IMG/VR virus record: IMGVR_UViG_3300030376_003877
Span: 19,486 to 83,485 of that record
Length of the DNA stretch: 64,000 nucleotides
Direction: 5' to 3' (one strand)
DNA from: a virus
Taxonomy: Duplodnaviria; Caudoviricetes
Made by a program: the position numbers and the translations under genes. Of this stretch, positions 1 through 64,000 are shown piece by piece; the first letter of the stretch is position 1, and the number at the start of each line of letters is the position of its first letter. Under the pieces are notes generated by a model. It did not search any database and had not been told where the DNA came from. It worked only from the letters and a program-made list of their open reading frames with translations.

Positions 1-33
1 TCATACCAGAGTCAAATCCGTTTTTGAAGGAAG

Positions 34-56
34 GTAGGCAGTTCTCCAACTGGCAC
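34..56 (-). promoter_or_regulatory. GTGCCAGTT-N4-AACTG dyad element upstream of a sigma70-like -10 that is cut by the window edge
   Basis: Minus strand GTGCCAGTTGGAGAACTGCCTAC; CAGTT-N4-AACTG dyad; 12 bp identical to 63696-63707; TGG-TATGA(.) begins 51 nt from the first G. Confidence 0.55.
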
Positions 57-66
57 ATAAACCAAT

Positions 67-93
67 CCCCCACACCTATTTAAGGTGCAGGGG
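67..93 (-). terminator. GC-rich stem-loop downstream of small ORF 141-311 (possible terminator)
   Basis: Minus strand CCCCTGCACCT-TAAAT-AGGTGTGGGG; only a weak U tract follows. Confidence 0.4.
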
Positions 94-140
94 ACTTTGG
101 TGGGATACTCCTAAGTAAGTGTGGGTTTAAAGTTAAGTAA

Positions 141-311
141 CTATTCTTTAGTCAAAATGTGCCTGCAGAACCTCCTTGCAGTTTGATCTATAATACCGCA
201 TTCCGAAATACATTGGAAATAATCAGATACCTGATCGTATTTTTCACTGACAGTTTCTTTATCATCCCATGTCCAGGATGCAAGTTCATTGCGTGATATC
301 AGGTTATGCAT
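141..311 (-). CDS. small Cys-containing hypothetical protein (56 aa), below ORF-track cutoff
   Basis: Manual translation MHNLISRNELASWTWDDKETVSEKYDQVSDYFQCISECGIIDQTARRFCRHILTKE*; TATAAT at 332-337 upstream; resembles a small conserved cyanophage family. Confidence 0.7.
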   Translation of the reverse strand: MHNLISRNELASWTWDDKETVSEKYDQVSDYFQCISECGIIDQTARRFCRHILTKE

Positions 312-381
312 AGTATTCTCCGTGTCACTACATTATATAGTCAGCGTTTGCTAACTTAACAAATATTTGTTACAATATAAT

Positions 382-2094
382 CTAACTTAACATTTTAGAA
401 AATCCTTTAACTTTTTCAAACTTTATTACTTTATCAAACTTATCTTCCATACCGGTCTTGTGAGAAATAACAAAGATATTAGCATCCTTGATTACATATC
501 TGATGATCTTAAGGAACTCATCTGTTCCAAAACCATCAAGAGATGAATCGAATACTTCATCCATGATTAGTAGATTAGTGTTGACTGAATTTTTAAGTCT
601 AGCAATCTCCCTCCAAGTGAATAGAAGAGATAAGTCTACTCGCATTTTCTCCCCTTCAGAGAAAGATGCATATGTAAAGTCTTCGTGAATTGGTGTTTCA
701 ATAGACTCATTGAACTCCTCATCAAGTTTAAAGTTGATGTAAAAGTCCATCATCTGGAGATACCGATTAACTTGTCGATTAATCAGAGGCAGATATTTGT
801 TTATGATTTTTCCTTTGACACCACCATCCTTCAAGAGGGTATGTATAAAATCATAGTAGGTAACTTTCTCTTTACGTTCAGCAAGTCTATCGTAAGTCTC
901 CTGAAGACTTTCTCTGAACGTTTCTAGTTTTTCATGTTCAGTATTTCTATTTTCGATCTGACTGGTAATAGTTTGAACTTCTGATTCCAGTCGTTTGACC
1001 TGTCTTTGATACCCAGTGATCTGAGTATTATTTGTAGAAATGCCATTAAGTGAGTTACTAAGTTCCTTAGATAATTGTTTAAATTGGGACTCTCTCAACT
1101 CTTCATCTTTAATCGCTTTTTGGAGATCATCAAACCCCTTACGCAATTCTTCTGCTTTATTTTGTGAGTCCCTGATCCTATTTACACGAAATGATTCTTC
1201 GATACTTTGATCGCAGGTGGGACATACCGTATTGTCTGTGAAAAACTTATGCTCTTTTACAATAGAAGATATCTTCTGCGACATCTTCCCTTTGATGCTG
1301 CCAAACTCACGAAGTCTAGATCCAGAATCTTCAAACTTCAATACTTGTTCACGAATATTATTCAGTTCAAGATCCTTATCCAATCCCCATTGGAATGCCT
1401 TTTCAATCTCCGCATTGATGCTATCAATAGTGTTTAGTTTAGAGTCAATATCTTCTTTACTTTGGTTTTCTATTTTCTTAATAAAGTCTTTCTGCATATC
1501 AACTTTATCTTTGATAGATTCTTTCTTGAGTTCTAATGTCTTAACTTCATCTCTAATCATACGAATCTTTGTCTTAATGATATCATTCATCGAGGAAAAG
1601 ATTTTAATATCTAAAAGGTCTTCAACAACTTCTCTACGACTTGATACTGGTAGTTGCATAAAAGGAACAAAAGTGCTGCTACCCAAAATTACAATCTGAG
1701 TAAAACTTTTATAGTTCATCTTTAGAACATTCTGTTCTAACCACTTCTGCTGATCAATAGCAGAGTGAGATTGATTCAGTTCTTCACCATTGCGATATAT
1801 CTTAAAAATATTAGGTTTAATTCCTCTCTCAACTTTCCAATCAGTATTGTTAACGCTAAACTCAATATTTACAAGACATCCTTTTTCATTTACGCTATTT
1901 ACTAATTGTCCTTTATTGATTTTACGAAAGGATTTACCATATAATGAAAATGTAAGAGCATCCAAAATGGTTGATTTGCCAGCACCATTTGTTCCAACAA
2001 TAAGAGTTGTAGATGAGTTATCTAGATTTACAGTAGTAGGGTGCTGTCCGGTAGAAAGAAAGTTTTGCCAGGTAATGGTCTTAAAGATAATCAT
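382..2094 (-). CDS. g46: recombination endonuclease subunit gp46 (SbcC/Rad50-like ATPase)
   Basis: Walker A GTNGAGKS, long coiled coil with CPTC zinc hook, FSEGE signature, LLIMDE Walker B, ISH. Confidence 0.97.
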   Translation of the reverse strand: MIIFKTITWQNFLSTGQHPTTVNLDNSSTTLIVGTNGAGKSTILDALTFSLYGKSFRKINKGQLVNSVNEKGCLVNIEFSVNNTDWKVERGIKPNIFKIYRNGEELNQSHSAIDQQKWLEQNVLKMNYKSFTQIVILGSSTFVPFMQLPVSSRREVVEDLLDIKIFSSMNDIIKTKIRMIRDEVKTLELKKESIKDKVDMQKDFIKKIENQSKEDIDSKLNTIDSINAEIEKAFQWGLDKDLELNNIREQVLKFEDSGSRLREFGSIKGKMSQKISSIVKEHKFFTDNTVCPTCDQSIEESFRVNRIRDSQNKAEELRKGFDDLQKAIKDEELRESQFKQLSKELSNSLNGISTNNTQITGYQRQVKRLESEVQTITSQIENRNTEHEKLETFRESLQETYDRLAERKEKVTYYDFIHTLLKDGGVKGKIINKYLPLINRQVNRYLQMMDFYINFKLDEEFNESIETPIHEDFTYASFSEGEKMRVDLSLLFTWREIARLKNSVNTNLLIMDEVFDSSLDGFGTDEFLKIIRYVIKDANIFVISHKTGMEDKFDKVIKFEKVKGFSKMLS

Positions 2095-2353
2095 TAGCGT
2101 CGTCAGGTGGAATTACAATATCATTTTTAGAAATCACGGCATAGCGATGACCATGCATTTCACATGTCTTTATCATCAACTCATCGTCAACTTCAAGAAC
2201 GTGCATCTCAGGGTATTCTATTTCTTCTAGTTGCATAGCATAACGCATTGCATCATCTTCTTGTTCAAATAGATAAAGAACTTGTTCTCCATCATCATCA
2301 ATTACAGAATATGCTCCTTCTTTTTCTTTTCCAGCTACTGTAATAATAAACAT
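2081..2353 (-). CDS. conserved cyanophage hypothetical protein (DUF3110-like)
   Basis: 90-aa acidic ORF coupled between g47 and g46; LYLFEQEDDAMRYA motif. Confidence 0.75.
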   Translation of the reverse strand: MFIITVAGKEKEGAYSVIDDDGEQVLYLFEQEDDAMRYAMQLEEIEYPEMHVLEVDDELMIKTCEMHGHRYAVISKNDIVIPPDDANDYL

Positions 2354-3396
2354 TAGATCAGTTCACATGCTTCTTGATAGGTTTCTCTCATAAAGTTTTT
2401 GACAGTAGATTTATCTAAACTAATGTCTGCTTCTTCAATATATCTATCAAGAATAGAAAGAGTGTTTTCTGTTTCTACGTCGCCAACATCTACGTCTTCG
2501 TCGTTAAGAATAAAGTTTTCAGCAATTTTCAAATCAGCAACGTTTGCATTGTATAACTTATCAATATACTTTTCAAACTTAACACTATCAGTTTTCTTAC
2601 GAACAACAACTTTTACAATTTTGTTTTCATATTTGGTAGCATCAAATAGTTGGTGGTCTGTATCTTCGTAGTAAAGAACATGAAACAGGGTATATGGATT
2701 GTTTATTGGAGCATGTTCCAGAGTTTCTGTATCAAAGATGTGAAATCCTCTCCGATCACCGACATCGTTCCAGAACATCTCATAGGGGTTGCCTAGGTAA
2801 TAGATTCGTCCATCATCCGATCTAGTGTGATAGTGACCGGAGAAGACCTTGGTGAACTTTGAATATAACTCGCTTGCATGACCATGATCCATGACGAGTT
2901 GTTTACTAACTCTAAATCCTGCGAGTTCAAGGTGCCCCATCGCGCACTCGCAAGTTGAACTTTTAATAAGTTTATAAGTTTCTTCTTCATTGTCTTCACA
3001 TATCCATGGAATGTATAATAGTTTGCGTCCATCTATTTCTACTTCCGTAGCACTAGAATATGTGGTTACATTATCATACTCTTTGAGAAGAAGTTCTACT
3101 GCATTGATAGAGTTGGTATTTTTATAGTAAGCATCATGATTGCCAACCATCAGGTCCATAGTAATGCCCATCTTTTTCAGAGGTTCAAATACTACTCTCT
3201 TCGCCCAGTCTAATGATTTAAACTCTATTCCTTTCCTGCTATCAAAAGCATCACCCATGTGGATAACATGAGTGATTTTTTCTTTTTCTAAAGTAGGAAA
3301 GAATATATCATTGTAAAACTTCTCAAAGTAATCATGAAATAATCTAGAACCCTTACGTGCTCCAAAATGAGTATCAGTTATAATAGCAACGCGCAT
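2353..3396 (-). CDS. g47: recombination endonuclease subunit gp47 (Mre11/SbcD-like)
   Basis: Phosphoesterase motifs DTHFG, GDAFD, GNHD, SGHYH; adjacent to g46. Confidence 0.97.
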   Translation of the reverse strand: MRVAIITDTHFGARKGSRLFHDYFEKFYNDIFFPTLEKEKITHVIHMGDAFDSRKGIEFKSLDWAKRVVFEPLKKMGITMDLMVGNHDAYYKNTNSINAVELLLKEYDNVTTYSSATEVEIDGRKLLYIPWICEDNEEETYKLIKSSTCECAMGHLELAGFRVSKQLVMDHGHASELYSKFTKVFSGHYHTRSDDGRIYYLGNPYEMFWNDVGDRRGFHIFDTETLEHAPINNPYTLFHVLYYEDTDHQLFDATKYENKIVKVVVRKKTDSVKFEKYIDKLYNANVADLKIAENFILNDEDVDVGDVETENTLSILDRYIEEADISLDKSTVKNFMRETYQEACELI

Positions 3397-3899
3397 CAGT
3401 TACGAAGTTTTGAATGAACGGCATCTTTGATGCTATTGTACTCGCTATAGTTGGCAGAGTCAAGGTCGTTCGCATCAAAGACTTCATCAAAGTTGGTCTT
3501 CTCAAGAATCTTGTTTTTAATTTCTAACTGCTTCTTCTCTTGCTGAATCCTTCTCAGAAAAGCATAGTAGATGATTTGTGTGAAATACGCAAATGGATTC
3601 TTTGACTTCTCTGGATTAAAGTTATGAACGTATCTTACACAGTTTTCAATACCATCACAAATCATATCATCTTTGAACATATAGTTCACGAAGTTTGGTT
3701 TGTATGATAAATGGTTAGCAATCTTGAGAAAGCACTCTCCAATATACCTAGGAATCTGAGGTTTGGGTTGATCATTCAACTTTGCTCTTTCTACTTTAAT
3801 AAAGTAATCCTCTAGAGCATTAAGAAATTCTTTATTATTAACGTAGTGTTCTGATTTCTTAGGTCTAGGCATAGTTCCATACGATTTAGTTGCATTCAT
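3396..3899 (-). CDS. g55: late transcription sigma factor gp55
   Basis: HYVNNKEF, YKPNFVNY, NPFAYFTQIIYYAFLRRI motifs; start moved to 3899 (or 3872) because the track start overlaps the promoter. Confidence 0.95.
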   Translation of the reverse strand: MNATKSYGTMPRPKKSEHYVNNKEFLNALEDYFIKVERAKLNDQPKPQIPRYIGECFLKIANHLSYKPNFVNYMFKDDMICDGIENCVRYVHNFNPEKSKNPFAYFTQIIYYAFLRRIQQEKKQLEIKNKILEKTNFDEVFDANDLDSANYSEYNSIKDAVHSKLRN

Positions 3900-3923
3900 A
3901 ATATATTTAAATCTGTTCCTTAC

Positions 3924-3952
3924 ATTATAACAGAAAAACAAGTAGTTGACAA
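3924..3952 (-). promoter_or_regulatory. sigma70-like promoter for g55-g47-g46
   Basis: TTGTCA-N17-TATAAT on the minus strand. Confidence 0.75.
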
Positions 3953-4001
3953 GATTACGATTACCCTATAGACTAGGTTTGTCGCCTTTGAAGAAAAGGT
4001 T

Positions 4002-4388
4002 CTAGCTATTATTATAGAGTTTCTCTAAAACCTCTTTTGCTTCATGGACAGAAGAGATGTATCCCATCTTTCTGTCTAGTTTGGAGTTATTACCTTTAAA
4101 CATTTTACGAATATAATCTTGATAATATACAATCATTTCAATATCAGATGATTCAGACAATGTAAGAACATCTTCTAAGTTAATAATGAACATATCTTCT
4201 TTAGTGGTCTTTAGCCAAGGTTCAAACTTATAACCTGTTGAAGTTCCTCTTATTCGTATCTCTTCAACCATAATAGGATTAGAAATAATTAACATTGTCC
4301 TATTTTCTTCTTCTGATGCTGCCACCTTAGCAAATATCTCTTCTCCACATTTAAGTTTTATCGTTGCATAAAAGTCATCTTCAATCAT
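4002..4388 (-). CDS. conserved cyanophage hypothetical protein (uvsW-adjacent, Sm-like fold suspected)
   Basis: 128-aa ORF, ATIKLKCGEEIFAKV N-terminus, conserved position between uvsW and g55. Confidence 0.75.
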   Translation of the reverse strand: MIEDDFYATIKLKCGEEIFAKVAASEEENRTMLIISNPIMVEEIRIRGTSTGYKFEPWLKTTKEDMFIINLEDVLTLSESSDIEMIVYYQDYIRKMFKGNNSKLDRKMGYISSVHEAKEVLEKLYNNS

Positions 4389-4404
4389 AAATTAATCTCC
4401 TTTG

Positions 4405-5868
4405 CTAGTCTTTTATATCAATAGATATGATGTCATAGTTAAATTGTTCTTGAACATATATTTTCACTCTTTCAATAAAATGGTTTAAGGTATAGTTTTT
4501 CCTAGAACCACTAGTTAAGTCATCAGCAATATCATAAAGTTTTGCTTTAGTCTTATCTTTGCCTTTTCGCAGGACTCTACCAATACTTTGTAAATTGCGT
4601 ATACGAGATTTTGATGGAGAGGCAAATATTACGTTATGAAGATTCTTGATATTGATTCCTGTACTGAATGTTCCGTAAGAAGCAACGATGATTGCATCCT
4701 TTTCCAGTTCAGTAATCGCTCTTACGTGTTCTCTATCTTGGGCGTCTACACCACCATGAATAAAGAATACTTTTCTTTCTTCATCTACGTTTTTATTTAT
4801 TAATTCAAAAAGTACCTTACCATGTGCTTCAACACGACTGAATAGAATTAAAGTATTACCTTTCAAATCTATTGATAGATTTTTAATGAAGTTATTTCTT
4901 TTCTCATGTGATATAAGAAACTGAATCTCATCTTCATAAGTATCAAACTTTTTTGGTTTATACTTCAAGACTAGACATTGTATATCCAATGTAGCAAGAT
5001 GACCTTGATCGATTAGTTTCTTAGTTTGAGTGACTTTATATGATGGGCCAAAGAGACCCTCTAACACCCACTTATGCGTCTGTGTGCCGTCTAAAGTACC
5101 TGTGAATCCATATCTATACTTAGCATGATGTAACTTGTCCATAATCCCTACAAGGGACTTACTTTTAAAAAGGTGCGCCTCATCACCAATCACCACATCA
5201 TAGTCCTCAAAGAACGTTCTATCTAACTGATACACAGACTGCCAAGTAGTAATAGTTACTTCATTAGTATTGACTCTCTCACGCCCTGCATAGATTCTAT
5301 GGCAGTAGTTCTCTGCATCCCACCCATAGTCCTGGAAGTCTTTAAACATCTGCTCTACAAGCGATGTAGTAGGGACTACAAGAAGTATCTTTTTACCTGA
5401 GTTAACAAAGTATCTCACAATCGTATAGATCATGAATGACTTGCCAGATGCAGTTGGAGATATAAGAAGTTTTCTGTTATACCTTAACGCATCATGAACA
5501 GCATCAATCTGATAATCTCTTGGTTTGAGATTAGTGATTGTTCCCATAAAGTCTTTGACACCCTCCTCTGAAATCATTTGATTGACTTCAAATGGAGGAC
5601 CATAAAATTTATTATCTTCAAACTGATATGAATATCCTGCTTGCTCACAAAATGCTACAATCTTATCCAAGAGACCAACATAGATTCTCTTAGTCTTCAT
5701 ATTGAATAAGTGTACATATCCATCCCAGTACTTGCTTCTGTACTGAGGCATAAACTTTTTATTTGGAACCTCAAAAGTGAATCTATCTCTCAGTTCATGT
5801 TCAACATGAGGTTCAGTATCAATCTTCAAATAAACTTCATTTACCTTCTGTATCACCAGGTTGGTCAT
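4405..5868 (-). CDS. uvsW: UvsW RNA-DNA/DNA-DNA helicase
   Basis: SPTASGKS, GDEAH, GFTGT, QSIGRVLR motifs; T4 synteny. Confidence 0.96.
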   Translation of the reverse strand: MTNLVIQKVNEVYLKIDTEPHVEHELRDRFTFEVPNKKFMPQYRSKYWDGYVHLFNMKTKRIYVGLLDKIVAFCEQAGYSYQFEDNKFYGPPFEVNQMISEEGVKDFMGTITNLKPRDYQIDAVHDALRYNRKLLISPTASGKSFMIYTIVRYFVNSGKKILLVVPTTSLVEQMFKDFQDYGWDAENYCHRIYAGRERVNTNEVTITTWQSVYQLDRTFFEDYDVVIGDEAHLFKSKSLVGIMDKLHHAKYRYGFTGTLDGTQTHKWVLEGLFGPSYKVTQTKKLIDQGHLATLDIQCLVLKYKPKKFDTYEDEIQFLISHEKRNNFIKNLSIDLKGNTLILFSRVEAHGKVLFELINKNVDEERKVFFIHGGVDAQDREHVRAITELEKDAIIVASYGTFSTGINIKNLHNVIFASPSKSRIRNLQSIGRVLRKGKDKTKAKLYDIADDLTSGSRKNYTLNHFIERVKIYVQEQFNYDIISIDIKD

Positions 5869-5894
5869 AATATACTCTTACCTGGAAATATTTA

Positions 5895-6095
5895 TTACAT
5901 ATTATTAAACTTATAATCCAATATCATCCTATACAATGAGTCTCTCAAAACCCATAAGTGCTCTTGCTCCATTGGGTCTCTGGATGGAGATCCTTCCCAT
6001 AATCTTATACGCTCAAGAACACAATGATGTAACAGATGAATATCCTGTATGGTTAAGTTTACAGTATAATCGTATTCTGGTTGTTCTTGATTCAT
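5895..6095 (-). CDS. hypothetical protein
   Basis: 66-aa ORF overlapping the uvsY stop (TAATG). Confidence 0.65.
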   Translation of the reverse strand: MNQEQPEYDYTVNLTIQDIHLLHHCVLERIRLWEGSPSRDPMEQEHLWVLRDSLYRMILDYKFNNM

Positions 6096-6529
6096 TAACC
6101 TAGTCCTGATGAAAACTTCATAAATTCCAGTGCATTCTTGATTTGATATGTCCTATTGTATATCATCTTCAATATCTCTTCAATATATTTTAATGTTGTA
6201 TCATAATATTCTATTTTTAACGAAAGTCCTGAGAGTTTTGTATCCGCATCCAAATATTTTTGCATAGTGTCTTTATCTCTAATCTTTTTAGGAAATGGAT
6301 TTTCAGCATATACTTCTGGATCTGCTTTTCCAGAGTAATATTCATATCTTTCGTGTCTAATATTTTTTCTTTGTTGTTCTGCTTTCTTTCTGAGAAGTAT
6401 TAAGTTATTGTAGATATCATAATATTTGGCATGTAAAACTGGAATATTAAGTGATTCAGTATGTAAATTATCTGGATCAATCTTTGAGTCCTTTTCCCAC
6501 ATACCTTGCACAGTCACAAGATCAATCAT
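6095..6529 (-). CDS. uvsY: UvsY recombination mediator
   Basis: IPVLHAKYY, RYEYYSGKA, RTYQIKNA motifs; start at 6529 gives an ATGA overlap with g3. Confidence 0.93.
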   Translation of the reverse strand: MIDLVTVQGMWEKDSKIDPDNLHTESLNIPVLHAKYYDIYNNLILLRKKAEQQRKNIRHERYEYYSGKADPEVYAENPFPKKIRDKDTMQKYLDADTKLSGLSLKIEYYDTTLKYIEEILKMIYNRTYQIKNALEFMKFSSGLG

Positions 6530-7167
6530 GCACAACAACCAACAGATTCAATGTTGTATATAGTATACTTGAAACTAACCTCTGCTGTAAAGTATTCTGT
6601 GTCGGCAAGTGTAGCATCAAACTGTAATGTGGTCAAAGAGTATGGAAACATATCTTGAAAATGAACTTTGAAGTTTGGATTCATCATTGAATCGTACACT
6701 AGAAGAGTTCCATCAGAATACAGATTAAGACCTGTTTGTAAATCTGGTCTAGCAACTCCTTCTGTATTCTCCTGGAAATCATAGATTTGATCTAGTGATT
6801 CTGGAAAACCAATACCTCTTATCCAGTTCTGTATTTCAATATAGTTTTCTAAATTTTCATCAACTAAAAATCTTAAATTTAAATCACCAAACTCAATGAC
6901 ATCTCCAGGTCTATCGATATTCTTCAAACCTGCAGTTGGTTGTATAGTAGTTCCTAAAATCAACTCAGGAATATTTACTGCATTACCAAAGAAAGCAACT
7001 TTAGGCGATCTTGATATAATCATCTTAAACCCAGAAGGTTGAAGAAAGTTTCTATCAGCAACTTGTTTTAACTTTGCTACTCTTTCTTTTTCCGAAGAAC
7101 TACCTCTAATTGGTTGCCTAGTTCTTACTTGAGCAGCAGTTCCAAGTTTTCGTGATTGACCTGCCAT
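6526..7167 (-). CDS. g3: tail tube terminator / tail completion protein gp3
   Basis: NFLQPSGFK, FLVDENLENY, FPYSLTTLQF, AEVSFKYT motifs; downstream of g23. Confidence 0.9.
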   Translation of the reverse strand: MAGQSRKLGTAAQVRTRQPIRGSSSEKERVAKLKQVADRNFLQPSGFKMIISRSPKVAFFGNAVNIPELILGTTIQPTAGLKNIDRPGDVIEFGDLNLRFLVDENLENYIEIQNWIRGIGFPESLDQIYDFQENTEGVARPDLQTGLNLYSDGTLLVYDSMMNPNFKVHFQDMFPYSLTTLQFDATLADTEYFTAEVSFKYTIYNIESVGCCA

Positions 7168-7179
7168 AATCTTTTTAGT

Positions 7180-7186
7180 TATTTAT
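7180..7186 (-). promoter_or_regulatory. gp55-type late promoter (ATAAATA) upstream of g3
   Basis: Similar (A/C/T)TAAATA motifs lie just upstream of many structural genes: 11123-11129, 11338-11344, 13051-13057, 15953-15959, 18690-18696, 20110-20116, 23937-23943, 25399-25405, 28866-28872, 38649-38655, 53249-53255. Confidence 0.8.
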
Positions 7187-7196
7187 CTATTACCAT

Positions 7197-7223
7197 AAAA
7201 AAAGGACCCCACAATGGGGGTCC
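7197..7223 (-). terminator. rho-independent terminator after g23
   Basis: GGACCCC-6 nt-GGGGTCC followed by T7 on the minus strand. Confidence 0.88.
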
Positions 7224-7245
7224 CAGTGTTGTGTATCCTAATGGA

Positions 7246-8685
7246 TCACATAAGGTTCTTAACAGCAACTCTTCTGTAGTAACGGTTAGAGTTAATACGA
7301 AGTCTGCCAAGACCCTGAGTAGTACCCTCAGCGAATGGGTTAGCAACAAGACCATAACGAGTCTTAAAGCCAATTTTGGGCTGGAAGGTGTTCTCACCAA
7401 CGGCGCGAACCATCTGGAGAGGAACATAAGGACAATAGAACAGTCCAGCGTCATAAGGAGAAGAACCCTTATAACCAACGACGTAATACTGGTTACCGGA
7501 AGCAGAAGCAGCATTGCCACTGGTCAGGTTTGCAGCGTATGGGTCGATGTATACGCGGAACTTGCCATTGATTGTACCAGCGAAAGTATTGCCGGTGTCG
7601 TCAACATTAAGGTTGGAGTTCAGAGCAGGGGTGTAATCCAGGATTCCTGCCATGGTCAGAGCGGAAGCAACGTCTGCGGAACACAGAACCATGTTGCCCT
7701 TCCCTCTACGAGTGCGCTGGGCAATCGCGTTGGCGTCTCTTTCGATTTGGAAAAGAAGACCTTTGAACTTCTCAACAGACCAGCGACCGTTGGAGTCAAC
7801 GTCGAGGTCAAATACGCCTTGAGTAGCGGTGTTAGAAACAGCACCCTGTTCAGCAACCTTGTAGATGGTTCTGATAACTTCTCTGTTGATTTCCGCAAGG
7901 ATTTCAGTAGAGAGGATGTTAGCAAGTTCTGCTTCAGCGTTAAGACCGTGGATTGCCTTAAGGTCTTGTGCCAGTTCCAAAGAGTACTCTGCTTTCAGAG
8001 CTCTGGACTTAGCGGTTACAGTGACTTTCTCGATAGAGAATGCCATCTGGTTGAAGTGATCTCCAGTACCTGATCCCAGGTTCTCAGAGTCACCAGTAAC
8101 CATACCTTCACCAACGTTGTATGGTGAGGGGTTGGTGGTTGCAGTACCAACGGGGTTAAGAACGGAAGGATTACCGCCTGAACCTTGTGAAGTAGTACCA
8201 AGACCGACAGGGCCATCGGCAAAACCTGATTCCAGGTTGAAACCGTCGTCCTGACCGGAGAATGCGGTATCGACTTCATCGAAGAATGTCTCGTTACCGC
8301 TCTGATTGTTGTAGCGGGAACGCATTGCGAAGATCAGTCCAGTAGGACCGTTCATCGGTTGAACGCCAGCAAGGTCATATGCGACCAGGTTAGGCATTGC
8401 GCGTCTGATCAAGGAGATCAGAACAGGGTCGAAACCAGCAACAGGGCCAGCAGCGGTTGCATTAGCACCAAAACCACCTGAAGCACCAGCAGCATTAGCT
8501 GCGTTGGTGGGGGTTTCCATCAGGTTAATGCCCTGACTAAATGCTGCTTCCTCTTTAAGGAACTTTTCTTGGTTTTCGAGCAGGACGGCGGTTACCGATC
8601 TACGATGAGAGTCTTTGATTGGATCAAGACCCTCATAATCGAGAAGGGGACTCCACTTTTCCTGCAGATGTTCAGATTGGAACAT
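7246..8685 (-). CDS. g23: major capsid protein gp23
   Basis: GFDPVLISLIRRAMPNL, KSRALKAEYSLELAQDL, FQPKIGFKTRYG. Confidence 0.99.
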   Translation of the reverse strand: MFQSEHLQEKWSPLLDYEGLDPIKDSHRRSVTAVLLENQEKFLKEEAAFSQGINLMETPTNAANAAGASGGFGANATAAGPVAGFDPVLISLIRRAMPNLVAYDLAGVQPMNGPTGLIFAMRSRYNNQSGNETFFDEVDTAFSGQDDGFNLESGFADGPVGLGTTSQGSGGNPSVLNPVGTATTNPSPYNVGEGMVTGDSENLGSGTGDHFNQMAFSIEKVTVTAKSRALKAEYSLELAQDLKAIHGLNAEAELANILSTEILAEINREVIRTIYKVAEQGAVSNTATQGVFDLDVDSNGRWSVEKFKGLLFQIERDANAIAQRTRRGKGNMVLCSADVASALTMAGILDYTPALNSNLNVDDTGNTFAGTINGKFRVYIDPYAANLTSGNAASASGNQYYVVGYKGSSPYDAGLFYCPYVPLQMVRAVGENTFQPKIGFKTRYGLVANPFAEGTTQGLGRLRINSNRYYRRVAVKNLM

Positions 8686-8738
8686 TTGCTTTACCTCTTT
8701 TAAAAATTTTTAGTGGTTTGTTTGAATCAATTTTGTGT

Positions 8739-9815
8739 TCACTTATTAAAAGCACCCAGTGCTTTAAGATACTGATCCATACCTGCTTTAGCAGGTGCAT
8801 CCGTAGTATCTACTCCCTCAGAAAGGGTTTGTTGGGATGCTTGGGGGGCTGAAGTTGATGTTGAGGAGAAATATGACTCCTTAAGGGTTTCCAGCTTCCC
8901 ACGATATTCTTCTTCACTTTCAAACTCAACACTTTCGGCAAGTGAAGCGAGCTTCTCTTTCTGGGTCTCTGCAAGACCTTCAGAAATTTGATCTAAGATA
9001 CCATCGGCAACCGACTCTGCGAGACGCTTGTTTAGGGAAATATTCTTATCGATCTGCTCGTTGAGCTTGGTCTCCATTTCATCAAGTTTGTCTACCATGC
9101 TTTCCAGCACATCATATTTTTCTTCAGGGATTGTTACATAATGTTCTTCAAAAAGACCCTTCATTCCGGCAAGGAATGATTCGGTCATATCAGTCTTAAG
9201 ACCTGCTTCTACAGCAAGTGCATTCTCGGTCATCCACTCTTCGCAGACGTACTCAAGATAAGAATCAACTCTTTCAGTTAGTGATTCCTTAAGACCTTCT
9301 TTTTCTTCTTGTAATGCTTGATCATAACGTTCTTCCAGAACTGCCTGGATTTCTTTCACTTTAGAGTTAAGAGCGGCTTCAAAGATAACCTTTGCTTTCT
9401 CTCTAAACTCTTCGGAGAGTTCTTCGCCTCCAAGAAGAGCATTGACATCTTCATCGATATCAATACCATCATCTTCAGAGGACTCCTCTTCGATGACTTC
9501 TTCAGTCTCATCAACTTGATCCTCTTCAAGGACCTCTTCTTCGACTTCAGTTTCTTCTTTGGACATTTTTGCCATTGCATCAGCAGACTTAGCACCACGA
9601 TTAACAACGTCTTTGACGGTCTTAATCTTGGGTTCTTTAAGTTTTGCTGAATCATCATCAGGCTTGTAGTTCTCTGGGGTAGGACCACCGAGATCTTCAA
9701 CAGACGCTAGTTGTGTGCCTGGATCAGCCAATTTAGGCATAGAATCACCAGCTTTAGCGTTCGCGTTCACAGCAGTTTTAGATTGCTCCATTTCTTGTAA
9801 ATCTCCACGAGACAT
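8739..9815 (-). CDS. g22: prohead core scaffolding protein gp22
   Basis: Acidic coiled coil, ERVDSYLEYVCEEW, between g21 and g23. Confidence 0.93.
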   Translation of the reverse strand: MSRGDLQEMEQSKTAVNANAKAGDSMPKLADPGTQLASVEDLGGPTPENYKPDDDSAKLKEPKIKTVKDVVNRGAKSADAMAKMSKEETEVEEEVLEEDQVDETEEVIEEESSEDDGIDIDEDVNALLGGEELSEEFREKAKVIFEAALNSKVKEIQAVLEERYDQALQEEKEGLKESLTERVDSYLEYVCEEWMTENALAVEAGLKTDMTESFLAGMKGLFEEHYVTIPEEKYDVLESMVDKLDEMETKLNEQIDKNISLNKRLAESVADGILDQISEGLAETQKEKLASLAESVEFESEEEYRGKLETLKESYFSSTSTSAPQASQQTLSEGVDTTDAPAKAGMDQYLKALGAFNK

Positions 9816-9852
9816 TTGAACTTACTCCGATTAACCTTATTTAATCTATATT

Positions 9853-9860
9853 TATTTATA
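9853..9860 (-). promoter_or_regulatory. late promoter TATAAATA upstream of g22
   Basis: Exact T4 late consensus on the minus strand. Confidence 0.85.
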
Positions 9861-9871
9861 ATTTAGTAACC

Positions 9872-10522
9872 TTACAGGTTACTAAGGAAATTATTGAACA
9901 GATTCAGTTTCTGCTCATCCAGTTGACCTTGATCAACTAAAGTATTGATCTGTTTATATGTTTTGGCGGCTGATCTTTCACGAAGAATACCACCATCCCA
10001 TACCCAATCTTTTCCTTCCATAATACCTTCAACGAAAGCATCAGGAGCAGAAGGATCAGCAACAATATCTGCAGCAGTGGAAAGCATGAAGTCGTCACCA
10101 ACAACATTTACACCTTCTCTTGTTGCTTTTAAGGATCCAATTCCTCTAGAAGAAACACCAAGTTTAACTCCTTCTCCAATGAGAGATTCTGCAATCTTAC
10201 CCATTGGAGTCGAAAGGATCTTTGCTTTACCAATAAAGTTAGTTCCGTTTTCTTTAAGTGAAACGATTTTGTGACTAACGCGATCCAAATTAACAGTTGG
10301 ACCATCTGGATGTCCAAGTTCTCCAAGTGCTCTACCTGATTGGATATGATTTTCATTGTATCTTTGAACTTCCTTTCTCAGGACAGACATAGGATACATT
10401 CTTCCATTCCTGTTCTGCATCTCACCTTGAAGAAAGATACCTTCAATGAACATATTTTTCTTACCGTTGCGTTCTTCAACGATAAAATCTACTGATTCGA
10501 TTTCTTCTCTAATAAGTTTCAT
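9872..10522 (-). CDS. g21: prohead protease gp21
   Basis: NRNGRMYP, ALGELGHP, GVSSRGIGS, DIVADPSAPDA. Confidence 0.97.
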   Translation of the reverse strand: MKLIREEIESVDFIVEERNGKKNMFIEGIFLQGEMQNRNGRMYPMSVLRKEVQRYNENHIQSGRALGELGHPDGPTVNLDRVSHKIVSLKENGTNFIGKAKILSTPMGKIAESLIGEGVKLGVSSRGIGSLKATREGVNVVGDDFMLSTAADIVADPSAPDAFVEGIMEGKDWVWDGGILRERSAAKTYKQINTLVDQGQLDEQKLNLFNNFLSNL

Positions 10523-10527
10523 TGTTC

Positions 10528-11094
10528 TTAAGATTGCTGTACTTGTTGGACGTATGCTACACCAGTGCCGGTTTGTGCTTTGACAGCAACTGATATTGAT
10601 TTTCTAAGTTCAGTGTAATTATCTGAATTGAAAGCAGTAACTATTCCTGAAGAATCATTATTAACAGTAATTCTGGTATTATAATATCCACCAGATTGAA
10701 TATTACCAGTGTTAATCGCCGTTACAACTTTGTGAGTAAAGTTGTAATATGGTTGAGCGATTTGAGTTCCTGATGTAAGTGTTACTGCATCACCTACAGA
10801 AAAAGGAGAACCTGTCCCTTCTGGAAAATCAATAATCGTGGTAACACCCGTAGTGATACCAACAACTCTTTGCGATGCTGGTCTTCCAATAGCAATTTCT
10901 TCTGGTCCAGTCGAAGGAACATAAAAGTTTGAATTAGTTGCCGTAGGAGTCACTCCAATAGCAACATGAACTCCTACACCTTCAGCAACTACCCTGATAG
11001 TATCAGTTTTTTGACTGATAGGTAAAGTTACAGCAGTTGAACTTGTAGAAGATGAAATTGATTGCGAAATTCCTACTGGAGTTAAAGCAGACAT
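10528..11094 (-). CDS. putative virion structural protein
   Basis: 188-aa S/T/G-rich beta-type ORF within the late head operon. Confidence 0.7.
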   Translation of the reverse strand: MSALTPVGISQSISSSTSSTAVTLPISQKTDTIRVVAEGVGVHVAIGVTPTATNSNFYVPSTGPEEIAIGRPASQRVVGITTGVTTIIDFPEGTGSPFSVGDAVTLTSGTQIAQPYYNFTHKVVTAINTGNIQSGGYYNTRITVNNDSSGIVTAFNSDNYTELRKSISVAVKAQTGTGVAYVQQVQQS

Positions 11095-11128
11095 TATTAT
11101 AAAGTAGACGACTTATTAATGTTATTTA

Positions 11129-11314
11129 TTATTCTTCAGATTCGTCGGAATCTTCCTCTGTTTCTAATCTTGGATCGTCAAAAACAGAAGCAGCCACTTG
11201 AGGTCTCAAGTCTGATATTTTTTCTGCCGACTTAGCAAATAAAATATCTTTGATTTTATCACTTACTTGTGCTGGTGACTCGTCAGCAGCAAGCAAATCT
11301 ACTAGTTCTTCCAT
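11129..11314 (-). CDS. small acidic hypothetical protein (positionally like T4 prohead core gp67/68)
   Basis: 61-aa ORF between g20 and g21 with its own CTAAATA late motif. Confidence 0.65.
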   Translation of the reverse strand: MEELVDLLAADESPAQVSDKIKDILFAKSAEKISDLRPQVAASVFDDPRLETEEDSDESEE

Positions 11315-11340
11315 GTTTAAAATAATGATTTATTATGTAT

Positions 11341-13023
11341 TTAGATTTCTCCACCAGTAGGTGTTTCAAATTTCTTCTCATCAATCTCTGGTGCTTGAGG
11401 GGTAGATCCCATAACACCTCCAGAAGTATCTCCAGGAACTGGTGCCATTGGTTGTCCTGTAGCAGGATCAATATCCATAGATGCTGGATCAGGAATCAAA
11501 CCACTTTCGATTTCTTTCTCAATCAGTTTATCCTGCTCTTCAATTTCTTGATCGCTTTGACGTAAAATATTTCTTCTAACATAATCGTTAGAGTAGTACT
11601 TACCAACATATGGTTCAACTAACTGAGCAAGATTGACTCTTTCCGTAGTAAGTTCTGCTTCTTTGAGTTCAGCAAAATGGTTGTCGTATAAGAAGTCATA
11701 TTGAATATGATCAGACATTACTTCCCAATCTTCAGGAGTAATGATATTTTTAAGAATTAACTGTGTTCTCAGCATGTCGCTAAACATATCTGAGAATCTC
11801 TTTCTCATTCTTCCAACAAACTTGGAAAACTTAATCTCATCTCTTAGAATCTCTGATGAACGACCCATTGAGAAACCAGTTTCTCCTTGAATTCTAGTTT
11901 CAGGTACATTGAGTGATCTATACAACTTCTTTTGGAAGTAGTTGATATCGGTAATTTCTCCAAGATTTTGTCCACCTGGTAGAGTTGTAATCTCAGTTCC
12001 TCTACCACCTTCACGTCTAGGAAGCCAGAAGTCTTCCATCATAGACATATGCTTCTTATCATCACGAACTTCGCCAGTGTTGGCGTCATAGACAAGTTTA
12101 TTCCTATAACGCATCATCACATCACGAAGATACTGTTCTGCCTTTACCTTAGGTAGATTGCCAACATCAATGTAGAAGATTCTTCTTTCTGGTGCTCTTG
12201 AAAGTCTATAGATGACAAGAGAATCCTCAATCATCATCAATTGATTAAGTGGTTTGATTGCTTTATGCAACCAAGAAAGAGTTGATCCCTTATTTCTATC
12301 TACTAATCCCGAAGTGCAATATGTTATTGAATCTCTAGTCATTTTGATGCCTTTTGAAGCACCACTAGTTGACATTGTTCCAGTATTATATCCTCCAGTT
12401 GATCCAGAACCACCGGGAGAATATATAAAAAACTCTTCAATTTCTGGAAAATCATATGTCGCAGGATCTTCTCTTCTAATATTTGAAAGAGGATTATTAC
12501 CGTTTTTTGGTTTCTTTACCTGACGAACATAACGCATTTTTGATGCGTCAATATATCTTAGTTCTTGAATACCAGCAGTGGGATTCTTTTGATCAATAAC
12601 TTTATTATAGTATAGTCTTCCATCAATATACCAGTTACGAAAGATTTCATGTGCCTTCTTATCAAAATCAAGAAGTTCTAAAATACGTTTGAACTCTTCT
12701 CTTACTTTCTTTTTAATTCCATCGCTTGCGTTTAAGTTTGATAGTTCAATACTTACAGGACTATCATTCGTATCAGCAACAATTGCTTCATTTACGACAT
12801 CTTCAATAGCACTATCACATTCTGGATAGAGCGACATTGAACGATATCTTCTGATAAGTTCATTTTCGTTCTTATATACGCCTTCAATATCTACATATGA
12901 ACCATAAAAACCCGTCGTGACATAGTGTTCAGATCCATCCTGGTTATTAGGAGGGATCGGAGATACTACACCAGACGAGTCTTTATCATCATCTTCAATT
13001 GAGAAACCAAATAATCTCGACAT
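11341..13023 (-). CDS. g20: portal protein gp20
   Basis: WYIDGR, YRLSRAPERRIFYIDVGNLP, EDFWLPRREGGRGTEI. Confidence 0.99.
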   Translation of the reverse strand: MSRLFGFSIEDDDKDSSGVVSPIPPNNQDGSEHYVTTGFYGSYVDIEGVYKNENELIRRYRSMSLYPECDSAIEDVVNEAIVADTNDSPVSIELSNLNASDGIKKKVREEFKRILELLDFDKKAHEIFRNWYIDGRLYYNKVIDQKNPTAGIQELRYIDASKMRYVRQVKKPKNGNNPLSNIRREDPATYDFPEIEEFFIYSPGGSGSTGGYNTGTMSTSGASKGIKMTRDSITYCTSGLVDRNKGSTLSWLHKAIKPLNQLMMIEDSLVIYRLSRAPERRIFYIDVGNLPKVKAEQYLRDVMMRYRNKLVYDANTGEVRDDKKHMSMMEDFWLPRREGGRGTEITTLPGGQNLGEITDINYFQKKLYRSLNVPETRIQGETGFSMGRSSEILRDEIKFSKFVGRMRKRFSDMFSDMLRTQLILKNIITPEDWEVMSDHIQYDFLYDNHFAELKEAELTTERVNLAQLVEPYVGKYYSNDYVRRNILRQSDQEIEEQDKLIEKEIESGLIPDPASMDIDPATGQPMAPVPGDTSGGVMGSTPQAPEIDEKKFETPTGGEI

Positions 13024-13056
13024 TATTAGAATAGAAACGACCGTTCTAGTTATTTA

Positions 13057-13695
13057 TCACTGAACCAGAGTCTGTCCTCTAGCGCCTCTATTTCTCTGGA
13101 GAGAATTACCAATAGTGAAGTACTGAACCTGGAAGGTTACTTGGAACTCCTCAATGGTATCACTGCTATCATAACTCAGGTCAATAGCAGATACTTCGGT
13201 TGGGAAGATATCATAGAACTTGTAATTTCTAAGTTCCGAACTTGATCCACCTCTGCTGTTTCTGGTTGCGTTTACCTCTCTACCTCTGCCAAGTTGCTGA
13301 ACATAAGCATCAGTCATATATGAAGAAGGATTGGTGACACCAGTAGCATCGTTTAACTTGCTAAGGGTATTCATCCAAATTTCAAAAGCAGTTCTCAGTT
13401 GGAAGTCTTCATCATTGATGATGGTAACAGACCATGTATCAAAAGTTCTGTCTCCAGCAACTTTTAAAATACGACCTCTGAAAGGAACGGGTACTTCAGC
13501 AATAGTTGATGCTGGAAGTTGTGCAGTCTTACATAAAAATCTAAACTGACCACTCTCGTTGTTGCCTCCGTTTCTCCAAACTCTTCTGCTGATAGCAGCA
13601 GGGAATGCAGGAATAGAAACTTCAAAGAGATTGGGGCGGGCCCCACCGCCCGCTAATCTGTTCTTAAACTGTGATAAGGTTTTTGTTTGTGCCAT
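13057..13695 (-). CDS. g19: tail tube protein gp19
   Basis: GGARPNLFEV, FRGRILKVAGDRTF, IEEFQVTFQVQY. Confidence 0.97.
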   Translation of the reverse strand: MAQTKTLSQFKNRLAGGGARPNLFEVSIPAFPAAISRRVWRNGGNNESGQFRFLCKTAQLPASTIAEVPVPFRGRILKVAGDRTFDTWSVTIINDEDFQLRTAFEIWMNTLSKLNDATGVTNPSSYMTDAYVQQLGRGREVNATRNSRGGSSSELRNYKFYDIFPTEVSAIDLSYDSSDTIEEFQVTFQVQYFTIGNSLQRNRGARGQTLVQ

Positions 13696-13731
13696 GGTTT
13701 TGTCCTCTTATACTATTATTACGATGTTAAA

Positions 13732-15918
13732 TCAAACTGAACCAACGACTTCTTCAAAACTTACTCCAGTTCTGGTAGCAACAAATGTCAGTGTGACGTA
13801 GTTGATGGAACGTGTAGGAGCGATGAAGATATCTGCTCTAAACTCATTGTTATCAATGATAGCAGGGGTGTTGTTTGTTTCGTCACAGACGATTGAGAAC
13901 TCTTGAATACCTCTTTGTGCCTGAACATCTCTCAGGTAAGGTTCAACAATGTTAACGAAGTTTGCCCTCGTCTCATCATCATTGATTTCAAAGAGTTGAT
14001 CATTTGCTGCTTCTTCAAGTGCTTGCTCAACTGTGAGGAACAGACGACGAACATTGATTCTATCGAATGCAGAAGAATAACCAAGAGCAGTCTTATCACC
14101 AAACAGGATTACGCCCTGTCCACTTTGATTGATTACAGAGTTGATTCTAGATCCGTATAGGATATCACGCTGTGCTTTGTTTGGATTGAGAGCAAGTTTA
14201 ATAGTATTATTAATGTTGCCTCTTTGCTGACCAGCTGGCGAGAACCAAGGGAATGCCTCAATAGATGTTCTTACCATCAATCCAGCAATATCACCATTCA
14301 TTGGGACATAACGGAACTCATTATTGAATCTATCATAAACATACTTGTAACCACTATCCAATACAGCGTAAGAGGATGATGTTACAGGCGAATAGAACTT
14401 CAGAAGATTGTTGACTTGTGCAGTTGAAGTTGTTACGTTAACAACATTTTCTCTGTGAGGAGAAATGGTTGCCATGCAATCCTTTCTTAGTTCAGCAATA
14501 GAAATGAGTTTGTTTGCCTTTGCTTGTGATTCAATTTCTGAACCAAGTCCAGGACCCATCATCAAATAATCAACAGCAATCTCATCTCTGTTTGCGAACA
14601 GTTCATATGAAGTAGATAGGGATCCAAGAGTTGCACCCATACCGCCGTTAGCAGAATAGTCAACACCACCACCTAAGGTATATGTCTTGTTTCCAATAGC
14701 ACTATAGGTTACACCACTTGCTTCCTGACCCCATAGACCGTCTCCTCTACTAACTGCAGTGTAGGCAGTTGAGAATCCAGTAGCAACAGGAGTTGTACCT
14801 TGATAAGAATCATTTGCGGATGAAGGATTATATCCTGCAAAAATCCAGTTAGAGTTATTAGCAAGATAACTCTTATAATATGTTTTGGTTGGTGCATCGC
14901 CATCTGCTTCGGAATCTGATGCCTTAGACAAATTAGACCAAGATTCTAATAGGTTGCCTGAGATGCCAGTTACTGCACCTGTATCATCTACGACAGCAAC
15001 GTGCATAGAATCATTCTTTCCACCTCTTGTGGAGACATAGTTGCTAGTTACTGGTCTTGGAGCAATCGACTTCCAGAAAATTGTTGAGTTGGATAGATTC
15101 AAAGTTTGTGAATCATACCAGTCATTCGCATTGAGTGCAGCGATTGTCGTTGTTGAGGTCACTCCAGCATTGGTAACAAACGAAAGAGTATCTGCTGCTT
15201 CAAATGCTTGAGAAGGATTGTTTTCCTGATATGTAATAGGATAAACAGTTCCAGCAGTTGAAACTCTTGATACGATTCTAACGTCAATCGAACTCTTGCT
15301 GTTCGTTGCATCCGTGCTGACACCTGTAATGATTCCTTTCAGATATCCATTAAAGGTTGAGGTTGTACCAGCACCAGGAATGGGAACGCTAGAAAGGGAG
15401 GATGTAATACCGTAACCAACAGCAACTCCAAGAGCAGAAGGATCAGTAGTCGTAATTCCTAAAGTCTGATCTGCAAAGTTATCAATCGTGCAAACCTTCA
15501 GACTATTTGCCCATGTACCAGGATTTCTAGCAGCATACGTGAAGTTTGTAGCAGAAGAAAAATTCTCCTCATAGTCATCGTAGTTTTTAATCTTCGATGC
15601 GGTCGTACTTGCAGCACCAACACCTGCGTTAGCATTGTTCAGTGTTGAACCATCTGTTCTTACAACCTTAAGAACCCCACCATAGGAGAGGTATTCCGAA
15701 GCGGTCATCCAGTATTCGTATTGTCTATCAGTACTCATAGGAGTACCAAAAACGTTGATCAGTTCTTGTTGAGTAGAAATATCATATGGTTCATCGATAG
15801 GACCCAATTTAAATGGACCAGCAATAGCGCCAATATTATCAAGAACGTTTTCAGCTCTCCCTACTGTTAGATCAACTTCTCTGACTATTACGCCTGGAGA
15901 TAATTGAGGAGTCGCCAT
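13732..15918 (-). CDS. g18: tail sheath protein gp18
   Basis: SPGVIVREVDLT, WFSPAGQQRG, FDRINVRRLF. Confidence 0.98.
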   Translation of the reverse strand: MATPQLSPGVIVREVDLTVGRAENVLDNIGAIAGPFKLGPIDEPYDISTQQELINVFGTPMSTDRQYEYWMTASEYLSYGGVLKVVRTDGSTLNNANAGVGAASTTASKIKNYDDYEENFSSATNFTYAARNPGTWANSLKVCTIDNFADQTLGITTTDPSALGVAVGYGITSSLSSVPIPGAGTTSTFNGYLKGIITGVSTDATNSKSSIDVRIVSRVSTAGTVYPITYQENNPSQAFEAADTLSFVTNAGVTSTTTIAALNANDWYDSQTLNLSNSTIFWKSIAPRPVTSNYVSTRGGKNDSMHVAVVDDTGAVTGISGNLLESWSNLSKASDSEADGDAPTKTYYKSYLANNSNWIFAGYNPSSANDSYQGTTPVATGFSTAYTAVSRGDGLWGQEASGVTYSAIGNKTYTLGGGVDYSANGGMGATLGSLSTSYELFANRDEIAVDYLMMGPGLGSEIESQAKANKLISIAELRKDCMATISPHRENVVNVTTSTAQVNNLLKFYSPVTSSSYAVLDSGYKYVYDRFNNEFRYVPMNGDIAGLMVRTSIEAFPWFSPAGQQRGNINNTIKLALNPNKAQRDILYGSRINSVINQSGQGVILFGDKTALGYSSAFDRINVRRLFLTVEQALEEAANDQLFEINDDETRANFVNIVEPYLRDVQAQRGIQEFSIVCDETNNTPAIIDNNEFRADIFIAPTRSINYVTLTFVATRTGVSFEEVVGSV

Positions 15919-15996
15919 GTTTTTCTCCTAAATGTCTCGAATTAACTAAAAATATTTATGAAAATATGAGTTTTGAGAGGGGAAATGTGACGTGAA

Positions 15997-16227
15997 CTAC
16001 CAATCTGGATAGGATTCCCCGATAGAAGGGTGTATATTTTTTCTGCTGTCAATAATTCTTTTGATTGTACAGTCTTTGCATTCATAAGAGAATGATGATG
16101 AGACTGGACCTTTATCTTTTCTTGTTCTGTAAAATCCATCGATTAAATTTTTTGTCCTTCCACAGGTTCTACACTTTCTATCATCTAGAAGTAAGTGACC
16201 AAGTTTAATCTGCTTGTCTAGATCCAT
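15997..16227 (-). CDS. small CxxC...CxxC zinc-finger hypothetical protein
   Basis: CRTC and ECKDC; coupled to the g17 stop. Confidence 0.7.
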   Translation of the reverse strand: MDLDKQIKLGHLLLDDRKCRTCGRTKNLIDGFYRTRKDKGPVSSSFSYECKDCTIKRIIDSRKNIHPSIGESYPDW

Positions 16228-17933
16228 TATCTATATTCCCACATATGAGACATATCGCCATACTCATCAGTGTTCCATGTATCTGGAGTATTACCTAATC
16301 TTTGAAGATATCTTTCTCCGTTTGGTTCGACAGTCCATCTATCTCCATCATCATCCACAAAAGTAGAATCATCTAGTCCATCGACAATAAAACCAAAGGG
16401 TGCCATGTCTTGCTCAATTTGATCTTTCTGTTCTTCGTAAATTCTTTTTCTAACATCTTGATCAGTTAACTCTTTAAAATAATCTTGTGCTACTAACCAA
16501 GCATAGATGACCAAACACATAGCAAGATCATCATTACAACCTTCTTCTGCCTCAAAAGAACCATGTTTCTGAATAAAGGTAGTTAATTCTGAAATGACTT
16601 CATAATCATTGAAGATAAATTTATCTTCTTCAATCATCGTCTTAAGGTTAAGAGACCCAACTTTTTTGACTGTCTTGGACATCTTAACACCTAACTGTGT
16701 TTTAGAACCAGAAAATCCTTGACCAACAACTTGACCTGCCCTACCTCTCATTGAAGACATCAAAAGATTTTGATATTCCAAATCGTACTGAAGAATACTT
16801 GCTACCTGATCTCCAACATCATTTACTTCGCATAAGACATATGCATTATTGTAGTTCTTACATACTTGGTAGATAACACTTGGAAATAACATTGGTTTGA
16901 TTGTGTTATCTCTATACTTTGCTACCAGTTTATGAGGGAACTGACTTATGTCTATGACTACAAATGCAGAGTAATCTCCTCCAACTCCTCTTGCAACGTC
17001 AACTGTGCAAATATAATCTCTATCTTCTCTAGGTCCTTCATAAATGTCTAGACCAGCATTTCTTTGGATAGGACTATCGTATACTAAGCTTTTGAGTTTG
17101 CTAGGAGCAATCAAAGTATCAACAGAACCTAAAAACTCACATTCAAACTCAATCTTAAACTGTTGTTCTGATGTGTTAGCAATAGTCTGCTCTTTCCAAA
17201 CAGCATCTCTACCAGGAACCTCAGACCAATGAACATCTGTTGGAATATATTCATTAGCACCTTTCTCTGCATCATGCCACATCCTGTAGAAGTGGTTCAT
17301 GCCGTGAGGCGTAGATACAATGATTACTTTCGTGCTTTGACCGGAAGTAATAGTAGGATAAACAGAGGCAAAGAAGGCATCTGCGATATGGTTTGGAACG
17401 AAAGCGAACTCATCGAGGAAGAGGATATTGAACGACATGCCTCGGACAGCACTTGCAGATGTAGAAGCAGCCAGAATCTTTGATCCATTTTCTAGTTCAA
17501 TGTTACCTTTATTCCATACAAGAATACCTTGTTGCATCCACTTCGGCAAGTTCTCATAAGCAGTTGCCAATCTAGCAAGAAGTTCTCTAGCAGTAGTTGC
17601 TTTGTTTGCGAGAATACCAATGTTTACACTATCATTAAACAATGCATAATGCAATAAGTAAGACACACAAGTGGTAGACTTACCAGTCTGCCTAGGCATC
17701 TTACAAATATTGAATCTATTATTATGAAAGTTATTAATTAACTTCTCTTGAAAATCATAAGTCTTGAATGGTTGGAGACCATGATCAAGAGTTACAATTT
17801 TTACATAATGTTGTGCAAAGTAAACTGGGTCATTTTTGCATTTAATATATTCTTCAATATTTTCTTGCGAAAACTCAATAGGGGAATTTGCCTTCTTAAG
17901 AAGGGGATTGCCCAAATAAACATCATTACTCAT
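16227..17933 (-). CDS. g17: terminase large subunit gp17
   Basis: PRQTGKST Walker A, LFLDEFAF Walker B, STPHG, DVARG and NDDLAM nuclease motifs. Confidence 0.98.
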   Translation of the reverse strand: MSNDVYLGNPLLKKANSPIEFSQENIEEYIKCKNDPVYFAQHYVKIVTLDHGLQPFKTYDFQEKLINNFHNNRFNICKMPRQTGKSTTCVSYLLHYALFNDSVNIGILANKATTARELLARLATAYENLPKWMQQGILVWNKGNIELENGSKILAASTSASAVRGMSFNILFLDEFAFVPNHIADAFFASVYPTITSGQSTKVIIVSTPHGMNHFYRMWHDAEKGANEYIPTDVHWSEVPGRDAVWKEQTIANTSEQQFKIEFECEFLGSVDTLIAPSKLKSLVYDSPIQRNAGLDIYEGPREDRDYICTVDVARGVGGDYSAFVVIDISQFPHKLVAKYRDNTIKPMLFPSVIYQVCKNYNNAYVLCEVNDVGDQVASILQYDLEYQNLLMSSMRGRAGQVVGQGFSGSKTQLGVKMSKTVKKVGSLNLKTMIEEDKFIFNDYEVISELTTFIQKHGSFEAEEGCNDDLAMCLVIYAWLVAQDYFKELTDQDVRKRIYEEQKDQIEQDMAPFGFIVDGLDDSTFVDDDGDRWTVEPNGERYLQRLGNTPDTWNTDEYGDMSHMWEYR

Positions 17934-17936
17934 AAG

Positions 17937-18671
17937 TTACTCAGCAACTTCAGTTTCTTCTACACATGCTACGTTGATGTATAGTTCCTTATTATCAAGA
18001 GCAGATAGATCAAATCTAGAAATCATTGAACCAGGATATACTTTATCAAGCGCAGACTGAACTTCTTTTCTAGATGGTTTTTTAATTTCAGGGAAGAATA
18101 ACTTCATCATCATATACTTACCTTTCCAGGTAAATGATACAAGATATACATTTCCATTTTGAGCAGGAACTCTCACTGCTTCTGTAACTTCTTCTACTTC
18201 TTCCCCGACAGGAACACAATTAGGTACAGTCTTTTTACCTTTTTTCTTCATTCCTTTTTGAGCGTATCCAACCCAACATTTCTCACCAAGAACTTCAACC
18301 TCAATACCAGCATTTCTCATTGCATTGACTTGCATCTGTGAGAGTTCTGGAAGGTTCTCAAACTCTTCTTTCTTAGTGCTATTGCCATAGTTCTTAGCAC
18401 CCTTTTTACGACACTGTACGAGTCTTCCAGAGGCATATGCTGAAGGCCATACAGAAGCACTTGCTTTTACTTTATGATAGCAGGCATCTTTCTTACCACT
18501 ACTTTTACCTTTCTTATCCTCTTCAGTCATTGCTTCGATATCATAAGTATCGTATGTTTCAATGTTAGGTGCAGTTGATTTCATTGGTTTTGGTTTGATA
18601 ATGTCTTGTACCACTGCAAAAGGTTCACCGTATGCATCAGTAAGTTCAATATCTTCTTTTACCATTGTCAC
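17937..18671 (-). CDS. conserved cyanophage late hypothetical protein
   Basis: DACYHKVK...WPSAYASGRLVQCRKKG and CWVGY...VPNCVP blocks; late promoter upstream. Confidence 0.75.
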   Translation of the reverse strand: MTMVKEDIELTDAYGEPFAVVQDIIKPKPMKSTAPNIETYDTYDIEAMTEEDKKGKSSGKKDACYHKVKASASVWPSAYASGRLVQCRKKGAKNYGNSTKKEEFENLPELSQMQVNAMRNAGIEVEVLGEKCWVGYAQKGMKKKGKKTVPNCVPVGEEVEEVTEAVRVPAQNGNVYLVSFTWKGKYMMMKLFFPEIKKPSRKEVQSALDKVYPGSMISRFDLSALDNKELYINVACVEETEVAE

Positions 18672-18710
18672 AATAAAAAGGTCTCTTAGTATTTATTAAC
18701 TATCAAATCT

Positions 18711-19706
18711 TTAAACGGTATATCTTATAATGCATACGCCATCGCCACCTTTATTTGGACTTGCGACATAATAGTTATTTCCTGCACCACCACCTAAACT
18801 ATCTATTCCCATTTGAGATGGTCCAGGAGCTCCACTACCACCTCTTCCTCCTCCACCAATAGGTCTAACACTACCATTTTGGGCTATATATCCCCATCCA
18901 CCACCACCTGCTCCATAGTGATTATTTGAGGAGGAATTAGCTTCTGGTGCTACTGGAGATAATCCAACAATTGGATATTCAAATCCAGAAAATGGTTGAC
19001 CAGGACCACCCGCACTGCCAGAACCAGGACCAGGACCAGCAGGATTAGCTGCTCCACCAGCACCACCACCGCCAGCAGCAGAATATGCGCCAGCAGTTGT
19101 TCCAGTTCCTCCAGCATTTCCATATTGATTAAAACTCGGACTAGGTGTAAATGGTGAATTTAATCCTGGTTGTGTTGCTGCTCCTCCAGGATTAGTTTCT
19201 GTTCCTTCTGAGCCACCACCAGATCCACCTGATTTGGCTGCTGGACCACTATAGTTGGTTGCTCCTCCGCCACCATCAGCAGTCATTCCTCCAAATGTGG
19301 AATCTGTTCCATTACCGTTAGGACCTGAACCGCCTCCACCAATAGTTACTGTATATGCTTGTGCCGCGACAGGAAATGCTGCGTGATGAACAACACCTCC
19401 ACCACCTGCTCCAGAGTTGTAACTAGGAGCAGATCCGCCTCCTCCAGCAACTAATAGAACATCTACAAGTCCATCACCACTTGTAACTGTAAATGTTCCT
19501 GACCCAGTAAATGTATGATACTTATATCCATTTCCTGGAGTATTCGTTGTACCTCCAGTCGCAGCAACTGGTATCGCACCAGGTGACCAACCACCTAATC
19601 TATTAGCACGATATTGATCGTTAGCATCATAAACTCCCGATGCAGCATACTCTCCAGGACTGAAAACAATAGATGCTCCTATTTTCCCCCCAATAAATCT
19701 TCCCAT
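18711..19706 (-). CDS. glycine-rich tail fibre-associated protein
   Basis: YKYHTFTGSGTF, LLVAGGGG, GGDGVCIIRY; many GGGG runs. Confidence 0.75.
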   Translation of the reverse strand: MGRFIGGKIGASIVFSPGEYAASGVYDANDQYRANRLGGWSPGAIPVAATGGTTNTPGNGYKYHTFTGSGTFTVTSGDGLVDVLLVAGGGGSAPSYNSGAGGGGVVHHAAFPVAAQAYTVTIGGGGSGPNGNGTDSTFGGMTADGGGGATNYSGPAAKSGGSGGGSEGTETNPGGAATQPGLNSPFTPSPSFNQYGNAGGTGTTAGAYSAAGGGGAGGAANPAGPGPGSGSAGGPGQPFSGFEYPIVGLSPVAPEANSSSNNHYGAGGGGWGYIAQNGSVRPIGGGGRGGSGAPGPSQMGIDSLGGGAGNNYYVASPNKGGDGVCIIRYTV

Positions 19707-19718
19707 TAGAGTCTCCTA

Positions 19719-20087
19719 TCAAGCATCATCTAATTCTTCATAAGAAATAATGACATCTAAATCACTATTTGCACTAGCACCACCCCTAATAGATTGATTT
19801 TCCTCAAGAAAAATAGGAGCATCTTTTCCAAGAACAATTAATGTTGCATCAGCAGGAACAGCAACAGTAGAAGCAAGATAAAAATCTGTTGATCCATTAT
19901 AAAATGAAATAGTTACATCCGCAGAATCAGTTCCATCTTTATTTCCTACAATAATTGAATTAATCTTTAGTAACTTATTACTTGAAGAAGAATTTGCTAA
20001 CAAAGACGTTGTTAGAGTGGTATCTAACGCAGCACCAACGGTCTTACCGTAAATACTAGTTGCATTAATAATATTTGGGGCAGCCAT
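19719..20087 (-). CDS. small fibre-associated structural protein
   Basis: MAAPNI...LEENQSI...DVIISYEEL beta-sandwich-like ORF between the fibre and Gly-rich genes. Confidence 0.65.
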   Translation of the reverse strand: MAAPNIINATSIYGKTVGAALDTTLTTSLLANSSSSNKLLKINSIIVGNKDGTDSADVTISFYNGSTDFYLASTVAVPADATLIVLGKDAPIFLEENQSIRGGASANSDLDVIISYEELDDA

Positions 20088-20112
20088 GTCTATTTCTTTT
20101 CTATGTTTTTAT

Positions 20113-23100
20113 TTATCTACCTAAGAACGATGCAATGGCAGCTGATTTTGCGGCTGAGGCACCAGCGTTAGTGAGATTTGATCCATCACCATAGAATGTG
20201 GTTGCTGTAACTGAGTTGATGCCAGATATATTGGTAGAGTTATCTCCAACTATATTTCCGTTCGCAGTTACATCACCAGTAAAAGTAGAATCCCCAGCAA
20301 CACTAAGATCGGTGCCGTTAAGGAGCATCAACTCAGTGCTCTTGAATCTTGCACTAATGTTTTGAGATCCAGCTTTAATATGAGCAATCTCAATAATACC
20401 ATCTTCAGAAGTATTATCTACGTCTGATATTTTGCCGGTAATCTTTGCATAATTTATTTTTCCACCAGAATCATTTTCTCCCTGAAATTTTATCTGTCCA
20501 AGATAATCTCCATTATCAGGAGATGCACTATTTCTGTATAATTCAATTATAGGTCCAGCAGAACTTCCTGCATCTGTTGAAGTAACTGTAACTATACCAG
20601 ATGTTGTTATATTATCAGTAGAAGCTACGCCAGTTAGTCCACTTCCATCACCAACAAAACTAGCAGCAGTTATAATGCCACTTGTATTGACAGATGAATC
20701 TGAGTTTAATGCCGTTGCTATTCCTGCTGATGATGCATAACCTACTCCACCAACTATATTATATGCATTAGTAGCATTAGTTGTTGATGTAATTCCAGCA
20801 ATTCTTATTTGATCAATCTTTTGAAATTCAACAACATCTCCATCATTAATAAAGGGTGTCATAGTCACAACAGACCCATTAGTGGCTGTGAAATCGACTC
20901 CACCTACCTGCTTGGTTCCGTTAAGAAACACATCAATCATTCCAACTGTATATCCACCGGTAATTGTAAAGACGGTTGTTATTCCAGAAGATGTTTCTAC
21001 CTGTCTAGTGATTGATGCAATTGGAACATCAATAGTTATAGTTGTTCCAGAACCAACAACCGTTACACCCGCACCAGTAAAGTTGATGTCTGTATATCCA
21101 GTGCCAATACGTGTTGAAGTAGATTGAATCCCAACACCAGAGATTATATTACTCAACCCACTACCATCACCAAAGAATGAAGCAGCAGTAATGATACCAG
21201 TTACTTTAGTATTTCCTTCTACATCTAATGAAGTTGCGGTCGCGATACCGATTAATGATGAACGACCAGTAATAGTGGTTTCATATTCAATGCCAGCAAC
21301 AGCAGCTGGATATACTCTACCAGTTCCATCAAAGGATGCTCTAATTGGATTAATAAACCTTGATTGTGTAATTGAACCTAAACTTTGTCCATTACTTGGT
21401 GAGGAAAAATTAGAACCATTACTATAAATTGCTGACCAATATCCATCAACTAAATTATAGATGATAATTTTTGAGTTATCACTTTCATGTAGGAAATAAT
21501 AGTAACCACTAATATTGGAGAAAGTGGCACTACCAGAGTAAGATGGAGCACCTGTCAGAACAAATGAAGTAGATTGTCTATTGTATGCTCCATCAAGATC
21601 GGAACCATACCCTTTTAAGTTTATTGTAGAATAATCAATAACAAACTTTCCGCTACTTCCAAAGAAAGGTGCTAATGATATTGACGCACCAGAACCAACA
21701 ACAATATCATCAATTCCAGTAAGTGACTTTTTGGTTGGGTCAAGTGTAATTGATCCTCGTCCAACAGTGAGGATACCTGTTACTCTGGCATCTCCATCTA
21801 CAAGTAGTGTTGTTTGACCAACACCAATATGAACCGTTCCAACTCCTGTGCTAATCGTAGAAACACCAGAAACGTTTAATCCGTTTGATGTAACAGTGAT
21901 TCCACTTCTTGCGGTTATAATGCCGATGGAATCTAAGTTTTTAATGTCTTCTTTGGTGATTGTACCACCAACACTCAGATTGCCACTGAAGAATCCATCA
22001 ACAGCAGTTACAGAACCAGCAATACTGATATTGTTAGGTACATCATTGGTTCTACCCGCACCATATACAAGAATGGCACCATTTGCAGTTGACTTCTTAA
22101 GAACAACAGCAATCTTTTGAACAAGATGTGTTGGGTCAGTAGGTCTTACATTCGTAAGTCCTCCACCAGGAGCAACATATAATTCATCAGCAACTTCAAA
22201 CGCAGAAGTATTGACACCTTCTAATTCTCCATAAACAATAATTTGACCACTAGTGTTGTTAGCAAGATCTGTACTTACAACACCCTTTGCGGGCATTGTT
22301 ACTGAGTTAGATGCTCTTGATTCTTCAACACCTAATCTATCAAGTCCACTGTTGTATGCTGTTTGATAAACGGGTGTTCCAATAGTTAAGGCATAACCAA
22401 TATTGTTATTTCTAACATCAAGTACAAGTTTTGATGCGGAATCAGCATCTCCACCACCACCTAAAGCAGTACTAGCAATTCCAACCCACTTACTAGTTGA
22501 TGCTTCATATATTAATAGTGATCCAGTAGTTATTCCAGAAAAATCAACATCATCAAGATCTTTGATATAACCTGCTCCACCACCACCCATTGTTGAGAGT
22601 TGAGTGGTAATCCTATTAATAAAAAGTCTGTAATGATTTGATAGATCATCAAGAGTCGCAAACTTTTGGTTAAGTGGCGTTAATACGTCAGTTTGATTTC
22701 CTGCAGTTTCTTTTTCGCTAGGAGGTTCATTGAGAAGATAATTTTCTTGTAACTGCTTCTGATCTTTTTTGATTAATGAAGCAATATCCTTAAGTTCTCG
22801 GACAGTTGTTTTTAAAGAATCAATGTCCTTTACAATAGTAGATATTTCATTATCATAATATTTAACTTCTGGAAGTAAATTTACTTGCTCTTTAAGTTCA
22901 TTAAAAAACTTTAAAAGTGTTTCATCTGTCTTAATGCTCTGCTCATTGATAGAAGTAATTTCTTTTTCTAACTTCTGTTTTATTTTATTCTGCTCACTCA
23001 GAACTGCTTTCTTTAGTTTTCTATCATCATCTTTAAATTCTCTGTGATATTCCCAAACTTTTAATGATGACTTACTTAGTTCGGAATATATTTTATCTTT

Positions 23101-23895
23101 AGTTTCAGTTAATCGAGTATTAGTCTGATCAATCTTATCATTGACAGTATCTTTAAGGTTTTTGACATTTATATTTTGTTCAAAATCCTTTACTTGGATA
23201 GTCTCATTAAGTTCTGATACCTCAAAAGATATCTTCTCTTTGATTACATCGAGATGTCCTTGAACTCTGGTAAAATCTTCATCAATAGTATTAAAAGTAT
23301 TTCCAATCCACCTAAAATCAGGTACATCTCTAGATTTTACCTTATTAAGTTCCTCTATAAGAGATGATATATCACTATCATAGTGTTTAATCTCAGGTAA
23401 AGATGTTATATCTTCCTTTAATTGTGTTATTCTATCATTAATGTGTTCAATATCATGATCATAATACCTTATTGTTGGTATTTCAGGTATTTTTGATTCA
23501 ATTTCAGTTAATTTTTCCTCAAAATGTTCATTTCTTACATCTAAGTCATCAATTTTATTACTTTTTTGATCAAACTGTGTAAAATATTCTTCAATATGAG
23601 TTAGTTTACTACTTAAATCACTTAATTCTTCATCATAATATTTTATCTCTGGTATTTCTGGTATCTCTTTTCTTAAATCATTAACAAGACGCACCAATTC
23701 TGACCATTCTGGTGCAGTCTCTGCCAGAACGGGATTAATATTCTCTATTTCTTCAACTAAAACTTCTTCTTTTGGCGATTCTGAGATATAATCTTCTACT
23801 GATGGAAGTTCCTTTTCCTCTATAAAATCTTTATAGGAGGGTAAGTTGTTTTCCTCTACTATATCATTTATTGATGGCAGATCTTCGTTAGACAT
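20113..23895 (-). CDS. long fibre-like virion protein (N-terminal coiled coil, C-terminal G/S/T-rich fibre repeats)
   Basis: Four P(E/T)(I/V)(K/R)(Y/H)YD repeats in the N-terminal third; GIITA.SF.GDGS.L repeats typical of cyanophage fibres. Confidence 0.8.
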   Translation of the reverse strand: MSNEDLPSINDIVEENNLPSYKDFIEEKELPSVEDYISESPKEEVLVEEIENINPVLAETAPEWSELVRLVNDLRKEIPEIPEIKYYDEELSDLSSKLTHIEEYFTQFDQKSNKIDDLDVRNEHFEEKLTEIESKIPEIPTIRYYDHDIEHINDRITQLKEDITSLPEIKHYDSDISSLIEELNKVKSRDVPDFRWIGNTFNTIDEDFTRVQGHLDVIKEKISFEVSELNETIQVKDFEQNINVKNLKDTVNDKIDQTNTRLTETKDKIYSELSKSSLKVWEYHREFKDDDRKLKKAVLSEQNKIKQKLEKEITSINEQSIKTDETLLKFFNELKEQVNLLPEVKYYDNEISTIVKDIDSLKTTVRELKDIASLIKKDQKQLQENYLLNEPPSEKETAGNQTDVLTPLNQKFATLDDLSNHYRLFINRITTQLSTMGGGGAGYIKDLDDVDFSGITTGSLLIYEASTSKWVGIASTALGGGGDADSASKLVLDVRNNNIGYALTIGTPVYQTAYNSGLDRLGVEESRASNSVTMPAKGVVSTDLANNTSGQIIVYGELEGVNTSAFEVADELYVAPGGGLTNVRPTDPTHLVQKIAVVLKKSTANGAILVYGAGRTNDVPNNISIAGSVTAVDGFFSGNLSVGGTITKEDIKNLDSIGIITARSGITVTSNGLNVSGVSTISTGVGTVHIGVGQTTLLVDGDARVTGILTVGRGSITLDPTKKSLTGIDDIVVGSGASISLAPFFGSSGKFVIDYSTINLKGYGSDLDGAYNRQSTSFVLTGAPSYSGSATFSNISGYYYFLHESDNSKIIIYNLVDGYWSAIYSNGSNFSSPSNGQSLGSITQSRFINPIRASFDGTGRVYPAAVAGIEYETTITGRSSLIGIATATSLDVEGNTKVTGIITAASFFGDGSGLSNIISGVGIQSTSTRIGTGYTDINFTGAGVTVVGSGTTITIDVPIASITRQVETSSGITTVFTITGGYTVGMIDVFLNGTKQVGGVDFTATNGSVVTMTPFINDGDVVEFQKIDQIRIAGITSTTNATNAYNIVGGVGYASSAGIATALNSDSSVNTSGIITAASFVGDGSGLTGVASTDNITTSGIVTVTSTDAGSSAGPIIELYRNSASPDNGDYLGQIKFQGENDSGGKINYAKITGKISDVDNTSEDGIIEIAHIKAGSQNISARFKSTELMLLNGTDLSVAGDSTFTGDVTANGNIVGDNSTNISGINSVTATTFYGDGSNLTNAGASAAKSAAIASFLGR

Positions 23896-23935
23896 TCTAT
23901 TAGTGCAATACTTTGGGATTTCTCTCCCCGAAATA

Positions 23936-24361
23936 CTATTTATCTGTCTGACTTGCTTGCTTTAACATTTTTTGAAGATCTGCTGTAGAACCAACAAATA
24001 GAGCATTATTGACTGTGGTAGGACCTTTTTGATCTTTTTCCTCACTAACATCTTTCAGTTTCTTCTGAAGATCCATTAATTTATCAGTAGCATCGGAAAC
24101 GTTTTTAATAAGTTGACCTGCTACTTCATATGCTCTTGGCATCTCACTTTCTTGAGCAAGTTCAAGAATACCATTGATTGCTTCTTGTCCTTTTTCTATT
24201 ATTGAATAAAGATTACCCCTAGTATATTCATAATCTTTTTTGATGTCTTCAGTTGATGATTTAAGTTTTTCAATCTTATTATCAACCTTTGTCTTATCTA
24301 TTTGAATATCAGTTGATTCAACATCAAAAGCATCATCCAAACCGTCATATTTAATAGTCAT
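23936..24361 (-). CDS. g16: terminase small subunit gp16
   Basis: DYEYTRGNLY, PRAYEVAGQLIK, NNALFVGST. Confidence 0.93.
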   Translation of the reverse strand: MTIKYDGLDDAFDVESTDIQIDKTKVDNKIEKLKSSTEDIKKDYEYTRGNLYSIIEKGQEAINGILELAQESEMPRAYEVAGQLIKNVSDATDKLMDLQKKLKDVSEEKDQKGPTTVNNALFVGSTADLQKMLKQASQTDK

Positions 24362-24369
24362 AATATTAA

Positions 24370-25377
24370 TTAACTAAATCCCCCATCAAATCCAAAGTTG
24401 TCTCCAACTTCAATGAATGAAGCATCTGCTTTAGTGATATTGTAGATAGCAGAACCTAAAACATGCTGTTGAATCGGAGTCTTATCCTGTGCTCTTCTAA
24501 CTGTTAACCTATTATCAACTATATTATCAACGTACATTTGCTCTTCACCCATGTAGATATATGTCTTCTTGGTAAACTTAGTACCATCTGAAACTTCAAT
24601 CACAGTATCTTCAAAATCAACGTTTGCTGTCAACTGAGCAACTTCACTTCCGTTATAATCTTTCAGTGCTCTTGGTTCTACAGTGTAAGTGACATCTCTT
24701 TCGTATTGAGTTGTTCCTTTTGTTCTTGTTCCTGCAATATATCCAACAGAAACTTTTTCAACAATCGAAGAACTAATATCTGTAAGTGGTCCGTAAAGAT
24801 AGGTTTTTGCTGTAAATCTAAAAGTATAAACTAATGCTCTTCTTGTATCAAAGTTGCCTTCATAATCATCTTCCATTGTTACATTATCGAGCACAACTGG
24901 AGTATTGACTACTTCTGTTAATCCGCTAAGAAGTTTAACTGGTATAGTGTATGCGGGAGTGAAATAAGGTAAAATCTGTTCAGTTATCTGCAACATATCA
25001 TCATTTAGTTTTGTCATTACCGACAATTCAAAAACCATGTTGTATGGTACTGGCATATATGCTTTTTTAGTTTGTTCTCCATCATCGCCAGTTATAACAA
25101 ACGTTTGAGATTTTGATACTTTTCTTTCAGGATCATAAGTCAAATCAATAAACTCAAATGACATTCTAGGCAATGTCATTTGGACAGGAGTATTTAAATC
25201 TGGAGTTTGTTCTAATCTTGCTAGGAACTTTTGTGTAGGTCCATAAGCAAGAGGAACTTTGACGACACTCCAAGTCTCATCATTTCCGTCTTTATGTTTA
25301 ATCTCGATACCATTAAACAGAGAACCAAATGAAATGATTGTAGATCTTAGAATTTCGTTATAGAAATACTCAAACAT
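24370..25377 (-). CDS. g15: tail sheath stabilizer / completion protein gp15
   Basis: YFYNEILR, VPLAYGP.QKFLARL, LPRMSFE, EQILPYF. Confidence 0.95.
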   Translation of the reverse strand: MFEYFYNEILRSTIISFGSLFNGIEIKHKDGNDETWSVVKVPLAYGPTQKFLARLEQTPDLNTPVQMTLPRMSFEFIDLTYDPERKVSKSQTFVITGDDGEQTKKAYMPVPYNMVFELSVMTKLNDDMLQITEQILPYFTPAYTIPVKLLSGLTEVVNTPVVLDNVTMEDDYEGNFDTRRALVYTFRFTAKTYLYGPLTDISSSIVEKVSVGYIAGTRTKGTTQYERDVTYTVEPRALKDYNGSEVAQLTANVDFEDTVIEVSDGTKFTKKTYIYMGEEQMYVDNIVDNRLTVRRAQDKTPIQQHVLGSAIYNITKADASFIEVGDNFGFDGGFS

Positions 25378-25416
25378 GATCTTTAAAGAATATACTTCTA
25401 TTTAACAGTTTCATAC

Positions 25417-27963
25417 CTAAGGCATTCCAAAAGGATTAGTCTCACTAAAATCAATAACCAGACTTGCTTCTCTTTGAATATTATCATTATCTGCGAATGG
25501 AGTAACCTCGTCGTAAATACCTACCGTTCTAATAACACCAACCGCAGAAGACTCTGAACCAGTGATCGTTTCTCCTGCCTTGAAGTCACCACTGACTATT
25601 GAAATCTCAAGAGTATTGGCAACTGCATCATACTCCTTAACTCTGGCTGTAGTGCCACTAGTTCCACCTGTAACGATTTCATTGTATACAAATGATCCAC
25701 TTGATGTAACTGTTCCAGCAACTGGTTTTGATAATGTAACATCTGGTGCAATAACATATTTTGCTCCACCATTTGAGATATAGATGGAAGTAACAAATCC
25801 TGCAGAACTGATTGTGGCAATACCTGTTGCCCTTACTACCCCATTCACTTCTGTATAATAGTTTTTCTCTGAAGTATCATTTGAAATTGTAACAACAGGA
25901 GGAGAAGTATATCCACCTCCACCAAATGTTACAGTTATGCCTGTTACTATTCCACAATTTTGTATGCCTACTTCGATATTTTGAGTTGTTGTAGTAAGAC
26001 CAACAGTGGTGTTATTCATAACAAGAATTGAAGATCCAATACTCGTCACAAAAGTATCTTTTGGTATGATATAAACTCTTTCATATGGACTATCATATCC
26101 AGTCTGTAATCTTACACGGTCTCCAACTACCATATTAGTGGTATTGATTCCTGTAATAACTGTTGAACCTATACCTATTGTTCCAGAAGTTATAATAGAA
26201 TCAAATCTTATTGTAGAAATACCTGTAGCAATAAATTGAGTTCCTATACCACCAGGACCAGCAACTGCCACATCTGGAGTAGAAACATATCCAAATCCAC
26301 TATTACCAATAGATATAGCACTAATAGTGCCAGCAATAGAAACAGTAGCAGTTGCTGTTGCCCTAATCGGTTGAGGATTTGAAAAACTAATCGTTGGTTG
26401 TACTGTATATCCTGCCCCAATAGTTGCTCCAGTTCCGACACACCATAATTTAGTCTCTGTATTGAACCCAACTGCCGTAACAATCCCTAAGATTGGATGA
26501 ATAGTAGCAATACCAACTGCTACTTGAGACGGGGTTGCAGTTCCTGTTCCAAGTCCAATTGAAACTGTTGGTGCTGTTGAATATGCTCGACCTGTTGTAG
26601 TGAATGCAACAGAAGTTTCATCAATACTAGATCCATCAATTCCTCCACCATTATCAATGGTAGCAACTGCTGGACTTGTACCTGGATGAGCAATAACAAT
26701 CTCCGGTGCGCTTGTGTAGAACTTGCCTTCTGTGGTTATAGCAACTTTTTTAACCGTACCACCTGCTAATGCGATTGGATCCATAATAGCAGAAGCAAGT
26801 CCAGCATTGCCGCCTCCTGTTGGAGCACCAAAAGTCACCGTAGGTGCCTGTTTATAATAAACACCTCCCGTAGTTCCATATGGGAACAGATATGCAGATG
26901 CACCAATACTAATAGGTGCCTTTAATACACTAACTCCTGCTCCCACTTCTGATGCAGTATCAAGAATAGCAGTTGCTGCGGCACCAACATGTTTTGGAGT
27001 TGATATTCCAACAGTTGGTGCTGTAATATATCCTCCTCCGCTATTTGATATTGATACTGTTTGTACAGAACCTGTTGGAACAAGAATACTAGTAGCAGCA
27101 GCTCCAGCACCAGAAAGACCTCCTCCGTGGAATGTAATAATAGGTGCTACAGTATATCCACATCCAGCATTTGTTAGATTTACTGAAACTATTTTTCCTG
27201 ATGTTCCATCGCACCCAACATACTCATAAGTAAGTGACGCTACACCAACTGCTGTTGTTCCTCCTGGTGCAGAAGAGAAAGCAACTCTGGGTGGTTCTGT
27301 ATATCCCCTGCCCATGTTTGTAACTACAACAGATCCAACAGAACCAGTTATACACAAACTTGAAGTTGCAGTTGCTTGTGTGCTGACTCCCACAGCAATA
27401 AGTCTAAGAGTCTTGATATGTCCAATCTGTTCAATTTCTTCATCAATATCATCGATTCCAGTATCAATGACTTCATCTTCATATCTAAAGAGTTCACATC
27501 TTAATGTGTAAACATAGTTCTTTTGTAGTTGATAGAAAGGTTGTTCGTGTTCTACATATTTGATTTCAAATAATCTCTCTCCCAGTGGAAAATAAATCAA
27601 ATCCCCTTCTTTTGGTCTAGTTGCTAGTTCAATATTGGGAAGATTCTTAATCAACGGAGTAATGTACTCCTCAAATCTCTCTCTAGACACAACTAGAGTT
27701 AGATCATCTTTTTCTTGAATACCAAACCGTGATAGTATGGTTCCTTCTCCACCATAACCATCATAGTTATCTACATATGCCTCAATAGGATATGCATTAT
27801 CAAACTCAGATTGTATGACTTCTTTGATTACAGTAAACTTTGTAAGGTATTTACGAGGCATATAATACACCTCAATACCATACATTTTTAACTGTTCATT
27901 GACGAGACTTTGGATTAATCCCTGTTCTCCTTTAGTTCCGTTTTGAAAAAATGGATTAAGCAT
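25417..27963 (-). CDS. g14: neck protein gp14 with a long internal beta-repeat insertion
   Basis: N-terminal gp14 core (YGIEVYYMPR, RPKEGDLIYFPL), C-terminal DFSETNPFG; many NxGxGYxxxP repeats between. Confidence 0.92.
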   Translation of the reverse strand: MLNPFFQNGTKGEQGLIQSLVNEQLKMYGIEVYYMPRKYLTKFTVIKEVIQSEFDNAYPIEAYVDNYDGYGGEGTILSRFGIQEKDDLTLVVSRERFEEYITPLIKNLPNIELATRPKEGDLIYFPLGERLFEIKYVEHEQPFYQLQKNYVYTLRCELFRYEDEVIDTGIDDIDEEIEQIGHIKTLRLIAVGVSTQATATSSLCITGSVGSVVVTNMGRGYTEPPRVAFSSAPGGTTAVGVASLTYEYVGCDGTSGKIVSVNLTNAGCGYTVAPIITFHGGGLSGAGAAATSILVPTGSVQTVSISNSGGGYITAPTVGISTPKHVGAAATAILDTASEVGAGVSVLKAPISIGASAYLFPYGTTGGVYYKQAPTVTFGAPTGGGNAGLASAIMDPIALAGGTVKKVAITTEGKFYTSAPEIVIAHPGTSPAVATIDNGGGIDGSSIDETSVAFTTTGRAYSTAPTVSIGLGTGTATPSQVAVGIATIHPILGIVTAVGFNTETKLWCVGTGATIGAGYTVQPTISFSNPQPIRATATATVSIAGTISAISIGNSGFGYVSTPDVAVAGPGGIGTQFIATGISTIRFDSIITSGTIGIGSTVITGINTTNMVVGDRVRLQTGYDSPYERVYIIPKDTFVTSIGSSILVMNNTTVGLTTTTQNIEVGIQNCGIVTGITVTFGGGGYTSPPVVTISNDTSEKNYYTEVNGVVRATGIATISSAGFVTSIYISNGGAKYVIAPDVTLSKPVAGTVTSSGSFVYNEIVTGGTSGTTARVKEYDAVANTLEISIVSGDFKAGETITGSESSAVGVIRTVGIYDEVTPFADNDNIQREASLVIDFSETNPFGMP

Positions 27964-27967
27964 AGCA

Positions 27968-28840
27968 TCAACCGATCATATCTAGAGGTGGAAGTTCATA
28001 AGTGCTTAACATTTTTTGCTTTATTTCATCGATTTCTCTTTGTCCATCATCAAATATTTGTCTACCATTGAACTCAATGCCTCCGGGGAGTTTTACACCC
28101 TGGAACTTCATCAGATTTTGACCCCATTGTCTTTTGATAAGAGATGTTAGATATGGTTTAATAAACGAATCATTCCATACTCTTGAATAGTCATTACCAT
28201 CCAATACTGACCAACAATCTAGAACTAAAAACTCTCCTGCCTTTAATTGCTCCCAATCTACATCAAGATACATTCTATCTTGTCTTTGATTGAATCTAAT
28301 TTGCTTATGCGTATTAAGTAGAAAGTTTATTGTTTCCAGATAATCCATAGTCATTGAATATGAGGTAAGATCATATCCAGTTGCACCCGATCCTTGAAGA
28401 CCTGCCATATCACTTAACATCAACTGATATTTAATGTTAAACATACCAGAGGACAATCCATCACTGTATTGAAATACTTTGTTAATCCCAATAATCGATG
28501 GAGGAATCGCTATATAGTTACTATTTTCATAATATGTAAATGTAGTATTAGTTCCAGCAATATCTGCAGTTGCTGCAATATTAGTTATTCCTGATGTTCC
28601 ACCATCACCAGAAGGTGCTCCTGGAGGTCTGGCCTTTCCTCTATTAACATCCTCATCAGTTACTTGATACTTTAAATATGTCTGACTTACACCATCGAAA
28701 TGTCTTTCTTGAAAAAACTGAACAGCATCATCAACTAAATCTTGCAGTTGTTCCTCAGCAACATTGATCTCAACAACTGGAGCACCCAGTTGCCTTAAAC
28801 AATAATCAATTAATTCTTGCCTAGTAGACGGTTTTGCCAT
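27968..28840 (-). CDS. g13: neck protein gp13
   Basis: YCLRQLGAPVVEINV, KRQWGQNLMKF, LPGGIEFNG. Confidence 0.96.
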   Translation of the reverse strand: MAKPSTRQELIDYCLRQLGAPVVEINVAEEQLQDLVDDAVQFFQERHFDGVSQTYLKYQVTDEDVNRGKARPPGAPSGDGGTSGITNIAATADIAGTNTTFTYYENSNYIAIPPSIIGINKVFQYSDGLSSGMFNIKYQLMLSDMAGLQGSGATGYDLTSYSMTMDYLETINFLLNTHKQIRFNQRQDRMYLDVDWEQLKAGEFLVLDCWSVLDGNDYSRVWNDSFIKPYLTSLIKRQWGQNLMKFQGVKLPGGIEFNGRQIFDDGQREIDEIKQKMLSTYELPPLDMIG

Positions 28841-28872
28841 TATTATAAGACAGTTCTTTTTTTATTATTTAG

Positions 28873-29259
28873 TTAGGTATTAGTAGATATTCCTGTAAAA
28901 ACACTAATATTACCTCTTGCAAGACTATAAAGACTACTTCCAACCCCCATTATAATGTCATATTCATATCTACCACTTTTAATGGGAATAGTGGTTTCTT
29001 TGGAAAGTGTTATCTTAAACTCACCTTTAGTTGCATCTGTTATAGTTTCAGTAAAACTAGCAGTTGGGACACCAGATGAACCGATTGAAACGGTTTTAGT
29101 CATTTGAGAATACATTGTATGACTAGTCAAATTGTAGTTTGACCTATCATTATTCAAAATCTTAAATGTCTCTTCAAAGTCAACACCAGTATACATTGTA
29201 AGATTAACTCCATAAGGAGTTCTTACTGAAGGATCAAATGTAATTGTATTATTTGCCAT
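28873..29259 (-). CDS. putative virion structural protein
   Basis: 128-aa ORF, GRYEYDI motif, in the late operon. Confidence 0.65.
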   Translation of the reverse strand: MANNTITFDPSVRTPYGVNLTMYTGVDFEETFKILNNDRSNYNLTSHTMYSQMTKTVSIGSSGVPTASFTETITDATKGEFKITLSKETTIPIKSGRYEYDIIMGVGSSLYSLARGNISVFTGISTNT

Positions 29260-29473
29260 TTGCTATTACTTGGAGGAGAGTTTTGATATCACTAAGATCA
29301 TTTTGTAGATTGTCCACTTTTTGTTCAAGATTATCAACTCTCTCCTTTTCAGAAGAGAGTCTATTTCTTGCATTTATATAGTTTTCATAATCAGTTTTGT
29401 TTCGATTCACGATAGCACCAGTAGTGTTATCTCTAAAAAATCCATCCTTTCCTTCAATTGGTACTAATGCCAT
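29249..29473 (-). CDS. hypothetical protein with C-terminal coiled coil
   Basis: RDNTTGAIVN; follows the VrlC-like gene as in other cyanomyoviruses. Confidence 0.7.
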   Translation of the reverse strand: MALVPIEGKDGFFRDNTTGAIVNRNKTDYENYINARNRLSSEKERVDNLEQKVDNLQNDLSDIKTLLQVIANGK

Positions 29474-29474
29474 A

Positions 29475-32400
29475 TCAAACTACCGCGACACATCTAAGAT
29501 TTCTAAACTGAGGAACAATTGCCTGATTAGTAGATGTTCCTACTACTTTAATCCTAAACATATTAAAAGGAGTTAAGTTATCAATGGTGAACCTATATTC
29601 TTTAAAGTAGTTCAATGATGGATACTGACTGTAAACGTCCGATGGTGGGACATATACATCTGGTCTACCATCAGCATTGAATGGTTGAATGACAGTTCCA
29701 AATTCACTCTGATTGCCGATACCGGGGAAAGGAGTAAATATACATTCTGTAGCAGGAAGATCTTGATCCAAAGCATAGAACATTCGGATATCGTTAAATG
29801 TTGAAACATATCCATCAATGAATATTCTCAAGGACGATGCTGGATTTTCCAAAATAATATTTCTAGTCACATACATCAAACTAGTTGGGTCGCCTAAGAT
29901 TCCCTTTGCTTTGCTATCTGTAGCATAGTTTGTGATAGGTTGATTTGCCCTATTAGAAACAAATACAACAGCAGCATGATCAAGATCAATAGCAGGAGAT
30001 AATCTATTATCAACAGTCAACATATTAGCATTCAAAGTCATTGACTTATTATATGGGAGACCGTTGAGATAACTTCTCTCATTGGTTGAAGAAACAACCA
30101 TTCTTTGATTATCGAAGTAGTTCTTTTCATTAAGAGAAACTTCCTGATATCCCTTATCCAAGAAGGAGATTTCAGTTCCACTAACAGATGTTTCACTAAC
30201 AGTTCTCATTTGAGAACTAATAGAAGTTCCATTAGGCGAAATCGTTCTTAGTTTGGGGATAACGATTGAATATGGAAGATTGTAAGTTCCTTTAACCTTA
30301 GTTCCACCGCCAGTTTTGCTGGTAACAAAATAACGAGAACCTAAAGTGGGAGAAGTAGAACTTCTATCAGTTCCATCAACGGCCATATTAATCTTGATAG
30401 TATAGTGATCAAGTCCAATAGCATCACTGGCAGTTGTATCTGCAAATTGATGCTCTTTATTGATTCTTCTCAAAGAAACTCCACCAAATTCATATCTATA
30501 AACTAGTTCATTTATATTATGAGTAGCAGCAATAGTATTATCAACTGATCTACTTGAGATTCCTACCAAAGAGTTGCCAGAAGTTCCAGTATACGAAATA
30601 ATCTCACTACCAATCTTTACATATCCAGGATTGTTAACACTAACAGGAAGACCTTCAAAAACGGCTAAGTTGACCGTAGATCCAACAGAAATGGCACCTG
30701 TATCTGCTTTAGTATATTGAGCAGAAAGTGCTGTTGGAGCAATATCAGAACCAACTTCCTTGAGAAGAACTCTATTTGTGTTTGAATACATTCCATGATT
30801 TCTTTGGAATACTTTCAAATGAAGTCCATCGTTTCTAACAGTAACTGGTGCGTCAGGAACCAAACTTCCACCTACACCTACATTCACATCTGAAGTGATT
30901 CCTGCAGATGTAGTGTATTGTAAGTAGTTATTTGCAGTAAACTTAACTTCTCCCTGTACTTTGCTCAGTTCAAATTCATTAAATCCAAGCAATTCAGTAA
31001 CAGACAACTTCATGTCTTTACCTGGTAAGAACGCATCACTACCGGTAGTTAATGGTGACAACACATCGCCAACATTGTATCCACTACCGCCTACATTGAT
31101 AGTTGCAGCAATAGCAACTCCATTATTGATAGTAATGTTAGCAGTTGCGTTTACACCTTGACCAGTAAATGCTGTTAAAGCAACTCCAGTGTGGGTAAAC
31201 TGTGATGCTGCAGGTGTATAACCTATTCCTGGATTGGAAAGTCCAAGATTTCCAGTTGATGAACCAGCAAGACCAACCAATACTCCCCTAAAGTTTGATG
31301 AAGTTTGAGTGATTATATCTCCAATAGATAGTTCTCTTCCGGCAACAACCCCTGTATTATTAACAGTTGTTCCGATTCCAACGCTAATTGTTCTAGGAGT
31401 AACCGAAATTCCATTCCTAGTGATTTTTTCAAGTTGCTGAGGAAGTTCTGGATTAAAGAACTGAACAACGCCTTGAGATACGAACTGGCAGCGATACATG
31501 ACAAACTTGAGGTCTTCGTATTGACTTGGTGTCCATACTGAAGCATTCTGAGATTTAAACAAAGAACCCAGAAGAGGTTGCTGAGTGACAAGAATCTGTC
31601 CTGCTTCTTGAGAAGCAGTTGTAATATCTGCTTCACCAAATCGTGAAATCCATACGTTGTAATCAGTAACATCTGCCTTAACAACAATCGCATACTCTGT
31701 GTTACTGTTCAAATATACTGGAGAGTTAAAAGTAAATGTAGTTGGTACAGAACCATCTTCAGATATCTCAACAAATTTTGGATCTAGAGTTACTTCAGAG
31801 AATGGGAGAACAATATTGGTTGGAGTACCAAGTCTAGTTTCACGAATCTGAATAGTTACAGGGAAATCTGTTGCCTTAGATTGGAAGAATAGATCAATCT
31901 TGGAAAGATATATGCCAGTAAGATCATCAACAAAGAATGTTTGAGCAAGAGGATCTCCACGACGTGGTGGATTGGGTGGACGTGGTGGTGCTGGTGGTGG
32001 AGGTGGAGGTGGTATTCTAACAACGTTAATATCTTGTATAATATTAACTTCTGTAGACTCACCAACTAGTTGTCTTGTTTCGGGTTGAATGTCATCATTA
32101 GTTGCAACTCTAGCATTTCTCAACGAAAGCGTTACTTCTTGAGTATTATCAATGTCTCCTTGAGAATAGAATATTTCTTGGGCACTAGTAGAAAGTGATC
32201 CTTTGACTCTACTGTTAATTGAACTACTTGTCAGTCTAAACTCTGTTCTTCCAGTATCAAAGGTTGGATTAGAGACGCTAGATGGGTCAGGAACACGGTA
32301 AGAACCAATCAAAGTTCCAACTCGGTCTGTGATAAGTCTAACAGAGGTTACAGTCGCTTCTGCACCACTTGTACGTCCTCTTAATACCATTCCTGATTGA

Positions 32401-35400
32401 ATGTATCCAAAGAACTGTGAGAACTCTTCCGACTGAAGAGTGTCAGTATCTACATTTATGATAGTAGATGCTCCAGTGTACGCAGTTGGCAAACTATTTG
32501 CTCTGGTATATGGATTACTATCATAAATGTCAGAAGGTTCAGTAATACTTCCATACTTATGATTTGCAGCTGCTGCTCTGAAGACAATTTCAGGCAAAGA
32601 AGAACTACTTATTTGTTGAGTAGTAACACTACCGGGCATTGCACCTTCAATAGTTTCTCCTACAGTAAAAGTACCAGAAGTCATTGTAACTTCTATGAGT
32701 TTAGGAACTGTAAACTTACTGATTGATACGCCATCAAAATAAGAATATACTTGCGTAAATGGTTTCATTGCCTTAGCAGTGAACTTAATATTACGAGACC
32801 TCATTGTGTGAGTGATCTCTCTGTTTACAACTCTATCACCAAGACTTTCAGTATTGATTACCTCTTGAATAGACTGTTGTGAACCAGTTCTTGTTTGTTC
32901 AAGTGTGACAGAACCATTAATAACTGTACTTTGAACTGTAGTTCTTCCAGTATCAATTCTTCCAGCACCAATTCCTTGTCCTGCAAGGATTGCACCAGCA
33001 CTAGTCCCATTTCTTTGAGCAGATTGGGCGAGTGACTCATTTCTATTTGTTGCGCTTAGATCAAGTTGAGCACCAACAGTTTCCCAAGAGTCCCAAACGA
33101 TAGGAGCAACACCAATTCTTGAACCATCTTCAGCAGTTTCAACTTCTGCACCAATCACATCAGCAAGTCCTTGGAAAGATCCTTCCATAAGAACATCACG
33201 TATCTGCATTGTGTTGGTGTCAATCCAAACATCAACAGATGGTTCTAAATCAATACTACCTTGATAGAAGTTAATCAAGAATGGAGTAACATTTTCAAGT
33301 CTTGTAGCAAATGGTTGTTCTAACCAGATATTATTAGCATAATCAAGAGTAACAATATTTCCTGTTCTTCGTACTCCAGCACCTAATAAAGTATTACCAA
33401 TTCCAACTTGAAGATTTACAGCATTAGAATAATGAGGAGGTCTGAGAATCTTTCTCTTTGTATCAATAGAGTTTTTGATTCCAATACTAAGATCTTGTGG
33501 AAGTGTAGAACTGAAGTTATCTACAAAAATACCGGACTTAAATCTATTAAGTCCATTAATATCTGGGACAAATGTATTCAGAGTTGATTGCTCAAGCAAA
33601 TTCAATGAACTATAATATTCAAGATTTTTAACTCTTTGTTCAATTTTTGAAATATCAACCATTTGATATCTCTTATGGTCAATAAATGTTACTTTTGCGT
33701 CATCTGTATTATAAAGATATGGAGGAAGGAATACATTACCAATATTCATTCCATCTGTTACAGACAAAGGAAGTTGAGGAATATCATCTGGAGCACCATT
33801 CTTGACTGAGAATGAACCATTCTTATCAACATAAATTCTATCTGCTCTAGCAAGATAATAGTTATAACCTAAAGTAATAGACTCATCCGATGCAATAACA
33901 TTTTTTGAACTATGCTGACCACCATTAAAGTTTCTACCAAAGAATTCAAGTGGTGATCTTGATCCAGGTGTTACATTGTAGTCGGAAACTCTAGGTCTTC
34001 CATCAATAATATCTGTAACTCTGCTGTTTCCAACGGATGAAATTTCAGTAGAGTAATCAAAAGACCCATAAGAATCAACAGTGGTAATGTCTCCAACATC
34101 AGAACTAGCATAATAGGCATTTGAGAAATAAACTCTCAACTTAGAAGCAGCTTCAGGAACATTTTCTTTTCTTATGATTCTTGAGAAGTCATAAAATGAT
34201 GATCTTTGACCCCTAGCAAGATAATAATCTCTAGTTACATTTTGAGATCCAAGTTCAATATTTGAAGAATTGCCCGAAACAGTTGACTGTGAAAATAAAA
34301 GTGGTTCTCCAACTTCAAATACTATATCATTTAAGTAAACAAAACTAATATCAGTATCGTTTTTTCTTTTAATGTACCTTGCTTTAGCGCCTGAAGTTCC
34401 TCCAGAGAATGTTTCACCAAGAATCAAGTCATTTGTGGTCGCTGAAGGACCATTCATATTAGCAACAGCAAGACTAGGTGCTTCTGGATCTTCTGTTGTT
34501 CCTGATTGGAATATACCGTATACATCAATTACATCAGGTACATTTAACGAAATAATATTATCTTGAACTCGTGTTCCAAAAGGATAATTGCCATAAGTCA
34601 ATCCATCTTGTAAAGTAGCAGTTCCAACTCCAGAAGCACTATTTTTTGATTTATCGATAATAATATTATTAGTTGTATTCTTTAACTTTTTCTTAGATGT
34701 AATATTAGATTTACGAGTGGATGTAATAAGAGTCGCATCAGGATCGGCACTACTTAGACCTTGTAACTGAAGTTGAGTGTTCCCCTGAGAGAATACAAAT
34801 TTATCAGCAGTGAGGACTTCAGTTCCGCCATCTGACCTCAAAAGTGAATATCTTTCTTCATCAAATGCTAAAAATACCTCTTTAGAAGGATCATTTACAG
34901 AAAATACTTGAGAAAGTCCATTAGCATCAATATTGATTGATGTATTGTTTCTAATTACAATACTACTTCCACTCAAGTCTACTGATTCAATATTTTCTTT
35001 AGGTAACACACTATAGATTGAATCATTGCTTGAGAGATTTCCAGTTCCTTGAGAACTTTGCAATCTAGAAGCAATTACCGAAACATTAGTGAGATTTGTA
35101 GAAGATTCTGGGGGAGATCCTTCACAAATGCCAGTTACAGTGGTTACACCAGTAACAGTAACAGTTTTTCCATTAACGCCAGTTACTCTTACAATAGTTG
35201 GATCAACATTATCTGCAATAGTATATTTGATCAAATTGCCTGAGGTAACAACCCCAATAAAACCACCAGAAGCAAGTTCAGGAGCAGATAATGTAGAAAT
35301 ACCGGTATTATCTCTTGCAGAAATAGATGCAATACCTATTGAAATTGTATCTTTTTGAACTGTATCTGCATTAAATGTATTTGCTGTCCCAACAATACTA

Positions 35401-37049
35401 TAAACTGACTTTACATCAGCAACTGAGTGAGATTTAACTCTAGTAATAAATCTAGAAGTATCTAAAACTCCATTAAAACTTAGTCTTTCTCCAAAAATAA
35501 AACTTCCTTGTTGACTATATGCAGTCAACGCTGTTCCTGCATTTACATCATATCTTAAGAATGCAGAAGCACCACTTTGCTCTCCTTGAAGATGGACAGG
35601 AGATGATAAATTAGCACTTACATTAAGGTCTAATGTAGTATATGTTTGTACATCAAATAAGGATAAATCCCAAACATTTAGTTGAGGTGTGGCAGTATTG
35701 TAACTTCCAGACTCTAAAGCAAAATCATATATTCTAGCGAGTCCTATTTCTATTCCAGCAGCTGCGGTAGAAGATGATCCTACTCTTTGATCTCTAAGAC
35801 TTATCGTGGTTGAGGTGTTAAATCCAATAATTGGTGATCCAGAAACATTATTAACCTCAATAGTTGGACCAAAAGCAAAATTAACTGCCTGATTTTCTAA
35901 AAGTCTTGTGTCTCTGGGTTTTCTAACATCAATAAGTGATGGAGACGTTATATCAACTTCATAACCCTTAACATATGCTTTTCCTGGAGATACCTTATAT
36001 ACCAACAAATCATCAGACGGTACATTACCGCCAACAGTAATTTGTCCTGGTTCGTAAACTCCCCTATTTCCTTCTTGATTATTTAAACTTTCTTTTACAG
36101 AAGTTACAAATTCATTAATGTAATAATTTCCAGATTCTTCAAAAGTTCTTTTTGCTAATTCATCACCTAAAAGATTATATTTGGTATCATCAATTTTTGT
36201 TCTTAATAATCCTCTCTGAACTTCTGCAAGTTGAACAAAATTTTCATCATTAAAGTCATCTGAGTCCTTTTTGACCAGAGTGCAAGAAATCTTTAATCTA
36301 TCTGCACCTGGTGCAGTGTAATTATTGAATCCTTGAGCATTATCTGTAAGTTGAGGATCAATATCTGATGAAATAAGTTCTTCATTGATCAAAAGACCAA
36401 TTCTATAACTAGGTTGAGTTCCATACTGGTCAAGAATCAATAGTTGACTTTGAACAGTTACAAAATTGCCTCTAATAAAAAATACACCTTCACTAACAAC
36501 AAATGCCGATCCTGTTTGTGAAGCATCTCCGACAATAGTATTAGCAAATCCTTCCCCAGCACTTATAAAAGTAGTTGAATATGAAATACCTTCATCTATT
36601 GTAAGGACTTCATTATCAAAAAATGTTTCAGTGCTATTATCTACACTTGACTCTAAGTAGTTAACATAAAGAGTAGTGTTTCCGTTTTGAGATTCGGAAT
36701 CAGTAATATAAGTTACAACTTGAGCACTAATACCTGAAGATTGTCCAGTAATCTTCTTTCCCAATAGTTGGTCAAGATAGATCTGAACAGGAACACCAAG
36801 AAACTCTTGTTGGATTTGTATTCCATGAAACAAATCGTTATAACTCAAATTGCCAGGAATTACAACACTTCCTTCTTTGTATAAGTTATTGCCGACACTT
36901 TCAATCTGATTCTGAAGAATAGATTGAAGATTATTTAACTCTCTAGCCTGAACTGGATAGGCAGGTTTGAATAATACTCTATAATAGTTGCTACGAGGGT
37001 CAAAGTCGTCAAAGTAGGGAGCAACGTTGAGGTTAGTTTCCTGGGGCAT
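29475..37049 (-). CDS. large virion structural protein (VrlC-like / DUF4815)
   Basis: MPQETNLNVAPYFDDF, YYRVLFKP, RFKSGIFVDNF, DPLAQTF motifs; 2524 aa. Confidence 0.88.
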   Translation of the reverse strand: MPQETNLNVAPYFDDFDPRSNYYRVLFKPAYPVQARELNNLQSILQNQIESVGNNLYKEGSVVIPGNLSYNDLFHGIQIQQEFLGVPVQIYLDQLLGKKITGQSSGISAQVVTYITDSESQNGNTTLYVNYLESSVDNSTETFFDNEVLTIDEGISYSTTFISAGEGFANTIVGDASQTGSAFVVSEGVFFIRGNFVTVQSQLLILDQYGTQPSYRIGLLINEELISSDIDPQLTDNAQGFNNYTAPGADRLKISCTLVKKDSDDFNDENFVQLAEVQRGLLRTKIDDTKYNLLGDELAKRTFEESGNYYINEFVTSVKESLNNQEGNRGVYEPGQITVGGNVPSDDLLVYKVSPGKAYVKGYEVDITSPSLIDVRKPRDTRLLENQAVNFAFGPTIEVNNVSGSPIIGFNTSTTISLRDQRVGSSSTAAAGIEIGLARIYDFALESGSYNTATPQLNVWDLSLFDVQTYTTLDLNVSANLSSPVHLQGEQSGASAFLRYDVNAGTALTAYSQQGSFIFGERLSFNGVLDTSRFITRVKSHSVADVKSVYSIVGTANTFNADTVQKDTISIGIASISARDNTGISTLSAPELASGGFIGVVTSGNLIKYTIADNVDPTIVRVTGVNGKTVTVTGVTTVTGICEGSPPESSTNLTNVSVIASRLQSSQGTGNLSSNDSIYSVLPKENIESVDLSGSSIVIRNNTSINIDANGLSQVFSVNDPSKEVFLAFDEERYSLLRSDGGTEVLTADKFVFSQGNTQLQLQGLSSADPDATLITSTRKSNITSKKKLKNTTNNIIIDKSKNSASGVGTATLQDGLTYGNYPFGTRVQDNIISLNVPDVIDVYGIFQSGTTEDPEAPSLAVANMNGPSATTNDLILGETFSGGTSGAKARYIKRKNDTDISFVYLNDIVFEVGEPLLFSQSTVSGNSSNIELGSQNVTRDYYLARGQRSSFYDFSRIIRKENVPEAASKLRVYFSNAYYASSDVGDITTVDSYGSFDYSTEISSVGNSRVTDIIDGRPRVSDYNVTPGSRSPLEFFGRNFNGGQHSSKNVIASDESITLGYNYYLARADRIYVDKNGSFSVKNGAPDDIPQLPLSVTDGMNIGNVFLPPYLYNTDDAKVTFIDHKRYQMVDISKIEQRVKNLEYYSSLNLLEQSTLNTFVPDINGLNRFKSGIFVDNFSSTLPQDLSIGIKNSIDTKRKILRPPHYSNAVNLQVGIGNTLLGAGVRRTGNIVTLDYANNIWLEQPFATRLENVTPFLINFYQGSIDLEPSVDVWIDTNTMQIRDVLMEGSFQGLADVIGAEVETAEDGSRIGVAPIVWDSWETVGAQLDLSATNRNESLAQSAQRNGTSAGAILAGQGIGAGRIDTGRTTVQSTVINGSVTLEQTRTGSQQSIQEVINTESLGDRVVNREITHTMRSRNIKFTAKAMKPFTQVYSYFDGVSISKFTVPKLIEVTMTSGTFTVGETIEGAMPGSVTTQQISSSSLPEIVFRAAAANHKYGSITEPSDIYDSNPYTRANSLPTAYTGASTIINVDTDTLQSEEFSQFFGYIQSGMVLRGRTSGAEATVTSVRLITDRVGTLIGSYRVPDPSSVSNPTFDTGRTEFRLTSSSINSRVKGSLSTSAQEIFYSQGDIDNTQEVTLSLRNARVATNDDIQPETRQLVGESTEVNIIQDINVVRIPPPPPPPAPPRPPNPPRRGDPLAQTFFVDDLTGIYLSKIDLFFQSKATDFPVTIQIRETRLGTPTNIVLPFSEVTLDPKFVEISEDGSVPTTFTFNSPVYLNSNTEYAIVVKADVTDYNVWISRFGEADITTASQEAGQILVTQQPLLGSLFKSQNASVWTPSQYEDLKFVMYRCQFVSQGVVQFFNPELPQQLEKITRNGISVTPRTISVGIGTTVNNTGVVAGRELSIGDIITQTSSNFRGVLVGLAGSSTGNLGLSNPGIGYTPAASQFTHTGVALTAFTGQGVNATANITINNGVAIAATINVGGSGYNVGDVLSPLTTGSDAFLPGKDMKLSVTELLGFNEFELSKVQGEVKFTANNYLQYTTSAGITSDVNVGVGGSLVPDAPVTVRNDGLHLKVFQRNHGMYSNTNRVLLKEVGSDIAPTALSAQYTKADTGAISVGSTVNLAVFEGLPVSVNNPGYVKIGSEIISYTGTSGNSLVGISSRSVDNTIAATHNINELVYRYEFGGVSLRRINKEHQFADTTASDAIGLDHYTIKINMAVDGTDRSSTSPTLGSRYFVTSKTGGGTKVKGTYNLPYSIVIPKLRTISPNGTSISSQMRTVSETSVSGTEISFLDKGYQEVSLNEKNYFDNQRMVVSSTNERSYLNGLPYNKSMTLNANMLTVDNRLSPAIDLDHAAVVFVSNRANQPITNYATDSKAKGILGDPTSLMYVTRNIILENPASSLRIFIDGYVSTFNDIRMFYALDQDLPATECIFTPFPGIGNQSEFGTVIQPFNADGRPDVYVPPSDVYSQYPSLNYFKEYRFTIDNLTPFNMFRIKVVGTSTNQAIVPQFRNLRCVAVV

Positions 37050-37055
37050 AATTCT

Positions 37056-38630
37056 TTAGAACTGCAAGATAATCTTTACGTCTTCTTTCTGTGAGGATGA
37101 CCTGGTTACAGAGGGTCTATTATCAACGTGAATAATATTTCCTGAGTATTTTTTAGACTCTGGTTGAGCAACGCCCTTCACAAAACTTTGACCTAGAAAG
37201 TAGGTACGACTATTTATTATAGTACTTATACCGGGACTTCCAATAGAACCAAAAGATGTATCAATCCCTAAAGAAACAGATCCTCCAATAATATTAATAT
37301 TTCCTCCCGTTGCAGGATCATCCGTAAACATCAAAGACTCAAATCCATAGATAGGATCTGAATTTTGAGTTCCATCGGAGTTAAATCCAGAGTTTGTTCT
37401 ATCCTGCCAATACTTGAGAACACCTGTAGATTGGTCATAAGATATGACTCTACCGACCGCAGTTGAACCAACTCCTACTTTCTGAGTGATAGTATCATCG
37501 GGAGTGAAAATAGCACTTTGATAAGCATCACCCTCACTAGTAAGTTTGAGAGCATATACTGCACTTGCTTTATCTGTGGTTAAGAGAGTGCTTGAGTCAT
37601 TATTGAGAGGATTAGCGATTAATCCAACTCTTGCAAACTCATTACCAGTAATAAAGTCAGGATTTTCGGTATCATTTTCAAATCTAGCATAAGTTAGAAC
37701 ATTGAATGCTCCTAACTCTCTGTAAATATCAAAACCATGTCCTCCATTTGGCGGAATAATAATATTAAAAACTGGTGATGTCGATCCTGTAGGAACGCCA
37801 CCAGTCTTAAGATCTAAAGTTCCATAAGTGTAGTTTGAACCGCCATTTGAGACATTAACAGATTCAATCTTTGAATCATTATTAATAATAACAGTTGCTT
37901 CAGCACCTCTTCCATCGCCATTAATAGGAACTCTAGTGTATGTTCTAGCACTACCAAGACCAACACCACGATTTTTGATTGTAATAACTTTTAGTTGCCC
38001 ACTTGTAGAAGCATTTTGCCTTATAGGTGCAATATCAGTATCAGTATCCCAATCATTTGGAACAGGAATGTAATTTGTTGATTCAAACTTGATTGCTTGA
38101 CTTGGTTTTATGGTGTAAAGATACTTCCAAATATATCCATCACCACTACTACCAGCAGATCTTGGTTCCAAATCCGTAAATGTAGGTTCGTCTAGTGACG
38201 GACCTCCTTGGAAAGCATTTTCTGGAGTTGCATTATTATAAAGGCAGATATAAACTCTAAAATCAGAGTTCATTACATAATAATTAGAGTCATAAACATC
38301 AAAAGAACCAGATGGTTGCGATGGATTACTTCTGGTTATATCATTTCTCCACATATCATATGTGGTTCCTGTTGACCAAGTTGTTTTCCTAACGACTTGG
38401 CTAACATCACTTGATGTGATTTTTTTCATAGCGATCATTGTATCCCAATAATCGTTAGAATCATTTAAACTATCTTTGGGTGACGGGGGATTTGTATTCC
38501 ACGTAGATTGATAGTCACCAGCATTAGGTAATCCAATAAAAGTATAATAAGAATTTGAAGTGGATTGTATACCAGCAACAAAGTTCTTAGCGTTCAAAAT
38601 ACGAAGTTGGTCAGTAATTATAGCTGCCAT
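37056..38630 (-). CDS. g8: baseplate wedge subunit gp8
   Basis: FYVMNSDFRVYICL-like block, DGYIWKYLYTI, GNIIHVDNRP..R...QKEDVKIILQF. Confidence 0.93.
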   Translation of the reverse strand: MAAIITDQLRILNAKNFVAGIQSTSNSYYTFIGLPNAGDYQSTWNTNPPSPKDSLNDSNDYWDTMIAMKKITSSDVSQVVRKTTWSTGTTYDMWRNDITRSNPSQPSGSFDVYDSNYYVMNSDFRVYICLYNNATPENAFQGGPSLDEPTFTDLEPRSAGSSGDGYIWKYLYTIKPSQAIKFESTNYIPVPNDWDTDTDIAPIRQNASTSGQLKVITIKNRGVGLGSARTYTRVPINGDGRGAEATVIINNDSKIESVNVSNGGSNYTYGTLDLKTGGVPTGSTSPVFNIIIPPNGGHGFDIYRELGAFNVLTYARFENDTENPDFITGNEFARVGLIANPLNNDSSTLLTTDKASAVYALKLTSEGDAYQSAIFTPDDTITQKVGVGSTAVGRVISYDQSTGVLKYWQDRTNSGFNSDGTQNSDPIYGFESLMFTDDPATGGNINIIGGSVSLGIDTSFGSIGSPGISTIINSRTYFLGQSFVKGVAQPESKKYSGNIIHVDNRPSVTRSSSQKEDVKIILQF

Positions 38631-38674
38631 TTTTATAGAACTTTTTGTTATTTATCTTAAATTTCAAGTATTTA

Positions 38675-41600
38675 TTAAATGTAATTAATGAACCTGAGAG
38701 AATCTCTTCTAGTGACTAATGCAGAAGTAGAAATTCCACTGTAACCATTTTCATTATATGAACTAAATGTAGTAGAAATACTACTTCTACTTACACCAAT
38801 TTTACCCCAACTGAATGATCCAAAACTAGTTGTTCCATATGAAACAGTGCTTATAGAACCCACATTTGTAAATAATCTTCTAACAGCAGTTGTTCCAACT
38901 CCAAGCACATCTACTTGAACAGTTGAGGACGAATAAACTTGGAATACGCCGTCCATAAATGATGTGGTGATTCCTAAAGTAGTTCCGTCATTATAAAGAC
39001 TTGTAAGAGCAGATCCTACTGCAGGAGAAATATTAGAGTTGAATACTGTGAAGTAGTCGCCAGTAGAAATACCACTCACAGTTACTGCAGTTCCTACAAT
39101 ATCTGATTTTCTCATATCAGAGTCAGATGGAATATATAAATCAAATCTAAGTTGATTAAATGAACCACTAGTTGTTGTGCCAAATCCTACTATGTTGCCA
39201 TAATCTCCATTGTAACTAGTAACTGGCATAATTTCTTCTACCAAAATAGGTTCTTCAATAATTACAGCAGGTGGATTAGTATATGTGTACCCAGAACCAA
39301 TGGTATTTACAGATGCTGTTACTAGTTTGCCTGATGACATAGAACCAACTCCAGATGCTCTATGAGTATTGCCAAGACCAATCGGAGGGGCAACACTAAT
39401 AGCAATCGTAGACAATCCAACATAACCTTGTCCAGAGTTACTAATAACGAAAGATGATATCGTTCCAGCAATGCTTACCACTGCAGTTACAGATGCTCCA
39501 ACCAAAACATCTTGAGTATTAACCACAATTGAGTTTTGGAAACTTCTTAGATTAGACTCATTTCTAGAATCAAATATTGGTCTAACAGTATCTACATATA
39601 CAATAGTGGTGCTAATACTCAATGGTTGCGTCAAATATGCTGCTGGAAAAATAGATGGTTCATACGCTAACCTATCTTTACCAATTTCATCACCATCAAC
39701 AACTTTATCAATTTTTTGCTTATACCAATTGACTGGTCTGTATAATGTTTGATCAGTTGTAACACCTGGCCCAATGTATGAGTTAGTTGATACACTATCA
39801 AGAGTATTGATACCTATAACAGTTCTAGGTTTTTGATCTAAAGTAATACTTTGGTTTAAATCAGGATTGTTGGATAGTTTTAACAAATCACCAACTTTGA
39901 CTGTTTCCTCAATATTGGTAAAAATAACATCAGTATCGCCAGAACCCCTATAAAACAAAATCTTAGAGGTGTCGCCAGTATTCCCATAACCTACTAGAGG
40001 TCCTTTAGGTGCCTCACTGAAAGTGATTACACTGCCACCATCAAACACATATGCTTCACCGGGTTTTTGAAGAATATCATTAATGAATACCAGCAATGTT
40101 TGATCAAGTTCAATATTTGAACCTTTCTTTGATTGAATTGCTACAGTTTCTTCGTTTACTTTCAATTTAAATGCTTTTGTAGATCCATCAAACTGATCAT
40201 CTAATACATCAAATACTTGGAATTGTCCAATAGACCATCCAGCAAATGCATCCGTGTGGACACGATCAACATTAATCTGAAACTCATCAAATGTTTTAGT
40301 AGTATCAGTTGGGATTCCAGTCGATCCTCCGAGAGCAACAGTTAGAATTTCTCCTTCCCTGTAACCATAACCAGAATCTCTAATCTCAAAATCAATAACA
40401 CTAGAACCTTGACCTACAATAATGTTTGCTGTGGCGCTTCTGCCTATACCAGAAGGACTTGAAGAACTGAATATGAGAGGAATATCAACATAACTAAGGG
40501 GTTCATCAAATACTACTACCGGAGCATTTGTGAATGTGTATCCAGCTCCAGGATTTGTAATCGCAACGCTTACAATATTGCCACCAGATATATTAGCAGT
40601 TCCAACAAACTCTACATTTGCTATAACACCACTATAGGTTTGAACTCCAACATTTACAACAGTTTGAATTCCAGACCTATACCCAGAACCACTATTTCCA
40701 ATACTAATAGAAGCAATAGTGCCTGCTGCAGATACTAAAGCAGTTCCTGCTGCAGATACTAATGGTTGATACCCAAATCCTCCTGTAGAACCTAATGAAA
40801 TAAACTGTCCACCAGCAGGTAAAGTTGATTTATTGTAATCATATCCCAAAGAATTAGCATTACCTGTAAAACTAATGGAACTTATACCTGTTGGAAGATC
40901 CTCAATAATATTGTAATCACCTTTGTGTGCTTGAACACCTTGCGGTGTCTGGTGTATTCCATTTACAATAACAACTGAGCTTGATGATATTCCAGTTATA
41001 TTTGAGTTATTAGAAGTTATCCTATATGTTTGACCAATACCTGTAAACCTATCAGAAATAGAATCAAAAACATAGTTTTGATAATATGTCTCATTTGTAG
41101 TTCCTGTCCCAGCATTTTTCATAAACGTTCTACCATGGAAGTTAGAACTTGTAGTAATTCCGGTCCAATCTCTACTATTAGGATCACCAGTTGTGGTGCT
41201 TAGTGGACTATGCCCAGTAGGTGCAACACCAAAGAAGAGTTGATTGTTAATAATGTTGTAGTTGCCGTCATATTTTGTAATTGTTGACCCAGTTGTGTGT
41301 ATGGCAACTGTTGATCCAAAATCACCTCTAGATACGGAAACTTTTATTGTATTACCAACTCCAATAGTTTTAAGAATCATGTATTCGTCATCAATTTTGA
41401 TCACATCTCCTGATATAAATGAGGTTACTCCAGTGGTGTTGAATACAAGATCAAAGGTAATATTTTGATCCAATGTTGTAGTGATATCTGTAACAGCAAG
41501 TGGAGATTGAATCATATTGTCAATTGCAATCACTCCTTTAGCATTCTGATTTGTAGAGTTAAAGGCATGAGACGCACCAGCTCCTACAGCACTTATTCCA

Positions 41601-44600
41601 ACAGGAACAGGTGGTGTACTTAAAGCATTTTCAGCAGATGTTGCCAACTGTATTGATGCTTCATCAATTTTAATAACAAAAAGTTCAGTGTTAGGTAACT
41701 TAGTTGTAGCACCAATACTTGGGAATGTTGTATTATCAATGACGATTGCCATTGTTGTTCCAGTACCCGGATGAGAATACTCAATTCCTTCTCCACTTAC
41801 AAAGTAGTGATTGGGCATAATGATCTTATTTTTGGATACATCAACAGTTGCTGCAGATGAACCGTCAAATACTCTTCTAAAGATATCAAGTCCATCGTGT
41901 TTTAGATCAAATTTCGTCTTAAGATCTAGTTTAGTGCCCTCATAATCCTTATGATCAGTTTTGATTATAGTGTTAGATATGTCAATTTCATCATTTCTAA
42001 CATTATCATCATATATTATCATTTCTGTAAAATAAGTTCTTACATCAACGTCAATGTTGGGTTCGGGAGTATATACAATTTGAAGTCCACTAGTTGATGC
42101 GGCAACACCTACTGTTCCAATCGTGCCTCCAGTATTGATATTGCCCCATTCAACATAAACATCATTTGTGCTAGAGTTAAGTGCTCCAAATTCAAGGATT
42201 TCGTACTTATTATTTGTATTATCTTCAATGGTCATAAAGTAGTATGCCGACTCTGAAGGATCCTCATAGGATGCTACTACATTGGCAGTAGGAGATCCAG
42301 AGGAAGCAATAGTGGCATAACTAGATCCAACTCTAGTAACATCTAATAGTGTATTAGATACTGTAGTCCCTGCGTCAGAAATAGCAATGACACTTGCGTT
42401 GCAAGTCATCGCGAGTGACCCATTAGGGAAGAACTTAACAATAATATTTCCACCTGAAAGTCTAGAGTCAAAAGTTCCAAAACCAACACCAGTCACTCCT
42501 TCATTTTCATCAATTGACCCAAGTTCAAGTTGATATACATCAGTTCCATCATGAACTAAGTTTAACTCAGAAATAAACATTGTATTGTCAGATGCTTCAA
42601 AGTTAGCCATAACTTTTGCTGATCTGTATGTTGCTCCAATAGAAATAATATCAGTATTGGTTGATGCTGGAATGGTAGTGATTTCTGATTTTATAAAAGC
42701 AACATCTCCAAATCCCTTAGAACCCTCTGTAGATATTCCAGTTAAAATAGAGAAGTTTGCAGTTGAAACATCATAAGTGTTAAATTCAAACTTTGTAGGA
42801 TAGAATAATAATCTCCAACCGTCAGATCCTGAAGCATAATCATAATATCCAAGATATGGATATGATTCAATGGATGCAAACTGGTTAATGTAACCTATGT
42901 TATTATTTTGAAGGCAAGAAACAATTGCAAACTGCCTCTCATCCGTAAAAACTCTATCTCGTACATGAGTGATGAGTTTATTGTACTTGAAGTCATTTCC
43001 AAATATTGAAATAACTTCAAAAGGAGTTGTTCTTTCGTTGCTATTAAACTGAGGACTAATATCATCTATACTTAGAACTCTATTTCCTACTGACTGGAAA
43101 TAATCAGAAAGAATTCTCGTATCTAATACAATTTCATCAGATATATCAACATTGCCCAATCTCCTAGTTCTTTCAATCGCACTATCAAAATCATAGTAAC
43201 AATTTAGATCTGCAGAACTAACAATATCAACTATCGTTTCAATATTGGAATCTGGGGATGAAACTGTCAGTGTAAGATCATCATTCACTTCTCCACTAAG
43301 GATTTGCAAATCTGCATATTTTTTAAACCCAGAAGTATGCACTAGTGAGTTTACTGGATCACTCCAAGTATCAAAATCGACTTCAGAACTAATTGAATAT
43401 GAAAGATTTTGATAGTACTCATTATCAGGTAGTCTTTGAAGATTATCATTTAAGAATCCAGTGTTCTTTTGCCATCCTTCAGTGATTGTTGTACCTGTTC
43501 CTATAGTGATTTCTGCGTCAAATACTGAGATAAACTCAATAGCGCCTTCAGCACCAGAAGTTGCTCCTCTAATAATATCACCAGGTTGTGCAACTCCATC
43601 TATCTTTGCTTTGATGATTTCAATATTATTATTGTAACTATCAACTCTTCCTTTATATGAAGGACCTTCAAATCTTTCTCCTTTAAGGAAATCATTTTTT
43701 CTAATCTGAGAATCAAAGATTGGGAAGTTGACCTTAGGAATAACTCTACCTAGAGAATCACTACTATAGTTGCCTGGATATCCCTTTCCGACATATTGGT
43801 TTAGATCGTACTCCACCCATGCTCCAGATCCTCCTGCAGCAGCGTTGACACCAGATACTGAGAATAGTGCATAGTTATAATCTTTTGAGTTGAACCCAGA
43901 ACCGGTAGATCCAATACTTATGTTTTCAACCATTATGGACTTGCCAACTTCAAATGGGAAGTCTCCTCCAGAGAACTGATGAGGAAGGAAGAGTCTTACA
44001 ATTTTTGTTGAGTTGTTATATGTGATTGATGATATACTAAAACCATTTGAGTTATTAATGGGAATAATAGTAGGAGGAATATCATATAAAGAAGAAGTAT
44101 TCTTAAGAATTTTTACCTCTGTGTCTCCCAAGTCATATTCAAGATCTACTTCAACAACTTTACCACTAGATCCATCAATAACAATTAAATCAGGAGATAC
44201 CAGATAATTTATTCCTGAGGATGTGATACCGATTGATTGGAATGATGAAAGAGGAGAAAGTTTAATAACCTCAGGGACTCCTGCCAAAACTCTTAGAGTT
44301 GGATCAGTAGGATAATCATAACCAATGTTACTTGAATTGAAATCAGACTTTAAAAGTATTCCAATACTATTACTATCTGGTTCCAGGTATGCTCCAGTTC
44401 CAAATCCACTCGTTATAGATGATATAGATGGAATACTCTTATATCCAGAACCAGGATCTAAAATTTTAACTTTTGATATTGCACCTTGAGCAGTTTTTGA
44501 TGTTGTTTCATATGTTGCATTACAATTAGATGATCCAAATGATATGATATTTGGTGCTGATGCAATATTAAATGTAAAGGTGGTAGAACCAATACTTGTA

Positions 44601-47600
44601 ACATCTCTTGGACCATCTAATTTTGTTCTTACAACATTAATTTCACTAAAAGCATAAGCATCTTTATCTACTACAATCGTAGTTTTTGTAGTTGTGGTGG
44701 ATGATTTTTTAATCGGTTCAAAATCATACCAAAGAACCGAAGGAACATTGTTAGTGAAATTGATTGAAAGACTAGCATCGGAGTCGAGGCCCATTCTTCC
44801 ATTAGTTGTTACCTCAAACTGTTCACCTTTCCCTGATGTAATAAATCTATTATTAAAATGCAGATCCGTATAGATCTTCATATCAAAAGCAGAGTATGAT
44901 ACTCCATTTGATATGGATGAGAGTGATGAATCTGAAAGGTCAAATTTTAAAATATTATTTCTACTTACCTCTACAAATGGATTGATTCGAGATAACGTTC
45001 CATTAGAAGATGAAGTTATATCTACAAACTTAGGATTGAGAGATTTAAGTTCATTTTTTTCACTTACAAGCTTGATTTTATTGACCGTATATATGTAAAC
45101 ATAATACATTCCATTATTTGTAAGACCACTTGCGGGAGAGGAAGCAGTGTATATTACTTTATCTCCAGTTTTAAACGGCATACTGGAGAATTTGATCGTA
45201 TTCTCGTCAATATCTACGTCAGAAGCAATAAAGTTTGTTGGATCAAATACAATTCTTCTATTGTAATCATCATACTTAACGATAACATCAATCTGATTAG
45301 TAGGATTAAGGTCAAAGAATATCTTATTCTTATATGCAAGACCGTGAGTGCCTGCTGTAGATACGGTAACTATATTTTTAGATACATTACCTGTCACCAC
45401 ATTATTCTTATCAGTATGGAAACTGTGATTATTACCAGTTCCTATTCCTGTAAAATATAAAAGATTAGTATCTGTGTTTATTCCAACATAAGTTCCAGTT
45501 GTCCCTAACCCCACTTTGTTGGAACTAATTCCAACATACCTATTATTAAGTGGGACAGCATACAACTTATCATATGAAGATAGATTAGTATATGCTACTC
45601 CTACCAATCCACTCCACACTTGAATAGAAGTTCCATCATTTGGATTATATTTGAGTATTTCATTCAATTTTAGACCATGATTTGGAAGATAAATGTTTCT
45701 TGGATCGACAAATATCTGAGTGATACCTGCTCCTGGGTTTACAATTGATAAAGTATTACCAATACCAACTGTTCCAACACCAACAGATTCTGAAGGTTCA
45801 AAATAAATCTTCTTATTAAGTGTTAATGTTTGAGTGGTTTTAGATGAACCAACTTTAATAGAAAATCTTCTTGAATCATCTTCAATTATACTGGATATCG
45901 TATGTGCAATAGCAACTGTACTGTTAACTGCTCTTTCTACTCTTAATCTGCCGGGTTCAATTTTAAGAACTTTGACTTTTTCTGTTCCTATCTTGAGTAT
46001 ATCATCTACCATAATAGTAGGATAACTCAAATTGCCGGATACTGAAATATACGTGTGAATGCCTGTAGATCCTTGAAGTCCTACTTCTTGTGCTAAAGAA
46101 AGTCTAGAAGTGGTAACCCCGACAGTAAATCTACCATCCAATCCATCAAAGTAACGTGAAAGACCATTAACAGTTACGATATCCTTATCATTAAATCCAT
46201 GAGGTGTAGATGATACACCTAAGAATTGACTTTTGGAAGTTTGAGGAACAAACTCAACTTCACTAATTTGTGTTGTAGCAATACTTACTGTATTAATTTT
46301 TCTACCAGATACTCTATCAACAGAAGCACGAGCATTCTTACCAAACCTTACGGAATCAAAATCAATTTTATCATTTACTTTATAGTTATCTCCACCAGTA
46401 CTTATTCCAATAGACTCCACCTTACCAGTTGTTGCTGCGGTAATATTAATTTTTTGAGGTTTGTCCTTACTTGAATTTAAAATATAATCATAAGAACTAT
46501 ATTGGTTATTTAAATTATATGGAGTTGTATTCCTTAACCATTTATTTGATTTGAGATCATAATCAGATTGATTAGATGTCTTTAAGAAGTTAAAGGAGTT
46601 TGGTTTTGATTTAAAAGTTGGTCCAATAATGTATGGGAACTCAGGTCTTTTGTAGTTATCAAAAGGACCAAAATTATCGATATTCTGTTTTATTGTGGCA
46701 AAATATGCATAAGTTCCATTTGGATATTCTGGAGTAACACATATCCTTCCATTGTGCTCATCTAAGTCACCAGAACCAGTGAACTGATAATCTTCAACAA
46801 AAAATCCTTCACCGAATGAAGACAAAGGAGGTCTTTGTGATTGCTGTGTTACGAGTTCATATGACGATTTGATTCTGGTTACCGTTCCTCCAAAAGCATT
46901 TGTGTATCCATATGGACCATAAATCGGATTTCCATCATACGCCCAACCAATAATTGGAGAATGATCTAGAGATTCAATCTCAATGCCATTATTAGTAACT
47001 AAATCTGTATTTCCATAAATTTTATTTCCATTAGAATCAACGGAATATAAAGATTCTCTTAGTTTTCTTGGTGCATATATGTGAGCATATTGTAGAGAGT
47101 CATCTTTTGTATTTTTTATTACAAATCCGTCATCATCTTTTATATTATTAAAATCATTAGCAAAAATATCAACTACCCATTGTTGGATATTTGCTTTAAT
47201 ACTACAATCATTTCCAGATTTGACTATTTTTATTTGTATATCACCCTGAACATATCCTGCTCCACCATTTATAATTTTTACTTCTGTAATTTTTCCATCA
47301 ACGATAACAGGAGTGAGTTTAGCGTAATCACCAGATCCTGATAGAACTAAATCTGGAGGTGAGTTATATCCAGACCCACCGGACTGAACAACAACATCAA
47401 TAATTTTACCATTAGCAATAACGGGGAACAACTGTCCGTCAGAACCACTGACTAAACTAATATTAGGTTGTCTATTGAAATCCATCGTAGTGGATGCACC
47501 ATATCCAACTCCTCCAGAAATAGTATCAATAGATTCAATATTTCCTCTGAATACAGGTTTAATTTTACAATTAAAATCTTGATTTGTTAATGTATTGACT

Positions 47601-50600
47601 CCGATAGTTCCACTAATATTGACTGAGATTGGTTCATAATTAAATGATCCATTTCCACTGGAAGTAATATTGATGTATACGTTATTACTATAATAATAAT
47701 CTTTGGCAATACTTCCTGTTCCTATGCCCGATAGTAGAAACTTATCATCATCTACTCTAGTTACATAATAATCAGTATTAGAAGAAATACCACTCACTGG
47801 AGATGATCCTGGAGTATATCTAATAATATCACCTTCCATGTACCCATGGTTTGGAATTATAAAGTTGTCAGTAGAAGTATTAATTCCACTAGAGGGTATT
47901 GTTCTCTTTTTATTTTTATATCCAAATCCAGAATTTGTTACTATAACATCTGTTACTAATCTCTTTCTTTCTAAAGTCTCAAGAGATTGTGTATCTTTTC
48001 CTTTTGAAAGTATAGTTACAGTGTTAATGCCTGATTTGGACTCAGACAAAGTATTGTGAAGTTTGACAGTATATGCATCGACTACATTTGCATAGTATAC
48101 CGAGTTAGTAGACAATCCTAAAATTGTGTTTGATCCTCCAGTTTTGTATACTAACTTCTCAAAATCTCTAAACTTGTGAAAAGTTGAGAATCCTATAGTG
48201 CTATCGGTGGTATTAACATTAGTACTTCCAGCACCAGCATTAAAAGTAACTACATGAGCAACAGATGATACATTTACTTTAGCAGCAGCATCTTGTCCTC
48301 CTCCACCTTTGATTTCAATTATTGGTGTATCAATATAATCATATCCAGTATCGATTATATCAATTCTTTCTAAAGACCCATTGACTGAAACATTACCAAC
48401 AGCACCAGATCCTTTAGAGTCTGTAACTAATAGTTCTGGAGGATTGATTACATCATAACCATATCCTTTATCAACAACCTCAAAGTTATTGATTTTACCA
48501 TAATATACTCTCTTAGGAGATTTGAAGTTAAAGACCTCAACTCCATTAATGAAGATTCCGGTAGGTCCCGGTTGTGTGAAGAATGTGCCTGATTTATTAT
48601 CTGGAGGTAATACTTGACGTAAAATATGTTGTGGTAGAAGTTGCTTACCATAGTTGCTGTATAATATAATTTTATTATTTTCTACAGAACCTATGGGTAC
48701 GACATATTTGTTAGAAAATAAATCAGATTTACTCTTAGCAAGTTGAATTTGTGTAGAACTAACTCTCTTGACAAAATAAACTAACTCATCCAGGTTAGAA
48801 AACTGACTTTTAGTTTTAGTAGTAATCTGATTACCATCTGGAGTATTGGTAATTGTTTCTGTTACACTACCTTTATAGAAAACTGCATCTCCAGTATATA
48901 ATCCATGATCGCCTGAAGATTGCAGATTCAATACTCCCAATCCAGTTGCACTGCCTGAGAAAGTGATTTCTTTGCTATATGGATTTAAAATAGTCTCAAG
49001 ATATGATGGAATAGAATTGCTAGAAATTAGCAGGTCACCATTAAACTTGGTATATACGTTTTGAATATTAGAATAATATTTTTGAATGATTGGATAATTA
49101 TTAGACAGTCCTTTCTGAATAATATTTTTTAGATTGTATCTAAGGGAAAGTTCCGATTCTGGTATGCTTGATGATAACTTAGCTACAAATCCTTTATTAG
49201 TGTTGATTGCCGTTATATAACCCTCTCGTATAGTTCCATTAGAACCGATGAGTCTTACCTTATATCCAATGTAGAAGAAGTGATTGGAATGCAATTCCAC
49301 TTTGTAAGTAGATTCACTTGCATCTATAAGAGTAATGTTTTTAACATTCCAGTTTGTTTTTACATTAAACAACCAGTTGTTCTCTTTAAAACTAGATGAA
49401 GGGTATCCTAGTGTTTTAACACTAATAGTATCGTTAGCATTTAGAGAATATGTATCACCAAAGACATTAAAATCCTTAAGGGCTCCAGTGATACGAACAT
49501 TTACAATATCAGATTCTGTTTTACCAATGTAACTGTAAGCAAAATCATTTTCTACTACATTAGATGTATTTGGTATTTCAACAGTTAATGTTGTTATTCC
49601 AATAAACTGATTGAGTGATTTTGAAGTATATTGAACAACTACATCATTATAGTCAGCATCCTTTAGAATAATTTCTCCAGTGCTGCCAAAACTTACGGTA
49701 GAGTCAACATCAATAATAGTAGCACCGATACCCGCAGTGTTTACTAGTTGCGTTTTTGCTGCTGGTTCAAACGTGCTGAAAACTGTCCCACTTACATCAA
49801 TATCTCTTTGATATCCATAATCAATAGAAACTTGATAATATTCACTTTTGGTATTGAATGCACCTTCATCAATGCCTAATGAAGCATAATCCCAATTTAA
49901 CTTCTCTACGTTACAAACTGATCCTCTTGCCTTTCTAGAATCCTGATATATTGTACGTCCTTTTAACTCTAAAGGATCGCCAATATTTTTCTCAACCACC
50001 ATATCAATGGAAACTCTATAGTCTGCATCAGATGGTTTAAACAGATATTCACTTGGTCTTATAACTGAAGAATCTTTTCCATATAATGCTCTAAAAAGAA
50101 TTTCAATTGAATCGTCCGTACCTTTAGATTCATAGAAAGACCTAGATCCAAAGATAAAATTCCTTGCATCGACATCCTTAGTTATTGCTCTATCTTCAAA
50201 TCCAGGAATAACTTGGTTCTTAAGTTTTCTAAAAAACTCTTTTAAGAAACGAATACTTAGGTTATAAATTACAGTGTTTTTAGTATGGTCAGCAGCAAGA
50301 GTTTCTTTAAATACTAGTTGATCGGGGGTATTGGTCCCAGAGTAACTTGTAATGCCGCTGAAACCCCGTATACACCCCTCAAATGAGGTATCTGTCTTAT
50401 GGGTGTAAGAGATGATTTCATCATCAATTAAAAGTAATCCATTTCTTTTTGGAAATCCTTCTGTAAAATTTCCATTAATGTCAGCATCAATAGTAGTATC
50501 AACAGATAGAATATCTGATTGAAGAATAGTAGAATCTACTAATCCATACAGTTCATCTACTTTGACATACTTATCAATATTTGTAATAAGATCATATGTT

Positions 50601-50728
50601 CCGCTTTGGAACTCTACTGAAAGATAATATTGATTTAAAAACTCAACAAGCAAAGGAAAATCATCCCTTACATATGCAGGAACCTGAGATGAGATGATAT
50701 CTTGAATATTGACTCTATCGATTGCCAT
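38675..50728 (-). CDS. g7: baseplate wedge initiator gp7 (cyanophage giant form, 4017 aa)
   Basis: Between g6 and g8; FLNQYY, SKGTDDSIEILFRALY, HSPIIGWAYDGNPIYGPYG, LVHTSGFKKYADL. Confidence 0.88.
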   Translation of the reverse strand: MAIDRVNIQDIISSQVPAYVRDDFPLLVEFLNQYYLSVEFQSGTYDLITNIDKYVKVDELYGLVDSTILQSDILSVDTTIDADINGNFTEGFPKRNGLLLIDDEIISYTHKTDTSFEGCIRGFSGITSYSGTNTPDQLVFKETLAADHTKNTVIYNLSIRFLKEFFRKLKNQVIPGFEDRAITKDVDARNFIFGSRSFYESKGTDDSIEILFRALYGKDSSVIRPSEYLFKPSDADYRVSIDMVVEKNIGDPLELKGRTIYQDSRKARGSVCNVEKLNWDYASLGIDEGAFNTKSEYYQVSIDYGYQRDIDVSGTVFSTFEPAAKTQLVNTAGIGATIIDVDSTVSFGSTGEIILKDADYNDVVVQYTSKSLNQFIGITTLTVEIPNTSNVVENDFAYSYIGKTESDIVNVRITGALKDFNVFGDTYSLNANDTISVKTLGYPSSSFKENNWLFNVKTNWNVKNITLIDASESTYKVELHSNHFFYIGYKVRLIGSNGTIREGYITAINTNKGFVAKLSSSIPESELSLRYNLKNIIQKGLSNNYPIIQKYYSNIQNVYTKFNGDLLISSNSIPSYLETILNPYSKEITFSGSATGLGVLNLQSSGDHGLYTGDAVFYKGSVTETITNTPDGNQITTKTKSQFSNLDELVYFVKRVSSTQIQLAKSKSDLFSNKYVVPIGSVENNKIILYSNYGKQLLPQHILRQVLPPDNKSGTFFTQPGPTGIFINGVEVFNFKSPKRVYYGKINNFEVVDKGYGYDVINPPELLVTDSKGSGAVGNVSVNGSLERIDIIDTGYDYIDTPIIEIKGGGGQDAAAKVNVSSVAHVVTFNAGAGSTNVNTTDSTIGFSTFHKFRDFEKLVYKTGGSNTILGLSTNSVYYANVVDAYTVKLHNTLSESKSGINTVTILSKGKDTQSLETLERKRLVTDVIVTNSGFGYKNKKRTIPSSGINTSTDNFIIPNHGYMEGDIIRYTPGSSPVSGISSNTDYYVTRVDDDKFLLSGIGTGSIAKDYYYSNNVYINITSSGNGSFNYEPISVNISGTIGVNTLTNQDFNCKIKPVFRGNIESIDTISGGVGYGASTTMDFNRQPNISLVSGSDGQLFPVIANGKIIDVVVQSGGSGYNSPPDLVLSGSGDYAKLTPVIVDGKITEVKIINGGAGYVQGDIQIKIVKSGNDCSIKANIQQWVVDIFANDFNNIKDDDGFVIKNTKDDSLQYAHIYAPRKLRESLYSVDSNGNKIYGNTDLVTNNGIEIESLDHSPIIGWAYDGNPIYGPYGYTNAFGGTVTRIKSSYELVTQQSQRPPLSSFGEGFFVEDYQFTGSGDLDEHNGRICVTPEYPNGTYAYFATIKQNIDNFGPFDNYKRPEFPYIIGPTFKSKPNSFNFLKTSNQSDYDLKSNKWLRNTTPYNLNNQYSSYDYILNSSKDKPQKINITAATTGKVESIGISTGGDNYKVNDKIDFDSVRFGKNARASVDRVSGRKINTVSIATTQISEVEFVPQTSKSQFLGVSSTPHGFNDKDIVTVNGLSRYFDGLDGRFTVGVTTSRLSLAQEVGLQGSTGIHTYISVSGNLSYPTIMVDDILKIGTEKVKVLKIEPGRLRVERAVNSTVAIAHTISSIIEDDSRRFSIKVGSSKTTQTLTLNKKIYFEPSESVGVGTVGIGNTLSIVNPGAGITQIFVDPRNIYLPNHGLKLNEILKYNPNDGTSIQVWSGLVGVAYTNLSSYDKLYAVPLNNRYVGISSNKVGLGTTGTYVGINTDTNLLYFTGIGTGNNHSFHTDKNNVVTGNVSKNIVTVSTAGTHGLAYKNKIFFDLNPTNQIDVIVKYDDYNRRIVFDPTNFIASDVDIDENTIKFSSMPFKTGDKVIYTASSPASGLTNNGMYYVYIYTVNKIKLVSEKNELKSLNPKFVDITSSSNGTLSRINPFVEVSRNNILKFDLSDSSLSSISNGVSYSAFDMKIYTDLHFNNRFITSGKGEQFEVTTNGRMGLDSDASLSINFTNNVPSVLWYDFEPIKKSSTTTTKTTIVVDKDAYAFSEINVVRTKLDGPRDVTSIGSTTFTFNIASAPNIISFGSSNCNATYETTSKTAQGAISKVKILDPGSGYKSIPSISSITSGFGTGAYLEPDSNSIGILLKSDFNSSNIGYDYPTDPTLRVLAGVPEVIKLSPLSSFQSIGITSSGINYLVSPDLIVIDGSSGKVVEVDLEYDLGDTEVKILKNTSSLYDIPPTIIPINNSNGFSISSITYNNSTKIVRLFLPHQFSGGDFPFEVGKSIMVENISIGSTGSGFNSKDYNYALFSVSGVNAAAGGSGAWVEYDLNQYVGKGYPGNYSSDSLGRVIPKVNFPIFDSQIRKNDFLKGERFEGPSYKGRVDSYNNNIEIIKAKIDGVAQPGDIIRGATSGAEGAIEFISVFDAEITIGTGTTITEGWQKNTGFLNDNLQRLPDNEYYQNLSYSISSEVDFDTWSDPVNSLVHTSGFKKYADLQILSGEVNDDLTLTVSSPDSNIETIVDIVSSADLNCYYDFDSAIERTRRLGNVDISDEIVLDTRILSDYFQSVGNRVLSIDDISPQFNSNERTTPFEVISIFGNDFKYNKLITHVRDRVFTDERQFAIVSCLQNNNIGYINQFASIESYPYLGYYDYASGSDGWRLLFYPTKFEFNTYDVSTANFSILTGISTEGSKGFGDVAFIKSEITTIPASTNTDIISIGATYRSAKVMANFEASDNTMFISELNLVHDGTDVYQLELGSIDENEGVTGVGFGTFDSRLSGGNIIVKFFPNGSLAMTCNASVIAISDAGTTVSNTLLDVTRVGSSYATIASSGSPTANVVASYEDPSESAYYFMTIEDNTNNKYEILEFGALNSSTNDVYVEWGNINTGGTIGTVGVAASTSGLQIVYTPEPNIDVDVRTYFTEMIIYDDNVRNDEIDISNTIIKTDHKDYEGTKLDLKTKFDLKHDGLDIFRRVFDGSSAATVDVSKNKIIMPNHYFVSGEGIEYSHPGTGTTMAIVIDNTTFPSIGATTKLPNTELFVIKIDEASIQLATSAENALSTPPVPVGISAVGAGASHAFNSTNQNAKGVIAIDNMIQSPLAVTDITTTLDQNITFDLVFNTTGVTSFISGDVIKIDDEYMILKTIGVGNTIKVSVSRGDFGSTVAIHTTGSTITKYDGNYNIINNQLFFGVAPTGHSPLSTTTGDPNSRDWTGITTSSNFHGRTFMKNAGTGTTNETYYQNYVFDSISDRFTGIGQTYRITSNNSNITGISSSSVVIVNGIHQTPQGVQAHKGDYNIIEDLPTGISSISFTGNANSLGYDYNKSTLPAGGQFISLGSTGGFGYQPLVSAAGTALVSAAGTIASISIGNSGSGYRSGIQTVVNVGVQTYSGVIANVEFVGTANISGGNIVSVAITNPGAGYTFTNAPVVVFDEPLSYVDIPLIFSSSSPSGIGRSATANIIVGQGSSVIDFEIRDSGYGYREGEILTVALGGSTGIPTDTTKTFDEFQINVDRVHTDAFAGWSIGQFQVFDVLDDQFDGSTKAFKLKVNEETVAIQSKKGSNIELDQTLLVFINDILQKPGEAYVFDGGSVITFSEAPKGPLVGYGNTGDTSKILFYRGSGDTDVIFTNIEETVKVGDLLKLSNNPDLNQSITLDQKPRTVIGINTLDSVSTNSYIGPGVTTDQTLYRPVNWYKQKIDKVVDGDEIGKDRLAYEPSIFPAAYLTQPLSISTTIVYVDTVRPIFDSRNESNLRSFQNSIVVNTQDVLVGASVTAVVSIAGTISSFVISNSGQGYVGLSTIAISVAPPIGLGNTHRASGVGSMSSGKLVTASVNTIGSGYTYTNPPAVIIEEPILVEEIMPVTSYNGDYGNIVGFGTTTSGSFNQLRFDLYIPSDSDMRKSDIVGTAVTVSGISTGDYFTVFNSNISPAVGSALTSLYNDGTTLGITTSFMDGVFQVYSSSTVQVDVLGVGTTAVRRLFTNVGSISTVSYGTTSFGSFSWGKIGVSRSSISTTFSSYNENGYSGISTSALVTRRDSLRFINYI

Positions 50729-50734
50729 TTCTTA

Positions 50735-52825
50735 TTAGTAGCCAGAAGTTGATTGGGTATTATTAAAAGTAGATTGTGCAACTCTATTGGAATTTACCAA
50801 TATCGTAGAACTTGTATTGGAAGTAGAAGAAGAAGATGATGAAATAGTTAATGCAGTTTGTGATACAATTTGAGGCGTACCTCGTACTAACTCATTTCCA
50901 TCATAACTCGGACTTACAATATAGTTGCTCCCTGAGATATCATCTCCAGAATCTATCCTATCTACAACACTATTTACCGTACTATAATTGAGGTCTAACT
51001 GGAGATAGAGATCTTGAAGACCAATAACATCATTTGAATAAGGAATAGCAGATACTTCAATAATAGGAACTTTATTTCTAATAATACTTGTTGAAATGAA
51101 CTTTATCGGATTCAACTTAATCTCACCATGAATATAATCAACAATACCAACATTCTGTTTTACAATTACTGCTTCCTTTGGTGATATCAACTTAAAGAAG
51201 AATAGTTTACCAGTCTTCAATCCTATATTTGGAATGTCTCCAATATAGAGAGTATCTGAGATTCCGCTAATTTTAAAACCTGATGACCTTATATTAAAAC
51301 CTTTGTTTTCAGCATCAGATATATTTGTACCACATTTATCTGTTGATGAGTTTTTAACTTGGAATCTATTACCATAACATAACTCATATTGTCCAAACTT
51401 ATTAATTACAGGTTCTAAATCTCTTCTAATCTGAACATTTGTGATATTAGAAGTTACTGCAATATTGCTATTATCAATTAAAGTTTGATACTTACTATAC
51501 TTAAATCTTGCTCCAAACTTATTCAATGCAGAGGAAGAGGAATAATCTGTGATTGATGATAGAACCTCTGTCTTAACTACACTTCCGCTTTGTACCATAT
51601 TTGTATTATAATACACATTAGAATCAGTCTCAATATAAAGATAGTTTAAATCTGTCAACTGAACTTGAATACCAGCAACTTTATAACGATTTATTTTTTC
51701 AATTAGAAAATCTTTTAAACAAGTAGATAAAAAGACTCCATTGACAGGTTTAATACTTACAAATACTTTTCCGTATTGTGGAGGATTTAAATCTTCTCCA
51801 CCATATGCTGATACAGATTCTGCTTCAGGATATATGTTAGGAATCAATGCCTCATAGTCTGCTGCTGTGACAGCCCGACTCTGAGATGCATAAATTTGTG
51901 GGGCATATCTTTTGATTGAATCAACAGATTCTATATTAGAACCAAGTTGCGATGAACCATCAGCAACTAATGCTGTAATAGAAGTTGTAATAGGAGTTCC
52001 ATTATTTTCTATTAACTGCCCATTAAAAATAAATGAGTCAATTCCATTTCCTTTATCCCCTGAGGATACCATGTATCCAACTTGTACGACATTTGGTTCT
52101 TCTAACTTGTTACCAAATATTCCATCGCCAAATAAAAGTTCATATTTTTCATTTGCTATCTCTTGTAAGAAGTAAATACGAGAATCTGACTTAATATCAA
52201 TCAATCCACTATATTGGGTATAAGTGGTTTTAATGTTCGATGTAGACGATTCTAGTACCTCTACATTGATCAATGAAGTGTCTATTCCAGTATTTGGTAA
52301 TATGTATTTTTGATTCGGAGTTCTGGAACTTACTGGAAACTGTGCCTCAATAAAAGTTCCTTCATAAATTGTGATATCATAAAAACGTGCTATACCATCT
52401 GAATCAACCGTTTTTGTAATATCTTTAATAATTGAAAAAGTATAATCTTCCACACCGAATTGTTGAGTCGAAATAGCAACAAGACCTTTCTTTAAAGTTA
52501 CACTTGATGCTGTTGTATTAGATACATCAACTTCAAAAGATATAACTGATCTTGATGCAGTTCGTGATCTCGGCACATATCCAATATTTCTTGCTAGTGA
52601 CACTACATTCTCTCGTAGTGTTGCACTATCAATGAATACTTCATTCGTTGCCATATTGGCATTGTATGAAGTAATATATGTATTATATGCTAATGCATCA
52701 ATAACTGTAGAGAGGTTTGACCCCTCAAAATCGTAATCGGTGAAGTTAGAGTTTGCACGGAGGTAATCCTTTATGGAAACCTTTATCTGCTCAAAATCTA
52801 GATTGCTGAAATTTACTAAAGGCAT
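50735..52825 (-). CDS. g6: baseplate wedge subunit gp6
   Basis: LDFEQIK, DYDFEGSNL, SATLRENVVSLARNIGY, RAVTAADY. Confidence 0.96.
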   Translation of the reverse strand: MPLVNFSNLDFEQIKVSIKDYLRANSNFTDYDFEGSNLSTVIDALAYNTYITSYNANMATNEVFIDSATLRENVVSLARNIGYVPRSRTASRSVISFEVDVSNTTASSVTLKKGLVAISTQQFGVEDYTFSIIKDITKTVDSDGIARFYDITIYEGTFIEAQFPVSSRTPNQKYILPNTGIDTSLINVEVLESSTSNIKTTYTQYSGLIDIKSDSRIYFLQEIANEKYELLFGDGIFGNKLEEPNVVQVGYMVSSGDKGNGIDSFIFNGQLIENNGTPITTSITALVADGSSQLGSNIESVDSIKRYAPQIYASQSRAVTAADYEALIPNIYPEAESVSAYGGEDLNPPQYGKVFVSIKPVNGVFLSTCLKDFLIEKINRYKVAGIQVQLTDLNYLYIETDSNVYYNTNMVQSGSVVKTEVLSSITDYSSSSALNKFGARFKYSKYQTLIDNSNIAVTSNITNVQIRRDLEPVINKFGQYELCYGNRFQVKNSSTDKCGTNISDAENKGFNIRSSGFKISGISDTLYIGDIPNIGLKTGKLFFFKLISPKEAVIVKQNVGIVDYIHGEIKLNPIKFISTSIIRNKVPIIEVSAIPYSNDVIGLQDLYLQLDLNYSTVNSVVDRIDSGDDISGSNYIVSPSYDGNELVRGTPQIVSQTALTISSSSSSTSNTSSTILVNSNRVAQSTFNNTQSTSGY

Positions 52826-53227
52826 TTACCTAGTGGGTTCTAATGCAACGGAGAGTTCTTGTGCTGGTACATCTATACCTACAATTCTATATTGTAGTCT
52901 ACAGTCAAAACGATACTTATCAGGATTTCCCTTGACTTTAACAGAAATGAGTCTTACTCTTGGTTCAAACAAACCAATAGTATCTTCAATTTCAGTTTGA
53001 ATTGCTGCAGCAGTACGGGTATCAATCTGCCCAAAGAGTAGATTGCTTACGTTTGATCCTAAAGCAGGATTAAATGGTTTTTCACCAGGTATTGTAAGAA
53101 GCAAGTTGCGAATAGAACGAGCAATAGCATTTTCATTCGTCAGTCCAATCAAATCTCTTTTAAGAGGATCGATTTTAAAAGACGCACTTAAATCTTTAAA
53201 TGTCTTACTGGTCCTTTGAACTGGCAA
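52826..53227 (-). CDS. g25: baseplate wedge subunit gp25
   Basis: AIARSIRNLLLT.PGEKPFNP.LGS, FEPRV. Confidence 0.94.
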   Translation of the reverse strand: MPVQRTSKTFKDLSASFKIDPLKRDLIGLTNENAIARSIRNLLLTIPGEKPFNPALGSNVSNLLFGQIDTRTAAAIQTEIEDTIGLFEPRVRLISVKVKGNPDKYRFDCRLQYRIVGIDVPAQELSVALEPTR

Positions 53228-53259
53228 AATAATACAAGAATTCTACCTTATTTAGACGC

Positions 53260-53421
53260 TTAATCCTCAGTTAATGTTATTGGTTTAGAACCACAAGAGC
53301 ACTGATGATCAGGGTCAGAACAATCAGTTGTTTCAAAAAGTCCGTCTTCATTAATATTCTTACGTTGTTTAGGAGTTTGTTCATCATTTGCAATCTCCCT
53401 TAAAAAGTTATTCTCAGGCAT
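53260..53421 (-). CDS. small Cys/His hypothetical protein (53 aa), not in track
   Basis: Manual translation MPENNFLREIANDEQTPKQRKNINEDGLFETTDCSDPDHQCSCGSKPITLTED*. Confidence 0.55.
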   Translation of the reverse strand: MPENNFLREIANDEQTPKQRKNINEDGLFETTDCSDPDHQCSCGSKPITLTED

Positions 53422-53459
53422 CGTTTTATATTTCAAATATTACACATATGTATCTAGAC

Positions 53460-53485
53460 AAAAAAAGAGACCCGAAGGTCTCTTT
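53460..53485 (-). terminator. rho-independent terminator with a cUUCGg tetraloop
   Basis: Minus strand AAAGAGACC-TTCG-GGTCTCTTT-TTTT. Confidence 0.92.
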
Positions 53486-53491
53486 ATTATA

Positions 53492-53638
53492 TTATCGTCC
53501 TTGACCACGATAACGCTTTGGTTTTACATTACCACTACTAGCAGCATACTTTGTATGCTTTCCTGATCCTTGTCGTGTCTTCTTAGGTTGAGACTCAATC
53601 ATTGTTTGTCCCAATAGAGACTTTTTAATCTTTGCCAT
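53492..53638 (-). CDS. small basic hypothetical protein (48 aa), not in track
   Basis: Manual translation MAKIKKSLLGQTMIESQPKKTRQGSGKHTKYAASSGNVKPKRYRGQGR*; terminator directly downstream. Confidence 0.75.
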   Translation of the reverse strand: MAKIKKSLLGQTMIESQPKKTRQGSGKHTKYAASSGNVKPKRYRGQGR

Positions 53639-53641
53639 AAC

Positions 53642-53797
53642 TTAATTGCTCCTATCAGTATAAAGTGATTCTAAGGTTCTTTTTACCTCTTGGTTTTTTT
53701 TATGTTGCATCAAATACTTATCACTTGATACTTCAGTAATAAGTGTCATTCTTGAAGCAAACTCTTCTGAACGATCAACTTGAAATTGATTTGCCAT
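53642..53797 (-). CDS. small hypothetical protein (51 aa), not in track
   Basis: Manual translation MANQFQVDRSEEFASRMTLITEVSSDKYLMQHKKTKEVKRTLESLYTDRSN*; fills the gap between neighbours. Confidence 0.55.
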   Translation of the reverse strand: MANQFQVDRSEEFASRMTLITEVSSDKYLMQHKKNQEVKRTLESLYTDRSN

Positions 53798-53807
53798 ATT
53801 GAATCTC

Positions 53808-54593
53808 TTAGATCACTCGCATTTTTTCATGCCCCACACGAATCCTTGGGTCACACCAAATCTTAAATCCTGCCTCAATAGCATCTAAACAAAATGAAAC
53901 ATCCTCTCCACACATATCTTGTACTGCACCAGATTCAAAGACTTGCATCTTTGGTGCAAACCATGGATATGTCATCTTTGGACTCTCAAAGACACCGTGC
54001 TTAATCATAACCCACCCGAATCCTGTATAATCTACAGTAAAGGGTTTCCGCCGTTTTTGAATACCATCAACCATCTCATGATTCATAACTCCCCCATTGG
54101 TTCGGAAATCATCCTCATCTAACCAGTGTGCTACTGATGTTGTGCGACCATCCTCTGTAGAATACCACCCGGATGCAATCTCTCGTTCTGTGCCGTCCTC
54201 AGCAATTGCCATATCGCATAACTGCCAGAACTTCTCTGAGGTAAACACAATATCACTATCAATCCATAACTGATAATCATACTGCAACTTTCCGTCCCAT
54301 GGAATCTGGTCAGGTCCACGCAATACATTCGCACCTAAACACTTACATCGTGCAAAGTTTACCATAGAACTATAGTCCTGTGAAATCTGAATGCTCATAC
54401 CATTCTGTACCATGTCGAAACATAGCTGGACAAAGTTCTTCATAAACGTATATGAACATCCCCTCCCTGGTAAACAGAATACAATCGTCTTCCCTTTCAT
54501 TCTTGCTTTGATTGCATCATAATCCCATTCTTCCTTGGAATCCTCTGATGCTTTCACAGGCGTCTTTGCCTTCACTGTAAATCCTTTTGCCAT
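53808..54593 (-). CDS. GT-A fold glycosyltransferase-like protein
   Basis: WIDSD (DxD), YTGFGWVMIK, GEDVSFC; start taken at MAKG. Confidence 0.75.
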   Translation of the reverse strand: MAKGFTVKAKTPVKASEDSKEEWDYDAIKARMKGKTIVFCLPGRGCSYTFMKNFVQLCFDMVQNGMSIQISQDYSSMVNFARCKCLGANVLRGPDQIPWDGKLQYDYQLWIDSDIVFTSEKFWQLCDMAIAEDGTEREIASGWYSTEDGRTTSVAHWLDEDDFRTNGGVMNHEMVDGIQKRRKPFTVDYTGFGWVMIKHGVFESPKMTYPWFAPKMQVFESGAVQDMCGEDVSFCLDAIEAGFKIWCDPRIRVGHEKMRVI

Positions 54594-54647
54594 CGGAATT
54601 AAATCACTCCATTTCAATCTGTATTTTAACGTATTATGTAGAGAAAG

Positions 54648-54869
54648 TCAATACGAACTTTCCTCTGCTCCATGGGCGGTTTCTTCTACTGCCTCATATG
54701 TTAAATCCTCAATACTATAATCAGTCTTCATAAAACCAACTATCGTATTGAGGATCTCCCAACTCTCTTTGAACTTATCCTCAGATAGATTATGCATTAC
54801 ACAATCACTCTTTAGATATATGTGAAAAACTTTATTGTGCCCAATTTTTTCTGGGGAAAAATTTATCAT
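54648..54869 (-). CDS. conserved cyanophage hypothetical protein
   Basis: Start reassigned to MINFSPEK; FHIY...HNLSEDKF...DYSIEDLTYE. Confidence 0.65.
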   Translation of the reverse strand: MINFSPEKIGHNKVFHIYLKSDCVMHNLSEDKFKESWEILNTIVGFMKTDYSIEDLTYEAVEETAHGAEESSY

Positions 54870-54961
54870 AACTTTTTTTACATCCTCATGCTTTATATAG
54901 AACTCACGGATACACACTTTTGTAGGTTAGGGTAGTAGAACGTTTTAAGGAAGGGGGGGTT

Positions 54962-54988
54962 CCTTAGGATAACCCTTAGGACCTTAGG
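54962..54988. repeat. three CCTTAGG heptamers following a G7 run
   Basis: CCTTAGG at 54962, 54974 and 54982. Confidence 0.7.
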
Positions 54989-55055
54989 GGTACGCTACGC
55001 TCCGCGTTTCGCCATCATAAATCCGCCATAACACTGTCATATTCACAACACTGTA

Positions 55056-55085
55056 AGTATAGCACATGTGCCCCCTATGTGTAAA
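55056..55085 (-). promoter_or_regulatory. sigma70-like promoter
   Basis: TTTACA-N18-TATACT on the minus strand. Confidence 0.6.
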
Positions 55086-55116
55086 ACAAAGAGGGCACTG
55101 TAAAACTCACATAGTA

Positions 55117-55263
55117 TCAGAAATCAATGGCGTTAAGTGTTCCCTCTGATGCGTCTGAGTTAGCGATAGATTGTGCCTCATCGGCAATCACATCGAGGAT
55201 ACTCAGAAGTTCTGAACCAGTGTTACCCTGAGACAGCATACCGAGAAATAGTTCGCGAGTCAT
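55117..55263 (-). CDS. small hypothetical protein (48 aa), not in track
   Basis: Manual translation MTRELFLGMLSQGNTGSELLSILDVIADEAQSIANSDASEGTLNAIDF*. Confidence 0.65.
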   Translation of the reverse strand: MTRELFLGMLSQGNTGSELLSILDVIADEAQSIANSDASEGTLNAIDF

Positions 55264-55354
55264 AATGAAGAAGAAAAATGTGAGTTAGTAAGCAGTTTAA
55301 AGTCATACTTAGGACTGTGTGTTAGTTGTTAGATAGTGTTGATTGTGTCCCTAC

Positions 55355-55383
55355 ACTATGGGGGAAGTTCAGAGGTTACTAAC
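55355..55383 (-). promoter_or_regulatory. early element copy 1 (GTTAGTAACCT-N12-CATAGT)
   Basis: Matches the 29-bp element repeated 8 times in 55.3-62.1 kb. Confidence 0.7.
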
Positions 55384-55421
55384 AATAATGCCCTGTTACT
55401 ATCTCTCAATCTTTCCCTTAT

Positions 55422-55450
55422 ATTATAGCACCTATGTGACTCTGAGTCAA
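55422..55450 (-). promoter_or_regulatory. near-consensus sigma70 promoter (leftward)
   Basis: TTGACT-N17-TATAAT. Confidence 0.8.
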
Positions 55451-55485
55451 GTGCAGTCCTGTGGGGGAAAATGTTGCTGGTGCTG

Positions 55486-55514
55486 TTGACTTTTGAGAGA
55501 AAGTGTGATATAGT
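55486..55514 (+). promoter_or_regulatory. near-consensus sigma70 promoter (rightward, antisense to the gene flow)
   Basis: TTGACT-N17-TATAGT with a TGn extension. Confidence 0.75.
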
Positions 55515-55525
55515 GCAGTCTTAGA

Positions 55526-55651
55526 TAACAATAAGAATGAGGGTTTCTAGAGACTTAAGTGATAGTAAGATCACAGGTTTTAAGGAACTTAAGTAACAAT
55601 AAGAATGAGGGTTTCTAGAGACTTAAGTAATGAATAGGAAGAGGGTTAAGT
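55526..55651. repeat. 34-bp-period tandem repeat (A-B-A plus a partial unit), each unit ending in the palindrome ACTTAAGT
   Basis: 35-bp exact repeat at 55526-55560 and 55594-55628; ACTTAAGT at 55553, 55587, 55621. Confidence 0.9.
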
Positions 55652-55658
55652 AAGGGGT

Positions 55659-55722
55659 TTCTCCACAGATTAAAGCGATTAAACCACATTTAACCCCACC
55701 TTTTCAACAGGGTTGTGGAAAA
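55659..55722. promoter_or_regulatory. cluster of three cyanobacterial-type DnaA-box-like 9-mers
   Basis: TTCTCCACA 55659-55667, TTTTCAACA 55701-55709, TGTGGAAAA 55714-55722 (exact reverse complement of TTTTCCACA). Confidence 0.55.
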
Positions 55723-55812
55723 CAAACAAAACACACATATACATTTAAATTAACATTAATAAACGTTTTTTTAATGAAAACCTGTTATTTATGAGTGTTT
55801 TCGGGGTGTTAC

Positions 55813-56016
55813 TTAGGGATTCAAATAGAACCAAGTCTGTGCATCATACACATCAAGTATCTCATCTTTGATATCATCGAGTTCATAACCTTTGAGGTTT
55901 TCAACAATACTCTCCACAGCAATAGTAATCAGATCATTCATATCTAACCCGTCAACAATCATCTCAGCATAGCGTTTCTTAAGACCTTCAAGATTGGTTG
56001 TTTCAGTGTTAGTCAT
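55813..56016 (-). CDS. hypothetical early protein
   Basis: 67-aa ORF, YAEMIVDGLDM; coupled to its upstream neighbour. Confidence 0.7.
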   Translation of the reverse strand: MTNTETTNLEGLKKRYAEMIVDGLDMNDLITIAVESIVENLKGYELDDIKDEILDVYDAQTWFYLNP

Positions 56017-56159
56017 TCGATTACATTTGATGGTGGATTAAGTAGTCTTTCAAGTGCTTCATTCCTTTCATTGATTGTTTCTGTAAGATTACTATCTAAC
56101 AGATCAATCATTAGATTAGCACCTAGTATAATGAAGATAGCAAGGAAGATAATTCTCAT
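56013..56159 (-). CDS. small predicted membrane protein (48 aa), not in track
   Basis: MRIIFLAIFIILGANLMIDLLDSNLTETINERNEALERLLNPPSNVIE*; ATGA overlaps with both neighbours. Confidence 0.7.
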   Translation of the reverse strand: MRIIFLAIFIILGANLMIDLLDSNLTETINERNEALERLLNPPSNVIE

Positions 56160-56503
56160 GAGAAGACATAACCATTAGTGAATGTTACGTTCTTATATAC
56201 TTTCTCTCCATTGATTGCACCTACAAAAAGTCTTACATACCACTGAAAATCTTTCTGAAATACACCTTCTCCTCTCTCACAAAACTCATCACAAAGTGCA
56301 TTGAGTCTGGACTTTGTTGTATTAGACTGATAACCACCATCAAAGATTGTCATGGTATCATCAGTTACTTCTGCAATCTTGTTACCATGAAGACGGACGA
56401 TTGAGGTGCTTGTTTCTTCATTGAAGTGAACTGTTGTGTTTGCATTAGACCAGTTTTGATTTGACTGGATTGCATTGCACATTTGGGATTCGATTTTTCT
56501 CAT
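56156..56503 (-). CDS. conserved phage early hypothetical protein
   Basis: VRLHGNKIA, TTKSRLNAL, QKDFQWY. Confidence 0.8.
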   Translation of the reverse strand: MRKIESQMCNAIQSNQNWSNANTTVHFNEETSTSIVRLHGNKIAEVTDDTMTIFDGGYQSNTTKSRLNALCDEFCERGEGVFQKDFQWYVRLFVGAINGEKVYKNVTFTNGYVFS

Positions 56504-56525
56504 GGTTGGTTGGAGTGGTGTCTAT

Positions 56526-56554
56526 ACTATAGAGGATCTTTAGAGGTTACTAAC
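56526..56554 (-). promoter_or_regulatory. early element copy 2
   Basis: GTTAGTAACCTCTAAAGATCCTCTATAGT. Confidence 0.8.
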
Positions 56555-56701
56555 ATTAACAGGTACAATACGATAGTTGTTGCGTTTAATTTTATTAGTA
56601 TAATACTCCAAACGTTCATATGCCGTGTTGCCATCTGATGTAGAGTTAATAACATCTATCCAATCACCTTTTTTTTCTTCTTGTACTTGAAGTTTGAACA
56701 T
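56540..56701 (-). CDS. small hypothetical protein (53 aa), not in track
   Basis: MFKLQVQEEKKGDWIDVINSTSDGNTAYERLEYYTNKIKRNNYRIVPVNVSNL*; ends inside element copy 2. Confidence 0.55.
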   Translation of the reverse strand: MFKLQVQEEKKGDWIDVINSTSDGNTAYERLEYYTNKIKRNNYRIVPVNVSNL

Positions 56702-56719
56702 GATGTTAGTTAGTGAGTG

Positions 56720-56920
56720 TTATTCGGGGCGAAGTGTAACTTTATAAATCTCAAAGTTTGGATATTGCTCCTTACATCTAGCATATGCTTTAGCAGGAGT
56801 TTCTATCATATAAGAGAGGATATCGTGCATCTCTTTTTTGGTATCGTAACCGTAGCAATTCCAGATTGTCATATGAAAATAGGAGTGGAAGTGATTTCTT
56901 TGATAGTGTCCCAACCACAA
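56720..56920 (-). CDS. hypothetical early protein
   Basis: ORF track; the true start is probably internal (MTIWNCYG). Confidence 0.5.
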   Translation of the reverse strand: MWLGHYQRNHFHSYFHMTIWNCYGYDTKKEMHDILSYMIETPAKAYARCKEQYPNFEIYKVTLRPE

Positions 56921-57045
56921 TATTCGTGGAAGATCTTATCATTCAGTTTGTGAGCATTTAGAGGTTTGATATTACTCTTGCGATCAAATCGAGTGACTTG
57001 ACCATCTCTATACTCTATGCGAATGTTGTATAACATCAAACTAAC
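56869..57045 (-). CDS. hypothetical early protein
   Basis: MLYNIRIEYRDG... internal start within track ORF 56869-57066. Confidence 0.5.
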   Translation of the reverse strand, partial: VSLMLYNIRIEYRDGQVTRFDRKSNIKPLNAHKLNDKIFHEYCGWDTIKEITSTPIFI

Positions 57046-57317
57046 TCCTGTTGATACTGCATCCATTGCTCTTCTACGACTTCATCTACACTCTCTTGAA
57101 TCACCTGATAGATGTAATCAATGTTTCCTACATCATCAAAGATTCTTTCTGCTAGTTCAGGATCTTCTACTGTGTTATCATAATCAAACTCACCATCTTT
57201 ATCCTTCAAGTGACAATCATTTTTGGTGTAAATCCAGGCAGCACAGTGTGCGTCTTCACCTTGATTTTCGATGAGTTGATTAACTCGCTGTTGCAGTTGT
57301 TTGAGAGTGTAGTTCAT
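57036..57317 (-). CDS. hypothetical early protein (CAAW family)
   Basis: TLKQLQQRVNQLI...CAAWIYT; similar to 60333-60596. Confidence 0.7.
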   Translation of the reverse strand: MNYTLKQLQQRVNQLIENQGEDAHCAAWIYTKNDCHLKDKDGEFDYDNTVEDPELAERIFDDVGNIDYIYQVIQESVDEVVEEQWMQYQQELV

Positions 57318-57356
57318 TTCAGAAGTGTGAAGTTTGTCGGACCATCATAACATTTT

Positions 57357-57701
57357 TTAACGAATATAAAGGAATGAACCGTAAGGATCTACGACCTCAG
57401 GGGTATTAACTAAGGACTCAAGAAAGAATCGAATACCTTTTGCAGGTGCTTTATGTGATGCTGGTTTGTAACACGCACCAGACTCTTTGTCGATGAACAT
57501 GAACACACCATTGTTTGAAAAACTGTTATCAGCATAAACCTTGAATTGATTCACCTTGATATATTTTTTACCTACACTATATTCTAACTTATTGTATGTA
57601 CTATGTCCAGATTCAGTTGTATTAACTTTCCATTGATTGTTAACAACTTCAAGTAAACATTCGGTTTGGAATTCAGTTTTGGATTGAGTGATTAATGTCA
57701 T
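57357..57701 (-). CDS. conserved cyanophage early hypothetical protein
   Basis: GKKYIKV...FIDKESG..YKPASHKAPAKGIRF. Confidence 0.8.
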   Translation of the reverse strand: MTLITQSKTEFQTECLLEVVNNQWKVNTTESGHSTYNKLEYSVGKKYIKVNQFKVYADNSFSNNGVFMFIDKESGACYKPASHKAPAKGIRFFLESLVNTPEVVDPYGSFLYIR

Positions 57702-57730
57702 GAGAGTAAAGTTTGGATTGAGTGTTTGAA

Positions 57731-57919
57731 TCAGAAAGGGTTAGACCATGACTCATACTTTTTCATGGTGATGTAACCTTCCTTACAAAGTTCATCAGTG
57801 AAGCAACTCCATGCCTCTGCTTTTGCGATCTTATCTGTTGCTGTACTGGTGCCCATTGTTGATGCTTTCCAGTTGTATCGGAACTGATCTAGTGCTTGTG
57901 CTTTGGTGATGGTTCTCAT
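57731..57919 (-). CDS. conserved cyanophage early hypothetical protein
   Basis: TKAQAL.QFRYNW...AW..FTDELCKEGYIT...W.NPF. Confidence 0.75.
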   Translation of the reverse strand: MRTITKAQALDQFRYNWKASTMGTSTATDKIAKAEAWSCFTDELCKEGYITMKKYESWSNPF

Positions 57920-57938
57920 GATTGGTTGAAGTGCTTAC

Positions 57939-57967
57939 ACTATAGAGGATCTTTAGAGGTTACTAAC
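57939..57967 (-). promoter_or_regulatory. early element copy 3
   Basis: Part of a 40-bp exact repeat with copy 5. Confidence 0.8.
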
Positions 57968-58154
57968 AATAATGCTTTCTCTTGATTCTTTCTATTTGCT
58001 GTATAATACTCTTATAAGAACAACGATCAGATGGTGTCTTTGATGTAACTATCGTTTCGTTAAGTTCTGGATTAAAATATATCTTATGTGTCTTTTGTCG
58101 TATTAAATGATAACCTTCGGATTGTAAATGTTTCGTGATTTGTAACTTCTTCAT
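57963..58154 (-). CDS. HicA-like (dsRBD-fold) putative mRNA interferase
   Basis: 63-aa basic; L..EGY.LIRQKTHKIY.NP....TIV...TP.D...SII.QI pattern with the conserved His. Confidence 0.55.
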   Translation of the reverse strand: MKKLQITKHLQSEGYHLIRQKTHKIYFNPELNETIVTSKTPSDRCSYKSIIQQIERIKRKHYC

Positions 58155-58381
58155 GCCTTATAATACTCCCCGATTGATTTACTTATTACAATCAGTTGTT
58201 CATGAACTTCCTCAATAAGGACTTGAATATCATTCTCCTCACCTAACATTGACATATGATCAACTTCACTCCAATCTTCTACATTAATACTTCCATCATT
58301 ATATTGTGGAGTATAATATAATGTGCCCTCACTATCAATCGAATAGGCACAACCATGATCATCGCAAGTTAATACAATCAT
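58151..58381 (-). CDS. hypothetical early protein
   Basis: Start reassigned to MIVLTCDDHGCAYSID. Confidence 0.6.
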   Translation of the reverse strand: MIVLTCDDHGCAYSIDSEGTLYYTPQYNDGSINVEDWSEVDHMSMLGEENDIQVLIEEVHEQLIVISKSIGEYYKA

Positions 58382-58385
58382 CTCA

Positions 58386-58568
58386 TTAACCTCCAAACAT
58401 TTGATCGAATAAGGACTGCCCTGATCGTTCATCAAGTTTCATCCTTTCATTCTCTCGCAAACAAACAAGGAAGTTAATCTGTGCTTGAATATCCTCAACT
58501 TCATTGTTCAGTTTCTCTTTTCTGAAGTTTAACTCCATGATTGATTTGTTGATTTCAACTGTAGTCAT
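58386..58568 (-). CDS. hypothetical coiled-coil early protein
   Basis: 60-aa ORF ending SLFDQMFGG. Confidence 0.65.
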   Translation of the reverse strand: MTTVEINKSIMELNFRKEKLNNEVEDIQAQINFLVCLRENERMKLDERSGQSLFDQMFGG

Positions 58569-58609
58569 AGTTTTACGGATTGTGAGGTTGTTGAGTTGTT
58601 CAGTAAGAT

Positions 58610-58822
58610 TCAGTTTGCGGCATCCATAAACACATCATAGAAACAATCAAATGCAGCAGGATCATGACAGAATGATTTGATTCCTGATTGGTCACATAAC
58701 CAATCATATGCCATATCAATGTCGGCACCTGTCTCCAATACAAAGGATTGTAACCCTTCAAGAGCATTTACGAAAGCAGAGTCGTTGAGAAGCATTTTTC
58801 TGTTGGTTGTAGTGGTGTTCAT
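58610..58822 (-). CDS. hypothetical early protein
   Basis: ORF track; the start may be the second Met (MLLND, 58795). Confidence 0.65.
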   Translation of the reverse strand: MNTTTTNRKMLLNDSAFVNALEGLQSFVLETGADIDMAYDWLCDQSGIKSFCHDPAAFDCFYDVFMDAAN

Positions 58823-58851
58823 ACTATAGGGGAACTTTAGAGGTTACTAAC
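58823..58851 (-). promoter_or_regulatory. early element copy 4
   Basis: GTTAGTAACCTCTAAAGTTCCCCTATAGT. Confidence 0.8.
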
Positions 58852-58855
58852 AATA

Positions 58856-59128
58856 TCAACCCACACATGCCATTGGAACATATTCTGAACGAGGCATCTT
58901 GTCGGTGTGGTAGTCAGTAACTGTTGCACCGCTAGCAATACGTTCTGCCCACTCATTACGTGCCATGAGTGCTGTCACATTGCTGTAGGATGTGAAACCG
59001 TTATCAAGAAATGTCACACGCTTGTTAAAACGACGAACCGTAACTTTCACGCCTTTGATTTCACATGACTCAGCAATGAATGCCTCAGGAAAGAAATCGA
59101 CGATACAGACAGAGTTTGAGAGTTGCAT
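58856..59128 (-). CDS. conserved cyanophage early hypothetical protein
   Basis: VDFFPEAFIA...RRFNKRVTF. Confidence 0.7.
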   Translation of the reverse strand: MQLSNSVCIVDFFPEAFIAESCEIKGVKVTVRRFNKRVTFLDNGFTSYSNVTALMARNEWAERIASGATVTDYHTDKMPRSEYVPMACVG

Positions 59129-59148
59129 ATGGTTTGAGAAGTGCTTAC

Positions 59149-59177
59149 ACTATAGAGGATCTTTAGAGGTTACTAAC
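59149..59177 (-). promoter_or_regulatory. early element copy 5
   Basis: Identical to copy 3. Confidence 0.8.
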
Positions 59178-59181
59178 TTTA

Positions 59182-60069
59182 TTACCTATTGAACTTGCCC
59201 TCTGTGAAGTTTACATAACTGAAGACAGTACGGTTCACTAACTTGATAGAACCTTCCTCACTCCAGTATACAAAACCCTCTCCTACAGTTTGTGTACCAT
59301 CAGGAAGAAATGTATCAAAGTCAGAGTATACAATCATACTATCAATCACGTCCTCTTTGAGTTCAATCACCCACTGATATAAGTTTGTAAGATGTGGACA
59401 ACGTAAGATAGTTGTGAGAACTCCATCATCTAACTCAACACCAGATTTGATCAACTGATTGATTGCTTGCTTCGCACGATTTGCTTGCTTAGGTGATAGA
59501 AACTTTACTGTGTCTGTGTTAATGATAGGCGGTTCAATCTGCGATGCAATACGATCAACAATTGGCATCACAAACTTGACATGTGAAGTATCATCGAAGT
59601 TTGTACGAATCGGAAGCGGTGCAGCATCACATAGTTCACCATCAATGTAATACTTTGTATGTGGTGCGATAACAAGTTTCTGATAAATCTTCTCTCCGAA
59701 GATATATGTTAGCGTGTTATTTGAAAATACTTCTGTTCTACCAAACCCAAGAAAATCACCCTGATATACACCATCAACGCGAGGCATATATTTCAGCATA
59801 AGATATAATATATCGGCAACATCATCTTGATGTCCAAAGTGTGTAAAGATGTCCTCTGTTGTATAACAAAGTCGAATCTTTTTCTTGTTGAATGCTGCTT
59901 TGGTGCAAACAAAAAACTTACCATTAGCAGGATTAGTTCCCCATACAACAGCAGGAGCACCATCCATCTTCAAACTAATATGATAAGCATTGCTATAAAG
60001 TGCATCAAAGATAGAAAGATCACCAGTCAAAATAGTGTCTTCTGCGTGTTCTAGGTGAGTGTTAGGCAT
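59182..60069 (-). CDS. ATP-dependent ligase-fold nucleotidyltransferase-like protein (DUF6267-like)
   Basis: SLKMDGAP (KxDG motif I), YQGDF, EGFV (motif IV), IKLVNR (motif V). Confidence 0.7.
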   Translation of the reverse strand: MPNTHLEHAEDTILTGDLSIFDALYSNAYHISLKMDGAPAVVWGTNPANGKFFVCTKAAFNKKKIRLCYTTEDIFTHFGHQDDVADILYLMLKYMPRVDGVYQGDFLGFGRTEVFSNNTLTYIFGEKIYQKLVIAPHTKYYIDGELCDAAPLPIRTNFDDTSHVKFVMPIVDRIASQIEPPIINTDTVKFLSPKQANRAKQAINQLIKSGVELDDGVLTTILRCPHLTNLYQWVIELKEDVIDSMIVYSDFDTFLPDGTQTVGEGFVYWSEEGSIKLVNRTVFSYVNFTEGKFNR

Positions 60070-60098
60070 ACTATAGAGGAAGTTTAGAGGTTACTAAT
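60070..60098 (-). promoter_or_regulatory. early element copy 6
   Basis: ATTAGTAACCTCTAAACTTCCTCTATAGT directly followed by ATG. Confidence 0.75.
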
Positions 60099-60108
60099 AA
60101 TAATTAAA

Positions 60109-60294
60109 TCACATTCCGTTCATATACTCATGAAGTTCAGCATAATACTGTTCTTCAGTCTCAAATGTGCGACCATAAATCACACATGGAAAAGTTTTCT
60201 TTTGAAACATTGTTGACGCAACTTGTACGTCCTGTTTATCATAACCCATTTCAATCAGGGTGTTCACGTAAGGGTTGTTTGTAGTGTTATTCAT
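60109..60294 (-). CDS. hypothetical early protein
   Basis: NPYVNTLIEMGYD...GRTFETEEQY. Confidence 0.7.
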   Translation of the reverse strand: MNNTTNNPYVNTLIEMGYDKQDVQVASTMFQKKTFPCVIYGRTFETEEQYYAELHEYMNGM

Positions 60295-60323
60295 ACTATA
60301 GGGGAACTTTAGAGGTTACTAAC
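60295..60323 (-). promoter_or_regulatory. early element copy 7
   Basis: Identical to copy 4. Confidence 0.8.
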
Positions 60324-60332
60324 AATAATACC

Positions 60333-60596
60333 TTAGAATCCTCTCGTTGATAGTTCATTATCAACAACTGTTAAGATTCTATCAACAATGTATTCATGAT
60401 CACTAGAGTTAATCTCTGTTAGGACCATCTTTGCTTCATTAGGAGCAAGTATTACCTCTTTTTGACTGTTATCATCCTCAGTCAATAAATCATCATTCGT
60501 TATCACCCATGCAGCACAAGGTCCAGTATCACCGTGCTTACGGATTAGTGCCTTTACATGATTATCAAGTTCACGTAGTGTTCTGCACTTTTTCAT
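60333..60596 (-). CDS. hypothetical early protein (CAAW family)
   Basis: TLRELDNHVKALI...CAAWVIT. Confidence 0.65.
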   Translation of the reverse strand: MKKCRTLRELDNHVKALIRKHGDTGPCAAWVITNDDLLTEDDNSQKEVILAPNEAKMVLTEINSSDHEYIVDRILTVVDNELSTRGF

Positions 60597-60817
60597 TTCT
60601 TTCTCCGTTTCTTGTGTTTATCTATAAAGTTTATTGCTGATTGTCTGTTTCTACACACCTTAAGTATGTTTGCTTGATGAACAACAGCGAGTTTAGTTGT
60701 GCTTCCTGCTATTGGAACAGCAGCATACATCATAGGATCATCATACTTACCGACGATGAATCCTTCCTCATAAGGTTTAGCATTAAGCAGACTTGTTCTG
60801 GTATATGTTATCTTCAT
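60593..60817 (-). CDS. hypothetical early protein
   Basis: 74-aa basic ORF coupled by ATGA overlaps. Confidence 0.65.
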   Translation of the reverse strand: MKITYTRTSLLNAKPYEEGFIVGKYDDPMMYAAVPIAGSTTKLAVVHQANILKVCRNRQSAINFIDKHKKRRKK

Positions 60818-61995
60818 CTACGCACCACACTATCAAGAACTTCACCCTTTTCAAAAACGATGTCTACAACCCTCTGCAATGCTTTCTCGGTGGATATACC
60901 CACATTGCTGTAAACAGGCACACAGAGCATTCCAAAGGTCTTAGAATCGCTTCCACAACGTATCACACGACCCACAGTCTGAGTCATCTCAATCACATCC
61001 ATATTGCGAAGGAAAATAACTGCTTCCAACTCACTAACGTTAATACCTTCAGACAGAATAGAGCGATGAAGTACAACAAACTTCTTGTTAGTATCTTTGC
61101 CCCAAGCATTAAGAATCTCGAAGAATTTCTCGCGAGAGACTTTCTTACCGTCAACAATCGCACCAGTCTTGGATGTGATATAGAGGTAAGAGTATCCACG
61201 CTCTTTAAGGTCATCAGCAAAATCTGTCTGAAACAGATTGATGAGTTGTCTGGTAGTCTTGACACAAACAAGAATCTTTTTGATACTGATTTGATCAATA
61301 GTTTCTATCACATTGTTGCTTTCAATGTGTGGAGTCAGACTTTTTTTATCGTGCTTACCCATCTGAATCACTTTGACTTTAGGCGGCAAGATAAACCCAC
61401 CCTGAACAAGATTAGGTGCAGAAACTTTAGCAATGATGTCCCCATAGATCTCTCTATCGTTCATTCCTGGTTTCTTGATAGTTACCGAAGTCTTGCGTGT
61501 TGCTGTGAAATAGTAGCAACGATCAGCACGACGAGAGAAATACTTTACAGACTCATGAAAGTTACGTTGAACACTATTATGTGCTTCATCAAAGTAAATC
61601 GTATCAACATCAATGTTTGCGTCTACAATACGATGCAAAGAGTGATATGTGGTGAAGATGATAACATGCTCACGCACTGTCTGACACATATCAACAAACA
61701 GTTTGATGCGATTAGTCTTTGTAGTTCTGAAATGCTTAGTCTCTCCACTATGAACATGCAGCACGTTAGCATTAGTTACTTGCTCAAGAAAATCATTGGA
61801 GAGTTGCTCAACCAACAAAATGCGAGGACACACAACAACAATGGTGCGAGGACTAGAGACTTCAAATCTCTTTACCGCATCCATGATTGCAACCAATGTC
61901 TTACCGCCACCGGTAGGAAAGATACATTGACCAATAGAGTTATTTTGTAGTGCGTTGAGTGCTTCTTGCTGATGAGGGCGAAGACTTACGATCAT
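60814..61995 (-). CDS. SF2 DEAH helicase (ResIII/DEAD-like, no evident nuclease domain), copy A
   Basis: RPHQ Q-motif, PTGGGKT, DEAH, TAT, SEGIN, QTVGRVIR. Confidence 0.9.
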   Translation of the reverse strand: MIVSLRPHQQEALNALQNNSIGQCIFPTGGGKTLVAIMDAVKRFEVSSPRTIVVVCPRILLVEQLSNDFLEQVTNANVLHVHSGETKHFRTTKTNRIKLFVDMCQTVREHVIIFTTYHSLHRIVDANIDVDTIYFDEAHNSVQRNFHESVKYFSRRADRCYYFTATRKTSVTIKKPGMNDREIYGDIIAKVSAPNLVQGGFILPPKVKVIQMGKHDKKSLTPHIESNNVIETIDQISIKKILVCVKTTRQLINLFQTDFADDLKERGYSYLYITSKTGAIVDGKKVSREKFFEILNAWGKDTNKKFVVLHRSILSEGINVSELEAVIFLRNMDVIEMTQTVGRVIRCGSDSKTFGMLCVPVYSNVGISTEKALQRVVDIVFEKGEVLDSVVRR

Positions 61996-62010
61996 TAAGT
62001 TCGTTGCTGT

Positions 62011-62039
62011 ATTATAAGGGAGTTTTAAAGGTTACTAAC
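62011..62039 (-). promoter_or_regulatory. early element copy 8 (with TATAAT)
   Basis: GTTAGTAACCTTTAAAACTCCCTTATAAT, 15 nt before the helicase ATG. Confidence 0.8.
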
Positions 62040-62041
62040 AA

Positions 62042-62893
62042 TTATATGAAATGATTCTTGGTCTTGTATAACAATATCTCTCTTGCTTTCTTTGCTTCAT
62101 ATCCTGCTTCTGTTTTCTTTCTACGTCCCGCAGTGTATGTTATATCAAAGTAATGGACATTCATTGACCTTGATTGATTATTAAACCAGTCATCATCAGC
62201 ACGGTTAGCAACAAAAACTAAATTTTGCATATCGGCAAAGTCAAGAAGGTCTGATAGTGCATCATCACCAAATCCATTGCCATAATCAGCAAAACTATCA
62301 CGATAGGGAGGATCAAAGAAGAAAAATCCATTCGGATCATTATTCACTGAATCTTTCCAATCTCCTGTCTTGATAGTTACATTTTGAAGTGCATTGTGCC
62401 ACCAGTTCAATACACCACGATCATAAACTTTATCCTTCTGGTTCAACAATCCAGCAGGAGTTCCATACCTTCCGTTGGTATTTTTGTTCAGTTGGTAGAT
62501 ACCATTGAACCCAGTCTTCATAAGGAAATATAATGTTGCTGCCTCAAATGTCTTGTTCCATTCTTTATACTCCCAACCGTGAAGATGTCTGATGTCAAAG
62601 TAAAACTTCTTACGATCATCTTTGCTCAGTGGTAGATACTGAGATTCAAGACTATCCAGACGTTGTTGAAACTCTGTCAGGTTAGTCTTGATTGCGTTGT
62701 AGATATTCACGACATCGGAGTTGATGTCATTGATCACCACATTCTTTGGTTGGTAGGTGTTCATCACATAGACAAACATAGCACCACCACCAAAGAATGG
62801 TTCGTAGTAAGTTTCAAAGGAAGATGGCATAAAAGGTGCATAATGCTTCAGCACCTTTGTCTTACCACCTGCCCAAATAAACAGTGGTTTCAT
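62042..62893 (-). CDS. Dam-family (alpha/D12 class) N6-adenine DNA methyltransferase, probably not GATC-specific
   Basis: WAGGK, YEPFFGGG (motif I), INDIN, FDPPY (motif IV); ATGA overlap with the upstream nuclease gene. Confidence 0.92.
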   Translation of the reverse strand: MKPLFIWAGGKTKVLKHYAPFMPSSFETYYEPFFGGGAMFVYVMNTYQPKNVVINDINSDVVNIYNAIKTNLTEFQQRLDSLESQYLPLSKDDRKKFYFDIRHLHGWEYKEWNKTFEAATLYFLMKTGFNGIYQLNKNTNGRYGTPAGLLNQKDKVYDRGVLNWWHNALQNVTIKTGDWKDSVNNDPNGFFFFDPPYRDSFADYGNGFGDDALSDLLDFADMQNLVFVANRADDDWFNNQSRSMNVHYFDITYTAGRRKKTEAGYEAKKAREILLYKTKNHFI

Positions 62894-63435
62894 TCAAACA
62901 CAGTCAGAGATTCAACTCTCTCAGTGATAACTTTAATCATCATAGCACTAAGAAACTCCTTTGTAAAGCAATCAGTGCTCATAAATGCACTGTTGCCACC
63001 AGGATTGTACTGGTCAAATCCTTCAAGGTGAGCAATGTTCAGTGCCTTACCTATCACACCACCAGAATATGCTCCCTCTCCAGTGCAGAAAGTTACATAA
63101 GAAACATCTGGATTGATAGCACGACAGACAAAGTTATTCTTGAACCAGCGTTCAATAGCATTGCCTCTATTCTGCTGTTTCTTACCCTCAAAGACGGCAA
63201 TCAGCACACCATTGTAGAACCAAGCGCCACCATCTGGTTCACAAGCACCAACATTACCAGGAATCTGGTCCTTTGTAAGTTTCTTTTGAATGGTAAGTTG
63301 AGGATACCTTGCTTGCAACCGGGTGAAAATCTCATCCTTAATGTGCTTACATTGTTCATCAAGTTTGCGTGCTCTGGCATCAGTGGCAACAGTGCCCTTT
63401 TGAATACCACCATTGAATCTTTTTGCGGTTTTCAT
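62890..63435 (-). CDS. EcoRI/MunI-family type II restriction endonuclease
   Basis: PDGG...EGKKQ (PD-(D/E)xK) followed by RGNAIERWFKN and YVTF.TG, matching EcoRI PDGG...EAKHQ...GNAIERSHKN...YVLF.EG. Confidence 0.8.
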   Translation of the reverse strand: MKTAKRFNGGIQKGTVATDARARKLDEQCKHIKDEIFTRLQARYPQLTIQKKLTKDQIPGNVGACEPDGGAWFYNGVLIAVFEGKKQQNRGNAIERWFKNNFVCRAINPDVSYVTFCTGEGAYSGGVIGKALNIAHLEGFDQYNPGGNSAFMSTDCFTKEFLSAMMIKVITERVESLTVFE

Positions 63436-63437
63436 GA

Positions 63438-63620
63438 TCAGTAAGAATAGGTGGAGAGATTGCGAGCAGGGACATGATAACCATTCTTAGGGTTGTTCAC
63501 ATCAAAGACCCATACTAATTCATCATCGGATGCTTTGTAAACATCCATACAAAACATTGGGACCAGTTTGACCATGAGAGCACCCCAGTGGTACTCGGTT
63601 TCAAAATCGAAGGTTGTCAT
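63438..63620 (-). CDS. small hypothetical protein, first gene of the REase-MTase operon
   Basis: 60-aa ORF ending 2 nt before the REase ATG; promoter upstream. Confidence 0.65.
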   Translation of the reverse strand: MTTFDFETEYHWGALMVKLVPMFCMDVYKASDDELVWVFDVNNPKNGYHVPARNLSTYSY

Positions 63621-63648
63621 GGGTTGATTCGGTTCCTTTGACTCTTTA

Positions 63649-63706
63649 ATAATACACGGAAACCACCCCCTGTGGGGGAATGGTGGACACTTTGACCAAC
63701 TGGCAC
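63649..63706 (-). promoter_or_regulatory. early promoter of a second class: GTGCCAGTT-N4-AAAGTGTCCAC dyad, CCCCC-ACA-GGGG hairpin, TATTAT -10
   Basis: Minus strand GTGCCAGTTGGTCAAAGTGTCCACCATTCCCCCACAGGGGGTGGTTTCCGTGTATTAT. Confidence 0.7.
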
Positions 63707-63707
63707 A

Positions 63708-64000
63708 CTACCGGCGGATCTCACTGATTGCTGGCATACCCTGGTTGAATACAACATCAACAACTGCTTGCACTTTCTTGGCGGTGCTGATACCAACTCG
63801 GTCATAGGTTGGAATACAAACAAGACCAAACGTCTTCTCAGTGCTACCCAAACGAATCACACGACCAATCGACTGACTGATACCAATGTAGTCCATGTTA
63901 CGCATGAAGATGACTGCCTCAAGTCCACTCACGTTGATACCCTCAGACAGAATAGAGTGGTGAAGAACAACAAACTTTTTGGTCTTGTCCTTGCCCCAAG
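63708..64000 (-). CDS. SF2 helicase copy B, C-terminal fragment (gene starts beyond the window)
   Basis: Open to the window edge: WGKDKTKKFVVLHHSILSEGINVSGLEAVIFMRNMD...QSIGRVIR..., clearly homologous to copy A. Confidence 0.85.
   Translation of the reverse strand, partial: WGKDKTKKFVVLHHSILSEGINVSGLEAVIFMRNMDYIGISQSIGRVIRLGSTEKTFGLVCIPTYDRVGISTAKKVQAVVDVVFNQGMPAISEIRR

What the first reader, a model, noticed from the sequence alone, without database searches (positions are those of the whole stretch)
62042..63620. Complete type II restriction-modification operon in a lytic cyanomyovirus early region
An EcoRI-family endonuclease with intact PD...ExK and GNAIER motifs overlaps (ATGA) a Dam-family m6A MTase. 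Both lie behind an early promoter, with the nuclease transcribed first. Orphan MTases are common in cyanophages, but a coupled cognate nuclease points to an offensive system. Methylated phage DNA would survive while unmethylated host chromosome (nucleotide and phosphate scavenging) or co-infecting phage DNA is cut. The 60-aa first ORF could be a regulator or inhibitor.
Basis: partly seen in the sequence, partly recalled or inferred. Interest (0 to 1): 0.85.

Follow-up and report, generated by a model that had tools for sequence, protein, structure and literature searches.

The report
Phage AATT restriction-modification gene pair
An uncultured T4-like marine cyanophage carries a stripped-down EcoRI-type DNA cutter fused in an operon to a re-tuned Dam-type methylase. 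The pair most likely cuts and protects the 4-letter word AATT, and phages that carry it have purged that word from their genomes.

Summary
On the minus strand a 181-aa ORF (63435..62890) overlaps by ATGA a 283-aa D12-class adenine methylase (62893..62042).

- **Nuclease.** No Pfam or PDB hit on the single sequence. A 60-relative profile hits only EcoRI (E 8e-11), aligning PDGG, ExK and GNAIER. The AF2 model matches EcoRI alone (VIA Z 14.7; Foldseek E 5e-6).
- **Methylase.** It is not a GATC Dam: the EcoDam G-reading residues K9, R124 and Y138 are I, Q and L. Q is found in all 60 linked methylases.
- **Linkage.** The two genes stay linked or co-occur down to 38% nuclease identity.
- **AATT avoidance.** Carrier phages avoid AATT (O/E 0.16-0.69; S-RIM2 0.23). 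Relatives without the pair do not (0.89-0.99). All ten NAATTN contexts are depleted.

Hence this is a phage-borne type IIP R-M reading AATT.

Not supported: an early promoter in front of the cassette, and the 60-aa ORF as a component, since near-isogenic phages lacking the pair keep it. The "offensive" role is plausible but untested.

The family is virtually virus-only. This scan already reached the same reading on other genomes (e1-5779292, e1-5779302, e1-5345546).

The parts
62890..63435 (-). 181-aa minimal EcoRI-fold PD-(D/E)xK endonuclease (phrog_2400), predicted type IIP enzyme reading AATT
   Evidence: ORF. Profile A2 hits only EcoRI chains, E 8e-11. Foldseek top five hits are all EcoRI, E 5e-6. 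VIA-align Z 14.7, rmsd 2.8 A, 154 residues, with the next hit at Z 9.2. dN/dS 0.11-0.21.
63226..63237 (-). P67-D68-G69-G70, aligned to EcoRI PDGG (catalytic D91)
   Evidence: Sequence; alignment to EcoRI; P67, D68, G69 and G70 nearly invariant in 60 relatives.
63181..63189 (-). E83-G84-K85, aligned to EcoRI E111-A-K113 (catalytic)
63148..63165 (-). G91-N-A-I-E-R96, aligned to EcoRI G140-R145, the segment that reads the inner AATT. Only 5 residues separate K85 from G91, against 26 in EcoRI, so the inner arm is missing.
   Evidence: G91, N92 and R96 are invariant across 60 relatives.
62890..62893 (-). ATGA overlap: nuclease stop TGA and MTase start ATG (translational coupling)
   Evidence: The same 4-nt overlap is seen in some S-RIM2 isolates and in the Aquirufa-MAG phage contig.
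62042..62893 (-). 283-aa D12-class (Dam-like, alpha-type) N6-adenine DNA methyltransferase with non-GATC reading residues. Predicted to methylate AATT.
   Evidence: PF02086 E 2.4e-32. PADLOC MTase_II E 6e-46. Nearest solved relatives are DpnM and EcoDam. dN/dS 0.10-0.17.
62486..62509 (-). DNA-reading hairpin F129-N-G-I-Y-Q134-L-N. Q134 replaces EcoDam R124, which reads the G of the 4th base pair.
   Evidence: Alignments. Q in 60 of 60 nuclease-linked MTases. Role of R124 from PMC4417163.
62876..62878 (-). I6 in place of EcoDam K9 (first-base-pair recognition)
62303..62314 (-). Catalytic DPPY motif (194-197) of the MTase
63438..63620 (-). 60-aa ORF (phrog_12800, unknown function). An upstream neighbour, not a component of the R-M module.
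   Evidence: Kept in L086 and L087, which lack the pair. Accompanies the pair in 8 of 80 loci.
62011..62039 (-). Promoter-like element GTTAGTAAC-N14-TATAAT heading the downstream helicase. It marks the downstream edge of the cassette: homology to cassette-less relatives resumes at 62042.

Best explanation
The 181-aa and 283-aa genes form a phage-borne type IIP restriction-modification module whose site is the 4-bp palindrome AATT. The nuclease is a minimal EcoRI-fold PD-ExK enzyme. It keeps EcoRI's catalytic triad and the GNAIER segment that reads the inner AATT, and it lacks the arms that help EcoRI read the outer G:C pairs. It presumably acts as a homodimer. The methylase is a Dam-like enzyme in which the residues that read the two G:C pairs of GATC have been replaced, so it is inferred to methylate AATT (probably the second A). 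Phage DNA arrives methylated and is re-methylated after replication. It has also lost about 30-85% of its AATT sites. Unmethylated DNA in the infected cell is cut: the host chromosome, and co-infecting phages without the methylase. Shown here: homology, motifs, linkage, co-occurrence, purifying selection, carrier-specific AATT avoidance, and cassette mobility. Inferred: cleavage at AATT, protection by methylation, dimer state, timing of expression, and which target (host or rival phage) gives the benefit.
For: Nuclease is EcoRI-like: profile hit only to EcoRI, E 8e-11, aligning PDGG/ExK/GNAIER; Foldseek top five all EcoRI; VIA Z 14.7 against 9.2 for the next hit. Catalytic and reading residues are conserved to about 30% identity. 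Linkage: 62 of 80 viral loci have the homologous MTase directly downstream on the same strand, down to 38% nuclease and 47% MTase identity. In a complete 190-kb genome with a solitary nuclease, an MTase with the same hairpin lies 18 kb away. Among 50,697 phage records this MTase subtype (E<=1e-20) occurs in 64, all Synechococcus phages; the 60 records listed for each search are S-RIM2 and S-BM1 isolates that also appear in the nuclease hit list, which totals 65. MTase is not GATC-type: K9->I/M, R124->Q (60 of 60), R137-Y138->LL; roles of those residues from PMC4417163. AATT O/E is 0.42 in 44 carrier loci against 0.81 in 76 homologous loci without the pair (MWU p 5e-16), and no other palindrome separates the two groups as strongly, although AGCT, GGCC and CCGG also differ. 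Whole records: 0.58, 0.69, 0.16, 0.54 with the nuclease against 0.95, 0.91, 0.95 without. Isolates: S-RIM2 0.23 against Syn9 0.89 and S-PM2 0.99. All ten NAATTN contexts are depleted alike. dN/dS is 0.1-0.2 for both genes. MluCI (AATT) is cited as mosaic-related to EcoRI and MunI (PMC4081073).
Against: There is no biochemical or methylome evidence. The window protein itself misses Pfam EcoRI. AATT avoidance could partly reflect host enzymes. Many other palindromes (AGCT, GGCC, GTAC, TGCA) are also avoided in these phages, though equally in carriers and non-carriers. About 18 of 80 loci show no adjacent MTase; for four of these, no D12 MTase was found in 29-63% complete records. S-CREM2 shows only mild AATT avoidance (0.74), and its MTase has a different hairpin with K kept at the K9 position. 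No promoter was found in front of the cassette. Loci are phylogenetically related, so the p-value overstates independence.
Confidence: 0.72

Rival explanations
1. The molecules are the same, but the pair is essentially a selfish mobile R-M cassette. It persists and spreads in a hypervariable island because, in mixed infections, genomes that are not AATT-methylated are cut and repaired from the carrier (marker exclusion or gene conversion). There is no role in host DNA breakdown and no net benefit to the phage.
For: The cassette occupies a swap-site. Relatives with 92.7% DNA identity carry different genes (a PF05869 Dam, DUF6551, and 224-aa and 83-aa unknowns) between the same 60-aa ORF and helicase. 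None of the 76 other helicase loci in the sample carries the pair near the helicase. Identity inside the cassette is mosaic: in L010 the nuclease is 75% and the MTase 90% identical. Carriers pay a compositional cost in the AATT purge. Phages known to degrade host DNA, such as Syn9, lack the gene.
Against: The pair has persisted across deep divergence under purifying selection. It is present in all S-RIM2 isolates sampled over years. That fits a benefit as well as selfishness, and no test here separates the two.
Confidence: 0.3
2. The methylase is mainly an anti-restriction device against a host AATT-specific enzyme. The AATT purge comes from that host enzyme. The neighbouring nuclease has another job (repair, recombination or packaging) and is not restrained by the methylation.
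For: Orphan methylases are common in phages (PMC4081073). Several other palindromes are avoided in both carriers and non-carriers, presumably because of host R-M.
Against: The nuclease independently carries EcoRI's AATT-reading GNAIER motif. AATT avoidance tracks the nuclease even where the MTase is unlinked or not found. Among isolates, the listed records carrying this MTase subtype also appear in the nuclease hit list. S-RIM2 and S-PM2 were both isolated on WH7803 yet differ, at 0.23 against 0.99.
Confidence: 0.08
3. The nuclease is a catalytically dead or non-cutting DNA binder (for example a site-specific regulator) and the pair is not an R-M system.
For: The protein is 96 residues shorter than EcoRI and lacks the inner arm. 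The AF2 model is of only moderate confidence, pLDDT 72.6.
Against: D68, E83 and K85 are nearly invariant across the family. dN/dS is 0.11-0.21. Genome-wide site avoidance is the signature of a cutting enzyme. MunI, a related active enzyme, is also only about 200 aa (chain length).
Confidence: 0.04

Closest known systems
EcoRI restriction endonuclease (type IIP, G^AATTC; Pfam PF02963; PDB 1eri, 1ckq, 2oxv)
   Same: Same fold (VIA Z 14.7, rmsd 2.8 A over 154 residues; Foldseek E 5e-6). Same catalytic PD...ExK. Identical GNAIER segment, followed by x-x-K-N. Same gene order, nuclease before methylase (for EcoRI, from my own knowledge).
   Different: 181 aa against 277 aa, and the inner arm between K113 and G140 is reduced from 26 to 5 residues. 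Below Pfam detection. The inferred site is 4-bp AATT rather than GAATTC. The partner methylase is of the Dam-like D12 class, not the M.EcoRI type. The family is virus-restricted.
MluCI / Tsp509I / TspEI-type ^AATT enzymes, and MunI (C^AATTG; PDB 1d02)
   Same: The predicted site is the same as MluCI's. MluCI, MunI and EcoRI are described as mosaic relatives (PMC4081073). MunI is similarly small and gives a weaker fold match, Z 6.8.
   Different: No MluCI or Tsp509I sequence was available, so kinship is untested. Those enzymes are bacterial chromosomal, whereas this family gave 1 hit in 185,579 species genomes.
Dam-family GATC methyltransferases (EcoDam 2g1p, DpnM 2dpm, T4 Dam 1yfj; Pfam PF02086)
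   Same: Same domain, SAM motif, DPPY, and a beta-hairpin with the N-G-[IL] and P positions kept.
   Different: The residues that read the two G:C pairs are replaced: K9->I, R124->Q, Y138->L. The phage genome is not especially GATC-poor compared with relatives.
Chlorella-virus type II R-M systems (e.g. CviAII)
   Same: A lytic virus encodes its own type II nuclease and methylase (PMC4081073). They are used against host DNA (my own knowledge). This is the nearest functional precedent for the 'offensive' reading.
   Different: Those are eukaryotic algal giant viruses with unrelated enzymes. Some of their nucleases are virion-packaged, whereas S-CREM2 gp11 is not flagged as a virion protein while its neighbours are.

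Membership tests
Type II (IIP) restriction-modification system | Separate endonuclease with a PD-(D/E)xK (or other) catalytic site | tested here: met
   P67-D68...E83-x-K85 aligned to EcoRI D91/E111/K113 and conserved in 60 relatives.
Type II (IIP) restriction-modification system | Separate DNA methyltransferase with SAM-binding and catalytic motifs | tested here: met
   PF02086 E 2.4e-32; FxGxG 33-37; DPPY 194-197.
Type II (IIP) restriction-modification system | The two genes are linked or co-inherited | tested here: met
   62 of 80 loci are adjacent. An unlinked copy is present in a complete genome. The MTase subtype is confined to 64 phage records, and the 60 listed also appear among the 65 nuclease-bearing records.
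Type II (IIP) restriction-modification system | Both enzymes act on the same palindromic site | tested here: inconclusive
   Indirect only. The GNAIER motif, loss of the G-reading residues in the MTase and carrier-specific AATT avoidance in all NAATTN contexts all point to AATT. There is no assay.
Type II (IIP) restriction-modification system | Cleavage is blocked by the cognate methylation | not testable with these tools
   Needs enzyme assays or a virion methylome.
EcoRI family (Pfam PF02963) | Match to the family HMM above its threshold | tested here: not met
   No hit for the window protein even at E<=10. Only 2 of 25 and 1 of 60 relatives give weak hits (E 0.011 and 2e-4).
EcoRI family (Pfam PF02963) | EcoRI fold with catalytic D/E/K and the GNAIER recognition segment | tested here: met
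EcoRI family (Pfam PF02963) | Full-length architecture (about 277 aa, with inner and outer arms) | tested here: not met
   181 aa. K85 to G91 is 5 residues against 26 in EcoRI.
EcoRI family (Pfam PF02963) | GAATTC specificity | tested here: inconclusive
   All ten NAATTN contexts are depleted in carriers, which argues for a 4-bp site. GAATTC is low in non-carriers too.
Dam (GATC) methyltransferases within D12 class PF02086 | D12-class domain | tested here: met
Dam (GATC) methyltransferases within D12 class PF02086 | GATC-reading residues (EcoDam K9, R124, Y138) | tested here: not met
   I6, Q134, L150 in the window. Q in 60 of 60 linked MTases. Residue roles from PMC4417163.

The most novel reading that the evidence does not exclude
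A virus-restricted lineage of miniature EcoRI-type 4-base cutters, paired with re-specified Dam-like methylases, is used by lytic marine cyanophages as a weapon. It shreds the unmethylated host chromosome (cyanomyoviruses lack T4's denA, denB and ndd) and excludes rival phages in co-infection. It has also reshaped the carriers' genome composition through a genome-wide AATT purge. This would be the bacteriophage counterpart of the chlorovirus R-M systems.
Probability: 0.4. Interest if true: 0.8.

Novelty: new variant of a known kind. Interest (0 to 1): 0.66.

Why it matters
Type II restriction genes are said to occur only rarely on bacteriophages (PMC4081073). Here a whole family, with hundreds of 90%-identity clusters in marine metagenomes, appears to live almost only in viruses.

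It leaves a measurable mark: carrier phages have lost about 30-85% of their AATT sites, while close relatives have not. That gives a sequence-only way to spot active phage-borne nucleases and to read their specificity.

It also offers a candidate mechanism for host DNA breakdown or for phage-phage exclusion in cyanomyoviruses, which lack the T4 host-DNA nucleases (PMC2984593).

It shows a natural example of Dam re-specification by swapping the G-reading residues.

It points to a very small candidate AATT cutter that could be useful as a reagent.

Cultured carriers (S-RIM2, S-BM1 on Synechococcus WH7803) and non-carriers on the same host (S-PM2) or closely related (Syn9) make all of this testable.

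Tried and rejected
- **Single-sequence searches.** Pfam, PADLOC and PDB phmmer searches of the nuclease gave nothing.
- **Narrow profile.** The 25-sequence profile A1 also gave no EcoRI hit. Only the broader profile A2 did.
- **The search for related loci on genome contigs with A2** failed for lack of a conserved stretch. It was replaced by a DNA pattern for GNAIERWxKN.
- **Complex prediction for a homodimer** was not available, so the dimer state is inferred from EcoRI only.
- **Promoter upstream of the 60-aa ORF.** The consensus scan and the window's own repeated element both found none. The 87-nt intergenic RNA fold is unremarkable, z -0.2.
- **A 6-bp site (GAATTC, CAATTG or RAATTY)** was rejected because all NAATTN contexts are depleted alike.
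- **The 60-aa ORF as controller or inhibitor** was rejected.
- **The flanking helicase(s) as part of the system** were rejected: 76 related helicase loci lack the pair.
- **Bacterial origin or a prophage reservoir.** There was one hit in 185,579 species genomes, and it sits on a phage-like 2.9-kb MAG contig.
- **Literature searches** found no description of this pair. There is only a GenBank label on S-CREM2 gp11, which its paper does not discuss.
Full report
**What is there.** The window is the last 64 kb of an 83.5-kb IMG/VR viral contig (CheckV 43% complete, GC 36.6%). Its genes resemble those of T4-like cyanophages, but no isolate is close at the DNA level; the structural region gives only a 70-bp match in gp7 of P-SSM2.

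At the finding's coordinates, three minus-strand ORFs follow one another:
- 60 aa (63620..63438)
- 181 aa (63435..62890)
- 283 aa (62893..62042)

The last two overlap as ATGA at 62890-62893. An SF2 helicase lies downstream (61995..60814). The C-terminal end of a paralogous helicase lies upstream (63998..63708).

**The nuclease.** Alone, the 181-aa protein matches no Pfam, PADLOC or PDB sequence. It matches only phrog_2400, of unknown function. It has 363 relatives at 90%-cluster level in metagenomes and 270 representative clusters at 50% identity.
- A profile of 25 close relatives still found nothing in the PDB.
- A profile of 60 diverse relatives found EcoRI and nothing else (E 8e-11). It aligns P67-D68-G-G with EcoRI PDGG (D91), E83-G-K85 with E111-A-K113, and G91-NAIER-96 with G140-R145.
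- These residues are invariant or nearly so down to about 30% identity.
- An AlphaFold2 model (pLDDT 72.6) matches EcoRI chains in Foldseek ranks 1-5 (E 5e-6 to 3e-4; next hit E 0.2).
- In an all-against-48,161-chain VIA-align search, EcoRI stands alone at Z 14.7 (rmsd 2.8 A, 154 residues). The next hit scores 9.2 and MunI scores 6.8.

EcoRI has 26 residues (the inner arm) between K113 and G140. The phage protein has 5. So it is a remote, miniature EcoRI homologue that falls below Pfam PF02963 detection.

**The methylase.** It is a D12-class N6-adenine MTase (PF02086 E 2.4e-32; FxGxG 33-37, DPPY 194-197). Its nearest solved relatives are DpnM and EcoDam.

In the printed alignments, EcoDam K9 corresponds to I6, R124 to Q134, and R137-Y138 to L149-L150. 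L122 and P134 correspond to I132 and P146. According to PMC4417163:
- R124 reads the guanine of the fourth base pair of GATC, and R124A loses that discrimination.
- K9 and Y138 serve first-base-pair recognition.
- L122 and P134 contact the inner pair.

So the contacts to the inner A:T pairs are kept and those to both outer G:C pairs are replaced. All 60 nuclease-linked MTases that I extracted have Q at the R124 position, and 58 have I, M or V at the K9 position. This is not a GATC Dam.

**Are they a pair?**
- In 62 of 80 viral loci holding a nuclease homologue, a homologue of this MTase lies directly downstream on the same strand. This holds even at 38-50% nuclease and 47-50% MTase identity.
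- In a complete 190-kb genome with a solitary nuclease, an MTase with the same hairpin (FNGIWQINKNTNGRYGTPAGLLNQ) lies about 18 kb away.
- One distant locus pairs the nuclease with an MT-A70-type (DPPW) methylase instead.
- Among 50,697 phage records the nuclease is in 65: S-RIM2 isolates, S-BM1, S-CREM2 and 5 records not listed.
- The MTase subtype (E<=1e-20) is in 64, all Synechococcus phages. The 60 listed records (S-RIM2, S-BM1) also appear in the nuclease hit list.
- Both genes are under purifying selection: dN/dS 0.11-0.21 and 0.10-0.17.

**The site.** I followed a first-reader lead (e1-5851567) and counted AATT.

In the window:
- At 55-64 kb there are 12 AATT against 47.7 (Markov) or 80 (composition) expected.
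- At 1-55 kb there are 293 against 485.
- TTAA, ATAT and TATA are near expectation.

In comparisons with relatives:
- In 44 cyanophage-like loci with the pair, AATT O/E is 0.42 (median 0.39). In 76 homologous helicase loci of related phages without the pair it is 0.81 (median 0.80). Mann-Whitney p is 5e-16.
- No other palindrome separates the groups as strongly. AGCT, GGCC and CCGG also differ, though less.
- Whole records with the nuclease give 0.58 (own contig), 0.69, 0.16 and 0.54. Records without give 0.95, 0.91 and 0.95, uniformly along the genomes.
- In the homologous 50-kb structural regions of isolates, S-RIM2 gives 53 of 226 (0.23), Syn9 0.89 and S-PM2 0.99. S-CREM2 gives 0.74.
- All ten NAATTN contexts are depleted to a similar degree, which argues for a 4-bp site rather than GAATTC or CAATTG.

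The loci are related, so the p-value overstates independence. However, the effect recurs in distant lineages and in sister-like pairs (S-RIM2 against Syn9).

Three lines of evidence converge on AATT: the AATT-reading motif in the nuclease, the altered outer-pair readers in the MTase, and carrier-specific AATT avoidance. PMC4081073 mentions MluCI (an AATT cutter) as a mosaic relative of EcoRI and MunI. I could not test that kinship.

**Cassette and context.** Two relatives (L086, L087) share 92.7% DNA identity from window 62042 downstream. They also keep the 60-aa ORF (91%). Between these two points they carry four other genes in place of the pair:
- a 224-aa unknown
- an 83-aa ORF
- a DUF6551 protein
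- a PF05869 Dam

So the pair is a swappable cassette in a variable island, and the 60-aa ORF is not part of it. That ORF accompanies the pair in only 8 of 80 loci. None of the other 76 helicase loci in the 80-locus sample carries the pair near the helicase.

The window's repeated promoter-like element (six copies) occurs at 62011-62039, after the MTase. There is none upstream of the 60-aa ORF, and the sigma-70 scan finds nothing there either. The claimed early promoter is therefore not confirmed. Early expression is suggested only by the neighbourhood.

The strict DNA pattern for GNAIERWxKN matches 70 of the 80 viral loci. It matches only one contig among 185,579 species genomes. That contig is a 2.9-kb phage-like piece in an Aquirufa MAG, again with the nuclease overlapping a Q-type MTase. 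The family is essentially viral.

**Function.** I consider the molecular reading (type IIP R-M, AATT) about 70-75% likely.

The biological role is inferred, not shown. A 4-base cutter made in a lytic infection would cut any unmethylated DNA present: the host chromosome, and co-infecting phages lacking the methylase. Cyanomyoviruses lack T4's denA, denB and ndd (PMC2984593), so a role in host DNA breakdown is attractive. But most cyanomyoviruses lack this pair too, which favours competition between phages, or selfish persistence of the cassette, at least as much.

The AATT purge shows that the nuclease imposes a cost on its own genome, as known for R-M-bearing genomes.

**Prior art.** PMC4081073 states that type II REase genes rarely occur on bacteriophages and that chlorella viruses encode them. 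S-CREM2 gp11 is labelled 'restriction endonuclease EcoRI' in GenBank, but its paper does not discuss it. I found no paper describing the pair, its site or the AATT purge.

Within this scan, the same family was already followed up on other genomes with the same conclusions (e1-5779292, e1-5779302, e1-5345546). Everything stated here was re-derived here.

**Verdict.** This is a real, functional-looking, phage-borne AATT restriction-modification module. It is a new variant of a known kind. The promoter and the 60-aa 'regulator' do not, and the offensive role remains a hypothesis.

Noticed in passing
L086:6933-9467 (also L087): Relatives sharing 92.7% DNA identity with the window carry a different set of genes at the same site, between the 60-aa ORF and the helicase. 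The set is a 224-aa ORF with no family, an 83-aa ORF, a 355-aa DUF6551 protein and a 173-aa PF05869 phage Dam. The 224-aa ORF could be another nuclease, so this may be an alternative modification or R-M cassette.
   Followed up: partly
L002:4324-5367 (S-RIM2 KX349237); also L009, L018, L022-L025, L027, L032, L048, L049: A 347-aa DUF6551 (ParB-like) gene sits between the nuclease and the MTase in most S-RIM2 isolates and in at least 9 metagenomic loci. This breaks the ATGA coupling. A 32%-identical homologue sits directly upstream of the unrelated PF05869 Dam in L086/L087. It may be an optional mobile insert or an accessory that travels with methylases.
   Followed up: partly
window 63708-64000 and 60814-61995 (- strand): Two paralogous SF2 helicase genes flank the cassette. 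Their C-terminal ~96 aa are clearly alike. In other phages the single helicase lies either upstream or downstream of the pair.
   Followed up: partly
window 56526, 57939, 58823, 59149, 60295, 62011 (- strand): Six copies of a 29-bp promoter-like element, GTTAGTAAC-N14-TATAGT/TATAAT, head small-gene groups (0.35 expected by chance). The -35 position is a GTTAGTAAC pseudo-palindrome rather than TTGACA.
   Followed up: partly
whole contig G000; window 55000-64000: AGCT (O/E 0.24; 0 sites in 55-64 kb against 17 expected) and GGCC (0.32) are strongly avoided. This is so in carriers and non-carriers of the pair alike, and presumably reflects host restriction enzymes.
   Followed up: no
G001 (IMG/VR 189,882-bp complete genome; loci L060, L163, L175-L184): Extreme AATT purge (O/E 0.16 genome-wide) and no CCGG site at all. 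The nuclease is solitary here, with the cognate-type MTase about 18 kb away and a second, different D12 MTase elsewhere.
   Followed up: partly
L078:3962-5004: A distant nuclease homologue (164 aa) overlaps a 183-aa DPPW (MT-A70-like) methylase instead of the D12 type. This is partner swapping within the family.
   Followed up: no
L004:4480-5370 (S-CREM2 gp8): The S-CREM2 methylase lies two genes from its nuclease. It keeps K at the EcoDam-K9 position and has a different hairpin after the conserved Q. The genome shows only mild AATT avoidance (0.74). Its specificity may differ, or the system may be a recent arrival.
   Followed up: partly
L010, L006 versus window 62042-63435: Identity within the cassette is mosaic. 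In L010 the nuclease is 75% and the MTase 90% identical to the window's; in L006 the figures are 84% and 88%. This suggests recombination inside the pair.
   Followed up: no
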